Source: Chitinivibrionales bacterium (GTDB lineage Bacteria > Fibrobacterota > Chitinivibrionia > Chitinivibrionales > WJKA01). Taken from it: a stretch of 64,000 bases of DNA. The position numbers and the translations under genes were made by a program. A model generated the notes under the pieces. The model saw only the letters and a program-made list of their open reading frames with translations, did not search any database and was not told where the DNA came from. The DNA is taken from assembly GCA_038247415.1 (NCBI GenBank), contig JBBRUX010000007.1, forward strand, positions 32,001 through 96,000. Direction: 5' to 3'. The stretch's first letter is position 1. Every line of letters begins with the position of its first letter. This document shows, in pieces, positions 1 to 64,000 of the stretch.

Positions 1-1
1 T

Positions 2-937
2 TCTAAGCCTTATATCCTTGCTGCGCGCAATTATTTGCCAGAACACAGCAACGTTGCGGATCCTAACCTCTTATCTGTTAAAGAGGAGCCAATTAAAAAG
101 ATCGCCCTCTTCCGCGATGAATTAAAGAGACTGGGAATAGATCTTATCGTTGTTGTTCTTCCTACTAAGGCGTCAGTGTATCCAGAAGTGCTTAATCCTA
201 AAATTTCAAAGGATCTGTCGGGGAAATTGAGCCACTCTACAAAATCAATTGCAGAATTACGTGCGATGGGTGTAGAATGCGTCGATCTCTTTTCCGAATT
301 TGCAAAGGAACGCCAGAACGATGAACGTGCGGGAGACTCGCTTTATTTGGCAAAAGACACTCACTGGCGTGGGCGCGGTGTGCGTTGCGCTGCTAAGGCT
401 GTTGCAGATCGAATAAAGCAGTATTCTTGGTATACTCCCGGAACAACTACTTTTGAGATCGATACCATTATGGTAGACCGTGTTGGAGATATTGGATCTA
501 TGACAAAAATCACTGATGTCAAGTTTCATGACCTTCGCACAATTTTCCCCGTTGAAGCTACTAAATGCTATCAGGTTTACAAAGTTGAAAATGATTCAGC
601 AGGTAATCAGATTTCCCGTGCTTTGTATAGAGATGATTATGCTCGCTCCCAAGTATTGCTTTTGGGCGATAGCTTCTCGCGTATCTATCAAACAGATGCT
701 CCTATGAGCGCAGGATGGATTTCTCATATTGCTGCTGAACTTGAGCAACCAATTGCCTCTATCGTTTCGGATGGTGGAGCATCGACACTTGTTCGTGAGA
801 CACTTGCCCGTAAGGTAAATGTATTACGCAATAAGAAAGTGGTTGTATGGGAATTTGTAGAACGCGATTTCAGATATGGTGCCGAAGGTTGGAAAGATAT
901 TAAGCTCGATCTGAAGCAGACTGCATCTGCAGAATAA
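2..937 (+). CDS. AlgX/AlgJ-family SGNH O-acetyltransferase (5'-partial)
   Basis: LPTKASVYPE, DTHW and LLGDSF motifs; frame open to window edge. Confidence 0.85.
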   Translation, partial: SKPYILAARNYLPEHSNVADPNLLSVKEEPIKKIALFRDELKRLGIDLIVVVLPTKASVYPEVLNPKISKDLSGKLSHSTKSIAELRAMGVECVDLFSEFAKERQNDERAGDSLYLAKDTHWRGRGVRCAAKAVADRIKQYSWYTPGTTTFEIDTIMVDRVGDIGSMTKITDVKFHDLRTIFPVEATKCYQVYKVENDSAGNQISRALYRDDYARSQVLLLGDSFSRIYQTDAPMSAGWISHIAAELEQPIASIVSDGGASTLVRETLARKVNVLRNKKVVVWEFVERDFRYGAEGWKDIKLDLKQTASAE

Positions 938-1027
938 CAGCTCTTTTGTTCTTCACATGCTTTGTGCATGTGGAAAATGATGCGTAAGAGGTTTCGTATG
1001 ATATATTTTCTGAACATCTGAATAACT

Positions 1028-1066
1028 GCGCGCAATCTTTTTAAAAGATTGCGCGCTTTGCTTTTT
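1028..1066 (+). terminator. Strong hairpin/intrinsic terminator between the two alg-like genes
   Basis: GCGCGCAATCTTTT-T-AAAAGATTGCGCGC perfect inverted repeat followed by TTTGCTTTTTT. Confidence 0.6.
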
Positions 1067-1083
1067 TACCAAAAGGAGTAACT

Positions 1084-3090
1084 ATGGGACTTCATCGGAA
1101 TCTGGTTCTTGGCATTGGTATATATGCAACCGTTGCAACTGCAGCTGTTACACCGGTGTATACTGAACTTGCACCTAAATTTATTCTTAACAAGTCGCGA
1201 GCAACGGTTCGCGAAATTGCTAAGCCAACTATGGCAAATCTCGATTTTACTGCATACGATAAAAATCCTGTGCGCCTCGATTTTAAAGCTCAAAAGCCAA
1301 AGATGCCTGCTGCAAAGGTTACCTTTGCAGACCTAGGCTACGATGGCGCACTTTCTGATGTTGTTGACAGCGTTGGAAAAACACCTCTTACCGAAGCAGA
1401 ACTCTCTAATCCTCTTGCATGGAAGCCATTAAGTGAAAGGCTCTGGAAAGCAATAAAAAATCCATTCTTTGCCGAAGTTACCGGCAAGATCGAAGGTAAG
1501 AAATGGGCAGATCCTGCGATACCAAAACCGTATCAGGAAATTGCAGTTGCCTATGTGCATAAAACAACCGCCGGTGTTGAACTTTGGGTACGCATCGATT
1601 TTCCTGCTTGGTCAAAATTTTTGGCGCCCCGTGGCGCCGATGAAAATAAGGACGGTTTTTGCGAAGTGTACGGAAAGCTTTCTCTTGATAAACTTGATAA
1701 AGAAGTATGGGCAAAAGCTCTTGCTTATATCGAACAAGATTATTGTGTAAAGGTTCTTTCTAAAGACGAAATTACCGATTGGGTTACAATTCTTGCATCG
1801 TATTGGTATCCTGCTTTTAACACAGATATCATTGATATGACCAATGAAACTGCATGGCCCATAAAAGATACCGATAAAGACGTAGCTAAAGCACTTAAAG
1901 GTTTTAGCGTTAAGAATCCAACTGCAGTTGTAAAGGGAAATCCTTTTGGCAAGCTCATGTATAATGTGTATGTTGTTAAGGAACAAGATGGAGCAGTTGC
2001 CCCTGTTGTCCACGAGCAAGCCGCAGCTGCGCCCGTTGCTGCAATTATTGACAAAAGGGCAGATACCGCAGTTTCTGCGAATATGAAGGCTAATTCTACG
2101 CGCCTTGCTGCCGAAATTAAGCCATTTATAACCTATGAGGCTTGGGCAAAACAAAATGCTGCCGGGCTTGGTAATCTTAAAACCTTTTTAGGAACTATTC
2201 CAGCAGAGCAGATGGGTTTTGAAGGTAAAGACAATTGGGTATTCTTTCGTAAATCATGTGACTATATTTTGGGTGGCGATCTGAATGCTCAGGCAAAAGA
2301 TAAAAATCCCATACCTTCGCTTGTTGAGCTTAAAAAGTTCCTTGCATCAAAGGGTGTAAATCTTTTGTTTGTTCCCGTACCCAATAAAGAAGAAGTTTAC
2401 TACGATAAGCTTCCTTGTACCACGATCCCCGACGCTGCGGCAGTGTATAATCCTTATTCTCGCAAGTTTATCAAGGATGCTCAGGATGCTGGTATCGAAG
2501 TAATTGACTTGCTTCCACTGTTTCTTGCAGCAAAAGCAAAAGACAAGGACTCAAAAGAAAAGGTGTATCAGTTACATGATACCCATTGGACAGATAGGGG
2601 ATTGGAGATTGCTGCAACAGCTATTGCAGACCGCGTAAAACAGTATGGCTGGTATAGTTCCATTACGCCTGCTAAATATTCGATTGTCGATACCACTTTT
2701 GATCGTCAGGGTGATATTGTTGATAAATTGCCCGATGCGCTTAAGTCTAAATATGCACCTGTCAATCTTAAGGGTGCAATGGTCCGCGCTGCCGATGGAA
2801 AGCCCTATAAGGGTGCTGCAACAGACCCAATCATTCTAATGGGTGATAGTTTTACGGGCGTTTTTGAATCGGTCGACTGCAAGAGCGCTGGCGTTGGTGC
2901 TCATATTGCAGCTAACTCTGGTGTTGGTGTTGATATCATCACCAGCTGGGGCGGTGGCCCTGGTGTTCGCAACAAGATGCTTCGTGCTCGTTCTACAGCT
3001 CTCGGGCAGAAGCGCCTGGTTATTTACATGATGGTAGCTCGCGATTTGTATAATTATTCTCAGTCGTGGGAACCGCTTAAGCCAGAATAG
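1084..3090 (+). CDS. Secreted AlgX/AlgJ-family SGNH protein with long N-terminal extension
   Basis: Signal peptide; GKDNWVFF, VPNKEEVY, DTHW, LMGDSF in C-terminal ~300 aa; AGGAG SD. Confidence 0.85.
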   Translation: MGLHRNLVLGIGIYATVATAAVTPVYTELAPKFILNKSRATVREIAKPTMANLDFTAYDKNPVRLDFKAQKPKMPAAKVTFADLGYDGALSDVVDSVGKTPLTEAELSNPLAWKPLSERLWKAIKNPFFAEVTGKIEGKKWADPAIPKPYQEIAVAYVHKTTAGVELWVRIDFPAWSKFLAPRGADENKDGFCEVYGKLSLDKLDKEVWAKALAYIEQDYCVKVLSKDEITDWVTILASYWYPAFNTDIIDMTNETAWPIKDTDKDVAKALKGFSVKNPTAVVKGNPFGKLMYNVYVVKEQDGAVAPVVHEQAAAAPVAAIIDKRADTAVSANMKANSTRLAAEIKPFITYEAWAKQNAAGLGNLKTFLGTIPAEQMGFEGKDNWVFFRKSCDYILGGDLNAQAKDKNPIPSLVELKKFLASKGVNLLFVPVPNKEEVYYDKLPCTTIPDAAAVYNPYSRKFIKDAQDAGIEVIDLLPLFLAAKAKDKDSKEKVYQLHDTHWTDRGLEIAATAIADRVKQYGWYSSITPAKYSIVDTTFDRQGDIVDKLPDALKSKYAPVNLKGAMVRAADGKPYKGAATDPIILMGDSFTGVFESVDCKSAGVGAHIAANSGVGVDIITSWGGGPGVRNKMLRARSTALGQKRLVIYMMVARDLYNYSQSWEPLKPE

Positions 3091-3130
3091 TTTTTTGTTT
3101 TTTTTTGGTTTGAGTTTGAAATGTTTTTGT

Positions 3131-3171
3131 AAAGGGTGTCCACTAGAATTTCTCGTGGGCACCTTTTTTTT
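3131..3171 (+). terminator. Rho-independent terminator
   Basis: AAAGGGTGTCCAC...GTGGGCACC stem followed by T-run after stop. Confidence 0.7.
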
Positions 3172-3408
3172 CGCCCTTGGCTGGTTCTGGTATGTCAGTT
3201 CTAATGGATATCCAATTTTTCCCCACTGCTCGCCCTTCCTCAAAAATAAGCATAGCGTACAATACTTCGGCAGCTTGGCATCCTCAATATCTGGCAAAAA
3301 GATGCGTCTGGATATACATTAAATAATGCGTTATCTAATGGTTTAAGAATTTTGGCGCTTCATACAACGTACTACCACTTAAAACCGCCTTGAAAAGAGG
3401 TTCAAACT

Positions 3409-4170
3409 ATGTTTGTTCAACGCAGTGCTTCCTTAAAGACTGGGATACTTGTATGTTCTATGCTCTCGTCGCTGTTTGCCTACGAATCATCGCTTAATAA
3501 TCTTGTTGTTCCGTCAACAATTGAATCTCCGAGCCTAGAAGCTACATTTGAGCATCGATTTGGGCGTGCTCTTGGCATGTCGGCACATGGTGGCAGCATT
3601 ATGGGAGGCGCAAATATCGGGCTTGGTATGCGAGGAGAAATCTGGAAGGGGATTGGTGCGACCTTTTACTATACCTATCGGAATAATGAATTTGATGGAG
3701 CTGTTACCTATTCTCAAAGTGTAGATTTTTTGCAATTAGATATATTGGGTTCGATACATGCATTTACGTATCAAAAAAGTGAATGGAACAATTTCAGGGC
3801 AACAAACGCTGCGTATGATATTGCGCTTCAATCGAAACCATTGCTCTTTGATCATCTCGTCCTCAATGCAGGCATGAATTATGATGGCTATAATGCTCAT
3901 GTAGGATTAGGTCTTGGAACTACAGTACAAATTATAGAAAAAGTTGCGCTTGTGGGAGAACTTTTCCCATTAATTCCAAACGCCTCCAATGTAAATATTG
4001 GGTCAAAACCATGTTTTTCGGCAGGTATTAAATACGATACCTACGGACATCATTTTAAATTGTCGGTTGCAAATTCCACAGAGCTTGGTCAACGGCATGC
4101 AATGCTTGGCACGAATTCCAAAAATGTGTACTTCGGTTTTTCGATTCAACGACACGTTTCTTTTGAGTAA
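3409..4170 (+). CDS. Outer-membrane beta-barrel protein (DUF5777-like)
   Basis: Signal peptide, EHRFG, YGHHFKLSVANS, C-terminal YFGFSIQR strand. Confidence 0.65.
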   Translation: MFVQRSASLKTGILVCSMLSSLFAYESSLNNLVVPSTIESPSLEATFEHRFGRALGMSAHGGSIMGGANIGLGMRGEIWKGIGATFYYTYRNNEFDGAVTYSQSVDFLQLDILGSIHAFTYQKSEWNNFRATNAAYDIALQSKPLLFDHLVLNAGMNYDGYNAHVGLGLGTTVQIIEKVALVGELFPLIPNASNVNIGSKPCFSAGIKYDTYGHHFKLSVANSTELGQRHAMLGTNSKNVYFGFSIQRHVSFE

Positions 4171-4193
4171 ATGATTGACAATCTGTGAGTCCA

Positions 4194-5048
4194 TCACGGA
4201 GAGGTTTTAAAAGTAGCTGCCACAGCGTTAAGCTCATCGCCAAGTTTGGCCAAATCGTTTGATTGGCTGCGCTCTCTAGATTTCCTACAAGTTCTTTGGC
4301 CTCACGAGACTGGACATCTGCTTCTGCAGCAATATTCGATTCATCGCGACATGCTTTTTGAACTTCTGCAAGGGATGCACTCATTTCTTCGATGGCCGAT
4401 GCAACGGTGTTGACATTAGAAGAAATGCTTTCGCTTGCAACCGCAATTTGGTTGACATTAGTTTCAACAAGGCTAGCCGACGACGAAACCGAGGAAGATT
4501 CCTGATTCATACGTTGTGCAGTTGCGGTTAAAGTAGTGGTTGCTTCGCGCACTTCAGTGGTGTTTTTGGAGAGTGCTATGGCGCCTTCTTTTATGCGGCG
4601 TACCATGTTCCCTAAATTTGTTGTAGTAGTTTGTAAAGCACGTGAAATGTGGGCAACTTCGTCGTTGCCTGTGGTGGTAACCTGCACCGTAAGGTCGCCA
4701 TTACCAATTTGTTCCATATCTTTTAACAAAGCGCGTATCGGCATGGTAATAGATGCTATTATTGAAATTGCCAAAAGGATAAAAAGTAATGAGGCTCGAA
4801 TCGTAGGTTCTTAAATAGCCCTGAGCAGCTGCTTGACGCTTAAATACATTTGCGTCCATTTCCAAAGCATGCTCACGTAATCGTATTGCATTTTCTAAAG
4901 AGTTTGTTGCAAGAGCTTGCAGCCCTACTCCAATAAGTAGCGCCGCTAGGCCGGATGCTGCAAAAACAATCAGGCGCGCTCGTAAAGAGTATCGCGCCGA
5001 TAGGGCAACAAATTTCGTAAGAAAAGTAGGCATTGAAGCATTCGTCAT
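4194..5048 (-). pseudogene. Methyl-accepting chemotaxis protein, two internal deletions
   Basis: TM1, out-of-frame junction to TM2-HAMP (GNGDLT, NDEV), heptads, then out-of-frame junction to C-terminal NDLAKLGDELNAVAATFKTSP; signalling hairpin absent. Confidence 0.8.
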
Positions 5049-5340
5049 TGTGCTGTGGTCTTTTGGATTTCTTCGAGGGTCATATCATACACGCCGCAGC
5101 CTACGACTACGGGGATGCCATCTATAGTTGCTTTTTTAACATACGATACTTTGAGAGAACGTTCGGTTGCACCAGGTTTAGGCCACATATAATCGATCCA
5201 GCCAGATCCTTTTTCTTTGCATATGGCAATCATATCAACAAAAAAAGCGTTTGCCATTCGAATCTTTAAGACCCAAAAGATCTTGTCCTTCCATACCTGT
5301 CATTTCTGCGGGAGGATGGCAAGCGATTTGGTGAACTATG
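5045..5340 (-). pseudogene. Single Cache domain protein, frameshifted and 5'-truncated
   Basis: ACHP..GQDLLGLKDSNGKRFF joins VDMIAICKEKGSGWIDYMWPKPG only if one base is removed from the A7 run at 5240-5246. Confidence 0.75.
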
Positions 5341-5346
5341 CTTTTA

Positions 5347-6222
5347 TTACAATAGGGCTTTGCGAAGAACCACAAGGTTAGATTCCATTATTTGTAAGTA
5401 AGCATTAGGAGAATTAGGCCCACTTACAGCAGGATCGAGAGTCCAAATGGTTGCACCTGTTTCTTGTGCAATGGTTTGAGCTGCCTTAAGGGAGTATTGG
5501 GGTTCGGCAAAAAGAGCTTTGATTTTTGATGCGCGGATTATTCGAATAGTTTGGGCCAGATCCCGTGCGCTGGGTTCTGAGCCTGGTTCGCGCTCGATAA
5601 CAGCAGCTACGGTGAGGTTAAATTCCTGCGCAAAATACGGAAAAGCCTCATGAAAGGTAATTATTGAGCGGTTTGAGAGAGGCGCAAGTGCCTCATGCAT
5701 TTTTTGCTGAAGCGTTTTGAGTTTCAACACATAGATGTCGCAGTTTGCTGCATAGCGTGTTGCATTGACAGGGTCAAGCCGCGAGAGTGCGGATGCAATG
5801 TTTTTTGTTTGTGCAATGGCGCCTGCTATTGACACAAATATATGAGGATTTTCGCCGGTATTGCCTTCACCCATAATAAATTGTAAATCCTTGCTTGCAT
5901 TTATGATGGTGAGGTTTGGGCGTGAGCTCATAGCTTTGCTCATAAACGACTCCATACCGCCACCATTTATTACCATGACCCATGCGGTTGAAAGTGTTTT
6001 CATGTCGGTGGGGGTAAGTTGGTAATCATGCAAACAGCCCGATTGCGGTTTTGTCATGTTGACAACAGTAATCCCTGATACGTTTTGGGCAACATTAAGC
6101 GTGGTGATATACATGGGGTAGAATGATGTGAGGATTATGCGGTTGACAGGTTTGGTCTCTGCTGCATGAAGATGGGATGCAAAAAAGAGAAGTGTTAGCA
6201 GTGTAATGAGATGTTTTCGCAT
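5347..6222 (-). CDS. Metal ABC transporter substrate-binding protein (ZnuA/TroA family)
   Basis: SFYPMY, GCLHDYQ, NPHIFVS, FHEAFPYF, EPSARDL. Confidence 0.9.
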   Translation of the reverse strand: MRKHLITLLTLLFFASHLHAAETKPVNRIILTSFYPMYITTLNVAQNVSGITVVNMTKPQSGCLHDYQLTPTDMKTLSTAWVMVINGGGMESFMSKAMSSRPNLTIINASKDLQFIMGEGNTGENPHIFVSIAGAIAQTKNIASALSRLDPVNATRYAANCDIYVLKLKTLQQKMHEALAPLSNRSIITFHEAFPYFAQEFNLTVAAVIEREPGSEPSARDLAQTIRIIRASKIKALFAEPQYSLKAAQTIAQETGATIWTLDPAVSGPNSPNAYLQIMESNLVVLRKALL

Positions 6223-6255
6223 TGTGATAGTCCTTGGTTCCATATTTTTTTTACT

Positions 6256-6368
6256 TCCCTTGCCCACGGGCGTGAGGGATTATCGAATAGATCATGACCC
6301 CTCCCACTTCGACCCTTCGACGGGCTCAGTGCAACGCCTGGCCCCTCTCTCCAAGAGAGAGGGGGACT
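6256..6368. repeat. REP-like palindromic cluster
   Basis: CCCCTCTCTC-CAA-GAGAGAGGGG stem (6342-6364), CTTCGAC twice plus GCTCAGTGCAACG, second hairpin 6256-6279. Confidence 0.55.
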
Positions 6369-6569
6369 TGACCCAAAAAACGCTTTGGATAGAGCTCTAA
6401 TTCCCCAAAAAAACTACGGAATTGTAAAAGAATTTGTCATCGACTGCGTTACACTTCCCCGTGGATCTTTAAGGCTTATCCGCCACAAAACATCTCCCGT
6501 GATAGTTTTCTTAAAACCGTAACGACGTTTAGTGTTTGTTTCATATTTCATAGAGGTATTCCTTCCCGC

Positions 6570-7448
6570 CTAAAACAGGAATGTTAACGAGAACGCTGTA
6601 AAACCAACAGCCCCAGACATCAGACATGCATTTCCGATTAAAGCTGCACGATCTCGCTTGTCGCCAAGGGAGGTTACTGTGGGAGTGGCTTTTTGGTATT
6701 GGGTATTGTAAACAGCTGAGGCAATAAGGGATCCCGCTGCAATTCCGAGTGATACAGATCCAAATACTGCGGTTGCTACGCGTGGTGGCCGCAACCATGT
6801 CTTGACTTTTGGGGTTGTCAGATTTTTTTGCGGAGAGGCATGTATATCAGGACTTGTCACCGTGGTTCTGTGAATAGTAAGTTTTTGGACAATCCCTTCG
6901 CGAGGAATATCTAGAGGCTTTGAGTTGAGGGTTATTTTGCCGATATTGTTATCTGCAAAGGCGACAGTATCTAAGTGCACTTCGGTATTGTTTGAGTCGA
7001 TAACAATGCCATAATCTGAACCGCGAATAATGGTATGTTTAAATCGCACTATTCCGCCCTGCTCTACATAAATTCCTGCCCAACGTTTGCCATCGGGTTT
7101 GGTTGTCCACGGGCATTCCTTCGCAAGAAGTTGTCTAAAGAGAATGCTTTTTGATTCTGTTCCGCTGCATACCAAGGTGCCTCGAATACGAATAGCTGCA
7201 TTTTGTGCCATAAGACATTCGGTTCCAGCAGCGAGGGTCATTGTTTTCTCTTTGTCAATAATAATATCATGAAGAATTAAAAACTTTTGGCTATCGTATT
7301 CTCCATCTTGAAGGGTATCGACCATAGGAGTATAGCCAGGACAGCGCGGTACCTGATCAATTTCGTTTGATTGAGAATATGCTAAAGAAAAGAGAAGTAC
7401 TATTGAGGAATAAAAAAATGAACATGATAAAAACCGCAGTTTCCCCAT
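6570..7448 (-). CDS. Hypothetical secreted/membrane protein, parallel beta-helix-like domain
   Basis: Signal peptide, IRGTLVCSGT..ILF, WAGIYV, two C-terminal hydrophobic helices. Confidence 0.6.
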   Translation of the reverse strand: MGKLRFLSCSFFYSSIVLLFSLAYSQSNEIDQVPRCPGYTPMVDTLQDGEYDSQKFLILHDIIIDKEKTMTLAAGTECLMAQNAAIRIRGTLVCSGTESKSILFRQLLAKECPWTTKPDGKRWAGIYVEQGGIVRFKHTIIRGSDYGIVIDSNNTEVHLDTVAFADNNIGKITLNSKPLDIPREGIVQKLTIHRTTVTSPDIHASPQKNLTTPKVKTWLRPPRVATAVFGSVSLGIAAGSLIASAVYNTQYQKATPTVTSLGDKRDRAALIGNACLMSGAVGFTAFSLTFLF

Positions 7449-7555
7449 TATCAGGAAGCCTTCGAAAAGTGGGCGTGAAAAATATTTTCAATATAAGTTA
7501 TGCTAGTAAGAAAATATACGATGGGTTGCTGATTGTGGAAGGATTATAGCAAGTT

Positions 7556-8110
7556 TTAATGAGGTGTTGAAATGCTGGTTATCCACTGAGCAGCTTCTAA
7601 AAGATTGTTGAATGTAAGGCTTTGTGGGTCGAGGTCGTTAAAATGCTTTTGGCCATGCCCTGTTAATACATACAGTCCTCTTCCTCCTGCGTTTTGAGCA
7701 AATTGTACATCGTGAGGATGATCTCCAATAGAAAAAGAATTTGGTATATCCAGAGAATACTTTTCTTGGGCTTTTTTTATAAAATATGGTTTTGGTTTGA
7801 TACAGTCACAGTTGTCGTTTCTGGTATGGGCACAACAATATACTTCTTGAATGGTAACACCGTGTGATAAGAGTGTGTCTACAACATGGCGATTAATTTC
7901 TTGCGCTTGCGAAAGTGTAATTCTGCCAAGGCCCACAGCCGATTGATTGGTTACAATAAAGAGTTGATACTTAGTTTGAAGAATTTTAAGAGCTTCTATA
8001 CTAAAGGGGAAAATGTCAACATCGTTAATGTTTGACAAGTTACCTTTATCTTCGATGATAGTACCATCTCTATCAAGAAAAATAGCTGGCCTGTGGGTAT
8101 TTGTTTTCAT
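7556..8110 (-). CDS. gmhB: D-glycero-D-manno-heptose-1,7-bisphosphate phosphatase-like HAD IIIA
   Basis: FLDRDGT, VTNQS, CxH..CDCIKPKP, IGD, VLTGHG. Confidence 0.85.
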   Translation of the reverse strand: MKTNTHRPAIFLDRDGTIIEDKGNLSNINDVDIFPFSIEALKILQTKYQLFIVTNQSAVGLGRITLSQAQEINRHVVDTLLSHGVTIQEVYCCAHTRNDNCDCIKPKPYFIKKAQEKYSLDIPNSFSIGDHPHDVQFAQNAGGRGLYVLTGHGQKHFNDLDPQSLTFNNLLEAAQWITSISTPH

Positions 8111-8228
8111 GTAATCCTTCAATGCCGAAAGATCGTGAGAGTGCGCGTTAAGCTCGCACGATTAAAAATGCTGCTCATGTGCTGAATTATCCGTCATTTT
8201 TGCGATATTTGCAAGCCCAATAGCAGAA

Positions 8229-8654
8229 CTATTCATCGAGATGGGTTAAAACTTTATTGAGGAGCTCAACCAGATGATCGAGCTCATTTTTTTCCAATGC
8301 TTTTTCAAAATATTTTGCGTACCCTCGATGAATCTCATCATGAAGCTCTGAAATTTTTAGGCCTTTGTTCGTCAAATGGACATAGGATTTTCGGCGATCA
8401 TCAGATGATTGCGTTTTTGTAATATAGCCACTTTTTTCGAGTTTGTCTAATGCTACCGTGGCAGTTGGTTTCGTAACCTTGAGAAGGGTTGCCAGGTCAC
8501 TTATTGGGGGTGCCGCTTTTAAATGTCTGATTGCTTCGAGATAGTGAATTTGAGTAACAGATAAATTTGAAAAAGCGCTTTTTTGAGTCACTTTAACTTC
8601 ATGATCCCGGATTCTCTTTGATAAGCGCTCTATTATTTCAGATAGGGTATACAT
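8229..8654 (-). CDS. MarR-family regulator with AdcR/ZitR-like His residues
   Basis: wHTH, DDRR..HLT, QIHYL, ELHDEIH. Confidence 0.85.
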   Translation of the reverse strand: MYTLSEIIERLSKRIRDHEVKVTQKSAFSNLSVTQIHYLEAIRHLKAAPPISDLATLLKVTKPTATVALDKLEKSGYITKTQSSDDRRKSYVHLTNKGLKISELHDEIHRGYAKYFEKALEKNELDHLVELLNKVLTHLDE

Positions 8655-8675
8655 TGAAAGTTTCCTTTTGATTTG

Positions 8676-8689
8676 TTAGTACAAACTAA
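8676..8689. promoter_or_regulatory. Candidate MarR operator
   Basis: TTAGT-ACAA-ACTAA palindrome 21 bp upstream of marR start. Confidence 0.5.
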
Positions 8690-8800
8690 TTAAATATACA
8701 CTTTTTTGCTAAAATTGTTAAATTTTAGTTCTTATGGAGGATAAAACAATAATGTTAATGAATCATCGTATTTAGTTCAATTCTTTAAGGAGTAATTATT

Positions 8801-9169
8801 GTGGCTATTCGTTTGAGTATTCTCTGTATCTGTTTGATGAGTGCGGCTGGGATTGCCCAAGCATCCGAACACATGCTTCCGGAAAAAGCCCCTGGTCTTC
8901 TTATTCTTTGTAAAGATACCTGCTCAAGTTCAGATCTCTCTGGTGGGCATGCGCCTTCATGTGATTGTGAATGTCATCAAGACCCACTCGATTCAAAAGA
9001 AGTTCCCGTTGTGCAACGTGCTCAACATACAAGAACGAACCCCATTCTTATTCTAGCTCTCCATTCATTACTTCCCGATCGATATGCCTCCAACACATCC
9101 TTCTCGAAATGTCTTTCCTCCTCCAGAGTAGATTCTTCTGCGCCAAAACTTCTCTTTCTGCGCATCTGA
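8801..9169 (+). CDS. Small Cys/His-rich exported leader protein (CzcI-like position)
   Basis: AAGGAG SD + GTG, signal peptide, HAPSCDCECH, ends LLFLRI. Confidence 0.65.
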   Translation: MAIRLSILCICLMSAAGIAQASEHMLPEKAPGLLILCKDTCSSSDLSGGHAPSCDCECHQDPLDSKEVPVVQRAQHTRTNPILILALHSLLPDRYASNTSFSKCLSSSRVDSSAPKLLFLRI

Positions 9170-9289
9170 TTTCTTGAAAAAATCCTGATCAAAGTTTACT
9201 AGTATCTAATGTTCGAGAAAGTTCAGAATGCCCGGTTTGTGCATTCTGAACCATATGCATATCCTATCTATTTAAATTTGTAGGAGGTT

Positions 9290-10549
9290 TTGGTGATACA
9301 AAAAATTGCACTGCTTTGCATAGTTCATTGCATGGCATTGACAACAATCGCGTATAGTCAACATGCAAGTTCTCTCTCGCTTGCCGATGCGCTTGAGATC
9401 GGTATCAAGAATAATTCCGAAATTGCAGCAGCACTTCAAAATGTAAATGCTGCGCACGGTCGGTTTGTTGCGGGAGTATCTTTGCCTCCACCTCAAGTGG
9501 CGTTTACCTATGATAATGTACCTTTACGAGAAGGACTCAGAGCGTATGATGAAAAATCTTTTGAAGTGAGTCAAGCCTTTGAATTTCCAGCGATATATGT
9601 AATGCGGGCAACTCAGGGAAAAAAAGAAAAGAAGATGGCTCAAATCGATTTTGGCGTGGCAAAAATACGGATAACACAACAAATAAAGTCTGCATATTTC
9701 GAGTTGCTCGCACGAAATAAGCAGATCCAAATTGCAGAGGAGAATTGTACTATTGCCCATGATTTTGAAAAACATGCCGAAGCGAGAGCTTTAGCAGGAG
9801 AAGCAACTGCATTGGAAGCTCTTGCTGCGCATGTTGGGTATGCAACCGCAAAAAATACTTTGACTGTTGCAGAGTATCAACAAAAGATTGCGCTGTATGA
9901 ACTTAAACAGGCAATGGGCTTACCATCAAATAACGAAACTATGTATGCATTAACAGATTCCCTTGGCACCTTTTTGCATGCTCCATCATTGCGGGATCTT
10001 ATTGACAAGGCAGATAAGAAAAATGGTGAAATACAAAATCGAACACTGCAGGTAGATATTTCTTCACTAGAAAAATCCAGGGCTATTGCATCGTTTGTCC
10101 CCGAGATCGCTTTGGGCTATTATTCCAAACAGATCGTAAATGCCGGTGATAAAAAAACGGTATATGGCGCTTCAATTGGATTTTCGGTGCCCCTCTATGG
10201 CATGTTAGATTATAGAGGAAAAGTTACAGAAGCGTCGGCGAATTTGAATGTAGCCACCGTGCAGCTGAGAAATGCTCAAAATTCGCTCGTGACAAATTTA
10301 CAAAAGGCTTTTGCACAATACAAATCTACAGATGCGCAGAGGGTATTGTATGCCACAGAAATTCTGCCGCAAGCCGAAGAAATGCTGCGGTGTGCCAAAG
10401 TAGGATATGAATCCGGAGAAAATTCTTATTCCGAATTTCTGTTGGCCCAGCAAACGCTCGCTCTTTCACGGGGGGAATATATTGACGTCTTGCTTTCGTG
10501 CAATCGAGCGCTCTGCGCAATGGATGAAGCAGCAGGAATAATCGAATAA
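9290..10549 (+). CDS. czcC: TolC-family outer membrane efflux protein
   Basis: Two OEP repeats, GFSVPL, GYESGE; upstream of MFP and RND. Confidence 0.85.
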   Translation: MVIQKIALLCIVHCMALTTIAYSQHASSLSLADALEIGIKNNSEIAAALQNVNAAHGRFVAGVSLPPPQVAFTYDNVPLREGLRAYDEKSFEVSQAFEFPAIYVMRATQGKKEKKMAQIDFGVAKIRITQQIKSAYFELLARNKQIQIAEENCTIAHDFEKHAEARALAGEATALEALAAHVGYATAKNTLTVAEYQQKIALYELKQAMGLPSNNETMYALTDSLGTFLHAPSLRDLIDKADKKNGEIQNRTLQVDISSLEKSRAIASFVPEIALGYYSKQIVNAGDKKTVYGASIGFSVPLYGMLDYRGKVTEASANLNVATVQLRNAQNSLVTNLQKAFAQYKSTDAQRVLYATEILPQAEEMLRCAKVGYESGENSYSEFLLAQQTLALSRGEYIDVLLSCNRALCAMDEAAGIIE

Positions 10550-10596
10550 TTGCTATAAGAACTCATAGTTTTCAAAATAAATACAAGGAGAATATA

Positions 10597-11772
10597 ATGG
10601 TTTCAAAAAGCATGATATACACACCACTGTTTTTTGTGGTGTCAATACTGTCGGTAGGATGTTCTAAGAGAGAGAGCGCACAAAAAGAGGAGTCTATCGT
10701 TATAGATACTGCTCAAATAGTTACGGTTACTTCTTTGACAGGAAAGGCAATTGGCCTTGTTTCTGAGCCGGTGGCGCTCAAAAAACATACCCGGTTCCTA
10801 ACCCTTCCTGCGAAGGTTGTGGTAGCGCAGGATAATGATGCTTTTGTGGGATCTCTTATATCGGGACGTGTATGCAATGTAGTTGTAAAGCTTGGTGACA
10901 GGGTAGCAGCAGGACAAACTCTCATGTTTGTGGAAGGACTGGAGATTGGCGAAATCAAGGCCCGGTATGCAACCGCATCGGCCGAATTCGAATTTGCAAA
11001 ATCGAACCTTGATAGGCAAAAAAAGTTGTTAGAAAGCAATGTTTCTTCACAGAGGAGTCTTTTGGAAGCTCAGATGCACTATGATAAAGCAATGGCATTA
11101 TTTGGTGCAGAAAAGAGCAGGATAAAAGCAATTGGGCTTTCGGAAAGCGATGCAGCAACCCAGGCTGTTTTTTCGGAAGACCGGTGCAGTGGGACTTTGG
11201 CCATCAAATCTCCTCTGAGTGGCATTGTCGTAGAACGAAATGTTGTTATTGGTCAATTGGTTGACGGAGGAGTAAATGCATTTAGAATTGTAAATTTGTC
11301 GTCTGTATGCGTCGATGCGCAGGTGTACGAAAAGGATCTTGATAAGTGTGTTCTTAAAAGCAGTGCAACATTTTCGGTATCGGCATACCCAGCAGAAGTT
11401 TTTGCAGGCATTGTTACCTCAATTGGTCAAATTGTGGACGAACAGACGCACACTCTGCGCATTCGTGCCGAATTAAAAAATCCGTTTGCAAAGTTGAAGC
11501 CTTCTATGTTTGGAGAATTAACGCTTCCCGTTGATAATAAAAAAACTGCACTTATTGTTCCTGCCGAAGCCCTTTTAAAAATCGATAATGCAGATTGTGT
11601 CTTTATCCAAACTTCCGATTCAACGTTTGAAAAGCGAGTTGTTATGGCCAATCCAGCTCCGCGCGAAATGGTGGAAATTCTCCAAGGAATCCGCGATGGA
11701 GAAAAAGTAGTTGTCAAGGGTGCCTTTTATCTTAAAAGTGAACTCTTAAAATCGTCTTTAGGAGGCGAATAA
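10597..11772 (+). CDS. czcB: RND periplasmic adaptor subunit
   Basis: Lipobox VGC, GDRVAAGQ, IKSPLSG, LKPSMF. Confidence 0.9.
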   Translation: MVSKSMIYTPLFFVVSILSVGCSKRESAQKEESIVIDTAQIVTVTSLTGKAIGLVSEPVALKKHTRFLTLPAKVVVAQDNDAFVGSLISGRVCNVVVKLGDRVAAGQTLMFVEGLEIGEIKARYATASAEFEFAKSNLDRQKKLLESNVSSQRSLLEAQMHYDKAMALFGAEKSRIKAIGLSESDAATQAVFSEDRCSGTLAIKSPLSGIVVERNVVIGQLVDGGVNAFRIVNLSSVCVDAQVYEKDLDKCVLKSSATFSVSAYPAEVFAGIVTSIGQIVDEQTHTLRIRAELKNPFAKLKPSMFGELTLPVDNKKTALIVPAEALLKIDNADCVFIQTSDSTFEKRVVMANPAPREMVEILQGIRDGEKVVVKGAFYLKSELLKSSLGGE

Positions 11773-11773
11773 T

Positions 11774-14700
11774 ATGTTGGAAAAAATTATTTCATCGCTT
11801 CTGAAACAACGTGCAGGCGTCTTGCTCATTATTGCGCTCATCATTGGCATCGGAACCTATTCGTATTACAAACTGACTATCGATGCCTTTCCAGATGTAA
11901 CCAATATTCAGGTTGATGTGGTGAGCTATGCAGATGGACTCTCGGCAGTTGAAATAGAGCGTTCTGTAACCTATCCGGTTGAGATGTCGATGCGAGGTTT
12001 GCCTAAAGTTAAGCAATTACGTTCCGTAACAAAATTTGGTTTGTCGCTTGTTACGATAGTTTTTGAGGATAATGTTGATATTTATTTTGCCCGTCAACTA
12101 GTATTTGAGCGGCTGGCCCAAGCAAAAGAAAGCGTGCCGCCTGGTGTGGAGCTTTCTATGGGTCCTATTGCTACTGCAATGGGAGAGATCTATCAATTTA
12201 CGCTCGATGGGAAAATGCCCGATGATGCACAAAAAAAGAAAGAATATCTTACACAACTAAGAACTTTGCAGGAGTGGGTCATTAACCCGTTGCTCAAAAG
12301 TGTCCCCGGTGTCAATGAGATCAATTCCTTTGGGGGGTATTTTAAACAATACGATGTTATAGTATCTCCAGAAAAACTACTTAAGTATAACATTGCCCTT
12401 TCTGATGTGTTTGCGGCAATAGAAAACAATAATCAGAATGCGGGCGGAAATATTCTAGAAAAATATTCCGATCAATACATTGTTAGAGGAATCGGGCTTA
12501 TTAAAGACACTACGGATATTGGGAATATTGTCCTGAAAAGTATTGATGGAATCCCAACGCTTATCAAAGATGTTGCGCAGATACAGCTTGGTGAGGCAGT
12601 TCGCCAGGGAGCATCAATGATAAACGGTAAAGATGAAGTGGTTGGTGGAATTGTCATGATGCTGCGAGGTGAAAATAGCCGCGATGTTGTAAACCGCGTC
12701 AAAGCTAAAGTTAAGGAAATCAACGGGAATAATGCCTTGCCAAAAGGAATACAAATTGTTCCGTATTACGATAGATCAGATATAATCAATGCCTCGATAG
12801 GAACGGTAAACAAGGCTCTTTTAGAAGGGGCTCTGCTGGTATTGGTTGTTCTTTATTTGTTGCTGCGAAGCATGCGAGGTTCATGCGTGGTCCTTATGGG
12901 TTTGCCGCTTTCTCTTCTTGTAACTTTTATCGTAATGAAAGCATGGGGTATAAGCGCAAACTTGATGTCTCTGGGTGGGCTTGCCATTTCTATCGGAATG
13001 ATCATGGATTCTACCATCATCCAGGTTGAAAATGTTCAGCGTAAACTCAATGAAGCCAAGGCTTCTGCGCACAGAATGTCGACTATTCTCAAAGCTGTGC
13101 TGGAAGTGCAGAAGCCGAGTATTTTTGGGGTTCTTATTATTGCTATTACTTTTATTCCTATTTTGTCGCTTGAAGGGATCGAAGGCAAAATGTTTGCTCC
13201 CCTTGCTATAACGGTTGCTATAGCTCTTCTTGCGTCACTGGTAGTATCGATTCTCATTACTCCAGGTTTATGTCTTTTGTTTTTGAAGCCGCAAACAGAA
13301 AAGCCTGGCGGAATTATGAATGGCATTAAAAAAGTATATATGCCCCTTCTTCGAAAAAGTATTCGTAAGAAAAAAGTGATGATTGGTATTGCAATTGCAG
13401 CTCTTGGTGTATCTTTGGGATTATTTACTAAAATTGGTACAGAATTTCTTCCGATTATGGATGAGAGCGCTTTTGATCTGGATGTTTCGCTTTTACCCGG
13501 TGTATCCCTTGACAAAGCCATGGAAATTAATATGCTTATCGGGGAAAAAATGAAAAAGTTTCCCGAACTCAAGACTGTTGTTTCCCGCACAGGACAAACC
13601 GGAGTTGCTCTTGATACCCGTGGAGTTGATAAAACAGGATATGTTGGCGTTCTGTATCCTAAAAAACAATGGAAAATTAAACGCACCCATGAACAATTGA
13701 CAGAAGCAATGAGAGATTCCCTTTCATCCATTCCGGGGATCGCCTTTAGCTTTAGTCAGCCCATTCAATGCCGCATTGATGAATTGGTTGCGGGAACCAA
13801 GGCACAGTTGATTTTAAAGCTTTTTGGTGACAATTTGGAAGTTTTAAAAGAAAAAGCAACAGATATCGAAAAAATCCTCTCGTCTATAGAAGGATGCACA
13901 GATCTTGTTACCGAGAGCATATCAGGGCAACCCTATCTAACTATCGAAATTGACAGATTAAAAATTGCCCGCTATGGGCTTGCGATACGAGATGTTCAGG
14001 AAATCATCGAAATTGCCCTTGCGGGAAAGATTGCATCGCAACTCTATGAAGCAAACAAGAGCTTTGATATTTCTGTTCGTCTTCCACAAGAGCATCGGAC
14101 GTCTGTAGAAACAATTGGGAATATTCTGGTACCAACCCCAACTGGTTCCAATATTCCTCTTAGTCAAATTTCAACGATTGCCATATCTGTTGGGCCTGTG
14201 CAGATAAGTCGTGATGATGGATTGCGCCGAATTGGTATTGAGCTTAATATTTCTGGAAGAGATATAGGGAGCTTTGTTGCAGAGGCTAAACAGAAAATTA
14301 TGGAGAAGGCAAAACTTCCCGAGGGCTACTACATAATGTGGGGTGGGCAATTTGAAAACCAGCAGCGAGCAATGGCAAAACTTGTTATGGTGGGACCGAT
14401 TGCCATCGGACTTATCCTTATATTACTCTTTTTGACATTTCGTACTATTAGGCTTTCGCTTCTTGTTATTTCCAATTTACCGTTTGCGCTTATTGGTGGA
14501 ATGTTTTCGCTCTGGATATCGGGGCTGTATCTTTCGGTACCGGCTGCGGTGGGTTTTATTGTACTGTTTGGTGTTGCCGTATTGAATGGCGTAGTTCTTG
14601 TTTCGCATATTGCACAACTGCGTGAAGAAGGAATGGATTTGCAAAATGCGCTTGAAACAGGATGCGCAAACAGGCTGCGTCCAGTGCTCATGACAGCATC

Positions 14701-14881
14701 CATTGCAATTTTCAGTCTCATTCCGATGCTGTATGCAAGCGGAACCGGCTCGGAAATACAAAAGCCATTGGCCGTAGTTGTTGTTGGGGGTCTGGTGACA
14801 TCAACGCTTTTGACGCTTTTCTTAATTCCTTCCCTGTATGGGTGGTTTGAAAATCGAAAAAAGGTAGTTGAAGAGGTTTGA
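11774..14881 (+). CDS. czcA: CusA/CzcA heavy-metal efflux RND pump
   Basis: IDAFPDVTN, ANLMSLGGLAI, RLRPVLMTA, GSEIQKPLA; 1035 aa. Confidence 0.95.
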   Translation: MLEKIISSLLKQRAGVLLIIALIIGIGTYSYYKLTIDAFPDVTNIQVDVVSYADGLSAVEIERSVTYPVEMSMRGLPKVKQLRSVTKFGLSLVTIVFEDNVDIYFARQLVFERLAQAKESVPPGVELSMGPIATAMGEIYQFTLDGKMPDDAQKKKEYLTQLRTLQEWVINPLLKSVPGVNEINSFGGYFKQYDVIVSPEKLLKYNIALSDVFAAIENNNQNAGGNILEKYSDQYIVRGIGLIKDTTDIGNIVLKSIDGIPTLIKDVAQIQLGEAVRQGASMINGKDEVVGGIVMMLRGENSRDVVNRVKAKVKEINGNNALPKGIQIVPYYDRSDIINASIGTVNKALLEGALLVLVVLYLLLRSMRGSCVVLMGLPLSLLVTFIVMKAWGISANLMSLGGLAISIGMIMDSTIIQVENVQRKLNEAKASAHRMSTILKAVLEVQKPSIFGVLIIAITFIPILSLEGIEGKMFAPLAITVAIALLASLVVSILITPGLCLLFLKPQTEKPGGIMNGIKKVYMPLLRKSIRKKKVMIGIAIAALGVSLGLFTKIGTEFLPIMDESAFDLDVSLLPGVSLDKAMEINMLIGEKMKKFPELKTVVSRTGQTGVALDTRGVDKTGYVGVLYPKKQWKIKRTHEQLTEAMRDSLSSIPGIAFSFSQPIQCRIDELVAGTKAQLILKLFGDNLEVLKEKATDIEKILSSIEGCTDLVTESISGQPYLTIEIDRLKIARYGLAIRDVQEIIEIALAGKIASQLYEANKSFDISVRLPQEHRTSVETIGNILVPTPTGSNIPLSQISTIAISVGPVQISRDDGLRRIGIELNISGRDIGSFVAEAKQKIMEKAKLPEGYYIMWGGQFENQQRAMAKLVMVGPIAIGLILILLFLTFRTIRLSLLVISNLPFALIGGMFSLWISGLYLSVPAAVGFIVLFGVAVLNGVVLVSHIAQLREEGMDLQNALETGCANRLRPVLMTASIAIFSLIPMLYASGTGSEIQKPLAVVVVGGLVTSTLLTLFLIPSLYGWFENRKKVVEEV

Positions 14882-15130
14882 TTCACAGGATGAAAGCATT
14901 TTTATTGTGGGCTCCGTAAAGGAACTTGATTTAAAAATGCTTTTTTCTTGTAGCACTAATCCTTTTGGTGTTCATCCCCGTCGAATTAAATCCACCCACA
15001 TATCGACCGTGTTCCATGGCTAATGCGTGTCGTTGATATCACGAAATGGTTCTCCGATTGCTTTGGTTCCTTGGGGAGCAGTATATTTTACAGTATTAGA
15101 TAGTGTCTCTCTTTTCTTTGCGCGAAGAGG

Positions 15131-15916
15131 TTGTATATGAAGAGAATTTTTTTTTCCTGCTTAAGCTGGATATTGGTTACTGTGGGTCTTTTTAGCATGG
15201 CCGGGTGTAGCGCCAGCAAAAATAATGTATCTGGAAAGACTTCGGCACTCTTTGTTCGTGTGCAAGCAACGGTAAATGGGGAAGATTTGAAGTATGGTTC
15301 GGTTTATAAAACCAGCTCTGGTCGACAATTTAGGATTTCAGATTTTCGTTATTACCTCACGAGAATCGGCGCTACCCGTTCCGATGGAACTCAAAACGCC
15401 CCGTTTGATTCTGTTATCCTTATTTCTCCAGATTTACAAAGTTCCTATCTTCGTGTCCCTGTTTTACAAGGGGCGTATAAATCCTTACAATTTACAATCG
15501 GTTTAGATTCACTCAAAAATCATGGAGATCCCACCGTATACGCTTTGCCTCATCCATTGGCTATTCAGACTCCGAGCATGCATTGGGATTGGAACAGCGG
15601 GTATCTCTTTTTGAAATTAGAAGGGTTGGTTGATACTACGGTACAGGCAAATGGCCCAATAAATACGGAATATTTTTACCATATTGGCCTCGATACTATG
15701 CTGCGAGCGGTTGATATCCCCATAGCATTTTCAGTGCCGTCTTCTGGTGCCTGCTCACTGGACGTACGCTGCGGGATCGATTCGATTATAGCGCATATCG
15801 ATTTTTTAAAAGAGAGATCGACCCATACTTTTGATAATCTTCCCTTGGCGCAAAGGATTATGGATCGCATAATCAATTCGTTTGCTGTTGTCAATATACA
15901 TCCTGCAATTCAGTGA
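15131..15916 (+). CDS. mbnP: MbnP-family copper-binding lipoprotein
   Basis: MHWDWNSGYLFLKLEG WxW motif, FYHIG; adjacent to diheme enzyme. Confidence 0.8.
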   Translation: MYMKRIFFSCLSWILVTVGLFSMAGCSASKNNVSGKTSALFVRVQATVNGEDLKYGSVYKTSSGRQFRISDFRYYLTRIGATRSDGTQNAPFDSVILISPDLQSSYLRVPVLQGAYKSLQFTIGLDSLKNHGDPTVYALPHPLAIQTPSMHWDWNSGYLFLKLEGLVDTTVQANGPINTEYFYHIGLDTMLRAVDIPIAFSVPSSGACSLDVRCGIDSIIAHIDFLKERSTHTFDNLPLAQRIMDRIINSFAVVNIHPAIQ

Positions 15917-15939
15917 TAGTGTGCAGATTTGGCTGAGAG

Positions 15940-16968
15940 GTGCAATTTGTGGAAAAACAAACCCGATTTGTAGTATTTGTTCTTTGTGTATGTGGAGCAG
16001 GTATTGGCATTGGCTTAATTGGCGTGTATTTCTACTTTTCTCCCTTCTTGGATCAGAGCAATCAGATTGTACACTATAAAATACCCCGAGGTTTTCCGTA
16101 TCCTCTAATTCCTGTTGATAATCAGCCTACCAAGAATCGTATCGCATTGGGTAAGCAGCTTTTTTTGGATCCTATCCTCTCAAAAGATTCAACTATTTCG
16201 TGCGCATCCTGCCATAAAGAATCGGCTGCGTTTGCTGATGGTTTGCCTAAAAGTAAAGGTATTAATGGGAACTTTGCTTTGCGTAATGCCCCAACTATAA
16301 TTAATTGTGCATACCTGCCGTATACTACCTGGGATGGAGGGGTACCAACACTTGAGCAACAGGTTCTTGTTCCCATAGCAAATCCTTTAGAAATGGGCTT
16401 TGATATTAATAAGGTTGTGGAGAGGCTTAAAAGAGATCGAAATTATGTGAGTTTGTTTAAGAGTGCTTACCAACAAGGTCCCTCAGTATATACCCTTACT
16501 CGGGCTATTGCATGCTACGAACGTTCACTTTTGAGTACTGGTTCCCGATACGATAGATTTCTTTATGAGAAAGATACTACCGCATTAACACAATCTGAAA
16601 AAAAAGGAAAAGATCTCTTTTTTGGTGAACGAGGAGAGTGCTTTCATTGTCATGGAGAATACAACTTTACCGATTATAGTTTCAAAAACAATGGGCTCTC
16701 TGAAATATATGCAGATTCAGGCAGAGCACGCATTACGTTATCGCGTAGTGATGTTGGCAAATTTAAGGTTCCATCGTTACGAAATATTGCGCGCACAGCT
16801 CCTTATATGCATAATGGCTCTATTGTTACGCTAGAATTGGCGGTAGATCATTATGCACGGGGTGGATATGCTCATCCTAACAAGAGTGGCCTCATTAAAC
16901 CCATCAATTTGACAGATAAAGAAAAAAGTGAACTTGTAGATTTTTTAAAAGCACTTTCCGATGATTAA
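15940..16968 (+). CDS. Di-heme cytochrome c peroxidase/MbnH family
   Basis: CASCH and CFHCH, LGKQLFLDP, FKVPSLRN, APYMHNG. Confidence 0.9.
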   Translation: MQFVEKQTRFVVFVLCVCGAGIGIGLIGVYFYFSPFLDQSNQIVHYKIPRGFPYPLIPVDNQPTKNRIALGKQLFLDPILSKDSTISCASCHKESAAFADGLPKSKGINGNFALRNAPTIINCAYLPYTTWDGGVPTLEQQVLVPIANPLEMGFDINKVVERLKRDRNYVSLFKSAYQQGPSVYTLTRAIACYERSLLSTGSRYDRFLYEKDTTALTQSEKKGKDLFFGERGECFHCHGEYNFTDYSFKNNGLSEIYADSGRARITLSRSDVGKFKVPSLRNIARTAPYMHNGSIVTLELAVDHYARGGYAHPNKSGLIKPINLTDKEKSELVDFLKALSDD

Positions 16969-17129
16969 ACTGTTCTCTATAAATGTCGTACCGAAAGAAC
17001 AGTTTTCAAATGAAAGTTAATTGATACGGAGGAAGTTAGCGGGCGCCCGGAAGAACCCAGGCGCGCAAACCATGCTTTTTTTTGCTCCGCATAAATTCTC
17101 GTGATTTTTATGCGAAGCAAAAGCGGCTG

Positions 17130-17960
17130 CTATTTGTTAATATTTACAAAGGGCATTCCGCCGTTACCGGTGACTTGGGGAAGGATGCCATTCCATTTCT
17201 CGATAGCCTTAAGGTTTGCTTCGATTTTCCTAAGCTCGAGAAGATCACTTGAAATATTTGCTCTTTGAAGTCGCAGGGCTTCGGCTTCGGCCTGAGCTGC
17301 GGTGATTTTTTGTTCCGCCTCAATTTTAATTCTGTCAAGATCTCTTGTTGCCTTTTGAGCCAACTGTTCTGCTGCCTGTTTCGATTCAATCGCTTCTCCA
17401 AATATCCTTGAAAAATTGAACGCTACAATAGAAAAGGCATCGACAGTGATATTGTTGGTTGCAAGTCTTTCGGCTAATGTTTGTCTCATTTCTTCGCCGA
17501 CCTTTGATCTTTTTGTAATCAGTTCCTCTGCAGTGTATCTGGCTGAAACAGCTTTAACGACTTCAAGAATTGCTGGATCGATAATACGTTCCTTGTATTC
17601 AATACCAATATTCTGGTATATGACATTAGCTTTTTCTGGCAAAACATGGTAATTGAGTGCAAGAGTCGAAGTTACGTCTTGCAGGTCGGATGAAGCCGCA
17701 ACAGTTTCTGTGGTTGCCTTCTGAATCTGGACATTTATCACTGCCACCTTTTGCATAACGGGGATAAGGAAATGAAGCCCTTCTCCAAGGACTGTTTGCT
17801 GAACTGCCCCGAAATTGAGTACAACGCCACGTTGTCCAGCTCCGATTTGAACAAACGGACGGAAGAAAATGAGAATGAATAATATCCCACCAACAACAAA
17901 TACCCAACGCGGCATTTTTTTTATCTCTCGAGTAACATCATTGAAATTATCGCTAGCCAT
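17130..17960 (-). CDS. SPFH/prohibitin family membrane protein
   Basis: N-terminal TM, EGLHF, SDLQ, AEELITKR, AIESKQAAEQ. Confidence 0.9.
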   Translation of the reverse strand: MASDNFNDVTREIKKMPRWVFVVGGILFILIFFRPFVQIGAGQRGVVLNFGAVQQTVLGEGLHFLIPVMQKVAVINVQIQKATTETVAASSDLQDVTSTLALNYHVLPEKANVIYQNIGIEYKERIIDPAILEVVKAVSARYTAEELITKRSKVGEEMRQTLAERLATNNITVDAFSIVAFNFSRIFGEAIESKQAAEQLAQKATRDLDRIKIEAEQKITAAQAEAEALRLQRANISSDLLELRKIEANLKAIEKWNGILPQVTGNGGMPFVNINK

Positions 17961-18148
17961 ACACGTAACTCCTTGCACTGAATGGTGAATTAATAAATGT
18001 CAATAGACTGTGATTAAAGCCATGAGTAATTCGTTTCTTATTGCTTACTAAATTACATGATAGTCATGCCTACGCGTCAAAACATTTTTGGATCATCGAA
18101 TCGAGAATGAGACTTTTGAGCCCAAGTACCGCTTAAACAGGGATGTTT

Positions 18149-18487
18149 TTAAAGGCGAAGAACCGTAGAGGAGAGTGCTACAAGAGAAATGTTTGGGAGA
18201 GGATTATTATCGCGGAAAATTAAGTCGTTTTTATCAGAAAGATTCTGATTGTTTTGGAATAGCCTCCTTGCTGATTGTTTTGATATTCTAATTTGATGAG
18301 TATTTTTGATAGTAAATGATTGAGCGATGCGACCGGTGACATCTTCTGAGGAGTATTCCCGATTATTTTCAGAGCTGGATTTTGAACAATCTGAGTGGTT
18401 TAAAGAAATAGTGCAAGGGCTTTCCGCACCAAGAGCCAGAACAAAAATCACAAACAAGACAGAAATGAGCTGAAGAAATTTGTCCAT
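18149..18487 (-). CDS. Small exported leader-like protein ending VLRL
   Basis: Hydrophobic N-terminus, CTISLNHSDC, C-terminal LVALSSTVLRL; start inferred. Confidence 0.5.
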   Translation of the reverse strand: MDKFLQLISVLFVIFVLALGAESPCTISLNHSDCSKSSSENNREYSSEDVTGRIAQSFTIKNTHQIRISKQSARRLFQNNQNLSDKNDLIFRDNNPLPNISLVALSSTVLRL

Positions 18488-18643
18488 ATATTTATTTCGA
18501 TTGTCCAAGGAATAAATTGTTTTGAATTGAGCCGGCCCTATTATGACGTCGGTGCACAATCCATTGCTTAATAGATCCACAATGGCAAACGTGGCTGGGG
18601 ATACCAAGGAAGCAATTTAAAATGGATGCCATTATAAAATCCT

Positions 18644-19500
18644 TTATCTGTTTTCTTTGGTCAAATCGGATCCTGCGATTGATGGAATTAATTTTAAAAG
18701 TTCCATAAATGCAATTGCGATAACCCCACCGGAAAGTGCCAAAAGTACATCTGTTATAGAAACATTTCCAAACTGAAAAATATTTTTAAGAAAAGGCAGT
18801 GTGAAAATTAGGCTCATCAGGACTGTTGTTCCGTCCATTAGCCATCTGAACGCAGCATTCTTTTCAGCGTGCAGACGGGATCGATAATCAGTTCAAGAAA
18901 AACAATATGAACGGGAAATAGAATAAGAGGCCATTTAAAAAGGCCTGGTATCCATGAGAGTCCTGTAATTGGTATATGAACCGAGAGAATATACATCATA
19001 GCTTTTTTGAGGTTGTCATAGATGCGTCGTCCCATGCGAACTGCTGTCACAATAGAATTAAAATCGTCATCAGGAAGAACAAGAGATGCAGCTTCGCGGG
19101 CAACATCGGTACTACGACCACCCATGGCTATGCCGATATGCGCAGCCTTAAGTGCGGGGGCACCGTTGACACCATCGCCGGTTGTGGCGACTATTTCCTT
19201 GTTAATCTTTAGAGCATTGACAATACGTAGTTTCTGTTCCGGTACCATGCGAGCGAATATATAACTTCTTTGATCTGCACAGCAAGTTCATCATCACTCA
19301 GAGCTTCGAGTTTCGAGCCACTGTGTTTGTGTCTTGTCGAAGTGGCATAAGTCCGCACTTGCTTCTGGTGCGCCTTTGGCTGCAATTACCAATTAATCAC
19401 CCGATTCGGAAGTCCACACGCGCGACATTGCGAGAAGCTCTTTACTGAGAGGATATTCGCGCTGTAAGTTCCAGGAAGCATAAAGATGCTCAATTTTTGC
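18644..19500 (-). pseudogene. Cation-transporting P-type ATPase remnants
   Basis: Fragments REYPLS, AAKGAPEA, FARMVPEQKLRIV, TGDGVNGAPAL, GRRIYDNL with stops, frameshifts and deletions. Confidence 0.85.
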
Positions 19501-19831
19501 AAGACTACTTTCTAAATATATTGCAAGGTGAAAAGGAAATCAAATAGTAATTATCCTTATTTGAAGTTCAGCCAATTTGCAGCCCAATTTTTTAACTTTG
19601 TGGAAGTCATAGCTGCATACGCCAGTCGTGGGGGATGAGATTGCAATGATACGTTGAGATGATATGCTGCTGTCAATCAAGAGATTGGTCGCCGCTAGAT
19701 CGACAATAGGTGACTAAGCGGCACTAGCTTTTGCCGCAATTATCATGTTGCCTATGAAAATTAGTCGTACCATTTTGTCGAGAGCAAATTTCAATGGCGA
19801 CGAAATCATTGCGGAAGCTTTATTACCCGGC

Positions 19832-21016
19832 CTAAAACTTTTTCGTTATCGACATATCAATGGTGTGATACGTATAAGAATTTTTTCCAAAAAAAGAATA
19901 AGCACTATAAGGTTGTGAATAAATCTTATACTCGACACCAAGGGAGGTATTCCACCAAAGGTTTTTTGCCATTGAAGCTGTAAAAGTCAACGGAGCCAAG
20001 CCATTATAGAAGTAGTAAAAATCTCCAAAGCCAGCAAGGATATTTTTGGGGACAGATTGATAGTATCCCCGATACGTTCCGCCAGAAACAAGAGGCATGG
20101 TAATTTTACTAAACAAATTATTGATTAGCGCTTCGTTACTGGCCCATTTCTTTTCAAATGCTAGAATGCAATGAGCAGACCATTCATCTTGTGGTGTTGT
20201 ATAAGGTGCATAGCCGTATAGAATTTCGCCAGAATCAGTTTCTGCTAATGGTAGATAAAAATTTTCTTGGGTTGTACGGTAAGCGATTGACAAGCCACCA
20301 TACAAAACAGGAGTAATGGGGCCGAATGTGTAAAATGAAAAGTTGTGAAGTGTATTTTCGGGGAGTGGGTTTGTAGCATCATCAATAAAATTTCTCAGTG
20401 GATTTACCACGTCAAAAAATGTCTTGAAAAACAGAGTGTCATTTAAAATCGTATTCAGGTCTTTTCTGTCAACACTCTTATACTGATCATTCTGGTAATC
20501 GCAGTGGAACTCCCACTGTGCAACCTGTGCGGCGACATCGGCGCCAATGGAGCGTTTTGTAACGCCGATATATTGTGCAAAAGGATTTTCGGCAGTAACG
20601 CCATAATCAAATCGCACGTGGGGTGACCATCGAACGGCCGGTGCCGCAGGTAGTGTAAATGACAGTGGTAGCGAACCACTGAAACGCATGCGACCAGATT
20701 TTCCTGTTGGATACCAGACCTGCTGATATGTGGGTGTGGCCTCAAAGGCGCCAATCGTTAAAAAATAACTGCACCCCGCAGAAATCCTTTTGTCTGCAAT
20801 GGGTGCAAATCCGCTGATGGAATGGGATATTTTAGATTCCTGATAATCAACCGATGCAGAAATAAGTCCAAGACCAGCTTTAAAATTTTTCAATTTCGCT
20901 TCTACGTCTGTGGCATGGAAGTATGTGTTGTCAAAAAGATAGCTGTACATTCCAGAGATCTCCCGACTTGAAACGATGGATACGGTGAGCATAAGTATGC
21001 TCAACAGAATTTTCAT
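19832..21016 (-). CDS. Hypothetical outer-membrane beta-barrel protein
   Basis: Signal peptide, aromatic alternating strands, terminal Phe. Confidence 0.55.
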   Translation of the reverse strand: MKILLSILMLTVSIVSSREISGMYSYLFDNTYFHATDVEAKLKNFKAGLGLISASVDYQESKISHSISGFAPIADKRISAGCSYFLTIGAFEATPTYQQVWYPTGKSGRMRFSGSLPLSFTLPAAPAVRWSPHVRFDYGVTAENPFAQYIGVTKRSIGADVAAQVAQWEFHCDYQNDQYKSVDRKDLNTILNDTLFFKTFFDVVNPLRNFIDDATNPLPENTLHNFSFYTFGPITPVLYGGLSIAYRTTQENFYLPLAETDSGEILYGYAPYTTPQDEWSAHCILAFEKKWASNEALINNLFSKITMPLVSGGTYRGYYQSVPKNILAGFGDFYYFYNGLAPLTFTASMAKNLWWNTSLGVEYKIYSQPYSAYSFFGKNSYTYHTIDMSITKKF

Positions 21017-22353
21017 CGTATAACCCTATTCTTAAATGTAAAAACGTCTAGATTATTGCTGATAGTTACTACATACATTCCCTTGACGATAGGCTTTGAA
21101 AAGTTGATAGATGTAGTGTTGTGCTCTACCGGCATTTGGAGCAACAGTTTTCCGTCGGGTGTGTGTATCCGCACCATTGCACCTAGCAAGCCGGTCATTG
21201 CGCCCATAGCAAGGCTGGAACGGGTAAGTGTGGGCGATAAGGCGGTTCTGCGTATCGATGGAATCAAATTTTTTACATCGCGAACATCGGTAAAAAGCGA
21301 CATCGGAGCTATTTTGAGCGTCATTGACGTTCCGCTCTTGTCGAACCAGCACAGCGTGTCGCTATGTAGTGTTGGATGTCCCTGGTATCCTGGCGCAACA
21401 ACAAGCGGAACGGTAGTGCCGGACACGGTATTATACCCATAGATGTCTGCATTGGTACTGTCGGTTGATGTTGCGTTGCGAAAGTCTTCCCATACAATCC
21501 AGTTCCCTCGAACAAAGGGGTTTCCTTGATATTTTGAGGCTATACAAATCGGAGTTGTTACTCCATTTGTCAAATTGTATGAATAGATGTCTCCGTTTTT
21601 ATGATCTACTGTGGCATTACGATAATCTACCCAGACAGCGACATTACCATCGATGCGTGGATCATCTTTCCCAGCAGAAAAAGGGGCAATTTCGATACCT
21701 GATGAGGTGACTGGAGTATACGAAAAAAGCCGCCCAAAAGACTGTGCATTATCTATCCAGACAATCGAACTACCGTCGGTAAACGGTTTGCCTTGGTATG
21801 CATGATCATTGGTTATTCGACGCTCTTGGTTTGCAGAAAGATCATACATGAAGATTTCGCTATTGAGACTGTCGACTGAGGTAGAATCCCAATAGCGGTA
21901 ATCCACCCAAATAGCATAGTTCCCCCCAACCCAGACAGCTTCTTTCCAACTGCTGTTTGTGGTCAATTGTCGAGTAACATTGGTACTAATATTTTTTTCA
22001 TAGAGATAACAGGTACGGCCTCCGCTACCTGCTCCACCACCAGAACCAGGCGTTCCAGATGCAAGGTATGGAACATACACCAATCGGTTATTCGCATAGC
22101 CATAAGTGATGTAATAGGGCATTGAGTTGTCGCTTGGGACAGCAACGGTTTTAGCTTTTGTAGCAAGTGTTACGAGTGAAACCTGGGCCCAGTAGAGAGA
22201 GGACGTGGCATAATGGTAGTCAAAACAGGCCATTTTTCCCTGAGACATGACCCCCCAGGTATCGGTGCTTACCGATGTCAATACTTCCTCGGAAGAAACC
22301 GCAGCAATGAGTAGTGGAAAGCTTACCGTTAGTATTTTGAGTATGCGATTCAT
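21013..22353 (-). CDS. Secreted beta-propeller repeat protein with T9SS-like C-terminal domain
   Basis: Repeats W[VE]D[YF]R..[DE]I[YF]xY; C-terminal TPDGKLL...KGMYVV. Confidence 0.7.
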   Translation of the reverse strand: MNRILKILTVSFPLLIAAVSSEEVLTSVSTDTWGVMSQGKMACFDYHYATSSLYWAQVSLVTLATKAKTVAVPSDNSMPYYITYGYANNRLVYVPYLASGTPGSGGGAGSGGRTCYLYEKNISTNVTRQLTTNSSWKEAVWVGGNYAIWVDYRYWDSTSVDSLNSEIFMYDLSANQERRITNDHAYQGKPFTDGSSIVWIDNAQSFGRLFSYTPVTSSGIEIAPFSAGKDDPRIDGNVAVWVDYRNATVDHKNGDIYSYNLTNGVTTPICIASKYQGNPFVRGNWIVWEDFRNATSTDSTNADIYGYNTVSGTTVPLVVAPGYQGHPTLHSDTLCWFDKSGTSMTLKIAPMSLFTDVRDVKNLIPSIRRTALSPTLTRSSLAMGAMTGLLGAMVRIHTPDGKLLLQMPVEHNTTSINFSKPIVKGMYVVTISNNLDVFTFKNRVIR

Positions 22354-23423
22354 AGATTTTCTCCTTTGTGATAGGTTTTGATTTTTATGTGATCTGTAAT
22401 TTCTTTTTTGTCTATTTTTGTATACACCTCCGCATCGCTTGTGAAACTCAGGTCAACCGGTAATCCTGACGGTGTCTGTGCCTGGGGCGCATCGAATATT
22501 ATAAGGCCTTTAACAAGAGGGAAGTTTTTGGTGGCAAGCGAGTGAAACATATCGCGGTACCAGTCGTTCTTGTTGCCGCCGCCTTGCCCACACCCAGCCT
22601 CGGCGATTATAATGGGCTTATTATAGCCCTTAACAGCATCGTAGAGGATTTTTGTTACCGTATAAAAATCCATCCACAAACCGTTTTCGGCCAGCGAACC
22701 AAAGTTAAATATGTCGAGTCCGATCCAATCGACATATTTATCGCCAGGGTAGTTTGCCGTGTCTGCTGGGATATAGGGATTCCAAACAAAAGCGACATTA
22801 CGCGCTCCTTCCTGGGCAAAGATGTCGTGCACATGGCGCCAGAACCTCTTGTATGATTCTGGCGAATTTCCGTGTGAGGTACTCCAAGAGTACCACGGGT
22901 TGGACATCTCGTGCCCGGGTCGAAGGAAAAAAGGCTTTTTAAGCTTCGCCGCCTCCCGTGCCCAGGCATGTATAAACAAATCAAATTGACCTTGACTGAT
23001 GATATTCAGGGACGAGTCTACCTGACTATCCCTAAATTTTTTAAAGGCCGATACCCAAGGCTCCCAGGTTATCAAGGGAGTGTAACCGCCATTGACAAGA
23101 TTACGATTGACATCGGTTAAAAAAGCATGCTCTTTCTGGTCTCCCCAAGCCTGGTAATAGGAGACGATTGAGACCTGCGCACTTAACCCTTCCTGAACCA
23201 CAAACAGCATTCCGAATTCATAGGGTAATTCGGGCCGGTAAAGTCCAAGAAAAAATTCACTTTCTTGTGTCAATGCAATCTTGTCTTGGACCAGGTTTTT
23301 TGTAACACGCTGATAATAGACTTCGAGCCCCACACGCTCAAATGGTTTTATCGCATAGATATAGGCTGCAACAATAATACCAGATATTAGAGCAATTTTT
23401 AGCATGATAAAAATGCTTTTCAT
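22350..23423 (-). CDS. Glycoside hydrolase family 26
   Basis: ITWEPW, RPGHEM..W, YPGDKYVDWIGLD, KPIIIAE. Confidence 0.85.
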   Translation of the reverse strand: MKSIFIMLKIALISGIIVAAYIYAIKPFERVGLEVYYQRVTKNLVQDKIALTQESEFFLGLYRPELPYEFGMLFVVQEGLSAQVSIVSYYQAWGDQKEHAFLTDVNRNLVNGGYTPLITWEPWVSAFKKFRDSQVDSSLNIISQGQFDLFIHAWAREAAKLKKPFFLRPGHEMSNPWYSWSTSHGNSPESYKRFWRHVHDIFAQEGARNVAFVWNPYIPADTANYPGDKYVDWIGLDIFNFGSLAENGLWMDFYTVTKILYDAVKGYNKPIIIAEAGCGQGGGNKNDWYRDMFHSLATKNFPLVKGLIIFDAPQAQTPSGLPVDLSFTSDAEVYTKIDKKEITDHIKIKTYHKGENL

Positions 23424-24937
23424 GCACCACACCCCTTTTTTGGAAACAAGCCCCAGAATACCACAGGGGCTAATGACACAACATTCATTACTGCAAATAC
23501 CATCATAAGCTGCGTGCCGCTATCGATCCGAGGATATGTTGTTAGGACAAATGCGATTGACATACACGACAAAAGGATGGCGATTATATGCGGGAGCACA
23601 AGCGTTATGCTTGTTTTTTCGGATCCCGATTTAGGCGTGGGAATCCAGACAATATTCTTTCCTGTTAATGAATAAAAAAGAGCCAGCGTATAGATGTGCC
23701 ATGTCCCTTTTTCCAAAAACATCGAACGCCAGGGGAAGCCTTTTTCCTGCGGCGCCGAATACCAGCGCTGGATATACATACTGAGCATAAGCGAAGCGAT
23801 CACATACGGCGTTATGTGCAGGAAATATCCGCTTATAGGCATTTCTATTGCATATATCTTGAAAAAGATAAAAATGACAGGCAGAATAATTGTTAATAAA
23901 GTAACAGCTCCATTCAGATAAAATGTCCCGGCAAACAGGTAGTAGATTTTTTGTTGAATATTGAGATTAAAAAATGCCTTTGGATATTCGTGCAGCAAAA
24001 GATCAAACATTCCTTTGGCCCATTTGATCTGCTGTTTAAAGAATGACGCAAGGTCTTCGGGTACGAGTCCGTATGATGCACGATACGGCACGTATCGTCC
24101 TTTCCATCCGGCAGCATGCAATCGAAGGGATGTGCAGGCATCTTCGGCCAAATGGACTGCATGGCCATCAATAGAATCAAGTGCCGCGCGACGAAAAGTA
24201 CAATTAGCACCAATGGCAATTGCTGAATCAAGGCCAGAAAGTCCCATTTGCAGTGGCCCGTAAAATCCAAACCCCTGCTCGGCAGCGGCGTGTGCAACCA
24301 CATTTTTATCAGCGTTATAATATGCCTGAACAACCTGAACAAATCCCACTTTTTCATCGTTGAAATATGGCAGTGTTCTGTCAAGAAAATCCGGTTCGGG
24401 TATGTGGTCGGGGTCAAGCACCAGAACAAGCTCAGCCTTCGAGAAGTTTTTAAGGCAGTAGTTTATTTTCCCCGCCTTTGCTCCGGGCACCCCTTTACAA
24501 TTTATATGCCCAACTCCCAATTCTGAGCACAGCGATTTAAGTTGCGGATCATCGCTTCCATCAAGAAGGTAGGATGTGTGTGGATGTGTAATCTTTTGCA
24601 TTGCAATCAGGGTTGTCCGGAACATATCACATGGCTCGCCCGGCATGGCAGTTGTAAAAATATCGACTGTCCGGTGCGTTGTTGAGGTGTGTAGTGACGG
24701 GATGGCAATAAACTGGAAAAAGATCCAACTTATTACTGATCTAACAACGCCACGAAAAACAGCATAACTGAGGAGTATAAACAGAAAAATATTGACGCGA
24801 TGGCCTCCAAAAAACCAGTAGTCGGCCCAGTACAGTGCTGCTTCGATAGCAAGTATCGTGAGTATGGCAAACAGTATTCTGTCCCACCAGCCAATCCTTA
24901 TGGTTGTCTGCCCTGTAGAGTACATTATTTTACCCAT
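23420..24937 (-). CDS. Processive GT2 (cellulose synthase-like) without PilZ
   Basis: AKAG, DPD, VQVVQ, LAED, QQIKW; multiple TMs. Confidence 0.85.
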   Translation of the reverse strand: MGKIMYSTGQTTIRIGWWDRILFAILTILAIEAALYWADYWFFGGHRVNIFLFILLSYAVFRGVVRSVISWIFFQFIAIPSLHTSTTHRTVDIFTTAMPGEPCDMFRTTLIAMQKITHPHTSYLLDGSDDPQLKSLCSELGVGHINCKGVPGAKAGKINYCLKNFSKAELVLVLDPDHIPEPDFLDRTLPYFNDEKVGFVQVVQAYYNADKNVVAHAAAEQGFGFYGPLQMGLSGLDSAIAIGANCTFRRAALDSIDGHAVHLAEDACTSLRLHAAGWKGRYVPYRASYGLVPEDLASFFKQQIKWAKGMFDLLLHEYPKAFFNLNIQQKIYYLFAGTFYLNGAVTLLTIILPVIFIFFKIYAIEMPISGYFLHITPYVIASLMLSMYIQRWYSAPQEKGFPWRSMFLEKGTWHIYTLALFYSLTGKNIVWIPTPKSGSEKTSITLVLPHIIAILLSCMSIAFVLTTYPRIDSGTQLMMVFAVMNVVSLAPVVFWGLFPKKGCGA

Positions 24938-25779
24938 AAGAGTTTTTCCAGACTTAGTTTGGCACGTTTGTTGTCGGGAGCTATAATTATCATGTTTTTA
25001 TATGCATCCCGCGCTTCACTAAATTTACCCGTCCACTCAAGTATCTGGCCCTTGAGTTGCAATGCGTCAAGAATGCGATCACGTACTTCTGGAGGAGCGC
25101 TTGCCGGCTTTCGATCCATTGCAATGACACTGTCCAGTTCACTTAATGCCGCGAGCGACTGGCCCTTCCATGCAGTTACTTCCGCACGACGGATTTTAGC
25201 GTGCATACGAAGGGTACGAGGGGCACTTGGGTCATCGACAACTCTGGTAAAAAGCGCTATCGATTCGTCAAACTTCTTTTTCCAGGAAAGAACCTCGGCT
25301 TTATGGTTCATTGTTGCCCAAGGTTGCTTTTCTTTTGCGATCATGCTGTCGTAACATGCAATGGCTTCATCGAATTTTCCCAGCATTTCCAAACGCATGG
25401 CAAAAACATTTTTATAGGCATGTTGGGTTTTGTTAGTTACTTTGTCGAGCAAACTGCCGGCTTTTTTGAATTCTTTTTTCCACAGCAATACTTCTGAGTA
25501 ATGTATAAGCACAGGATCATCGGCCTTCCCTGATGCAACTACCATTTCTAGATACAAAACAGCCGAATCTGCTTTGTAAATATGATAAAATGCTTCCCCT
25601 TTAAGCCGGAATGTTTCGTTGTTGTGTGTGCATTCTGCCAGAATTACAAGCGCTGTGTCATAATTTTGTTTACTAATGGCCTGCATCGCTTTTTTCTGAC
25701 AGGCATCTTGTGCCTGCAATGGCATAGTCACGTAGAACAGCATCAGAATCGACCAATGAGCAATGGTCATGGTTCGCAT
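24925..25779 (-). CDS. Exported TPR protein
   Basis: Signal peptide; repeated AEVLSW/AEVTAW/GQILEW helices. Confidence 0.75.
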   Translation of the reverse strand: MRTMTIAHWSILMLFYVTMPLQAQDACQKKAMQAISKQNYDTALVILAECTHNNETFRLKGEAFYHIYKADSAVLYLEMVVASGKADDPVLIHYSEVLLWKKEFKKAGSLLDKVTNKTQHAYKNVFAMRLEMLGKFDEAIACYDSMIAKEKQPWATMNHKAEVLSWKKKFDESIALFTRVVDDPSAPRTLRMHAKIRRAEVTAWKGQSLAALSELDSVIAMDRKPASAPPEVRDRILDALQLKGQILEWTGKFSEARDAYKNMIIIAPDNKRAKLSLEKLLWVK

Positions 25780-26711
25780 ACAGCAACTCTCCTTTTGCGT
25801 TCAAAGTCAATGGTTTTATTTATTCCAGCATCCAGACTTGTACTCGGTTGCCAGTTGAGAATTTTTTTAGCTTTTGTGCCGTCAACGCAATACTCCCACG
25901 ACTCTTTGTCGCGATAAGGAATCGCACCTGGCCGTACTTTATTCTTTTCACCAACCAATTTTTCTACCATGACAGCAACATCTCGCAGCATGGGAGCATG
26001 TCCGGTTCCAAGGTTGAAAAGACCGGAAATTTCGGGCTGATCAAGAACAATCTCAATGGCATTGACCAGGTCATCGATATAAATAAAGTCTCGGGTCTGT
26101 TCGCCTTTTGTCATGGGAAATTCCTTTCCATCCAGCAGCGATGAAACCAGCGTTGGAATAAACATTGCGTTTGTCTGACCAGCACCATAGAGTATACCTA
26201 TTCTGAAAATCACCCACGAAAGAGCGTATCTGTTGCCATAAAATCGGATAAGCTGCTCACTCATAAGTTTTGATAAGGCGTAAAAATCGCCCGGATCAGT
26301 CTGCATCGCTTCGGTGAATGGACCTTTTTGACTGCCATATACCAGTGCTGTTGACGGAAAGACTATACGCGCCTTGTGCTCTTGTGCCATTTCGAGGAGG
26401 AGAAACGTTGCCTGAATATTTGAATTCATAATAGCAAAGTAGGTGTTCGTGTCTGATGCTTGGGAAATGATTGCTGCAAGATGTATGATAGTGTCAAACC
26501 TATACATTAGAGAAAGTTTTTCGATACACGGTCGGCTTGATAAATCCCCTTTATGATATTCTATACCTGCGTGAAGGTTTTCGTTCAATGGAATAAAGTT
26601 TTCGTGAACATCAACGGCGACAATATTCGTTTTTGGCCGATTGACAAGAAAATTGATGAGATTGCGACCCACAAAGCCGTTTGCGCCGGTAACAAGAATT
26701 ACATTGTCCAT
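25767..26711 (-). CDS. NAD-dependent epimerase/dehydratase
   Basis: TGANGFVG, HLAA, YALSK, RDFIYIDD; GGAGG SD. Confidence 0.9.
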   Translation of the reverse strand: MDNVILVTGANGFVGRNLINFLVNRPKTNIVAVDVHENFIPLNENLHAGIEYHKGDLSSRPCIEKLSLMYRFDTIIHLAAIISQASDTNTYFAIMNSNIQATFLLLEMAQEHKARIVFPSTALVYGSQKGPFTEAMQTDPGDFYALSKLMSEQLIRFYGNRYALSWVIFRIGILYGAGQTNAMFIPTLVSSLLDGKEFPMTKGEQTRDFIYIDDLVNAIEIVLDQPEISGLFNLGTGHAPMLRDVAVMVEKLVGEKNKVRPGAIPYRDKESWEYCVDGTKAKKILNWQPSTSLDAGINKTIDFERKRRVAVCEP

Positions 26712-27802
26712 GGTAAACCTCCTTGTGCAGCTTTTTCCACATAGAGTGCCAAATCTTCTGCTGTGGAAACAGTATTGATGGTATAAAAGTTTTTGTACCA
26801 CTGAACTGTCCGTTCAAACGTAGTTTCGAGATCCCATGTTGGATGCCACTTTAGCATTGAATGCGCCTTTGAGCAATCAAGACTGAGGAAGCGCGCTTCG
26901 TGGGGGTTTTTTTCCGACGATTGGATTTCGTATGCGATGGCAGCCCAGTATTTTTTGACTTTGCGTACAACCTCTTCGACGCACAGCGAACCTTCGGGTG
27001 GTGGACCGAAATTAAACGCAGTTGCAAAGTCGCGCTGCTCCAGCAGTAGGTGTTGACCTACTGTTAAATAGCCGCTTAAACATTCCAGAACATGCTGCCA
27101 TGGGCGTGTAGCATGGGGACTGCGAATGACAACTGTTTCCTTGTGGGAACACGATCGCATGATGTCGGGAATAAGCCTATCTCGCGCCCAGTCTCCGCCA
27201 CCAATCACATTGCCTGCACGCACACTTGACAAAAGGATGTTGTGGGATTTGCCATATTCTGCAAGATTAAAAAATGAATTGCGATAGCTTGCAATCATTA
27301 TCTCTGCGCATGCTTTAGAGGAGCTGTATGGGTCATATCCTCCGAGTTCATCAACTTCCCGATATCCCCACCACCATTCCCGATTCTGATAGACTTTGTC
27401 TGTGGTGATTGCCACAATAGCGCGCACCGATTCGGATGCGCGACACGCTTCCAATACATTCATTGTGCCAATAACATTTGTGCTGTAGGTACCCACCGGA
27501 TCGACATATGAATCGCGCACAAGGGCTTGCGCTGCAAGGTGAAACACAATTTCAGGTTTTTTTTCTGCTATTGTTTTACCGAGCAATTCAGTGTCGCGAA
27601 TATCACCGATGATTGAATTGATATCTAAGAATAGGCTGCTAAAGTGATTAGGTTCAGATTGTGGCTGCAAGGAGTATCCGGTGACCTCGGCTCCCATTTT
27701 TTTGAGCCAATATACCAACCATGACCCCTTGAAGCCCGTGTGACCTGTTACAAAAACTTTTTTACCTGCGTAAACTCCATTAAACAAATTTCGAAATTGC
27801 AT
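26699..27802 (-). CDS. rfbG: CDP-glucose 4,6-dehydratase
   Basis: TGHTGFKGSW, TTDKVY, DPYSSSK, RPWQHVLE. Confidence 0.95.
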   Translation of the reverse strand: MQFRNLFNGVYAGKKVFVTGHTGFKGSWLVYWLKKMGAEVTGYSLQPQSEPNHFSSLFLDINSIIGDIRDTELLGKTIAEKKPEIVFHLAAQALVRDSYVDPVGTYSTNVIGTMNVLEACRASESVRAIVAITTDKVYQNREWWWGYREVDELGGYDPYSSSKACAEIMIASYRNSFFNLAEYGKSHNILLSSVRAGNVIGGGDWARDRLIPDIMRSCSHKETVVIRSPHATRPWQHVLECLSGYLTVGQHLLLEQRDFATAFNFGPPPEGSLCVEEVVRKVKKYWAAIAYEIQSSEKNPHEARFLSLDCSKAHSMLKWHPTWDLETTFERTVQWYKNFYTINTVSTAEDLALYVEKAAQGGLPWTM

Positions 27803-27813
27803 CGTGTGCTCCT

Positions 27814-28662
27814 TTACCAGATTTTCCAGGGTGCTTTTTTATCATTCCACATCGCGTTGAGGGCCATGTAGTCTTTATACGTGTCCATGCAGTGCCAGAA
27901 ACCTTCGTGCTTGAACATTCCCAATTGACTGCTGCGTGCTAATCGCTTGAAAGGCATCTCCTCAAGAACACAATCGTCACCAGTTATTATGTCGAATATA
28001 CCCCGATTGAAAACAAAAAAACCGCCATTGATAAGACCTGACATAACTGGCTTTTCCCGGAATGATGTCACCATATCTTCGGCATCAGCTTCAACGATTC
28101 CAAAGGTTGTTGGAAGATGCACTCCGGTAAGTGTTGCGGTTTTACATTTTTTTTTGTGAAAAGCCAGCAGAGCACTGATATCTACGTCTGAAACGCCATC
28201 ACCATAGGTACAAAAAAAGAGGTCTTCGGTGATATACTTTTCGATTCGTTTTATTCGGCCGCCGGTCATAGTGTTTTCGCCGGTAAGGGCAAAGGTGATT
28301 TCCCATTCATCAACGTCTGCGTCGGTGGCTGGGCTCATTTTATTTAAATCACTTCTTTCTCCGGGACCTTGTGGATTAAGATTTCTGGTAAAAGGAGAGC
28401 TGCTAATTTTCATGGTAAAATCGTGATTGCGTTTGTGGTAATTTGCAAAGTAATCGATGATTGTTTCGCCTTTATAGCCAAGGCACAAAACAAATTTTTT
28501 AATGCCATAGGTCGAATACGTCTTCATGATATGCCAGAGAATTGGCTTACCGCCAACATCGATGAGCGGCTTTGGGAGCGATTCCGAAACCCCCTTTATC
28601 CGTGTTCCCTGTCCGCCGCACAGAATAACTACCTGATACTCGGCCAGATCACTGATAGCCAT
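27814..28662 (-). CDS. rfbF: Glucose-1-phosphate cytidylyltransferase
   Basis: LCGGQGTR, PILWHIMK, TMTGGRIKR, TYGDGVSD, FWHCMDT. Confidence 0.9.
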   Translation of the reverse strand: MAISDLAEYQVVILCGGQGTRIKGVSESLPKPLIDVGGKPILWHIMKTYSTYGIKKFVLCLGYKGETIIDYFANYHKRNHDFTMKISSSPFTRNLNPQGPGERSDLNKMSPATDADVDEWEITFALTGENTMTGGRIKRIEKYITEDLFFCTYGDGVSDVDISALLAFHKKKCKTATLTGVHLPTTFGIVEADAEDMVTSFREKPVMSGLINGGFFVFNRGIFDIITGDDCVLEEMPFKRLARSSQLGMFKHEGFWHCMDTYKDYMALNAMWNDKKAPWKIW

Positions 28663-28896
28663 AAAACCCTCCTGAAAATTTTAAGTTTCCTGCATGTCTG
28701 TATGGGTGTGTCTCTTGAAATATAGCATTTTTAAAATTAAATGTGAATAGAATTAATTCAATTAATTTTTATTTTTTTTCTTAATTAAGTATTTAGCCTA
28801 TTAAAATCAATAAGTTGCATAATATTAGTGAATAAAATATTTTATAAAATATTTATATGTGTTGAAGTGTTCGTCAGTTTTGTATATTATCATAGT

Positions 28897-29730
28897 ATGA
28901 AACCAGAGCTTTTTACCTATCTCGATTACCGACATTATCTCAAGGACCTTTTTGAAGCGCTGAAAAAAGGAGATGAGGGATTATCGTACCGCATGTTTGC
29001 AAAAATGGCCGGTTCAAGTTCGCCTAATTTTTTACAGCTCATCATCCAGCGCAAACTTAACATTGGGCAATCGCATATCAGAGCTCTTGCTGAATCGATA
29101 GTGCTTTCCAAAAAAGAGGAAGGTTTTTTAGAAACCATTGTTGCCTTTGACCATGCCAAAACGCATGAAGAAAAAAACAAATACTACCGCAGAATGCTTT
29201 TAACGCGTGAATATAGCTCAATAAGGCAATTGCAAAAGGAACAATACTCCTATTTTTCCAAATGGTATCTGCCGGTTATTCGTGAATTGGTTGTTGCATC
29301 GGACTTTACAGGAAATATGACCGCGCTTGGTGATCGTATTGTCCCGCCTGTATCTGCGAGCAAAGTTAAAAAAGGAATTGCACTATTGGAATCGTTGGGA
29401 CTTATACAAAAAGATCCAGACCGCTATATACTATCAAATGCAGTTTTAAGTACGCCTTCCGAGGTTATCTCGCTGGCAGTAACTCACTACCACAAAGACG
29501 TGATTGCGCTTGCGGCAGAGGCAATCGAAAAGTTTCCTGCGCAGGATCGCGACATTCGCGCAGTAACGCTGGGTGTTGATGCCGACGGATTCCTGGAAGT
29601 TAAACAACGCCTCGAAAGGTTTTGGAAGGAGCTTCTAGAATTTGCTGATACGCAGAAAACTCCCACCCGGGTCGTGCAGGTCAACATGCAGCTTTTTCCG
29701 TTGACAAAAGACAAGGAATTTAAAGCATGA
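28897..29730 (+). CDS. TIGR02147/DUF4423 family protein
   Basis: YLDYRHYLKD, SYRMFAKMAG, WYLPVIREL, QVNMQLFPL. Confidence 0.85.
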   Translation: MKPELFTYLDYRHYLKDLFEALKKGDEGLSYRMFAKMAGSSSPNFLQLIIQRKLNIGQSHIRALAESIVLSKKEEGFLETIVAFDHAKTHEEKNKYYRRMLLTREYSSIRQLQKEQYSYFSKWYLPVIRELVVASDFTGNMTALGDRIVPPVSASKVKKGIALLESLGLIQKDPDRYILSNAVLSTPSEVISLAVTHYHKDVIALAAEAIEKFPAQDRDIRAVTLGVDADGFLEVKQRLERFWKELLEFADTQKTPTRVVQVNMQLFPLTKDKEFKA

Positions 29731-30623
29731 TAATCAGAACAAAGAGTACCGTCTTTTGCTGTGCACTGCTTTTGTGTGCATTTCTTAAATGTACCTCAGG
29801 CAGTGGCGACCCGCTTGCAGGTGGTTCGGGTAGTGGAAATCCAGGTGGTGGATACACAACGCTCTCACTTTTCGTAGACACATCCGCCACAGGCAATTTA
29901 CAAAAAACAATTGCGCAAGCACCAGCACAACCCTCAACTGGTGGTCCTCAAACCGGACGTCAGCGCTATTCTGTCCATGATGCATCTGGCATGGTCCTTA
30001 CCATCGACTCTGTTGTCATTATAGCACAGCATGTGTCCTTTGCACTCGATTACTTGTTGTCGTGCGACTCATTGCTGGCAGGTTTTGATACATCGCTTCA
30101 TTGTGGCTATTCTGGCATGAGCATTAAGGGCCCAATACAATTTAATTGCCTCGCGCGTTCATCTGTTCCGGCTCTTGGTTTTGTCAAGCTTCCGATTGCC
30201 AGCTATACAGGCGTTGTATTTCATATTAGCATCGACACGACCCAGCCAGGAATTCAGTCCACGACAAGTGCGGCCGATTCCGCATGGCCAATTTTCGTGC
30301 ATGGTTCATTTACATACCTCGATACACTCAGGTCGTTTTTTGTCCGGTGCTCACTGAATATGGCCATTCCTTTCAGAAGTGCAGATTCTGGGTTTACGGT
30401 CTCACAAGGGGACACCACAGATCTGTCGGTGGTTTTTGACTGTCGCGACTGGTTTGCTGGGATGAATCTGAAAGAGAGTCTTGATAATAGGGATATCTTA
30501 CTTGATAGCCAAGGGAACTTGATTATCGATGATACGCAAGCAACCGGGCCAGGGTCTAATGTGGTGGTGCAAATTAGGAACAATCTCATTGGCTCGGGGA
30601 GGTTGGGTGTTAATCGACGGTAG
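29727..30623 (+). CDS. Hypothetical lipoprotein
   Basis: Lipoprotein-like signal then LAGGSGSGN; ATGA overlap with TIGR02147 gene. Confidence 0.7.
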   Translation: MIIRTKSTVFCCALLLCAFLKCTSGSGDPLAGGSGSGNPGGGYTTLSLFVDTSATGNLQKTIAQAPAQPSTGGPQTGRQRYSVHDASGMVLTIDSVVIIAQHVSFALDYLLSCDSLLAGFDTSLHCGYSGMSIKGPIQFNCLARSSVPALGFVKLPIASYTGVVFHISIDTTQPGIQSTTSAADSAWPIFVHGSFTYLDTLRSFFVRCSLNMAIPFRSADSGFTVSQGDTTDLSVVFDCRDWFAGMNLKESLDNRDILLDSQGNLIIDDTQATGPGSNVVVQIRNNLIGSGRLGVNRR

Positions 30624-30646
30624 GAAAAATGAAAATTAATTAATTG

Positions 30647-31483
30647 TCAAGTCGATTGGTTGGATGTTCCGTCGTCCTGTACTCTCATTGTTTGCAAGAG
30701 AAACTTTTTTCTGCCCACAAAAATAAAGGTTAAGAACAACGCAAACAGTCCAATACAGAGTACCTGATTATGACTCAATGGACCAAGTCGCTCGCTGGGC
30801 GGATAAAATCTGGTTAGGTCGATGATAAATCTGAGAACAGCATAGAGCAGCCCGACAAGATAGAACTGAAATCCATGAAACGTTTTTTTACGGCCGGCAA
30901 GCAGCACAATTCCCGCAATGACAAGTCCACCCACAGATTCAAATACCTGGGAAGGCAGTAAACCTGTCGCATGTAAAGAAGCCTGATATGCTCCGGCAGG
31001 GCTATTTACAGGAAAGTTTACCGAACATATATCAGAGGCCGCTCCGTAACAGCATCCATTGAGATAACAACCAATGCGCGTGAAAAATATTCCTATACCA
31101 AGACTTGGAGCAAGAGCATCTGCATACGGCAAAAAAGGAAGTTTTTTAATCTTGAAGAAAAAGATACTCGCGGCAATTGCACCGATAAAACCGCCGTACA
31201 TCACTAACCCACCAAGTCCCACAGCTCCGTCTTGAAATGGATTTATGATATTGAGAAGATTGCCACTAAATTCGCCCGGCTTTAGAAGCACATAGTAAAG
31301 TCGCGCTCCGACAATTGCAGAAATAATCAGCCAGAAAGATACGTCTGAAATAATTTCTGGCTTTAGCCCTGCTCTTTTTGCTCGTACTGTCGCAAGCCAG
31401 ATTCCAACCAGGAAAGACGTTGCAAGCATTGCGCCATATGAATGAATAGGAAAACCGAAAATATGAAATAGAATTGTGTGCAT
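30647..31483 (-). CDS. lgt: Prolipoprotein diacylglyceryl transferase
   Basis: IHSYG, GARLYYV, YGGFIG, RIGCYLNGCCYG, PSQVFE. Confidence 0.9.
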   Translation of the reverse strand: MHTILFHIFGFPIHSYGAMLATSFLVGIWLATVRAKRAGLKPEIISDVSFWLIISAIVGARLYYVLLKPGEFSGNLLNIINPFQDGAVGLGGLVMYGGFIGAIAASIFFFKIKKLPFLPYADALAPSLGIGIFFTRIGCYLNGCCYGAASDICSVNFPVNSPAGAYQASLHATGLLPSQVFESVGGLVIAGIVLLAGRKKTFHGFQFYLVGLLYAVLRFIIDLTRFYPPSERLGPLSHNQVLCIGLFALFLTFIFVGRKKFLLQTMRVQDDGTSNQST

Positions 31484-31900
31484 TTGATTCCTTTATAATT
31501 AGTTATCTATATATGACTGCGGACATCCCAATAAACGTATAGTTTTCTTGCATAGAGACGTTAGTGCCGTATCCGATTTTTAAAATCGGTAAAGTGCGTT
31601 GACCTGCATATGAATAATCTGAATTACTCTCTTATTTCGACCCAAAAAAGATGACGCTGTTTGCAGTAACTGTTAATGGTTAATGATAACCGTGATGAAC
31701 TTTTCGTAACTTGAATATACCTCATATCCGCAATGAGATGAAATTATTCCCATTTGCTCTCAAATTAGATATTCCACTTGTCAATAAAATCAATAAAATC
31801 AATGAAAGGGATTGAAATTCGCCTCAATTGAAGCCACTATCTCTAAAAGCCTGCTCTTAAAAGGAGCGATCCAAGGAATAGACCGAGTTAACTAATTCGA

Positions 31901-31916
31901 TGGCACATCAATTGCT
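31901..31916 (+). promoter_or_regulatory. sigma54 -24/-12 promoter
   Basis: TGGCAC-ATCAA-TTGCT exact consensus ~50 bp before trxA. Confidence 0.8.
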
Positions 31917-31967
31917 ATAATACTAAGCAAGATAAACAAATGGTTCATAAACAAAAGGAGTCGAGCT

Positions 31968-32351
31968 ATGGAACATCTCACTGTAGAGAGCTTTAAGGAA
32001 AAGGTATGCGAATGCGGTCTTGATGGAAAGAGCACTACAGAGTGGAAATTCAAGGGATCGATTCCCGCAATAATCGATTTTTACGCTGATTGGTGCGGAC
32101 CGTGCAAAATGGTTTCTCCAATCCTTGAACAACTCTCCAAAGAATATGAAGGACGATTGAATATTTACAAAGTAAATACTGAGACCGAACGTCAACTCGC
32201 AGGCTCATTCGGGATTTCGAGCATTCCGAGCATTCTTTTCATTCCCGTGACTGGGCAGCCGCAGATGTCGGCAGGGGCTTTGCCAAAGAACACTTTGAAA
32301 AAGATGATTAGAGACGTTTTGGGTGTTGAAGAAGCCGTTGCTGTTAATTAG
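31968..32351 (+). CDS. trxA: Thioredoxin
   Basis: DFYADWCGPC. Confidence 0.95.
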   Translation: MEHLTVESFKEKVCECGLDGKSTTEWKFKGSIPAIIDFYADWCGPCKMVSPILEQLSKEYEGRLNIYKVNTETERQLAGSFGISSIPSILFIPVTGQPQMSAGALPKNTLKKMIRDVLGVEEAVAVN

Positions 32352-32398
32352 CATGAGCGATGAAAACTGCACCCATTATTATGGAAAGGATGTATACA

Positions 32399-32872
32399 AT
32401 GAAAATAAATAAAACTCAGGTTTTTGTAGGTCTTGTAATTTTGGTTGCGGCTTATTTTGTTGCCCAGCCACTATTCGCATCCATGAAAGGTTCAGTCCCA
32501 GAATCGACAAATTTCACGAGGATAGCCACGGAGCGGGAGTTCGATTCGATCATTGAGAATGCTGGCTCAAGGCTGATTGTTCTTGATCTCTACGCAGACT
32601 GGTGCGGACCATGCCGGGTATTGCATCCAACGCTTTTAGCACTGGCAAACAAGTATGCAGGAAAAGCAAGTTTTTATCGTGTAAATGTGGATGCAAATCC
32701 AAAGATAGCGGCAGCGTTTGGTACAAATGGAATCCCTTATGTTGTATTCGTAAAAGATCGTAAGGCAATAGAATCCCTAGTTGGTGTAAACCCTTCGAAA
32801 GAGTATGAGAAAATTATTATTGGCACTATCAATCCGAATGGTCAACAAAAAGCCCCTGGGATTGCATTGTGA
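32399..32872 (+). CDS. Membrane-anchored/exported thioredoxin
   Basis: N-terminal TM, LYADWCGPC; start could be 32360. Confidence 0.85.
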   Translation: MKINKTQVFVGLVILVAAYFVAQPLFASMKGSVPESTNFTRIATEREFDSIIENAGSRLIVLDLYADWCGPCRVLHPTLLALANKYAGKASFYRVNVDANPKIAAAFGTNGIPYVVFVKDRKAIESLVGVNPSKEYEKIIIGTINPNGQQKAPGIAL

Positions 32873-32938
32873 CTTAACCCGCAATCTTAGGAGAATATCA
32901 TATAATTAGCCACATGTATAAACTTAAGGAGGGATCCT

Positions 32939-33124
32939 ATGACCATATCAGTTTTAAAAAACCGATGTCCACAAAATCATCCGTGTCCGTCAATAAGTGT
33001 GTGTCCGGTGGGGGCACTTTCACAGAATGGTTATGATGCGCCAACGATCGATCTTGCCAAGTGCACGGGGTGTGGAAAATGTGCACGCTTTTGCCCGAGG
33101 GGTGCTCTTGTGTTGATAAATTAA
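32939..33124 (+). CDS. Small 4Fe-4S binding protein
   Basis: CPQNHPCP..VCPVGA and CTGCGKCARFCP. Confidence 0.85.
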   Translation: MTISVLKNRCPQNHPCPSISVCPVGALSQNGYDAPTIDLAKCTGCGKCARFCPRGALVLIN

Positions 33125-33255
33125 CAAGAGTGTTTGCTCGAGATTTGAAGAGGGAGCTTTATTGTAGTTCATACTCATTGAGGAATTCTCATGAGTATCA
33201 AAAAATCAATTAGCTCCCCGTGGAGTTATCTGGTCATTAAACAGGAGCGCTCGCT

Positions 33256-34206
33256 ATGGGACACATTCTTTTGCAGCTCGCATTCTTTTTTATCAAGATA
33301 GGGGTGGCTTTTGTGCCACAGGGCCCCTATGTTGAAAAGATTAAAAATATTCCTTCGATCGAGAGCCAGTTTGCGGCTATGGACCTGCAAGGTTGGGAGT
33401 ATCGCACCATCGCATCATCGAAACCCGGAATGATGCACCGCTATCTCTATCATCCCGGACCTTCGATTGACGCCCCGGTATTTCTGCTTATTCATGGGAT
33501 GAATCTTGACGCGCGAAATTTTCTACATCTTGGATCGCTTGCAAAAAAGTACCAATTGCTTGCGTACGACTTTCCAGATCAAAGCCCATTTTATAATGGA
33601 TCCCTCGATGGTTTTACTTTGCTATTGCAGGAGTTTCTCCAGAAACTTGACGTGCGTGACCTCCATATAGCGGGGGTATCTTTCGGCGGCGTTGTAGCGC
33701 TGCGCTTGGCAGCAAATTCACCGGCGCTGAACATACGTTCTCTTGTTCTTGCGTCAAGTGGTGTTGTGGGGACAAATGAGCAGGAGCGTAAACGAAATAA
33801 AAATATGGGCGCTTGGGTGGCTAGTCTCAAAGATTACCAGGTCTATTGGGTAATGGAAAAGATCACCACATCATTTATGAGGAATCTGTCAAAAAATGAT
33901 GCCAAAGCGATATCATCTATTTTGCGCCTCAAGCACCCAACATTTTATCGACAGGTTGTTGCATCAACTGGGGGATACGATGCCAGTATAGATGCGAGAA
34001 GTCTTAAATGTCCAGTACTCGTTCTTGTAGGATCAAAAGATGAGATTTTTCCACCCGGTGACACCATTGCCGTTAGGGCAAATATTCCTGCAGCCCAAAT
34101 TCAAATTGTTCCTGGTGCAACGCATGCTATGACATTTGTTGCTGCTACGGATATTGGTCGCCGCATTGAAAATTTTACATCGGCTCATTTTCCTAATAAT
34201 CACTGA
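33256..34206 (+). CDS. Alpha/beta hydrolase
   Basis: LIHG, GVSFGG, GSKD, GATH. Confidence 0.85.
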   Translation: MGHILLQLAFFFIKIGVAFVPQGPYVEKIKNIPSIESQFAAMDLQGWEYRTIASSKPGMMHRYLYHPGPSIDAPVFLLIHGMNLDARNFLHLGSLAKKYQLLAYDFPDQSPFYNGSLDGFTLLLQEFLQKLDVRDLHIAGVSFGGVVALRLAANSPALNIRSLVLASSGVVGTNEQERKRNKNMGAWVASLKDYQVYWVMEKITTSFMRNLSKNDAKAISSILRLKHPTFYRQVVASTGGYDASIDARSLKCPVLVLVGSKDEIFPPGDTIAVRANIPAAQIQIVPGATHAMTFVAATDIGRRIENFTSAHFPNNH

Positions 34207-34274
34207 GAGAATCGTGTATTTTTTAGTAATGTGAACAACTTAGAATATTCAGTTTTTTTTGAGGGGAAAATTAC

Positions 34275-35432
34275 ATGATTAAGTCGCTCGCAACGATTGT
34301 TGTCGTGGTTGTTGCTGTTATCTTTTTGTCGTTGATTTCAGTTAAGGTTCAGGGGCATAAGGAAGAAAATTCGGGAACGAAGGCGATAGTTGTCAATGAA
34401 TCCATGACCATCGGCCAATTTGGAGAAGTGAATGGTATTGCCAATCCGCATCTTAAAAAAGTTTTACAACTGGAAAGCAAAAACGATCTCAATAAAAACA
34501 TTCTTCAAGCAGGGCTCACGCGCGAACAGTTGATACAAAGGTTTACTAAGGATTTAACTCTCAAAGCCGAATACGAATCGCGTAACTGGATTAAGATCCC
34601 TTTGAAGTTTATATTGACAATAGGTGTGCTCGTGTTGGTGTTTATCTTCCTTCGCAAAAGAAAAATAACCACTACCAACCGCATAATTTTTCTCGGTAGC
34701 TCAGTTTTTGTGTTTGGGGTACTTCTGGGATCTGACCCTAATCCAATGGGAACAGTAAAAGATGCGATTGTCCTGTTTGGAACAAAGCATGTTATTTTTC
34801 CGCCCCGAATGGTGGCCTTGACACTGTTTCTTTTAATGGTACTCCTGGCAAATAAATTCATTTGCTCTTGGGCATGTCAATTTGGTACTCTGCAGGATCT
34901 GTTGTTTCAACTTGGGCGAAAAAAGGAGCGAAACGGGAAGGTCTTTATTCCTCAATTCAAAGTACCGTTTGTTGTCACCAATACGATTCGTGTCGTCTTT
35001 TTCGTTCTTCTGTCGGCTGCTGCTCTTTTCATTGCAGTAGACATTGTCAACCCCATAGACCCGTTTAAAGTGTTCAATCCTGCAAAACTTGGCATCCTAG
35101 GAGCCATATTCGCGGGACTGATACTGGTAATGAGCGTTTTTATCTATCGACCCTGGTGCCACTTTTTTTGCCCGTTTGGTCTTGTCGGCTGGCTGCTAGA
35201 AAAAATAAGCATCTTTAAAATTCAGGTGAATTACGACACCTGCATTGCCTGTCGTAAATGTGAACAATCTTGTCCGTCGAGTGTGATGGGAGCTATTTTG
35301 AAGCGTGACAGAATAATTCCTGATTGCTTTCCTTGTGGCATCTGTATTGAAGCGTGTCCGACAAAATCTATTTCATTCAATAAAGGCAGAAGAACAAATC
35401 CTCCACACGGAAAATTCCATGAGGTAGGGTAG
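34275..35432 (+). CDS. Membrane polyferredoxin (NapH/MauN-like)
   Basis: CSWACQFG, RPWCHFFCPFG, two CxxCxxCxxxCP. Confidence 0.85.
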   Translation: MIKSLATIVVVVVAVIFLSLISVKVQGHKEENSGTKAIVVNESMTIGQFGEVNGIANPHLKKVLQLESKNDLNKNILQAGLTREQLIQRFTKDLTLKAEYESRNWIKIPLKFILTIGVLVLVFIFLRKRKITTTNRIIFLGSSVFVFGVLLGSDPNPMGTVKDAIVLFGTKHVIFPPRMVALTLFLLMVLLANKFICSWACQFGTLQDLLFQLGRKKERNGKVFIPQFKVPFVVTNTIRVVFFVLLSAAALFIAVDIVNPIDPFKVFNPAKLGILGAIFAGLILVMSVFIYRPWCHFFCPFGLVGWLLEKISIFKIQVNYDTCIACRKCEQSCPSSVMGAILKRDRIIPDCFPCGICIEACPTKSISFNKGRRTNPPHGKFHEVG

Positions 35433-35524
35433 TAGCAACCTGATAGGTTCTTGAGTCAATAGACTTGTGGAAATGTGTATTTGTAAATAATATTATTTTT
35501 AAAAATTAAACAAAAAGGCAACCA

Positions 35525-36127
35525 ATGAGAAAAAAAGAGTCTTCAAAAATTATTGCTTCATTGATAGTTCTTCTCACTCTGGCGTCGGCGTCTTTTGCCC
35601 AAAGCAAGGGTGATATGAAAATGGGTGTTTTAGCGATGGTTGGGGGCCGGTACGACAACATGCGAATGTGTGTCGCCTCCCCAAGTGGCACCAAAGGCGG
35701 ACCTATAGCCGACATTATGTTGACCGGAAGATATGGTGTCAACGATAATGTAGGGTTTGGTGTTAACCTTCCCGTAATGCGTCCGATTCTGTTTGGCCTT
35801 GCATTTAAGATGCTTCAGTTTGAACCGGAAATGGTGGTGGATCTCCGATCGCAGATCAATGACAAACTTGCATTTGTATCGTCGCCATCATTGGGGATTA
35901 GTTTGCACTATGGACCCGATTATAAATCTGATCGTACAAACCGTTCCCCCTCATTTTATGCGGCTGGGCCTATTGCGGGAATTCACGTGGGATTAGGTTT
36001 GAAGGATGAAAATGGTTCGATCAAAAATATCGTCGGGATCAAACCTTTTTATGTGGCACTCTTTTCCAAAGATCATGGAACGGGTACCGTAATCGGCGGT
36101 GCACTTGAATATCAACATCTTTGGTAG
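35525..36127 (+). CDS. Hypothetical exported beta-barrel-like protein
   Basis: Signal peptide, beta-strand pattern, terminal Trp. Confidence 0.6.
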   Translation: MRKKESSKIIASLIVLLTLASASFAQSKGDMKMGVLAMVGGRYDNMRMCVASPSGTKGGPIADIMLTGRYGVNDNVGFGVNLPVMRPILFGLAFKMLQFEPEMVVDLRSQINDKLAFVSSPSLGISLHYGPDYKSDRTNRSPSFYAAGPIAGIHVGLGLKDENGSIKNIVGIKPFYVALFSKDHGTGTVIGGALEYQHLW

Positions 36128-36190
36128 AAACTGGATCATTCGCAAGGCAAAAAAAGGATACGTGAAATCGTATCCGCGCTTACTTCCACG

Positions 36191-37192
36191 CTATTGGCCA
36201 ACTCGCCATGGATCGCATTTATCGGGAGGAAGCGAGGATATATCGTAGATAGCGGTCTGGTTATGCCATGTGACCTTGACTTTCGATTGCGCATGTTCCC
36301 GAGCAGCCCTGCAATACCTTGCAAGAATTCGGCAGCATAGAATAATATCACCGTCCTTTTCCACCGTACCTCTCGCACAACATAGAGGACCACTCATCCC
36401 AACGATTTCAAGTCGATAATCGATGGGAAGGAGCATGCTCTCAAGCAGAATGTTTTCAGCTTCGTCCCTGGCGACAATAAGTAGGAGTTTCTTAGAAATT
36501 CGAAAGTGGCGGCCGATGGAAATAAGACGCAAATCGTTCAGGGTGTATTCGCTGTTATACAAGGAGAGATCCCTGATCCGCTCAACCGCACTGTCAAAAG
36601 TCAACAAACATCCGCCTGCGGGTGGCAGATACGAAAGACCGTATGTGGCTGCGTACTCGAGCTGTGTTTTTCTACAACGACCCTGAATTGAAAAAAGCTT
36701 GTTTCGATCGACGAGGCCATTTAATTCAGAAACAGTTGGAAAGAGTAGACCAGCGGATAGCGGACGGAGCACATATCCTTCAAGGCCTGCTTGTTTTGCA
36801 ATTACATAGAGACGATCTCGTCGCTGAGACATGGGCCGCTGTCCAACAACCTCGCCCGTGGCGATAAAATCTGCCTGCCGTTGGTCAAGATATTTTTTTG
36901 CACGAACTAGTCTTCTGATCCGGCAGTCGATGCAAGGATTGGCATGCTTGCCAAAGCCGAAAATAGGATTCTTGAGCATGCTTAAAAATTCATCGCCGTC
37001 TTCCTCAATGTGAAGTGATACGCCCAGTGCTTCTGCCGACCGGGAGATTACCGAAAGTTTGTTCTGGTTGGCCTGGTCGAAGGGTAAGACAAAATGCAGC
37101 GCTTCAACTTCGATACCCTGTTGCTGCAGAAGATGAATGGCAATGACGCTATCCAGACCACCTGAGAAGAGTGTAATGCATTTTGTCATCAA
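36191..37192 (-). CDS. ThiI/MnmA-like PP-loop tRNA thiolation protein
   Basis: SGGLDS, NPCIDCR, TGEVVGQRPMSQ, PAGGCLLT, GRHFR. Confidence 0.85.
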   Translation of the reverse strand: MMTKCITLFSGGLDSVIAIHLLQQQGIEVEALHFVLPFDQANQNKLSVISRSAEALGVSLHIEEDGDEFLSMLKNPIFGFGKHANPCIDCRIRRLVRAKKYLDQRQADFIATGEVVGQRPMSQRRDRLYVIAKQAGLEGYVLRPLSAGLLFPTVSELNGLVDRNKLFSIQGRCRKTQLEYAATYGLSYLPPAGGCLLTFDSAVERIRDLSLYNSEYTLNDLRLISIGRHFRISKKLLLIVARDEAENILLESMLLPIDYRLEIVGMSGPLCCARGTVEKDGDIILCCRILARYCRAAREHAQSKVKVTWHNQTAIYDISSLPPDKCDPWRVGQ

Positions 37193-37439
37193 TCAACCTT
37201 TTGAAATAAAAAAGAATTGTGCCACCGCAAACGGAATAATGTTTTGAACTGATCAGAAAATCTGCAATTTCTGGCATATGCTAGCAACAAATTATATTTT
37301 GCCTTGTAGAACAACAAGCGATTGGGCCGCGTACTACATAATCAAGATCGGTATATCTTAACTGCACGTGCGCAATGCGCTGTTCGGCAATTGCGCCTGT
37401 CGTCTGTTACGGTAGCGGTGAAAATAAGAGAATATCCTA

Positions 37440-38783
37440 ATGCATAAAACAAAAACCAATCCTGAACCTAGCAGCATCTACGACCCCATTCTCGACTCGA
37501 TTGCCGATGGTGTATTTACCGTTGACAAGGATTGGAATGTTACAACCTTCAACAGAGCTGCGGAGCAGATCACAGGAACGCAGCGAATCGATGCAATTGG
37601 ACGCAAGTGTTGGGAAGTATTTCATGCCGATGTTTGCGAGCGGGATTGCCTGCTTAAGAAAACGCTCAAAACCAATCGCCAATGTGTCAACAAAACGGTA
37701 CATATCGTCAATAAACAGGGATCGACGATACCCATCAGTATTTCAACTGCAATTCTAAAGGATTCAACGGGCAACGTGATCGGTGGGGTCGAGACTTTTC
37801 GCGATCTCAGTGAAATTGAAGAACTGCGCAAAGAAGTCCTTGGTAAATTTACGTATGCCGACATTATCACCCGTGACCATCGGCTTCTTGATCTGTTCAA
37901 CACGCTTCCCGTGATCGCCCGGAGCGAATCTCCCGTCCTGATTCTGGGAGAAAGTGGCACCGGCAAAGAACTGCTTGCAAAAGCGATCCATAATCAGAGC
38001 GGCAGGGGCAAAGAGCCTTTTATTGCAGTCAACTGCGGAGCGCTGCCGGAAAATCTTCTTGAATCCGAGCTATTTGGCTACAAAAAAGGCGCATTTACAG
38101 ATGCAAAAGTCGACAAGCCCGGACGGTTTGAACGTGCAAAGAATGGCTCCCTGTTTCTTGACGAAATCGGCGATATGCCCAAGAGTGTCCAGGTGAAGTT
38201 GTTGCGGGTGCTTCAGGAGAAGGTGTACGAACCGCTGGGGGCCACTGAGTCTGTCAAATCCGAGGCCCGCATTATCGCGGCGACCAACCGCAACCTCGAG
38301 CAGATGGTCGAGTCGGGAGAATTTCGGCAGGATCTGTATTACCGGATACATGTGATCCCCATAACCCTTCCTCCGTTACGTGACAGACAGACTGATATAC
38401 CGCTTTTGGTCGATCATTTTCTTGCGCACTTCAATAGGGTGCATGGAAGATCCATCGAGCGACTCTCCGCCGATGCGATGAGCGTTGTGCTTGCACACCG
38501 GTATCCCGGCAACATCAGGGAACTGGAAAACATTTTGCAGCATGCATTTATATTGTGTCAAGGAAGCGTTATTGAGCGGAAACACCTTCCCGTGTATCTT
38601 TTTGCGCCCGCAAAACCCATGCAGGCTTCGAAGGATGAACGGTCAATCGAAGCGTTTGACAAGCGTAGAATCGAGGAGTCGCTTGTCGAAAATAAATTCA
38701 ACAGGACTGAGACTGCCCGTGAACTCGGGATACACGTCGCTACGCTGTGGCGGAAGATGAAGAAATATGGAATTCGGGTATGA
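37440..38783 (+). CDS. PAS sigma54-dependent activator, OrpR-like
   Basis: PAS with C-x8-C-x3-C, GESGTGKE, GAFTDA, C-terminal HTH. Confidence 0.9.
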   Translation: MHKTKTNPEPSSIYDPILDSIADGVFTVDKDWNVTTFNRAAEQITGTQRIDAIGRKCWEVFHADVCERDCLLKKTLKTNRQCVNKTVHIVNKQGSTIPISISTAILKDSTGNVIGGVETFRDLSEIEELRKEVLGKFTYADIITRDHRLLDLFNTLPVIARSESPVLILGESGTGKELLAKAIHNQSGRGKEPFIAVNCGALPENLLESELFGYKKGAFTDAKVDKPGRFERAKNGSLFLDEIGDMPKSVQVKLLRVLQEKVYEPLGATESVKSEARIIAATNRNLEQMVESGEFRQDLYYRIHVIPITLPPLRDRQTDIPLLVDHFLAHFNRVHGRSIERLSADAMSVVLAHRYPGNIRELENILQHAFILCQGSVIERKHLPVYLFAPAKPMQASKDERSIEAFDKRRIEESLVENKFNRTETARELGIHVATLWRKMKKYGIRV

Positions 38784-38800
38784 CCTGCCTGCAACATTGA

Positions 38801-38943
38801 ATTTTCTACCCTTAATCTACCGTCACGTTCAATCGAAAAGACGTTATAATGAGCAGCATGCAAAGAATCATCGGAAGACAGGTTCTCGATTTACGAGGAA
38901 ATCCCACAGTGGAAGTCGACGTGCAGCTCCAATGCGGTGCCAT
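38801..38943 (+). repeat. Degenerate copy of eno leader and first ~32 codons (direct repeat A)
   Basis: Ungapped match to 52066-52208; 13 mismatches in the 95 coding nt by manual count. Confidence 0.9.
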
Positions 38944-38983
38944 GGAATTAGGGCCGAGGGTGGGCTCTGCAATCTCCTCTTTG

Positions 38984-39260
38984 TTACACAGCAGTTATCT
39001 TTTCCGCCAGCCCCATAAAGAACTCCCTCGACCAAAAGTCAAGGGACATTTTGTCTGTCACAAACGGAGCAACATCTTCCTTAACCTTTATGATGTCAAC
39101 TTCGTTAAAACGAGATTGCAGAAGTTCAATAAGTTTTTTTAAGTCTAAAATATCATTGAGGGCAAGATGGCGGATCGGTATCAAATTCGAGTTTTATTTT
39201 AAGAATTGCATCTCAATATTCTTTACAAAGGGTTCTGTGGTATCAATTTTAAGCTAATGA
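38984..39260 (-). pseudogene. AbiEii/AbiGii nucleotidyltransferase toxin C-terminal remnant
   Basis: VDIIKVKEDVAPFV...LDFWSREFF; upstream LKIDT fragment with stop. Confidence 0.6.
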
Positions 39261-39404
39261 GATAGATCGGTAAACTATACGATTGAATCGTATAAATAGT
39301 ATAAAAGGTATACGATACAATAATGTATATTAGACTATCTAATCAAGCCTACAGAAAATAAATTTTGTATTTTTAAATAATACAGACACTTACAAAGATA
39401 TACT

Positions 39405-39964
39405 ATGTTTCTAGTCGAAGAATCTGCGCTTGAATCTCAGTTACATCGAATCAACCCTTGGTGGGAATCCGACTCCTTCCCCGAACTCTTTCCTCGCAAA
39501 GGGATGCTCGATCGATTGCTCAATCAGCTACAGGACAAGTCGTAACAATACTTACCGGGCTTCGCAGGATCGGCAAGACCACGCTTATGCGTATGCTTAT
39601 ACGGCATTGCATCGAAAACGAGATATTTACATCACGTCAAGTGCTGTACATCAGTTGCGATGATTACATTCTGGGACATCAGTCTATACTGGAGCTTATC
39701 GATCTTTTTCGTAGAATTCATCGTCATTCCTACGATACCCGGCTTCTTATTTGCATAGATGAAATCACCTATCATCCAAGATTTGAGCAGCAACTCAAAA
39801 CGCTGTACGATAGTCAAAATGTAAAGATTTACGCATCATCATCGAGCGCGTCCATGCTCAGACAGCAAAAGGCGCTTCTTACGGGAAGAAGCCGTACTAT
39901 CGAGATATTACCCCTTGATTTTAAAGAATTGTTGGAAGTCGTGGGTGCTTCTATGGCAAAGTAG
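39405..39964 (+). pseudogene. AAA_14 ATPase, frameshifted and truncated
   Basis: NPWW start in one frame, GLRRIGKT/IDEI/LLTGR in another; ends after PLDFKE. Confidence 0.8.
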
Positions 39965-40156
39965 GAGTTTGAGCGAAGGAAAACCCATCCGGTTTCTGCA
40001 GAATTAAAGGATGAAGGCAGGATGTCGGAAAAGGCTGGTAGGATGGATTGTAGCACTTATCCATTTGCTCATTGGCGCAAACAAGAGAACTATGTATGTA
40101 TTTTGTAATGGTTGGGTAAAGTCTACCCATTTCATAAACTGGATCATGGAGAAAAA

Positions 40157-40333
40157 ATGCCAGCCATATCAATGTTTTTTGGAATCATCATCTACCTCTA
40201 TTACAAAGACAATAAAAAGCATCATACACCACATATCCATGCAGAATATGGAGAATTTGAGGGGGTGTTTGATATTACCACCGGTGAACTGATAGTCGGA
40301 GAACTTCCATTTAAAATTGACCCGTTGCGATAA
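40157..40333 (+). pseudogene. DUF4160 toxin with apparent internal deletion
   Basis: MPAISMFFGIII..HHTPHIHAEY..GELP joined directly to FKIDPLR; only 58 aa. Confidence 0.7.
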
Positions 40334-40335
40334 CC

Positions 40336-40584
40336 ATGATCACCAATAAAATCATATCAGCAAAACCATTGCCTCACCATCGCGTTGAAGTAGTATTCAA
40401 AAATGGTGCCCATGGGATTTTCGATTGTACGCCCTATCTTGAAGAAGGCGTGTTTAGGCAACTTCAAGATGAACAAGTTTTCCGGTCAGTTCGCGTGGAT
40501 TATGGGACATTGGTGTGGCCTGGAGAGATTGATATTGCTCCGGATACCATTGAAGCGGAATTACTGCATGATCAAGTGACTTAG
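40336..40584 (+). CDS. DUF2442 domain antitoxin
   Basis: VFKNG..FD, GVFRQL, GTLVWPGEIDIAPD. Confidence 0.85.
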   Translation: MITNKIISAKPLPHHRVEVVFKNGAHGIFDCTPYLEEGVFRQLQDEQVFRSVRVDYGTLVWPGEIDIAPDTIEAELLHDQVT

Positions 40585-40589
40585 ATTGT

Positions 40590-41470
40590 CATTTCCCTTT
40601 CGCGAACAAAAGATTTTATTGGCGAATCCTCCTGTGGAGTTGCAAATTCGTTTCAGGAAAATGGCTGAAGCGTCGGAATCATTCACTTGCCAACGGCCAA
40701 TATTTGACTGGCCGCGCCGGTACCGGCTGCTCGTAGGCACCGGGCGATTATTTATCTCGCACCAGTCGAACCGAGAAACCGCAAAACTTGTCGTAGTAGT
40801 GCCTGTCAATGGAGTTGTACAAAGCGCCAAACGTGGCCTCGTTTGCTGCGCCATCATTGCTATAAAAGCAGTAGCCTGGTGTCGTCAGAGCTACCCGCAT
40901 CTGTCAATCGTGCACTTTTCTTGAGCGTCGCACGTGCTCCTGTAAAGCATCGGGTGCTCAGGGTAATGGAATTACTGTCCAGAGACTCAACAGGGATCCC
41001 TTCAAGAGCCCCGGTTTTTGGATCGCAGAAAAAACCCATGGCAAAATGACCAGCCGGAAGCTTTATGGGAATTTTTATGCTCATATCATTGGCTGCATAC
41101 TCACCCCCGTAGGTCACCGAAATAAGCGGTGTAAGAAAAGTAACGTTTGGCCCGAGAGTATGTTTGATAATTTCGGAATAGGAGACGGTAAATGTTTGTG
41201 TCTGGGCGAATGAGTTGGCCGGGACATATATTTAATCCACGAAGCGGGTTTGCAGCTTGGGCAACGGTAATATTTCCCCCTGTTACGTCAATTGAAGTTG
41301 TCGAAAGTAGTATCGAAGGGGTGGTTTCGATAACCGGACTGGTTGGAATGGTATCGGTCGATCGGGGGTTGACAAGATCATCCTTCTCGGTACACGTTAA
41401 AAATTAAAACGGCATTAAAAAGAGAACAATAAAAGCAATTTGGTAATACTGTTGTTTCAAATAACTCCAT
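40590..41470 (-). pseudogene. Fragmented secreted lipoprotein remnant
   Basis: FLTCTEKDD lipoprotein-like start, GGNITV, MGFFCDPKTGALEG pieces in different frames; boundaries approximate. Confidence 0.45.
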
Positions 41471-41750
41471 TATTTGAGGCTCATTCAAAATTCGTTGCGG
41501 CGGGATAAATTTACGCCCATTTTGCTCTGCCGTCCTCTGCTGACGGGCTCTTCCGGCCACACCACTTTCTAGAAAATAACTGTTGTGATGCCTAAAATCA
41601 ACGAAAAAGGCAGAGGAGCATGAGCCTAAGCGCTGCGTATTTGCGATGTATGGAAAATAGGAAATGCAGAAGTTCATCTGCTTAAAAAACATTCAAATTG
41701 ATTGAAGGTGTGCTGAGTTGAACATCTGATATTTACAAGCTCGAGGCTAT

Positions 41751-41765
41751 TGCAAATAAATTGCA
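41751..41765. promoter_or_regulatory. Candidate Zur box
   Basis: TGCAA-ATAAA-TTGCA palindrome 45 bp before the fur-family gene heading a Zn uptake operon. Confidence 0.65.
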
Positions 41766-41810
41766 TTAGCAACTCAGCAGCAATTATTTTATTATGCAGG
41801 AGAATTTCTT

Positions 41811-42257
41811 ATGACTGCCGATCCGAATTTCATAGAAAACCACCTTTCAATTTTACGAAATCAAGGCTGCAGGATTACCCCTATTGTAACTGCGGTTCTC
41901 AATCATTTATGCGGGAATCACAAGGTTCGGACTGCAAGTGAGCTTCAGCTTGAAATCAGTAGCAGTCTGGGTTATGAAGTGGGTAGTCCCACGGTATACA
42001 GAATTTGCGAACGATTGGCTAAAAGCGGCGTGCTTTGCTCAATGCACAGCTCAGACGGAATCATGCGTTATTTTATCTGTGGCAATCCCGGCAATGTCAA
42101 CCATCTGCATTTTATTTGTACTCGGTGCAAAGAAGTTCAAGAAGTTGAATGCCGTATCAATGAGCAAATAACAGCCCATGTCAAATCGAAATTAGGAGCA
42201 GTAGTGTCGGCTAATTTTGTTCAGGTTGAAGGGTTGTGTGAAGAGTGCAATGCATGA
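41811..42257 (+). CDS. zur: Fur-family regulator, probably Zur
   Basis: PTVYR, HLHFICTRC, GLCEEC; genomic context. Confidence 0.8.
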   Translation: MTADPNFIENHLSILRNQGCRITPIVTAVLNHLCGNHKVRTASELQLEISSSLGYEVGSPTVYRICERLAKSGVLCSMHSSDGIMRYFICGNPGNVNHLHFICTRCKEVQEVECRINEQITAHVKSKLGAVVSANFVQVEGLCEECNA

Positions 42258-42529
42258 AAAAACACATAAATAGTATCGCAAAAATAGGGCTGGCCTTTTA
42301 TCTGGCTCTTCTATTTGCAATAGTAATGCCCAATCACCACCACCAGGACAATACAGAACACGCTGATTGCGTGGTTTGCATAATCGCCAATCAACCTGCG
42401 CTGGTTGCCATAGCCATTGCTCTGGCCATTATAGTTAGTCTCCTTATCATCAGATTTGTTCTTCCTGTAACAATTTTTTTCTGCCAAACCCCCGTTTCGT
42501 TTCAATCCCGCGCGCCGCCACTTCTGTAA
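42254..42529 (+). CDS. DUF2946-like leader peptide with HHH, CxxC and C-terminal RAPP
   Basis: MPNHHHQDNTEHADCVVC...QSRAPPLL; ATGA overlap with zur stop. Confidence 0.8.
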   Translation: MKKHINSIAKIGLAFYLALLFAIVMPNHHHQDNTEHADCVVCIIANQPALVAIAIALAIIVSLLIIRFVLPVTIFFCQTPVSFQSRAPPLL

Positions 42530-42616
42530 GTTTTCAATCTATGATTCCTAATGCAGTGCCGCCTTTCTTCGAGGAGAGCGCGACGTTTCTATCTATTTAC
42601 ATAGTGGAGGATTGAT

Positions 42617-43681
42617 ATGTTTTCAAAATATTTGAACGTACTTGCTATTTTAATATTCATGTGTCAATTGTTGCCGTTTGAGGTCAAGGCTGGTGTAACA
42701 AATCCGGATCTTTCCGCAATCGGTCAGGTTATTGGAACGTATACAAATGATACCTTTGTCGAAGCGCACGATAAATTCGCACTCACACTCGGCGAAGCCG
42801 AAATTGTTCTCGATGCGTCACTCAATCCCTATTTCAATGGCGCATTCGTGCTTTCTATTGGCGAGGAAGGTATTGAAGTCGAAGAGGCGTATGCTTCAAT
42901 GATTCGGGGACTTCCATTAAACCTTGCTCTTAAAGCGGGTAAATATCGTTTGAATTTCGGCAAACTTAATCAGGTACATCCGCACGCATATCCATTCCTC
43001 CGGGCGCCACGGATACTTGCTCCTGATGGTGCAAAGCTCTTACCCGGCGAAGAAAGTTTCAATGACATTGCAGTTGAGGCATCTGCGTTGATTCCGGTTG
43101 TTGGGAGCTGGGCAACCATATTGTCAGCGGATTTCCTCGGAGGTGGATCGTTTCACCCCGAAGAACCAGCGATCGCTCAAGGATGGCTTGCGCATGTGTC
43201 AAATACATTCAGTATTGATCCGGCGAATTTCGATATTGGCGCATCGGCTACCCAGGGTATAAACAATGCTGCCGCAAAAACTCAGACGACGGTGATCGGT
43301 CTCGATGCAAAAGCAAAAATAGCGGTGACACCTGCCTATTCGTTGACTTTTGGAAGTGAGTATCTCTACAAGCTGGCGGAGATCGCGGATACTGCGGGTG
43401 TTAAAAGCCGAGATGATCGCTACGGGGTTTACGCATATGTCAACAACCAGTTTTTTACCCGGTATAATGTCGGAGTCCTTTACGAACAGTATCAGAATCC
43501 CGATGATCGCAACGTGATCGATCGGTCGATCAAACCGTTCGTGGGATTCGCTGTGCTTGAGGAAAGTACTCTGCTGAGGGCTTCCTACGAATACTTTATT
43601 GCAGGTAATGCTCAGAAGACAAGTACCGTTGAAGTGCAACTGCTGTTCAGCATGGGTCCCCATAAAGCGCACCATTTTTAA
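42617..43681 (+). CDS. Zinc-regulated outer-membrane porin-like protein
   Basis: NPDLS, VEEAY, FGKLNQVHPH, C-terminal GPHKAHHF. Confidence 0.75.
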   Translation: MFSKYLNVLAILIFMCQLLPFEVKAGVTNPDLSAIGQVIGTYTNDTFVEAHDKFALTLGEAEIVLDASLNPYFNGAFVLSIGEEGIEVEEAYASMIRGLPLNLALKAGKYRLNFGKLNQVHPHAYPFLRAPRILAPDGAKLLPGEESFNDIAVEASALIPVVGSWATILSADFLGGGSFHPEEPAIAQGWLAHVSNTFSIDPANFDIGASATQGINNAAAKTQTTVIGLDAKAKIAVTPAYSLTFGSEYLYKLAEIADTAGVKSRDDRYGVYAYVNNQFFTRYNVGVLYEQYQNPDDRNVIDRSIKPFVGFAVLEESTLLRASYEYFIAGNAQKTSTVEVQLLFSMGPHKAHHF

Positions 43682-43705
43682 CATTCATCAATAGGAGAGA
43701 ATATC

Positions 43706-44605
43706 ATGAAATCATTTTCAAGAAACGTATGGTCACGTGCTATCGGGGCTTTGCTTCTGATCGTTTCGAGCGGCAGTGCCGCGATTCGTGTCGTTGCAGC
43801 AACACCCGATCTCGGATCGATTGCGGCATACATTGGGGCTGACAAAGTGGAGGTTTCGTCGATTGCCAAGGCAAACTCCAACCCGCACTCTGTTGAAGTA
43901 TTCCCCTCATTCATGGCGAAAGTATCTCAGGCCGCTATCTACCTCAAATCTGGTTTGGGGCTTGATCAGTGGTCCGATGCTATAATCGACGGTTCCCGAA
44001 ACAATAAACTGCGAGTCGTTGATTGCGCAAACGGTGTTGCTGTTCTTGAGAAGCCGACCAAAGTTGACGCATCCATGGGCGATGTTCATCCATTTGGCAA
44101 TCCACATTACTGGCTCGATCCGCGAAACGGCATTATTGCCGGTCAGAATATCCTCGGTGCGCTGAAGTCCGCAGACCCTTCCAATGCATCCCTTTACGAA
44201 AGTAATTTCGCAACATTTAAAACAGAATGCGAAAGAAAATTTTCAGGATGGCAAACGACCATGAAACCACTCGCAGGCAGAAAAATCATTACCTACCATT
44301 CCTCATGGGCCTATTTTGCCAATGCATTTCAGTTATCTATTATCGAGCATATTGAACCGTTCCCCGGCATTCCTCCTACGGGAAATCATCTTGCTCAACT
44401 TGTCGATGTAATCAAAAAGGAGAATGTCGCATTAATTCTTCAAGAACCTTACTTTCCGGATGATGCTCCGAAATTTCTGAATCGTCAAACAGGTATCAAA
44501 ATATTCAAGTGCGCTCCATCCTGCTCTGATGTTAAACCTTCGGCGTATCTAATGCATTTTAACGAAATTATTAGTCAACTATCGACCGTTGCCGGAGACA
44601 AATAA
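43706..44605 (+). CDS. Metal ABC substrate-binding protein
   Basis: NPHSVE, GDVHPFGNPHYWLDP, YHSSW. Confidence 0.9.
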   Translation: MKSFSRNVWSRAIGALLLIVSSGSAAIRVVAATPDLGSIAAYIGADKVEVSSIAKANSNPHSVEVFPSFMAKVSQAAIYLKSGLGLDQWSDAIIDGSRNNKLRVVDCANGVAVLEKPTKVDASMGDVHPFGNPHYWLDPRNGIIAGQNILGALKSADPSNASLYESNFATFKTECERKFSGWQTTMKPLAGRKIITYHSSWAYFANAFQLSIIEHIEPFPGIPPTGNHLAQLVDVIKKENVALILQEPYFPDDAPKFLNRQTGIKIFKCAPSCSDVKPSAYLMHFNEIISQLSTVAGDK

Positions 44606-44606
44606 A

Positions 44607-45449
44607 ATGATGCTGTTCCACTACTCATTCATGCTGCCTGCGCTTGTTGTCTGCCTTATTTTGGCCGGGATTCATACCTATTTCGGGTATCATATCGTGC
44701 GTCGAGGGGTTATCTTTGTTGATCTCTCGTTATCACAAATCGCAGCCCTTGGCGCATGCGTTGCCCTGCTGCTGGGATGGGGAGAAAACGATCCAGGCAA
44801 AGCGTTTGTTATGAGTTTGGCCTTTACTTTTGGTGGTGCAGTCCTATTCGCATTACTGAGAAGAAGTCAGAAAATTGTTCCAATGGAAGCGCTCATCGGT
44901 ATTGCCTACGCCGGAGCGATTGCCGTATCGCTGCTTTTGTTGGAAAAATCAGCAACCGGAACGGAACATATCAAGGAGATGTTGGTGGGAACCATTCTCA
45001 CGGTTTCTTGGTATGATGTCATCCAGCTTGGTGCGATTGTTCTGGTTGTAGGGATAATTCATGCCGTGTTCTTTAAACGATTTCTTCATTTATCGGAAAA
45101 TGCTGATTCTACCGGCAAAGGGCAAGCGGGAATCCTGTTGTGGGACATTATCTTTTATGCGACCTTCGGCATTGTCGTGACGTCATCTGTCAAGATTGCC
45201 GGTGTTGTGCTCATTTTTTCTTTGCTGACTATCCCGGCGGTTACGGCCATGATCTGCAGCGCAGGTACGATTCGGCGTATTGTATTGGGTTGGATTTTTG
45301 GTCTTGCTGGATGCATGCTTGGATTAGAACTTTCCCTCCGGATTGACTCTGCGGCAGGGCCATCGATCATCACGACGTTGCTGGCGATAATGCTGCTGGT
45401 CGCCGCTATCAGTCCAATGATGAGAAGAATTCGGGCTGGGGGTAAATGA
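44607..45449 (+). CDS. Metal ABC permease (ABC-3)
   Basis: GYHIVRRGVIFVDLSLSQ, EALIG, GVVLIFSLL. Confidence 0.9.
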   Translation: MMLFHYSFMLPALVVCLILAGIHTYFGYHIVRRGVIFVDLSLSQIAALGACVALLLGWGENDPGKAFVMSLAFTFGGAVLFALLRRSQKIVPMEALIGIAYAGAIAVSLLLLEKSATGTEHIKEMLVGTILTVSWYDVIQLGAIVLVVGIIHAVFFKRFLHLSENADSTGKGQAGILLWDIIFYATFGIVVTSSVKIAGVVLIFSLLTIPAVTAMICSAGTIRRIVLGWIFGLAGCMLGLELSLRIDSAAGPSIITTLLAIMLLVAAISPMMRRIRAGGK

Positions 45450-45500
45450 GGCTTGGGAAGCATTATGTATCACAATCAACACTTTTAAAAGGATATTTTC

Positions 45501-46379
45501 ATGAATCGGATTTTTCGTTTCGGGTTGCTCGTAATGACTATTGCCGCAGCACTATGGGCAAATGATGCAGCAAAACAAAATGATCGCATTATCCTTGCCT
45601 CGTTTTATCCTATGTACATCACTACTCTCAACGTAGCGCAGGGCGTGCCTGGTGTCAATGTTGTCAATATGACAAAACCGCAAACCGGTTGTCTGCATGA
45701 TTATCAAGTGACGCCTCAGGATATGAAGACAATTTCCACTGCATGGGCATTTGTTGCAAATGGCGCAGGCATGGAATCGTTCATTGACAAAGCTGTTAAG
45801 CAGTCACCACAGCTGAACGTCATTGATGCGAGTAAAGGAATCGAGTTGATAAAAGGTGATGGTGAAGAAGGGGATAATCCGCATGTATGGGTATCAGTCT
45901 CGTCGGCAATTGACCAGGTAAAAAATGTGGCAGAGGGATTGTCGGTAATTGATACTGCAAATGCCGCAAAATACCGTGTCAACGCCGACGTCTATATTGT
46001 CAGGTTGCAAGAGCTCCGGAAGAAAATGCATGAAGGTCTCGCGAGTATCTCTTCTCGCGACATTATCACTTTTCACGAGGCTTTTCCCTATTTCGCGAAA
46101 GAGTTCAATCTTACTATCGTAGCGGTAATTGAGCGTGAGCCCGGTTCCGAACCGAGCGCAGGAGAACTTGCCGAAACAGTAAAGATTGTCAAATCGCATA
46201 AGGTTAAAGCCCTCTTTGCAGAACCGCAATATCCTGCAAAGGCGGCACAGACCATTGCGCGCGAGACAGGCGCAAAGCTCCATGTCCTTGATCCGGCAGT
46301 GACAGGTTCTGCCACGCCCGACGCTTACATCCGGATAATGGAATCGAATCTTGCTGTGCTGCAGGAAGCCCTGAAATAG
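45501..46379 (+). CDS. znuA: Zinc ABC substrate-binding protein
   Basis: SFYPMY, GCLHDYQ, NPHVW, FHEAFPYF. Confidence 0.85.
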   Translation: MNRIFRFGLLVMTIAAALWANDAAKQNDRIILASFYPMYITTLNVAQGVPGVNVVNMTKPQTGCLHDYQVTPQDMKTISTAWAFVANGAGMESFIDKAVKQSPQLNVIDASKGIELIKGDGEEGDNPHVWVSVSSAIDQVKNVAEGLSVIDTANAAKYRVNADVYIVRLQELRKKMHEGLASISSRDIITFHEAFPYFAKEFNLTIVAVIEREPGSEPSAGELAETVKIVKSHKVKALFAEPQYPAKAAQTIARETGAKLHVLDPAVTGSATPDAYIRIMESNLAVLQEALK

Positions 46380-46386
46380 AGGTTTA

Positions 46387-47208
46387 ATGATGAAAGACAA
46401 TAATCAAAATGCCAACCCTGGTCTCGTGTGCGGCGCATGCTGCACTCGTCTTGAAAACGTCGGGGTATCATTTGGAAAGAATGAGGTGCTTAAGGGGATT
46501 AATCTGCATATCCACTGCGGGCAACTCGCGGCGATCATTGGGCCAAATGGCGCGGGAAAAACAACGTTGTTCCGAGCTATCCTTGGCGAAATTCCATACA
46601 CCGGAACTATCCACAATGAATTGTCTGATGTTAAAAGCATGCGTAAATTGACGATGGGGTATGTGCCGCAGCGGCTGGATTTCGATGCATCGTCCCCGGT
46701 GTCGGTACTCGACCTGTTTTCGGCATCACTCTCATCCCGTCCTGTCTGGTTGGGCCATAGTTCAATTGTAAAAAACCAGGCAATTCACGCTTTGGAAAGT
46801 GTAGATGCAAAACACCTTATTCATGCCCGGCTGGGGACTCTTTCCGGTGGGCAACTTCAACGGGTGCTTCTTGCCCTGGCACTTACGCCAATTCCAGACC
46901 TGTTGCTGCTGGATGAGCCGGTTTCGGGCGTTGACCCGTCGGGCATAGAACTGTTCTATCGCATGGTGTCGGAACTCAGGCGAACCTATCATCTGGCAGT
47001 GCTCCTTATTTCACACGACTGCGCAATCGCCGGCCGCTATGCAGACCGAATGCTTTTTCTTAATCAAGCAGTACTCTGCGACGGGAAGCCAGCAGATGTT
47101 CTACGCAACGATATCGTTGTGAAGACATTTGGATCGATTGCAGTAACGGATCTTCCACGAACTAACGAGCCGTCTCCTGTCTGCGATATAACTGGCAAGG
47201 AGGTATAA
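46387..47208 (+). CDS. znuC: Zinc ABC ATP-binding protein
   Basis: GPNGAGKT, GYVPQ, LSGGQ, LLDEP. Confidence 0.9.
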   Translation: MMKDNNQNANPGLVCGACCTRLENVGVSFGKNEVLKGINLHIHCGQLAAIIGPNGAGKTTLFRAILGEIPYTGTIHNELSDVKSMRKLTMGYVPQRLDFDASSPVSVLDLFSASLSSRPVWLGHSSIVKNQAIHALESVDAKHLIHARLGTLSGGQLQRVLLALALTPIPDLLLLDEPVSGVDPSGIELFYRMVSELRRTYHLAVLLISHDCAIAGRYADRMLFLNQAVLCDGKPADVLRNDIVVKTFGSIAVTDLPRTNEPSPVCDITGKEV

Positions 47209-47210
47209 GC

Positions 47211-48050
47211 ATGCTGGTATGGACATCGCTGGTGTCGACGCTTCCCTTTGAGTGGGCACAATTCGGATTTATGCAAAACGCATTGCTGGCTGTGCTTATT
47301 GTTACACCACTTTTCGCATTCCTTGGTTGCATGGTTATCAACAATCAGATGGCATTCTTCTCGGATGCGATCGGGCATTCCGCGCTTACCGGTATAGCGA
47401 TTGGAGTGATTGTTGGTCTTGCCAACCCTCTTTGGGCAATGGCGCTGTTTGCTTTACTGCTTGCGGTAGGAATCACCATTCTACGCCGCTACAGTGCCGC
47501 ATCAAGTGATACGGTAATCGGGATTGTCATGTCCTTCACTGTTGCGCTGGGTATTGTCATTTTGTCTCGTGGCGGCGGTTTCAACCGGTATTCGAGATAT
47601 TTAATTGGAGACCTTCTCAGCATCACACCCGCTGAAATCGTTATGCTGTGTATCGTTACTGTTGTTTTCCTGACTATTTGGGTAACCCTGTTTAACCGGA
47701 TATTTCTCGTCTCTATCAATACGTCACTTGCACGCAGCAGAAAAATACCTGTCTGGATTACCCAGGGGTTGTTCGCATCGATCACTGCACTCATAGTTAC
47801 CCTGAGCATTCAATGGGTTGGAATCCTTGTGATAAACGCACTCATCATTCTCCCTGCAACTGCGTCGCGCAATGTGGCGAAATCCATGAAGGAATATCTC
47901 TGGTTTTCCGCGCTTATAAGCGTGATCGCGGGTGTTTCAGGGCTGATAGCATCGTACTATATGTCAACAGCCACCGGCGCTACGATAGTACTCTTTTCAA
48001 TGATATTCTACGTATGCTCCCTTATTGGCGGAAAGATACGGGGAAGATAG
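47211..48050 (+). CDS. znuB: Zinc ABC permease
   Basis: FMQNALL, FFSDAIGHSAL, YLIGD, VGILVINALII. Confidence 0.9.
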   Translation: MLVWTSLVSTLPFEWAQFGFMQNALLAVLIVTPLFAFLGCMVINNQMAFFSDAIGHSALTGIAIGVIVGLANPLWAMALFALLLAVGITILRRYSAASSDTVIGIVMSFTVALGIVILSRGGGFNRYSRYLIGDLLSITPAEIVMLCIVTVVFLTIWVTLFNRIFLVSINTSLARSRKIPVWITQGLFASITALIVTLSIQWVGILVINALIILPATASRNVAKSMKEYLWFSALISVIAGVSGLIASYYMSTATGATIVLFSMIFYVCSLIGGKIRGR

Positions 48051-48051
48051 G

Positions 48052-49053
48052 ATGCAAACGACCCTCAATGACCTAACCGTTCTTTTTCTCAGCATTCTGC
48101 TGGAGGCGCTCCCTTTTGTGCTACTTGGTTCTGTAATCGCTGCGGCCATCGGGATGTTCGTCTCAGAGAACCTTTTGTACAGGTTGATCCCGAAGAACCG
48201 GTTGGCGGGTCTGGTTGTCGTTTCTTTTATGGGTATCGCGTTTCCAGTGTGCGACTGCACCGTTATTCCCATCATGCGACGGCTGATCCGCAAAGGACTG
48301 CCGCCGTCCCTCGCAATAGCGTTCATGTGCAGTGTACCTATTGTAAATCCAGTAGTCATCGCCTCAACGTATTGGGCTTTTGCAGGTCAGCCGCATATAG
48401 TCTGGCTTCGCATGATAGTGGGATTGAGTACTGCAATCGCGGCTGGATTCATAGTGAGCAAAGTGACTCGCGATGTAAACCCGCTTCTTGATGAAGCACA
48501 CACAAAAATGCCGCAACACACCTGTTCGTGCGGTGAAGCGCATCATGACCACGCACACGTGCATGCAGGATGTGCATGTGGCAGCCATCATCATGACTCT
48601 ATTCATAAAAAGGCCGAAGAAACACGCTGGAATAGCCTATCCAATAAAGTGCATGGTTTCCTGGCCCATGTGACCAACGAGTTTATTGACAGCGCATCGC
48701 TCATCGTTATCGGTGCCTTTCTGTCAGCGGCGATCCAAATGCTCGTTCCCCGCACAATCATGTATCCGGTGGCCGCATCGCCGGTTGCCTCGGTTGCATC
48801 AATGATGGGATTTACCTGGTTGATTTCTCTTTGCGCAAACGCAGACGCATTTGTGGCAAAATCATTTTATGGACTTTTCACCACTGGTGCGGTAATAGCG
48901 TTTATGACATTCGGACAAATGATTGATTTGAAAAACACCATGGTAATGTTAGGTTTTTTCAAGAAAAGATTCATTGTCACCACCGTCATCATTATCAGCA
49001 TTCTATGCTTGATGTGGGGTGTCACCATCAATCTTTTAGGGAGGGGCGCATGA
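48052..49053 (+). CDS. DUF318 permease (YcgR-like) with His/Cys-rich loop
   Basis: LEALPF, PVCDC, HTCSCGEAHHDHAHVHAGCACGSHHH, SLCANADAF. Confidence 0.85.
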   Translation: MQTTLNDLTVLFLSILLEALPFVLLGSVIAAAIGMFVSENLLYRLIPKNRLAGLVVVSFMGIAFPVCDCTVIPIMRRLIRKGLPPSLAIAFMCSVPIVNPVVIASTYWAFAGQPHIVWLRMIVGLSTAIAAGFIVSKVTRDVNPLLDEAHTKMPQHTCSCGEAHHDHAHVHAGCACGSHHHDSIHKKAEETRWNSLSNKVHGFLAHVTNEFIDSASLIVIGAFLSAAIQMLVPRTIMYPVAASPVASVASMMGFTWLISLCANADAFVAKSFYGLFTTGAVIAFMTFGQMIDLKNTMVMLGFFKKRFIVTTVIIISILCLMWGVTINLLGRGA

Positions 49054-49811
49054 ACTTCAGCGAATTCAATAAGCATGCGCGGCTTCTGACTCTCGCATGC
49101 GTGTGCGTTGCATTATATGCGGTAATAAACTCGGGCAAGATTCTCCTGTTCCTGCATCCACGATCACTGCTGCTTATAAAAATCGGATGGATCGTTCTTG
49201 TCGCCTTGACCCTTAATGAATTGAAAACATTCCTGGGGCAAAACAGCAGAATAAAATTGGATTGGCGCTATTTCGCTCTCATGTTTCCGATTCTTGCAGT
49301 GCTGTATGTGAACCCGACTGGCCTTTCTTCTCGGATAGCCGTACAGAAGGGCGTTTCGTCCATGGCATTGACAGCAAATCGCAACACGCCACTTCCCCAA
49401 TGTCTTGTTAGAGATACTGCTGGGCCTGTTGCTTATACGATAAAAGATGATTCAATGTACGCGCAACTTGACCGTCTATATGCCGATCCTGTAAAGCATG
49501 TCGGAGAAATAATTACGATGTTAGGGTTTGTCGCACCTGATACAATCCTTGGGAGAAAGAGCTTCTTTCTTGCCCGAATGATGGTTGCTTGTTGCGCTGC
49601 CGATGGCATGCCCATAGGCTTTTATTGTGCTACCGATTCGACGATTGGAATCCATGAAAATGACTGGGTTATTTTGACAGGAAAGCTGGAAACCCGCTCG
49701 GTAAAGTTTCCCTGGAATACAGACAAAAAAACAATCCCGTTGCTTAAGATGATATCAGTGAAGAAAGCAACCAAACCACAAAATGAATATGTTTATCCGG
49801 TGGCGTATTGA
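49050..49811 (+). CDS. TIGR03943/DUF1980 (YcgQ-like) protein
   Basis: FLHPR, ARMMVACCAADG, DWVILTG. Confidence 0.85.
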   Translation: MNFSEFNKHARLLTLACVCVALYAVINSGKILLFLHPRSLLLIKIGWIVLVALTLNELKTFLGQNSRIKLDWRYFALMFPILAVLYVNPTGLSSRIAVQKGVSSMALTANRNTPLPQCLVRDTAGPVAYTIKDDSMYAQLDRLYADPVKHVGEIITMLGFVAPDTILGRKSFFLARMMVACCAADGMPIGFYCATDSTIGIHENDWVILTGKLETRSVKFPWNTDKKTIPLLKMISVKKATKPQNEYVYPVAY

Positions 49812-49818
49812 TAACAAT

Positions 49819-50031
49819 TCAATGCCATAGACTTGACAAAGATGTGAATGATTTACTGATGCACACACTGCCTGATTTGTCATCCAGAGCCGAAATTCTC
49901 CATGTCAGTCTGGGAGCTGTTTGGAACACGTTTCGCAGTGGAGATGTCTTGCTGGTGAATACAGAAAGCACTTCACTATTTCCGTTTTTGAAAAATGAGT
50001 AGGCATTCGTATCTATAAGAATTTTTTTCAT
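49819..50031 (-). pseudogene. VapC/PIN toxin N-terminal stub
   Basis: ILIDTNAYS then loss of PIN pattern after ~25 aa. Confidence 0.7.
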
Positions 50032-50285
50032 TGCCAATCAGCCTTGTCAATTTTTTCGAAATCTGATACTGCTGCATCAAACTGCTGTTTTTCTTTCGCA
50101 CTCCAGGTTCCGCATAACTCTTCGAACTGATGACGGTGTGGCTGAGAAACCTTTTTGGCAACGCCTAACGACTGCTCCAGGAGCTCTTTAATGATCTGGT
50201 TTATGCTATAACCGGCATTGTGAGCCCGTGTCTTGAGCAACTGGTAAACTGAATCATCGATACCGTGAATAGATAATGACCGCAT
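50028..50285 (-). CDS. FitA-like RHH antitoxin
   Basis: LSIHGIDD..LKTRA..SINQ..LCGTWS; overlaps vapC start. Confidence 0.75.
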   Translation of the reverse strand: MRSLSIHGIDDSVYQLLKTRAHNAGYSINQIIKELLEQSLGVAKKVSQPHRHQFEELCGTWSAKEKQQFDAAVSDFEKIDKADWQ

Positions 50286-50492
50286 AGTTCCTCCTATAAA
50301 AATCAGCATCATAAGTATACATCATTTTACGAACCATAATCAAAAATTTTGAATCACCATTAAACATCGTTAAACTTTCGATTAAACATGTAATAATCAT
50401 GATTCCTGATGGTTGCGGAATCGTACAGTCCTCTCTTTCCCGTTTGTTCAAGAATGCTCATTTCCACTCTTGAAATCGCTAAAGCATTATGT

Positions 50493-51812
50493 TTACTTAT
50501 TGCGGGAAATGGTAAGATTACCTGCTGCATACAGAGGAACAACAGAAATCCGGTCTAACTCAGAAAAGTTCTCATTTGATAGCCGAATACCCTTTTGGGC
50601 ACGGCCTTCATCAAGAAAGAGGTTCATGCTTTTCATGCTGCCCCGGACACCTGCCTTTACCTCAATAGGAATAATTGCAGTACTTTTGGCAATCACATAA
50701 TCAACTTCGGCATTACTTGCCCGGGCTTCACGATGCCAATAAAAAAGTTGCGGAAGAACACGGGCCGAAAACCCCGCTATCATTTCAATACCCGCATATA
50801 TTTCGGCCATTTTCCCCTCATGTATCAACTTTTCATTGCTGCGTGTAAGATATTCTCCAAGATCAAGGCCCAGTACCCTCTGATAGATTCCAATATCTAA
50901 GGGAAGAGTTTTGAATTTTTTTTCGTCAATTTGTGCAGCCAAAGGGATACCGTGTGCCGAGGAGTGATAGATTTTATACACCAATCCTGCACGTACCAAC
51001 AAATCGAGTGCTGTTTTATACGAATCAATTGAAGTATCCAAAGCGGCTCGGGCATACACAAACTTGCCACCAGCCTGATATACTGACGATGCAAAAGTAT
51101 CGGCGAGTTTGGTAACCGGAATTCGATGGGCGTACTTTCCAAAATCATCGCGAATAGATAACAACATACTATCAATAACGCTTTGACACAAAAGAATATC
51201 TGTATGTTTACGATACACTTCAACCACTGCCGGCATTCCGCCTACCAGTTGATGCGTTCTCATACTGTCTAATAATTTATTATGAAACACCTCATGAGCC
51301 GGCGCATTGACAGACGCACTTTGCAGCAGTTGAGCCAGATCTTCTTCGCCGGTTGCCCATAAAAATTCGATAAACGACATCGGGTACATGAACAACGACT
51401 CAATGCGACCAACACCAAATGACGGTATTTCTGCCAAAGCAAATTCAAGGAGTGAACCAGTTGCAACCGTATGCAACTGGGGCATTTGCTCATAAAAAAA
51501 ACGGAGTGCTCGCAATGCATTTGGACACGCTTGAATTTCATCAAAAAAAAGTAAGGTTTTACCTGGAGTAATAGGCGTTTTTGTAAAAGTCCCAAGGTTT
51601 CTGCACAGCGCAGGAGCGTCAAGATCACCCTCAAAAAACCGATGAACGCTCCGCATTGCTTCGAAATTTATTTCAACAAAATGTTCAAATTGAGCACCGA
51701 GTGCACGAATCGAATAGGTCTTGCCCACCTGACGAGCACCACGCAGAAGCAAAACTCTCTTTTCAGGATCATTTCGCCAATTATTTAAATAGCCTTCAAT
51801 TTTCCGTTTCAT
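50493..51812 (-). CDS. AAA_14 + DUF4143 ATPase
   Basis: GARQVGKT, FFDEIQ, ATGSLL, AEVDY, PIEVKAG. Confidence 0.9.
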   Translation of the reverse strand: MKRKIEGYLNNWRNDPEKRVLLLRGARQVGKTYSIRALGAQFEHFVEINFEAMRSVHRFFEGDLDAPALCRNLGTFTKTPITPGKTLLFFDEIQACPNALRALRFFYEQMPQLHTVATGSLLEFALAEIPSFGVGRIESLFMYPMSFIEFLWATGEEDLAQLLQSASVNAPAHEVFHNKLLDSMRTHQLVGGMPAVVEVYRKHTDILLCQSVIDSMLLSIRDDFGKYAHRIPVTKLADTFASSVYQAGGKFVYARAALDTSIDSYKTALDLLVRAGLVYKIYHSSAHGIPLAAQIDEKKFKTLPLDIGIYQRVLGLDLGEYLTRSNEKLIHEGKMAEIYAGIEMIAGFSARVLPQLFYWHREARASNAEVDYVIAKSTAIIPIEVKAGVRGSMKSMNLFLDEGRAQKGIRLSNENFSELDRISVVPLYAAGNLTISRNK

Positions 51813-51828
51813 ACTCAAAAAGCCTTTT

Positions 51829-51901
51829 ATCATTGATTTTCTTAACGATCATTGGTTTTTTCAAGGATAATATACGATGAATCGTTGGTTTTATCAAGGA
51901 T
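51829..51901. repeat. Three imperfect 21-bp direct repeats
   Basis: ATCATTGATTTTCTTAACGAT, ATCATTGGTTTTTTCAAGGAT, ATCGTTGGTTTTATCAAGGAT. Confidence 0.7.
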
Positions 51902-51972
51902 AGCGGGCATTGAAGATAGGTTTATGGATTTTTAGAGTAATTGAGGTGGGCAAGATCCTCAGGACTCGCTAA

Positions 51973-53418
<1,446 letters not shown>

Positions 53419-53438
53419 TTATTTTTGATCATTCCCCG

Positions 53439-53465
53439 CCCTGCTGGCAGCTCTGGCCGGCAGGG
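53439..53465. terminator. GC-rich hairpin between convergent genes
   Basis: CCCTGCTGGC-7nt-GCCGGCAGGG; weak U-tract. Confidence 0.45.
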
Positions 53466-53490
53466 TCCTTCTGCTCGCCCCCACGTGGGA

Positions 53491-54495
53491 TCACGTTGCC
53501 GAGTAAAAGCGCGAAGGACCATGCAAAACATCCCAATCCGCTTCCTTGAAAATGTTAGCACAATCAGCAACGGTATCTCCCCGTCCTTCCTCTGTTTTTT
53601 CCTCAATATCCCTTGGATTTGCACCTGCCTCAGCCCAGAAAAGATTTGCACCTGCCAGTGCACCGAGAGTACATGGTTCATGGGTACAATTGCCGATGGT
53701 TGCTCTGGGTGTTGCAAGTCTGGTCACCGCCACGATCTGGGCCATACGCAGCTCCGAAATCATTCCCCGTTTTGCCATTTCGGTACCAGGAATGGCAATT
53801 CGACGCGCTGCCCCGGAATACACCGGATTGAATGAAGCCGCGAGCATGATAGCATCTGCCAGTTCTTCGTTGGTATGTTCAGGTCCAACCGGTTCGACAC
53901 AGGTTCCGACATGAAGACCAGCTTCCTTGAAGTTTGCAATTGATGCAACCCGTTGACGTGGATCGATATTTGTGTCAATTCCTTCCCGCAGACGGACGGC
54001 ATGATAGACTCCGCTGAAACCCGATTCTGCAAGTTTTTTTGCAGTGGCACTATCCTGGTCCCCTACATTGGCGATCAAAATTGTAGATTGCAGTAGGTTG
54101 CGCCGCACTTCGGCCGCCACTTCAAAATAATCACCCATTGGAAAATGTGCTGTTGCCATAATGAACACCGCATTAGCGCCATCTGCTTCAAATTGACAGG
54201 CGCAACGTATGGCTTCTTCAACGGTTATGCGAGTACTCTTTTTGAACACATTGTTGACCGCTGCAAACGAGCAAAAAAGACATCCGCAGGAACAGGGTGC
54301 TACATTGACCGCAAACTGTGCATGGACTTCGGCTTTGCCGTTGCAAACTGAACCCGACAGTTTTCGCGCGGCAGCCATAAGGGCATAGTTTTCAGCAGAA
54401 ACCGGAGGGCAAGAGAGAAGGTGCATGATCTGCTCTTTGGTAAGAGATGCACCGTTTTCCACGTTGGATAGGGCTGCCGGAATTTTAGGATCCAT
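53491..54495 (-). CDS. Radical SAM protein, biotin synthase-related
   Basis: CSCGCLFC, GTCVEPVG, LAGANL; start set at MDPKI. Confidence 0.85.
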   Translation of the reverse strand: MDPKIPAALSNVENGASLTKEQIMHLLSCPPVSAENYALMAAARKLSGSVCNGKAEVHAQFAVNVAPCSCGCLFCSFAAVNNVFKKSTRITVEEAIRCACQFEADGANAVFIMATAHFPMGDYFEVAAEVRRNLLQSTILIANVGDQDSATAKKLAESGFSGVYHAVRLREGIDTNIDPRQRVASIANFKEAGLHVGTCVEPVGPEHTNEELADAIMLAASFNPVYSGAARRIAIPGTEMAKRGMISELRMAQIVAVTRLATPRATIGNCTHEPCTLGALAGANLFWAEAGANPRDIEEKTEEGRGDTVADCANIFKEADWDVLHGPSRFYSAT

Positions 54496-54634
54496 ACAAT
54501 TTGTTTCCCTTTGCATTTGAATATTCGAAAAAAACGTCGGTCCATATGTATTTGGTGAAACCATCGGATTGACTGTTGACGATTCCGTGCGAACCTCCTT
54601 GAAAAGGGTGTGTGTATTTGTACCAGACCAGTGC

Positions 54635-54961
54635 CTACCCCAACCTGCAGCTCCCGCCATTCTCCAGATCAACATCCTTGGCCAGCAGCGAAGCATACTG
54701 GGGATGCCTCCGGTAAAAAACCACGGCATACGAACAACTGGACATTATGCTTAGTCCCTGAGCTGTTGCAAATTCTGAAATTGCAACAAGCAGGTCTTCG
54801 GCAATGCCCTTACCGCGAAGGTCGGGATGCACAAATGTTTTGTAAATATCTATAATAGTAGGGGTCGAGTCTTTCCGGTCATAATCGGCCGAACACTCCA
54901 GATTGTCGACGGTACAGAAAAATCGTTTTTTACTCTCATCGTGCTCAATTGGATAGCTCAT
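54635..54961 (-). CDS. GNAT acetyltransferase (YjdJ-like)
   Basis: TFVHPDLRGKGIA, SCSY. Confidence 0.8.
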   Translation of the reverse strand: MSYPIEHDESKKRFFCTVDNLECSADYDRKDSTPTIIDIYKTFVHPDLRGKGIAEDLLVAISEFATAQGLSIMSSCSYAVVFYRRHPQYASLLAKDVDLENGGSCRLG

Positions 54962-54975
54962 GGAGATCCTCCGGT

Positions 54976-55773
54976 TCATTGTGCTATTTTGTCAACTATC
55001 ATCATTATGGTATCAAAGCTCTTTCCACCTGTTTTTAAATCGACCATTGCATTTCCCTGATCGCTGAGCGAAACGAATTGTGGGTCAATCGGAATGGAGC
55101 CCAGAAAAGGTATGCCAAGCTCATCAGCCATCCGTTTACCGCCTCCAATGCTGAATATGGCAGTCTCAGTATTGCAGTGTGGGCAGACAAATCCGCTCAT
55201 ATTTTCTATAACTCCAAACACCGGCAGATTCAATTTATTACAAAAGTCTATTGACTTACGCACATCAAAGGTGGCCACATCCTGCGGGGTTGTGACAATA
55301 ATTGCGCCGTCGGGTTTTGCGGTCTGGACAACCGATAGAGGCTCATCACCTGTCCCTGGAGGCGAATCAATAATGAGATAGTCAAGCTCGCCCCACACTG
55401 TGTAGCCAATGAATTGCGAGATGACCGCATGTTTGAGTGGCCCCCGCCAGATTACTGAGTCGTGAAGATTCTGCAGCATAAATTGAACGGACATGACTTT
55501 CAGAAGCCCGTCATACCGAATTGCCGGTTCCAGATGTGTTTCATCGCCAGCAGTCACAAAGTTTTCGAGCCCGAGCATCTTTGGAACCGATGGTCCATGC
55601 AGGTCTGTGTCGAGAAGCCCGGTCTTTTTGCCTTTGAGTGCCAGTCCAACAGCAAGGTTGACAGCTACAGTGCTTTTACCAACCCCGCCTTTGCCGGAGA
55701 GAACAACGAACTTCTGTTTGATGGTTGAGAGTGTTTCCGCCAATCGTTTTTCATCTGCGCCTTGATGACTCAT
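54976..55773 (-). CDS. Mrp/NBP35 Fe-S carrier ATPase
   Basis: SGKGGVGKS, VIWRGP, DSPPGTGDE, ENMSGFVCPHC. Confidence 0.95.
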   Translation of the reverse strand: MSHQGADEKRLAETLSTIKQKFVVLSGKGGVGKSTVAVNLAVGLALKGKKTGLLDTDLHGPSVPKMLGLENFVTAGDETHLEPAIRYDGLLKVMSVQFMLQNLHDSVIWRGPLKHAVISQFIGYTVWGELDYLIIDSPPGTGDEPLSVVQTAKPDGAIIVTTPQDVATFDVRKSIDFCNKLNLPVFGVIENMSGFVCPHCNTETAIFSIGGGKRMADELGIPFLGSIPIDPQFVSLSDQGNAMVDLKTGGKSFDTIMMIVDKIAQ

Positions 55774-55816
55774 GGAAATATGCTCCTTTTATATAATACG
55801 GTCAGTTTCCTTATTA

Positions 55817-55832
55817 CGCAAAGGCTGTGCCT
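55817..55832 (-). promoter_or_regulatory. sigma54 promoter for mrp operon
   Basis: AGGCAC-AGCCT-TTGCG on minus strand. Confidence 0.65.
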
Positions 55833-55981
55833 TTGTTTTTGTGCAAAAAACGACAATAAATTCACCCGGACTTTGCAATGATGCAATGTTTAATTGCACT
55901 GTTTGCATTAATGCAGGGCTGAATTGTCCAAATGCTGCACAGAAGGCTCGCTTCCCTGCAAAAACAGGCTTTTTTGCAGAC

Positions 55982-55997
55982 GGGCACAAGAATAGCT
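55982..55997 (+). promoter_or_regulatory. sigma54-like promoter for NifB/NifX operon
   Basis: GGGCAC-AAGAA-TAGCT (GG-N10-GC). Confidence 0.5.
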
Positions 55998-56011
55998 TAT
56001 AAACTGTTGTG

Positions 56012-56392
56012 ATGGAAACAATAGCAATAACAAATTGGAATGATATCGTCTCGCCGCTCTACGATTCCGCGTGCAGTATAAAAATACTTGCAACCGATGG
56101 CAGTCGCAAGGTAGTGGATGTACGCAGAATGTCTTTGGTTGATAAAGCCGAGGCTTGTTCGAAGGAAGGAGTGACAGTTCTGATGTGTGGCGCAATTTCG
56201 AATATCGGCAACGCAATTTTGCAGGATAAGAATATCAAGGTGCTTGCGTGGATTCGTGGGTCGGTCGATGAAGTAATTGATGCGTATTTGAATGATGTCA
56301 ATGTGGCGGAACGCTATTCGATGCCTGGGTGTCGAGGAAAATTGTGCGGGAAAAGCAAACAGTTTCGCCATCACAGAAGTTGTTGTGATTAA
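56012..56392 (+). CDS. NifB/NifX-family protein
   Basis: IVSPLYD, LMCGAIS, GSVDEVI, SMPGC. Confidence 0.8.
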   Translation: METIAITNWNDIVSPLYDSACSIKILATDGSRKVVDVRRMSLVDKAEACSKEGVTVLMCGAISNIGNAILQDKNIKVLAWIRGSVDEVIDAYLNDVNVAERYSMPGCRGKLCGKSKQFRHHRSCCD

Positions 56393-56429
56393 TATCGAAA
56401 AATTGCACGTATCTAAAGGAGAAAAAGAT

Positions 56430-56789
56430 ATGAAAATAGGAGTATCTGCAGAAGAATCCAAACCGGATAGCCTGATCGACCCTCGATTTGGTCGAGCAAA
56501 ATATTTCATGATGTACGATGATGTAACTAAGAACTGGGAATCTATCGACAACACCCAGAATCTTCAAGCTGCACAAGGCGCAGGAATTCAATCTGCTGCA
56601 AATGTTGTCAATGCTGGTTGCGAAGTCTTGATAAGTGGGCATTGTGGCCCAAAAGCTTTTGCAGTACTGGACAAGGCAGGTGTTATCGTATATACAGTAT
56701 CAGGGGGAACTGTTCAAAATGCTTTCGATTCGTTTAAGCAAGGGCAACTCACCAAAATTGAGTCCGCTGATGTTGATGGGCATTGGTGA
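56430..56789 (+). CDS. NifB/NifX-family (orange protein-like)
   Basis: DPRFGRA, GAGIQSA, GHCGPKAF, DGHW; AAGGAG SD. Confidence 0.9.
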   Translation: MKIGVSAEESKPDSLIDPRFGRAKYFMMYDDVTKNWESIDNTQNLQAAQGAGIQSAANVVNAGCEVLISGHCGPKAFAVLDKAGVIVYTVSGGTVQNAFDSFKQGQLTKIESADVDGHW

Positions 56790-56846
56790 GTGATCTTTCA
56801 ATTTAAAAATGTGTAGGTCAATAACAAAATAACCAGGGGAGGTCTT

Positions 56847-57185
56847 ATGAAAATTGCCATACCAACAGCAGATGGAAAACTTTGCATGCATTTCGGTCAT
56901 TGTGAGAAATTCGTCATCGCAACCGTTGACGAGCAAACAAAAACAATCACCAGCACAGAAGAAATTGTTCCGCCACCTCATGAGCCAGGGCTGCTGCCTA
57001 AGTGGCTTCATGAAAAAGGCGCAAATGTTATTATCGCGGGGGGCATGGGTATGCGGGCGCAGCAGCTCTTTACTCAGAATAGTATCCAGGTGGTGGTAGG
57101 TGCGCCACCTGAGCACCCGCAGACGGTGATTCTTAATTGGCTTAATGGTACCCTTGTTACCGGAGGAAACAGTTGCGACCATTGA
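56847..57185 (+). CDS. NifB/NifX-family protein
   Basis: HFGHC, PPHEPG, GGMG, NSCDH. Confidence 0.9.
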   Translation: MKIAIPTADGKLCMHFGHCEKFVIATVDEQTKTITSTEEIVPPPHEPGLLPKWLHEKGANVIIAGGMGMRAQQLFTQNSIQVVVGAPPEHPQTVILNWLNGTLVTGGNSCDH

Positions 57186-57295
57186 CACTTGAACAAGCCC
57201 TGAGCGAAGAAGGCGGGAGTGTTAACGAGAGCACGATACAGGATATTAACAGTTTCAAGACTTCTCAAGGTAGTGCTTATTACGAAGGAAATCTA

Positions 57296-57694
57296 ATGCG
57301 GCTCAGAGAGATCCACCATTCGCAATGTTTGTTCAATCGTCAACGTTCAATTGTGCCAGGGCTGAAATTCACGTTTGATGATGCCGGCACACTGCATGGC
57401 ACATTCAACTGCAATGGATTTCAGCAAGGCTATGACAACATGGTTCATGGCGGGGTGATCGCGGCAATAATAGATGCCTCAATGGCCCAATGCCTGATGG
57501 GGCACGGAGTGGTTGGATATACAGCGAATTTGTCGATCAAGTACCGCAAACCAGTTAAAATTCGCACAATGGCTTATCTTGAAACGTCAATTACGGCGAT
57601 CAATTGTGGCCTTTTGCATTCGATGAAATGCGAGATCGTTCAAAACCGGAATCTGGTTGTTCAAGCTACAGGTCGGTTCTTTAAAGTAAAATAA
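57296..57694 (+). CDS. PaaI-family thioesterase
   Basis: QGYDNMVHGG..IID, TANLSIKYRKP. Confidence 0.85.
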   Translation: MRLREIHHSQCLFNRQRSIVPGLKFTFDDAGTLHGTFNCNGFQQGYDNMVHGGVIAAIIDASMAQCLMGHGVVGYTANLSIKYRKPVKIRTMAYLETSITAINCGLLHSMKCEIVQNRNLVVQATGRFFKVK

Positions 57695-57752
57695 GGGTAT
57701 CTGGCTTGGGGGTGTGCATTGATAATTATCCGATGGAGGCAGGTCACAACTC

Positions 57753-58601
57753 ATGAACATAGCAATCGCAAGCGGTAAAGGTGGAACCGGCAAGACCACC
57801 GTCTCGACCAATCTTGCCATGTTACTTGGAGAAATGGGAGAAGCGGTTCGCTACCTTGACTGTGACGTTGAAGAGCCGAATGGTCACCTTTTTCTTAATC
57901 CCTACATTAGGGAGAAACATGCTGCTGTCATCCCCGTGCCGCTCATTGATGAATCAAAGTGCACGGCTTGCGGAGAATGCGTCAGGTTCTGTCAATATAA
58001 AGCGCTTATTCGCCTGAGTAAACTGGTTATGGTTTTCCCGGAATTGTGCCATGGGTGCGGCGGGTGCACGCTCGTTTGCCCGCAGCAGGCGATTGCTGAG
58101 CAGGCAAAGGAAATCGGCTTTGTAGAGACGGGTACATCGGGAATGATCGGTTTCGTGCACGGAAGGCTCAACATTGGCGAGGCAATGAGTCCGCCTCTTA
58201 TTCGCAAAGTGCTTGAACTAACTATGCCCGACACGATCAATATCATCGACGCTCCACCGGGAACATCATGCCCGGTCATTGCTTCGATACGGAAAGCTGA
58301 CTATGTAGTACTTGTTACTGAACCAACGCCGTTTGGACTCAACGATCTGGGTCTTGCCCTTGATATGATTCAAGAGCTCGGTGTACCTCATGGCATAGTT
58401 ATTAATCGGGACGAAGAGGGGAATACCGATGCTCAGAAGTTTTGTGAAAAGAGGCAGGTGCAGATACTCGCACAGATCCCCGATGATCGCCGTATTGCAG
58501 AGAGCTACTCGCGTGGCGAAATGATCATCAGCGCTGTTCCCGGAATTCGTGAACGCTTTACAGAACTGTGGCGATCGATTCGAAAGCAGGTACAGGCATG
58601 A
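57753..58601 (+). CDS. MinD-like P-loop ATPase with inserted ferredoxin
   Basis: SGKGGTGKT, DCDVEEPN, two Fe-S motifs, VTEPTPFG. Confidence 0.9.
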   Translation: MNIAIASGKGGTGKTTVSTNLAMLLGEMGEAVRYLDCDVEEPNGHLFLNPYIREKHAAVIPVPLIDESKCTACGECVRFCQYKALIRLSKLVMVFPELCHGCGGCTLVCPQQAIAEQAKEIGFVETGTSGMIGFVHGRLNIGEAMSPPLIRKVLELTMPDTINIIDAPPGTSCPVIASIRKADYVVLVTEPTPFGLNDLGLALDMIQELGVPHGIVINRDEEGNTDAQKFCEKRQVQILAQIPDDRRIAESYSRGEMIISAVPGIRERFTELWRSIRKQVQA

Positions 58602-59518
58602 AAGAAATCGTGATTATCAGCGGCAAAGGCGGGACCGGCAAGACGAGTATCGCGGCTTCATTCGCCGCACTTGCAAAGGGCAAAGCAGTAATGGCAGACT
58701 GCGATGTTGATGCTGCGGACCTTCATCTTATTCTGAAACCGCAAATCGGTTTGCGCTCAGAGTTTCGCAGTGGGCATAAGGCGCTCATTCGTGCGCAAGA
58801 CTGTACCGGTTGTGGTACCTGCGCCGATGTATGCCGATTTGGCGCGGTGCGTGACGGAACAACGTGGGATACGTATCCCCGCGTCACCTATTTTATTGAT
58901 CCGATTTCCTGTGAAGGGTGTGGTGTATGCGTACGTTTATGCCCCGCCAAAGCGATAGATTTTGCAGAAGAAGTTTGCGGGGAATGGTTTGTTTCCACTA
59001 CCCGGTTCGGCTCAATGGTTCACGCCAAACTCGGAATCGCAGCAGAAAATTCGGGAAAGCTGGTGACACTCGTTCGAAATGAGGCAAAGAGGCTTGCACA
59101 GGAGCAAGAAGCGAAATATGTGCTCATCGATGGTTCCCCGGGCATCGGGTGTCCGGTCATCGCATCGTTGACATCCGCGAGCCTCGCGCTTATTGTTACG
59201 GAACCTACCGTGTCTGGCGATCATGACCTGCGTCGAATAGCGGGTCTGACAAAACAGCTTCGGGTTCCCGCAATGGTATGCGTCAATAAGTGGGATATCA
59301 ACGTTTCCGCAACAGAAAAAATCAAGGAGTTTGCACAGTCACAGGACATTGGCTTTGCCGGACTGGTGCGGTACGATAAGGCTGTCACGCAAGCGCAGCG
59401 GAAACAAGAAACGGTTACGGAATTTTGCTCGGAGGGTGTTGCGATTGACATACAAAACATATGGGATGCGGTTACCAAAGCGCTTGCGGAATATCTGATC
59501 AAAACACAGAATAGTTGA
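58598..59518 (+). CDS. MinD-like P-loop ATPase with inserted ferredoxin
   Basis: SGKGGTGKT, DCDVDAADL, CEGCGVC, DGSPGIGCPV. Confidence 0.9.
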   Translation: MKEIVIISGKGGTGKTSIAASFAALAKGKAVMADCDVDAADLHLILKPQIGLRSEFRSGHKALIRAQDCTGCGTCADVCRFGAVRDGTTWDTYPRVTYFIDPISCEGCGVCVRLCPAKAIDFAEEVCGEWFVSTTRFGSMVHAKLGIAAENSGKLVTLVRNEAKRLAQEQEAKYVLIDGSPGIGCPVIASLTSASLALIVTEPTVSGDHDLRRIAGLTKQLRVPAMVCVNKWDINVSATEKIKEFAQSQDIGFAGLVRYDKAVTQAQRKQETVTEFCSEGVAIDIQNIWDAVTKALAEYLIKTQNS

Positions 59519-59525
59519 GTCGCCA

Positions 59526-59825
59526 ATGACAATCTTGATTTTAATCATTTTTTTCTGTCTGTTGGGGAGTGTAATTTCAGTTTTTCTTGCGGCAGTTGTT
59601 TTGATACTGTCGCAAAAAATGAGGAGCTTTCTGCTACCAATGCTGGCGAGTTATGCGGCCGGAACACTTCTTGGCGCGGCATTTCTTGGCATGTTGCCAA
59701 CGGCCCTTAAAATGGGTGGTCTGCCCGATCAAATTATTGTCAAGTTTGTCCGCAATTCTGGCCGGAATTGCGACTATACTTTTAATAAAGGGTTTGAAAG
59801 GCTAATGAACCAGTCAATCCGGTGA
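59526..59825 (+). pseudogene. ZIP metal transporter N-terminal stub
   Basis: SYAAGTLLGAAFLGMLP then unrelated tail. Confidence 0.7.
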
Positions 59826-59880
59826 TTTCATGGTGGGCGAGGTGTGCAATTGTGAAAATGCAAATCAAAGGAAATACTAC

Positions 59881-60666
59881 ATGGTAAGCGAAAAAGATCT
59901 TCTGTGGATAAAGAATTGGTTTGATACGTACGTGCATCATTTCTGCACTGGTAATGAACGATTCGATTCGGCAATCTGCTTAAAAGTCCGTCATACAAAA
60001 AATGTCGCACGTGAGATTCTTGATATCTCAAATTCTTTAAACCTTGGAGCTGGTGACTGTTTCCTTGCCGAGATCACAGCGCTTCTCCATGATATTGGTC
60101 GCTTTGAGCAATACATGAAATACCAGACCTACTCCGATCAAAAATCGGAAGACCATGCAAAACTCGGTATAGAGATTCTTAAAAAAACAGGCGCACTCAA
60201 CAGGCTGGATAGTGCAGACCGGGAGGTTATCGAAGCCGTAGTTATCCACCATAACAAGGCAATCCTCCCGCAAAGCAGTGACCCGAGGTTTCTGCTTTTT
60301 CTCAAACTCCTTCGCGATGCGGATAAAATCGACATCCTGCATGTAGTAACCGAGCACTATCAGGGAATCAACACCAATAATGCAATCGAACTCGGCCTGC
60401 CGGACGATCCGGAAATATCCAACCGGATTATTCAAAATGTAATGAACGGGAAAATCGCCCGCGCGGAGGACATGCTGACACTGAACGATTTCAAGCTATT
60501 GCAGATCGGATGGGTGTTCGATCTCAATTTCCCGCGATCATTCGAGATGGTCAAACAGCGGAAATACCTTCAGAACATCAGTGCCGTACTGCCGCTGAGT
60601 GACGCTGTGACACAGGCTCTTGCGGTTGCACTCCAGCATATTGATAAAAACTGCGCGAAGGCATAG
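59881..60666 (+). CDS. HD-domain protein
   Basis: LKVRHT, LLHDIGRFEQ, DHA, RDADKIDI. Confidence 0.85.
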   Translation: MVSEKDLLWIKNWFDTYVHHFCTGNERFDSAICLKVRHTKNVAREILDISNSLNLGAGDCFLAEITALLHDIGRFEQYMKYQTYSDQKSEDHAKLGIEILKKTGALNRLDSADREVIEAVVIHHNKAILPQSSDPRFLLFLKLLRDADKIDILHVVTEHYQGINTNNAIELGLPDDPEISNRIIQNVMNGKIARAEDMLTLNDFKLLQIGWVFDLNFPRSFEMVKQRKYLQNISAVLPLSDAVTQALAVALQHIDKNCAKA

Positions 60667-60814
60667 AATAACGGGAAAGTGGTACTCGAATAACTATCGA
60701 GCTGGTTGACTTTACGCTAATGTTTCAAAGAAGGTTCAATGAGTATAATACACCCATCCGCAAGCGATCCGACAAAACTCGAGCGCAATGATCCCGCGCC
60801 GGCACCTCGGCAAA

Positions 60815-60925
60815 CTGTCAAGCTCGGCGGCTGTCATGGCGGAAGGCGCCCATTCGTTCATGGACGTGGTTTCCTCTGTCGTCAGTTACGTCGGACTTTA
60901 TGTTATTAAAGAATCCTTGCTCTAG
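60815..60925 (+). pseudogene. Cation diffusion facilitator fragment
   Basis: SSAAVMAEGAHSFMDVVSS resembles CDF TM2 HxxxD. Confidence 0.55.
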
Positions 60926-60976
60926 CCTGAAGTGTCCCATCTGTAATGTTGACTTAAGAAAAGAAGGGGGGGCGTT

Positions 60977-61120
60977 ATGAACGTTTCATTGCCGGATGAA
61001 GTAGTGCAGGCCTGGAAAAATCGCGAAGGGCCGTTAGTGTTGACAACGGTCAATAAAGAGGGTGCGCCCAATGCGATTTATGCGTCTATTGTCAATATTA
61101 TTGCAGATGGGCTTGCATGA
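60977..61120 (+). pseudogene. Pyridoxamine 5'-phosphate oxidase-family stub (47 aa)
   Basis: AWKNREGPLVLTTVNKEGAPNAIY then stop overlapping next ATG. Confidence 0.6.
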
Positions 61121-61962
61121 TTCAAAAACTGACCATCACCATTCTCGTTGACAATAATTCCGTTAATCCACAACTGGCAAGCGAGCACGGATTGTCAATC
61201 TGGATTGAAGCCGACGATTTCCGGTTTTTGTTCGACACTGGCCAGAGCGATAGTCTCATCCAGAATGCCGAAATGTTAGGCATAGATCTGAGCACTGCCG
61301 ACGCGCTCGTTCTTTCTCATGGACATTATGATCATACCGGGGGTATCGTAGAAGTTCTGAACCTGAATCCAGGGATTACCGTGTACTGTCATCCGGGAGT
61401 TTTTGTTCCGCGCTATAGCCGACAGCCGGACGGCACCATGAAACCTGTTGGTATGACACCTGAAGCATCGGATGCGCTTCATAAAAAAAATAATTTTCTT
61501 CATTGGGTATCTGGCCCAACACTTATTTCAGCAGACATCGGTATTACCAGTCAAGTACCCAGAATAACGGCATTTGAAGATACAGGAGGGGCATTTTACC
61601 TTGACGCAGAAGCCATGCTTCCGGACATGATCGATGATGATCTTGCAATGTGGATCAGGACTGAATCCGGGATAGTTATCATAACTGGATGCTGCCATTC
61701 TGGCCTTGTCAATACACTAAAGTACATTGAAAAACTTTCTGATGTTTCGGAAATACATACAGTAATTGGAGGATTTCACCTTCTTCATGCTTCACCGGAA
61801 CGCATGAAGAAAACGTGTGATTATTTACAGTCAAAAAAAATTGCTCGGCTCGTATCTTGTCACTGCACCGGGGAAAATGCCGCTAAATATTTACAGAAAC
61901 AATGTGGCGAAAAACTGGTTTCGGGTGCTGTTGGGAAAAAACTTTCCGTTTCTTGTCAATGA
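61117..61962 (+). CDS. MBL-fold metallo-hydrolase (COG1237-like)
   Basis: EHGLS, FDTG, SHGHYDHTGG, GCCHSG, GGFHL, HCTG. Confidence 0.9.
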   Translation: MIQKLTITILVDNNSVNPQLASEHGLSIWIEADDFRFLFDTGQSDSLIQNAEMLGIDLSTADALVLSHGHYDHTGGIVEVLNLNPGITVYCHPGVFVPRYSRQPDGTMKPVGMTPEASDALHKKNNFLHWVSGPTLISADIGITSQVPRITAFEDTGGAFYLDAEAMLPDMIDDDLAMWIRTESGIVIITGCCHSGLVNTLKYIEKLSDVSEIHTVIGGFHLLHASPERMKKTCDYLQSKKIARLVSCHCTGENAAKYLQKQCGEKLVSGAVGKKLSVSCQ

Positions 61963-62330
61963 GCGCACTTGTGCTCTTCGCCCTGGTTTCCATGCGCCTG
62001 GCAACCATCACCCGAATCAATGACTTTTCCCTGCAAATATGCCTCGGCAACCTGTCGGGCATCCCCACTGTTACCACGAAACACCTCAATCCCATGCATG
62101 TTTAATACCCGCAGCGCTCCATCGCCCATATTTCCCGCAAGTAAAACAGATACGCCCTGTTCTTGTAATATGCTGGCAATATTACTTTTGCATCCGCACC
62201 CTTGGGGTGACGGTAACTCTTGTGAAAGTGTAATCTTCTTATTGTCGTCAATTGTAAAAAGGGTGTACTTTTCGCAATGACCAAAATGGTCGTCGACGTT
62301 CGTCCCTTTGGTAGGTAATGCAATTTTCAT
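61956..62330 (-). CDS. NifB/NifX-family protein
   Basis: HFGHC, GCGCKS, AGNMG. Confidence 0.9.
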   Translation of the reverse strand: MKIALPTKGTNVDDHFGHCEKYTLFTIDDNKKITLSQELPSPQGCGCKSNIASILQEQGVSVLLAGNMGDGALRVLNMHGIEVFRGNSGDARQVAEAYLQGKVIDSGDGCQAHGNQGEEHKCAH

Positions 62331-62560
62331 AAATCTCTCCAGTATTTGTTTGGTGCTTATTGAATTTCTGGTATATAATAATAACAAATTATATTTTGCT
62401 TACACTGATAAACAAGCTCTACACTTTGATATGTTCGATAATCCAAAACGGGTAGGAGTGTGTTCTAGCGCGGGAATGTTTTTAAAATTTGAAGAGTTAT
62501 ATACTATATTTGTTACGATTGACTATATTCAAATATTATGCAGTAAAGGACTATCACAGA

Positions 62561-63358
62561 ATGCTCTACAAGCAATATTGGTTCTGGCTCATGGTTATTT
62601 CGGCGATCGTCTTTCTGCTAGAACGAATAGCACCGTGGCGTAAGAAGCAGAGAGCCCTTCGGCCCCAACTATTACAGGACTTCTTTTGGCTTGCCTTCAA
62701 CGGTTACCTCTTCGGCCGTTTTTTTGTCTTTATCCTAAAACCAATAAAGAGTGCTCTATTTGCCGCCTTCGAATCGGTTTTTAGGGTAGCACCTACACTT
62801 GATATCCTGCACAGCCTTCCCCTGATAGCACAGGTGCTTATGTGCCTTATTTTCCTTGACTTTATTGAATGGTGTGTCCACAACATGTTGCATCGCATTG
62901 GTTTTCTCTGGAGTTTTCACCGGGTACATCACTCCATTCATACCATGGACTGGATCGGAAACTTCAGGTTTCACTGGATGGAGTTGATTATCTATAACAC
63001 CTTCAAGTTTCTTCCGATAGCGCTGGTTATCGGTAATCGCTGGGAGGTGCTGCTGTGGGTTGCTATTATTTCAACGTTCGTAGGCCACCTTAATCATTCC
63101 AACTTATTCATTTCGTGGGGCCCTTTGCGGTACATTTTCAACTCTCCCCGAATGCATATCTGGCACCATGATAAGCGCCCGTCGAACAAGGTTGGATATA
63201 ACTTTGGTATTGTGTTAAGCTGCTGGGATTGGATATTTGGTACAGCGTATATGCCGCTTACTAGAACACCAGAGGCACTCGGCTTTCGTGGAGATGAAAG
63301 ATTTCCCGATTGTATTGCAAGTAGGTTTTTTGCACCGTTTATTGATCGGAAATCCTGA
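62561..63358 (+). CDS. Sterol desaturase/fatty acid hydroxylase family
   Basis: HNMLH, HRVHH, HLNH, HIWHH, WDWIFGT. Confidence 0.9.
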   Translation: MLYKQYWFWLMVISAIVFLLERIAPWRKKQRALRPQLLQDFFWLAFNGYLFGRFFVFILKPIKSALFAAFESVFRVAPTLDILHSLPLIAQVLMCLIFLDFIEWCVHNMLHRIGFLWSFHRVHHSIHTMDWIGNFRFHWMELIIYNTFKFLPIALVIGNRWEVLLWVAIISTFVGHLNHSNLFISWGPLRYIFNSPRMHIWHHDKRPSNKVGYNFGIVLSCWDWIFGTAYMPLTRTPEALGFRGDERFPDCIASRFFAPFIDRKS

Positions 63359-63362
63359 CAGG

Positions 63363-64000
63363 CTAATGCGAGCTTTCCGACATCAATTCATATCCAGCAA
63401 TAACATCGAACAACTCTTCGTCAATCGAGTCCTGACGCAACCGATGGAATGTCCCCGTGAACTCTCCCAGCAGTTCATCAATATTTTTATCGGCTCGCTC
63501 CATTGCTGCCAGCCGGCTTGCATTCTCGCTCGCTAGCGATTCGGCGCACGCTCGAAAAAGCGAGACGAAAAGGTATTCGCGGATTAGTGCGCTCAGGATT
63601 ACACGCTTGTCGTTTAAGACTTCGGGGAGATTTTCTGTGGGCCATGAAAGATCTATAAGTCTGTCGCGCCAGGCCTTGTCCAATGGCAGTAATTTCTGAC
63701 AAACTGGCTTGTATGCCGATCCCGCTGTCGGGCGATTGTAGAAGAGATGGAGTGTGGCGACTTCTCCTCTTGTGCGATGCTTCTGGTTTTCGATAAGAAT
63801 CTTGCCTACAAGTGGGGCGATTCCCTTTACAGAATTTGGAACAGCAAATAGTCCTGCCATCGATTGTCCCGCATCCGTCAGCCGTACATGAACTCGTTCT
63901 CCTACAGCCCATATACGCGGTTTTCCGGGAAGCTTAGCAAGACTATTCGTTGCATAATCTGCCACCACATCATTAAACCGGCCTACGAGACCCTGGTCGG
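63363..64000 (-). CDS. atpG: ATP synthase gamma subunit, N-ATPase type (5'-partial)
   Basis: DQGLVGRFN, ESLASENASRLAAM, RQDSIDEEL. Confidence 0.85.
   Translation of the reverse strand, partial: DQGLVGRFNDVVADYATNSLAKLPGKPRIWAVGERVHVRLTDAGQSMAGLFAVPNSVKGIAPLVGKILIENQKHRTRGEVATLHLFYNRPTAGSAYKPVCQKLLPLDKAWRDRLIDLSWPTENLPEVLNDKRVILSALIREYLFVSLFRACAESLASENASRLAAMERADKNIDELLGEFTGTFHRLRQDSIDEELFDVIAGYELMSESSH

Follow-up and report, generated by a model that had tools for sequence, protein, structure and literature searches.

Analysis of the window, that is, the whole stretch of 64,000 nucleotides of DNA, revealed a set of genes on the forward strand that begins with a Fur-family regulator gene (41811 to 42257, 148 amino acids). 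The second gene, after this regulator gene, is a 91-amino-acid open reading frame (ORF) at 42254 to 42529, hereafter called the leader. An AT-rich spacer of 87 nucleotides separates the leader from a gene for a predicted outer-membrane beta-barrel protein, here called the porin (42617 to 43681, 354 amino acids, with a C-terminal phenylalanine). Downstream are genes for ZnuA-like binding protein 1 (43706 to 44605, 299 amino acids, PF01297 at 164 bits), ABC-3 permease 1 (44589 to 45449, PF00950), ZnuA-like binding protein 2 (45501 to 46379, PF01297 at 235 bits), a ZnuC-like ABC ATPase (46387 to 47208) and ABC-3 permease 2 (47211 to 48050), both identified by profile matches, an ArsP_1-family permease (48025 to 49053, PF03773), and a putative permease subunit of the TIGR03943/DUF1980 type (49005 to 49811, profile matches). 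The barrel protein gave no match in Pfam and a weak match to the LbtU-porin profile (20.6 bits, with a cut-off of 90). An AF2 model of low confidence (pLDDT 53.7) predicts an N-terminal helix and 15 strands.

The Fur-family protein matched PF01475 at 48.7 bits. Two CxxC pairs at residues 103 to 106 and 143 to 146 agree with a Fur-family fold carrying a structural Cys4 site. The NCBIfam profiles for Fur, Zur, and PerR gave 56.2, 42.7, and 41.3 bits, respectively, all far under their cut-offs, and the PDB matches to Fur, Zur, and PerR lay between 31 and 42 bits. A search of the 96%-complete genome with PF01475 returned this gene as the single match, with no paralogue for contrast. The earlier note had described the leader as translationally coupled to zur. 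The overlap with a Fur-family gene is borne out by the sequence, since the ATG of the leader at 42254 shares the ATGA at 42254 to 42257 with the TGA of the regulator gene, but the name zur stays presumptive, because the genome yielded no second member of the Fur family and the sequence of this one does not allow it to be typed. Upstream of the gene, a consensus scan found a candidate sigma-70-like promoter (TTAGCA, 18-nt spacer, TATTAT; 41766 to 41795, forward strand; 9 of 12 positions, a pattern match only). A look-up of RNA runs for positions 41700 to 43700 came back empty. Its -35-like hexamer is touched from upstream by an operator-like palindrome, TATTGCAA-N5-TTGCATTA (41748 to 41768), with 11 of the 12 arm bases of TTGCAA-N5-TTGCAA, a score reached by none of 50 shuffles. 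One relative, locus L051, carries a perfect 12/12 copy upstream of its own Fur gene, and the other 50 loci all score below 11; the ATGA overlap recurs in this relative, and the two Fur proteins are 61% identical. The genome-wide search for the palindrome yielded five sites at 13/14 and no clear regulon, and the paralogous cassette on contig C61 lacks such a palindrome (best, 8/12).

The leader ends with a TAA at 42527 to 42529 and contains all of the peptide features that had been pointed out in the earlier note. Two peaks in a Kyte-Doolittle analysis with 19-residue windows indicate two hydrophobic segments. The first (residues 7 to 25, 42272 to 42328; peak, 2.17) follows the lysine-rich N terminus MKKHINSIAK and has the hydropathy of an export signal or an Nin-Cout transmembrane segment, an assignment made from hydropathy. 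It is followed by a predicted metal-binding motif, HHH-x5-H-x2-CVVC (residues 28 to 42, 42335 to 42379), which comprises HHH at residues 28 to 30, H36 after five further residues, and CVVC at residues 39 to 42. The second hydrophobic segment (residues 48 to 76, 42395 to 42481), with a peak of about 3.0 at residues 48 to 70, lies inside the 43-residue spacer that separates CVVC from the C-terminal SRAPPLL. The RAPP codons CGC GCG CCG CCA (42509 to 42520) form the predicted stall site. That Pro88 would occupy the P site and Pro89 the A site is inferred from the RAPP peptides characterized in the available parts of PMC10951233 and PMC12992588.

A word-indexed protein search recovered only one relative of the leader. 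An exhaustive HMMER search against 1.84 billion representatives gave 96 proteins at an E value of ≤1e-3, 11 of them at ≤1e-10, so the ORF with the hallmarks of a RAPP leader of the CruR/CutF type proved to belong to a conserved family. The relatives are found in metagenome-assembled genomes (MAGs) labelled Fibrobacterota, Elusimicrobiota, and others; as the compared loci are related, the counts given here overstate independence. In 69 aligned leaders, no variation was seen at H28, H30, C39, C42, R86, P88, and P89, and at least 90% of them have H36. The signature of the family, taken from the 96 cluster representatives and 52 loci, consists of a hydrophobic N terminus, HxH-x5-H-x2-CxxC, a spacer of 42 to 45 residues, and R[A/G/S]PP. 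Of the 52 loci, 43 have RAPP, 8 have RGPP, and 1 has RSPP as the predicted arrest motif, which stands 1 to 13 residues before the stop (residues 86 to 89 of 91 in the window). The distance from CxxC to RxPP is 43 residues in the window and in 40 of the 52 loci and 42 to 45 in 51 of them. An N-terminal hydrophobic segment was seen by hydropathy in 85 of 89 representatives and the second segment in 65, being missing in 24. According to the available part of PMC9426467, more than 2,000 members of DUF2946 have a CxxC-to-RAPP spacing of 45 ± 1 to 2, and the spacing of CruR is functionally required. The family has a spacing mode of its own, two residues below the CruR-type value. The leader in the window matched PF11162 (DUF2946) over profile positions 51 to 117 at 16.9 bits (E value, 0.011; 15.6 bits in the genome-wide search) and did not reach the gathering cut-off of 23.7, while PF11162 matched 47 of 69 family members at an E value of ≤0.1 (best, 2.5e-6). 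With its CxxC, C-terminal RAPP, fixed spacing, N-terminal hydrophobic segment, and position in a metal-homeostasis operon, the leader has the traits of this group and, on its sequence, is a divergent, subthreshold relative of DUF2946 (CruR/CutF) rather than a formal member.

The genomic context of the leader is conserved as well. Alignment of the barrel protein yielded 49 barrel-gene loci. In 37 of them the gene immediately upstream of the barrel gene is a leader; 4 of the 12 misses have no upstream DNA. The order barrel, ZnuA-like protein, permease is kept in 46 of the 49 loci, and the remaining 3 are cut contigs. Of the synteny zur-leader-porin, named as a check in the earlier note, the part of leader and porin is seen in these loci; the ATGA overlap with a Fur gene recurs in one relative, L051. 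Among 19 order-level loci, a ZnuA gene occurs at most 3 genes downstream of the leader in 10, and a TonB-dependent receptor gene comes next in 5. In relatives, the leader almost always heads a barrel, ZnuA-like binding protein, and permease set or else a TonB-dependent receptor.

Pairing of the RNA around the porin gene's Shine-Dalgarno (SD) sequence was then considered. The SD (AGTGGAGG), its spacer, and the ATG occupy 42603 to 42619, with an SD duplex score of -10.3 and an opening cost of 10.2 to 11.7 kcal/mol. Folding of positions 42586 to 42610 over this SD had been suggested; the local hairpin formed there, which holds the string TTTCTATCTATTTACATAGTGGAGG, does include the SD, but at -4.0 kcal/mol only it was rejected as the main switch and is regarded as a minor element. 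The 3' end of the leader (42498 to 42531) pairs better: in the minimum-free-energy fold and by duplex score it is complementary to the ribosome-binding site (RBS) region, and its duplex with 42593 to 42622 scores -19.7 kcal/mol, a value reached by 0.6% of 1,000 shuffles. It is the best RBS-pairing partner of 34 windows tried. In 8 of 19 loci, among them that of the window analyzed here, no region pairs better with the RBS than the stall region. The fold of 42490 to 42640 as a whole is not unusual compared to shuffles (z = -0.74). In models with a ribosome at RAPP, the opening cost of the RBS fell from 10.2 to 9.0 or from 11.7 to 9.9 kcal/mol, which predicts a modest unmasking upon stalling. 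The effect is small because a second element, UCAAUCU (42534 to 42540), can mask the SD again. A clean two-state thermodynamic switch was not obtained for the window, as the SD stays masked (9 to 10 kcal/mol) whether the ribosome is at RAPP or at the stop codon.

Synonymous recoding of the stall site gave a P value of 0.083 for its pairing with the RBS in the window, and among 19 loci the value was below 0.05 only in L025 (0.013) and L026 (0.010). This result suggests that most of the complementarity follows from the amino acid sequence. A codon bias is present at the stall site: the first proline codon, predicted to be in the P site, is CCU in 35 of 52 loci, while CCU makes up 13% of the proline codons of the downstream ORFs. 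The second proline codon of RxPP shows near-background usage. CCU at this position contributes the anti-Shine-Dalgarno sequence CCUCC. The window itself has CCG there in place of CCU. The RBS of the barrel gene costs 10.5 kcal/mol to open, compared to 4.6 kcal/mol for that of the next gene, and is the costlier of the two in 29 of 30 loci. With a ribosome modelled at RxPP, the cost fell by at least 2 kcal/mol in 15 of 52 loci; with a control footprint 40 nucleotides upstream, it did so in 2 of 52.

The closest likeness among known systems is to CruR (Bp2923, DUF2946) of Bordetella pertussis. As described in the available part of PMC9426467, CruR is a small first ORF with an N-terminal export or transmembrane signal, CxxC, a fixed spacer, and a C-terminal RAPP, and it precedes an outer-membrane uptake protein, as the present family does where a TonB-dependent receptor follows. 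The leader differs from it in its metal site (HxH-x5-H-x2-CxxC instead of CxxC alone), its spacer (43 instead of 45 residues, with a second hydrophobic segment), its overlap with a Fur-family gene, and its Pfam score under the cut-off. The genes downstream of CruR are copper genes, not a barrel protein and a ZnuA-type importer, and its intergenic region is GC-rich and 162 nucleotides long with a rut site; masking of the SD is not reported for CruR in that part of the source. For CutF of Rhodobacter capsulatus, the accessible portions of PMC9973294 and of a preprint (bioRxiv 10.1101/2025.02.05.636593) propose that stalling melts an RNA structure hiding the next SD, and here, too, metal-binding cysteines lie upstream of a proline-rich arrest site. 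CutF has CxxxC and an EF-P-dependent PPP where the leader has RAPP, and it induces a detoxifying oxidase at high copper, with periplasmic copper sensing proposed; the operon in the window is an uptake operon, so the sign of regulation is probably opposite. The arrest peptides ApdA/ApdP and SecM, as far as covered by the available parts of PMC7897499, PMC10951233, and PMC12992588, serve as monitors of Sec/YidC activity and lack a metal site, and in the window the downstream genes are metal importers. The synthetic ADR1a zinc finger-SecM fusion (PMC4571824) offers a precedent for a force mechanism, in which zinc-dependent folding of a Cys2His2 domain upstream of an arrest peptide frees the stall. 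In this artificial construct, release peaks at 24 to 26 residues, compared to 43 in the leader; the longer spacer would require compaction, for instance as a helix, to place the site in the vestibule. Zur-repressed znuABC genes and outer-membrane zinc receptors, as in the Zur regulon of Caulobacter (PMC4176598), likewise associate a Fur-family repressor with importers of the ZnuA type and with outer-membrane uptake proteins. Their control is purely transcriptional, whereas in the window the repressor gene is fused through ATGA to a putative arrest leader in the same transcript.

The observed conservation, fixed spacing, synteny, codon bias, and RNA complementarity of the leader are consistent with the following model, in which we infer arrest, its dependence on metal, the regulatory sign, and the identity of the metal. 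We consider it probable that the 91-amino-acid ORF is an arrest leader of the CruR/CutF kind, that metal-dependent arrest at RAPP governs SD pairing of the barrel gene with low metal as the ON state, that the metal is likeliest Zn(II), and that a Fur-family tier is probably added. The leader would most likely be a metal-sensing translational switch, a kind so far tested just for copper. Translation of the leader would begin at the Fur-family stop codon, and the ribosome would arrest at R86-A87-P88-P89. As 43 residues separate CxxC and RAPP, the HxH...H..CxxC site would then lie near the tunnel exit, and its occupancy by metal would set the duration of the arrest. Sensing of envelope metal by the nascent peptide, as the earlier note had proposed, found no support. 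The stalled ribosome would hide the 3' end of the leader, which otherwise may pair with the SD region of the barrel gene, so that arrest would favor translation of the barrel gene, and expression of the ZnuA-type importer would follow through coupling or polarity. Low metal would thus give a long arrest and an operon that is ON, and bound metal would release the arrest and turn the operon OFF; this CruR-like sign is the likeliest because the operon encodes an uptake system. A transcriptional tier would be added by the Fur-family repressor, which probably acts on the palindrome and so controls the whole transcript, its own gene included.

Judged from the sequences of its binding proteins, the operon most likely serves zinc, and the claim of a gated zinc-uptake operon stands to this extent: the leader heads a metal-import operon, but zinc itself is a likelihood and not proven. 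The best PDB match of ZnuA-like binding protein 1 is Synechocystis ZnuA (2ov1/1pq4; E value, 4e-29). NPHS, NPHYW, and TYHSSWAYF align with DPHT, DPHIW, and VFHPSWAYF, respectively, with histidine at all three positions, which we take to be the metal ligands of Synechocystis ZnuA; the conservation of these three histidines is the reason for favoring zinc. The protein has no His-rich insertion of the kind seen in the classical ZnuA loop and aligns best with 2ov1, a loop-deleted construct. In both binding proteins the third ligand position is histidine, as in zinc-type proteins, while Mn/Fe-type proteins have glutamate there. The mixed His3Cys2 site of the leader is likewise typical of zinc. These points, together with the zinc ZnuA as the best solved match, speak against a reading that keeps the regulatory logic but takes Mn, Fe, Co, Ni, or Cu in place of zinc as the metal and Fur or Mur, not Zur, as the regulator. 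We regard this alternative as a real, if not the favored, possibility. The lone Fur-family gene of the genome scores best to Fur among the NCBIfam profiles, and the AztC and MntC profiles of NCBIfam give close scores for the two binding proteins (107 versus 87 and 140 versus 128 bits). In L029 and L034 the leader adjoins an Nramp gene, and in L027 CbiM is near it; for those loci this suggests Mn or Co/Ni. The characterized relatives sense copper, and PMC9973294 ties His-only CutF-like clusters to Ni/Co genes. The earlier statement that no zinc example is characterized agrees with our search of the literature on metal-sensing arrest leaders, in which no zinc case was found and "zinc" is absent from the main texts examined; the supplementary neighbor tables of PMC9973294 were outside this scope and may still carry an unreported ZnuA context.

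The output of the leader could also be transcriptional, as in CruR. A stalled ribosome would then bar Rho from the 87-nucleotide spacer, release would lead to Rho-dependent termination before the barrel gene, and SD masking would be secondary. This mechanism was demonstrated for the closest characterized uptake-type relative, according to the available part of PMC9426467, and it would suit both the small thermodynamic unmasking predicted in the window and the long spacers of 130 to 300 nucleotides in many relatives. The CCU bias at the P site, the complementarity of stall site and SD, and the unusually structured RBS of the barrel gene point instead to a role in RNA pairing, and we consider a Rho-based output rather unlikely as the main one, although the two mechanisms are compatible and neither shuts out the other. 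More doubtful is the idea that the peptide chiefly functions as a membrane protein of two helices and assists the barrel, binding protein, and permease as an accessory or metallochaperone, with RAPP merely slowing translation for insertion. The conserved metal site, which would face the periplasm, does lie between the two hydrophobic segments, the peptide is always colocated with the transporter, and the cassette of barrel, binding protein, and permease has no ATPase of its own. Yet 24 of 89 representatives lack the second segment, whereas RxPP and its spacing are near-invariant, and the leader also precedes TonB-dependent receptors. In the available part of PMC12992588, RAPP and RGPP rank among the most avoided tetrapeptides of bacterial proteomes and are enriched at the C termini of small upstream ORFs, and CruR and CutF escaped detection as proteins according to PMC9426467 and PMC9973294. 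A chance ORF or annotation artifact, which the subthreshold Pfam score might suggest, is refuted by conservation, with 96 homologous clusters, 52 syntenic loci, several phyla, and invariant motifs.

Returning to the metal-dependent arrest leader, a more speculative and rather doubtful extension is that it is a natural equivalent of the synthetic force sensor built from a zinc finger and an arrest peptide. The His3Cys2 site, 43 residues from RAPP, would fold around zinc at the tunnel exit and pull the ribosome from arrest; the mostly hydrophobic spacer would probably be helical inside the tunnel. CCU-CCN (CCUCC) would act as the SD mask, so that the peptide signal and the RNA switch are read from a single ribosome position. 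The start-stop fusion of the leader to the Fur-family repressor would tie production of the repressor to translation of the leader and expression of the importer in a coupled two-tier zinc circuit, widespread in Fibrobacterota, Elusimicrobiota, and neighboring phyla. Beside CruR and CutF, the leader stands for a branch of its own that is deeply conserved, has other ligands, keeps its spacer strictly fixed, and is obligatorily linked to the barrel, ZnuA-like, and permease cassette in phyla that have received little study. Were this confirmed, it would extend post-transcriptional nascent-chain sensing to zinc-type uptake, couple a repressor gene physically to a translational sensor, and provide, through the 43-residue spacing and the CCU bias, a natural system for ligand control of RAPP arrest at the tunnel exit. 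It would also give an annotation to a recurrent small-ORF family. One member of the leader family is annotated merely as a hypothetical protein.

Analysis of the region downstream of the Fur-family gene (148 aa, 41811-42257, + strand, stop codon TGA) revealed the leader ORF (91 aa, 42254-42529, + strand). Its ATG lies inside an ATGA whose final A is the last base of the upstream TGA. The leader peptide consists of MKKHINSIAK, a hydrophobic segment (residues 7-25), PNHHHQDNTEHADCVVC, a second hydrophobic segment (residues 48-76), and the terminal CQTPVSFQSRAPPLL, followed by the stop codon. Hydropathy analysis bore out both hydrophobic segments, and the sequence and the ORF list confirmed the other features claimed in the earlier note (the ATGA overlap, the His/Cys motif, and the RAPP end). 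A spacer of 87 nt separates the leader from a 354-aa ORF (42617-43681, + strand), whose ATG at 42617 is preceded by the Shine-Dalgarno sequence (SD) AGTGGAGG and 6 nt.

A word-indexed protein search returned a single relative of the leader; HMMER, run exhaustively against 1.84 billion representatives, returned 96 at an E value of ≤1e-3. Alignment of 69 of these 96 revealed that H28, H30, C39, C42, R86, P88, and P89 are invariant and that H36 is kept in at least 90%. The N-terminal hydrophobic segment was found in 85 of 89 representatives and the second in 65 of them. The distance from CxxC to the arrest motif RxPP (RAPP in 43, RGPP in 8, and RSPP in 1 of 52 genomic loci) was 43 residues in 40 loci and 42 to 45 residues in 51; the remaining locus carries a frameshifted copy. 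Between 1 and 13 residues follow the motif. Judged from its sequence, the leader ORF is a conserved gene. The same genome carries a second leader/barrel/ZnuA-like/permease cassette on contig C61 (locus L025, 540-826), where the leader is split by a frameshift into ORFs 540-746 and 683-826. A contig from sediment run X1 has 19 extra nt after position 707; by arithmetic on length and frame, the insertion rejoins the two frames into a single ORF in which CxxC and RAPP are exactly 43 residues apart. Run X2 agrees with the broken form. The difference is due either to polymorphism between strains or to assembly.

The leader scored 16.9 bits against PF11162 (DUF2946; cut-off, 23.7 bits), and the match covers the C-terminal half of the profile with CxxC and RAPP. 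Among the 69 relatives, 47 matched PF11162 at an E value of ≤0.1 (best, 2.5e-6). The characterized leaders of this type are the copper leaders CruR of Bordetella pertussis and CutF of Rhodobacter capsulatus. CxxC, RAPP, and a functionally important spacing of 45 ± 1-2 residues are described as the hallmarks of the CruR family; RAPP mutants lost downstream expression, and CxxC mutants lost the copper response (PMC9426467). CruR is reported to stall at RAPP in the PURE system, with RGPP arresting at least as well as RAPP and RSPP being partly permissive (PMC12992588). Because of the sub-cut-off PF11162 match, the matches of the relatives, and the CruR/CutF features, the leader is assigned on sequence grounds to a divergent branch of this kind, set apart by its ligand set and by its spacing mode (43 residues, in contrast to 45 ± 1-2 in CruR). 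The contexts named in the main texts on CruR, CutF-like proteins, and RAPP/RGPP upstream ORFs are Cu, Ni/Co, TonB, and Sec; "zinc," "ZnuA," and "porin" are absent from these main texts. A literature search for arrest peptides with zinc or ZnuA returned nothing relevant, which, within this scope, matches the earlier statement that no characterized zinc example is known.

The leader is followed by genes for the 354-aa protein, a ZnuA-family binding protein (binding protein 1, 43706-44605, + strand), an ABC-3 permease (44589-45449, + strand), a second ZnuA-family protein, a ZnuC-like ATPase, a second ABC-3 permease, an ArsP_1 permease, and a TIGR03943 protein. The 354-aa protein lacks a Pfam family and weakly matches the LbtU porin; its model (low confidence, pLDDT 53.7) combines 15 strands with an N-terminal helix, and its last residue is Phe. 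These features are consistent with an outer-membrane barrel but are not proof of one. The invariant His motifs of the barrel family, NQxHPHAYPF and C-terminal GPHKAHxF, could be metal contacts. The best match of binding protein 1 is Synechocystis ZnuA (E value, 4e-29), with His at the three positions aligned with the metal ligands of the Synechocystis protein. Binding proteins of the Mn/Fe type have Glu at the third ligand position. Zinc is thus the most likely substrate. At about residues 268-276 (44470-44500), this protein has CAPSC in place of LDPL of Synechocystis ZnuA (YAPSC in the C61 paralogue), which may place an extra thiol close to the metal site.

A leader homologue (E value, <1e-5) was found in 15 of 61 genomes of the same order. 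Of 19 loci taken from the order, 10 have ZnuA at most three genes downstream and 5 have a following TonB-dependent receptor with ExbB/ExbD/TonB; the other 4 have a different context or are cut. A search with the barrel protein revealed 49 loci in MAGs labeled Fibrobacterota, Chitinivibrionales, Elusimicrobiota, and a few other phyla. Of the proposed zur-leader-porin synteny, the leader-barrel part held, the leader being immediately 5' of the barrel gene in 37 of these 49 loci (of the 12 without one, 4 have <50 nt of sequence 5' of the barrel gene), but L051 is the sole other locus in which a Fur gene precedes the leader. Genes for the barrel, binding protein 1, and the first permease are consecutive in 46 loci, and the remaining 3 contigs are cut. 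The cassette itself lacks an ATPase gene; in the window, where it occupies 42617-45449, a full second ZnuA/ZnuC/ZnuB set comes directly after it. The ArsP_1 and TIGR03943/DUF1980 genes at the operon end (48025-49811) overlap by 49 nt, and ArsP_1 is also close to a leader in locus L028.

In the mechanism proposed by analogy with characterized RAPP peptides, the ribosome would stall once codon 88 occupies the P site, with a footprint of about 42501-42531. Residues 48-76 would then occupy the tunnel, and the metal site (residues 28-42), 46 to 60 residues from the peptidyl-transferase center, would probably be at or just beyond the tunnel exit, with the membrane not yet crossed. Folding of a Cys2His2 finger with Zn is reported to free SecM arrest at 24 to 26 residues (PMC4571824). 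A helical spacer could bring the metal site, 43 residues away, to a depth comparable with that in the SecM construct. Metal binding would end the arrest and expression would fall, as in CruR, which is the sensible sign for an uptake operon. Regulation of the opposite, CutF-like sign is a possible alternative; in the model proposed for CutF, a stalled ribosome opens a stem-loop masking the cutO SD (PMC9973294; bioRxiv 10.1101/2025.02.05.636593).

The local hairpin proposed over the barrel-gene SD (42586-42610) can form but is weak, at only -4.0 kcal/mol. The MFE fold paired the last leader codons (42498-42531) with the SD/ATG region in a duplex of -19.7 kcal/mol, which was reached in 0.6% of 1000 shuffles and was the best of 34 windows; the overall fold was unremarkable versus shuffles (z = -0.74). 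The C61 locus has the same pairing arrangement in different letters. With a ribosome modeled at RAPP in the window, the SD was re-masked by a second UCAAUCU element and the local hairpin, and the opening cost of the ribosome-binding site (RBS) was only modestly lower: 9.0 instead of 10.2 kcal/mol, and 9.9 instead of 11.7 when a longer context was modeled. Across the family, the opening cost was 10.5 kcal/mol for the barrel-gene RBS versus 4.6 for that of the next gene, and the barrel RBS was higher in 29 of 30 loci. Of 52 loci, 15 showed a drop in this cost of at least 2 kcal/mol with a modeled stalled ribosome, and 2 did so with a control footprint (Wilcoxon p = 4e-5, which is overstated, the loci being related). 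The family-wide RNA signals are stronger than that of the window itself. The first Pro codon of RxPP was CCU in 35, CCG in 15, and CCC in 2 of the 52 loci, the window (CCG, 42515-42517) being among the exceptions. In the downstream ORFs, CCU accounts for only 13% of Pro codons, and the second RxPP Pro codon is near background. CCU-CCN gives CCUCC, an anti-SD. Because a synonymous site is selected across phyla, this bias is an argument for direct pairing of the stall-site codons with an SD; alternatively, it might reflect a tRNA-specific effect on arrest. The Ala codon of RxPP is frequently GCU (19 of 52 loci). In five TonB-dependent-receptor loci (L021, L027, L032, L033, and L035), four complementary elements are present in the spacer, namely CCUCCC in the RAPP codons, GGGAG as a decoy, CCCUCCCGGG as an anti-SD, and CUCGGGAGG as the SD, a layout that resembles a classical attenuator.

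The upstream gene, called zur in the earlier note, is a Fur-family member (48.7 bits to the family profile) and the only PF01475 match in the genome (96% complete), but scores do not tell whether it is a Zur, a Fur, or a PerR: models and structures of all three score alike and low. The Fur protein of L051 is 61% identical, and its gene also has the ATGA overlap. Upstream of it lies a perfect palindrome, TTATTGCAA-N5-TTGCAATAA, with the counterpart TATTGCAA-N5-TTGCATTA in the window (41748-41768). The box was absent from every other locus, and the observed scores were reached by 0 of 50 shuffles. Since the overlap and the box are common to the window and L051, cotranscription of the Fur-family gene with the leader and autoregulation are plausible in that lineage. 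Locus L042/L029 has the order Fur-Nramp-leader; in L086, a Fur gene is divergently oriented. The gene at 37440-38783, on the same strand and 3 kb upstream of the locus, encodes a sigma-54-type enhancer-binding protein whose N terminus is PAS-like.
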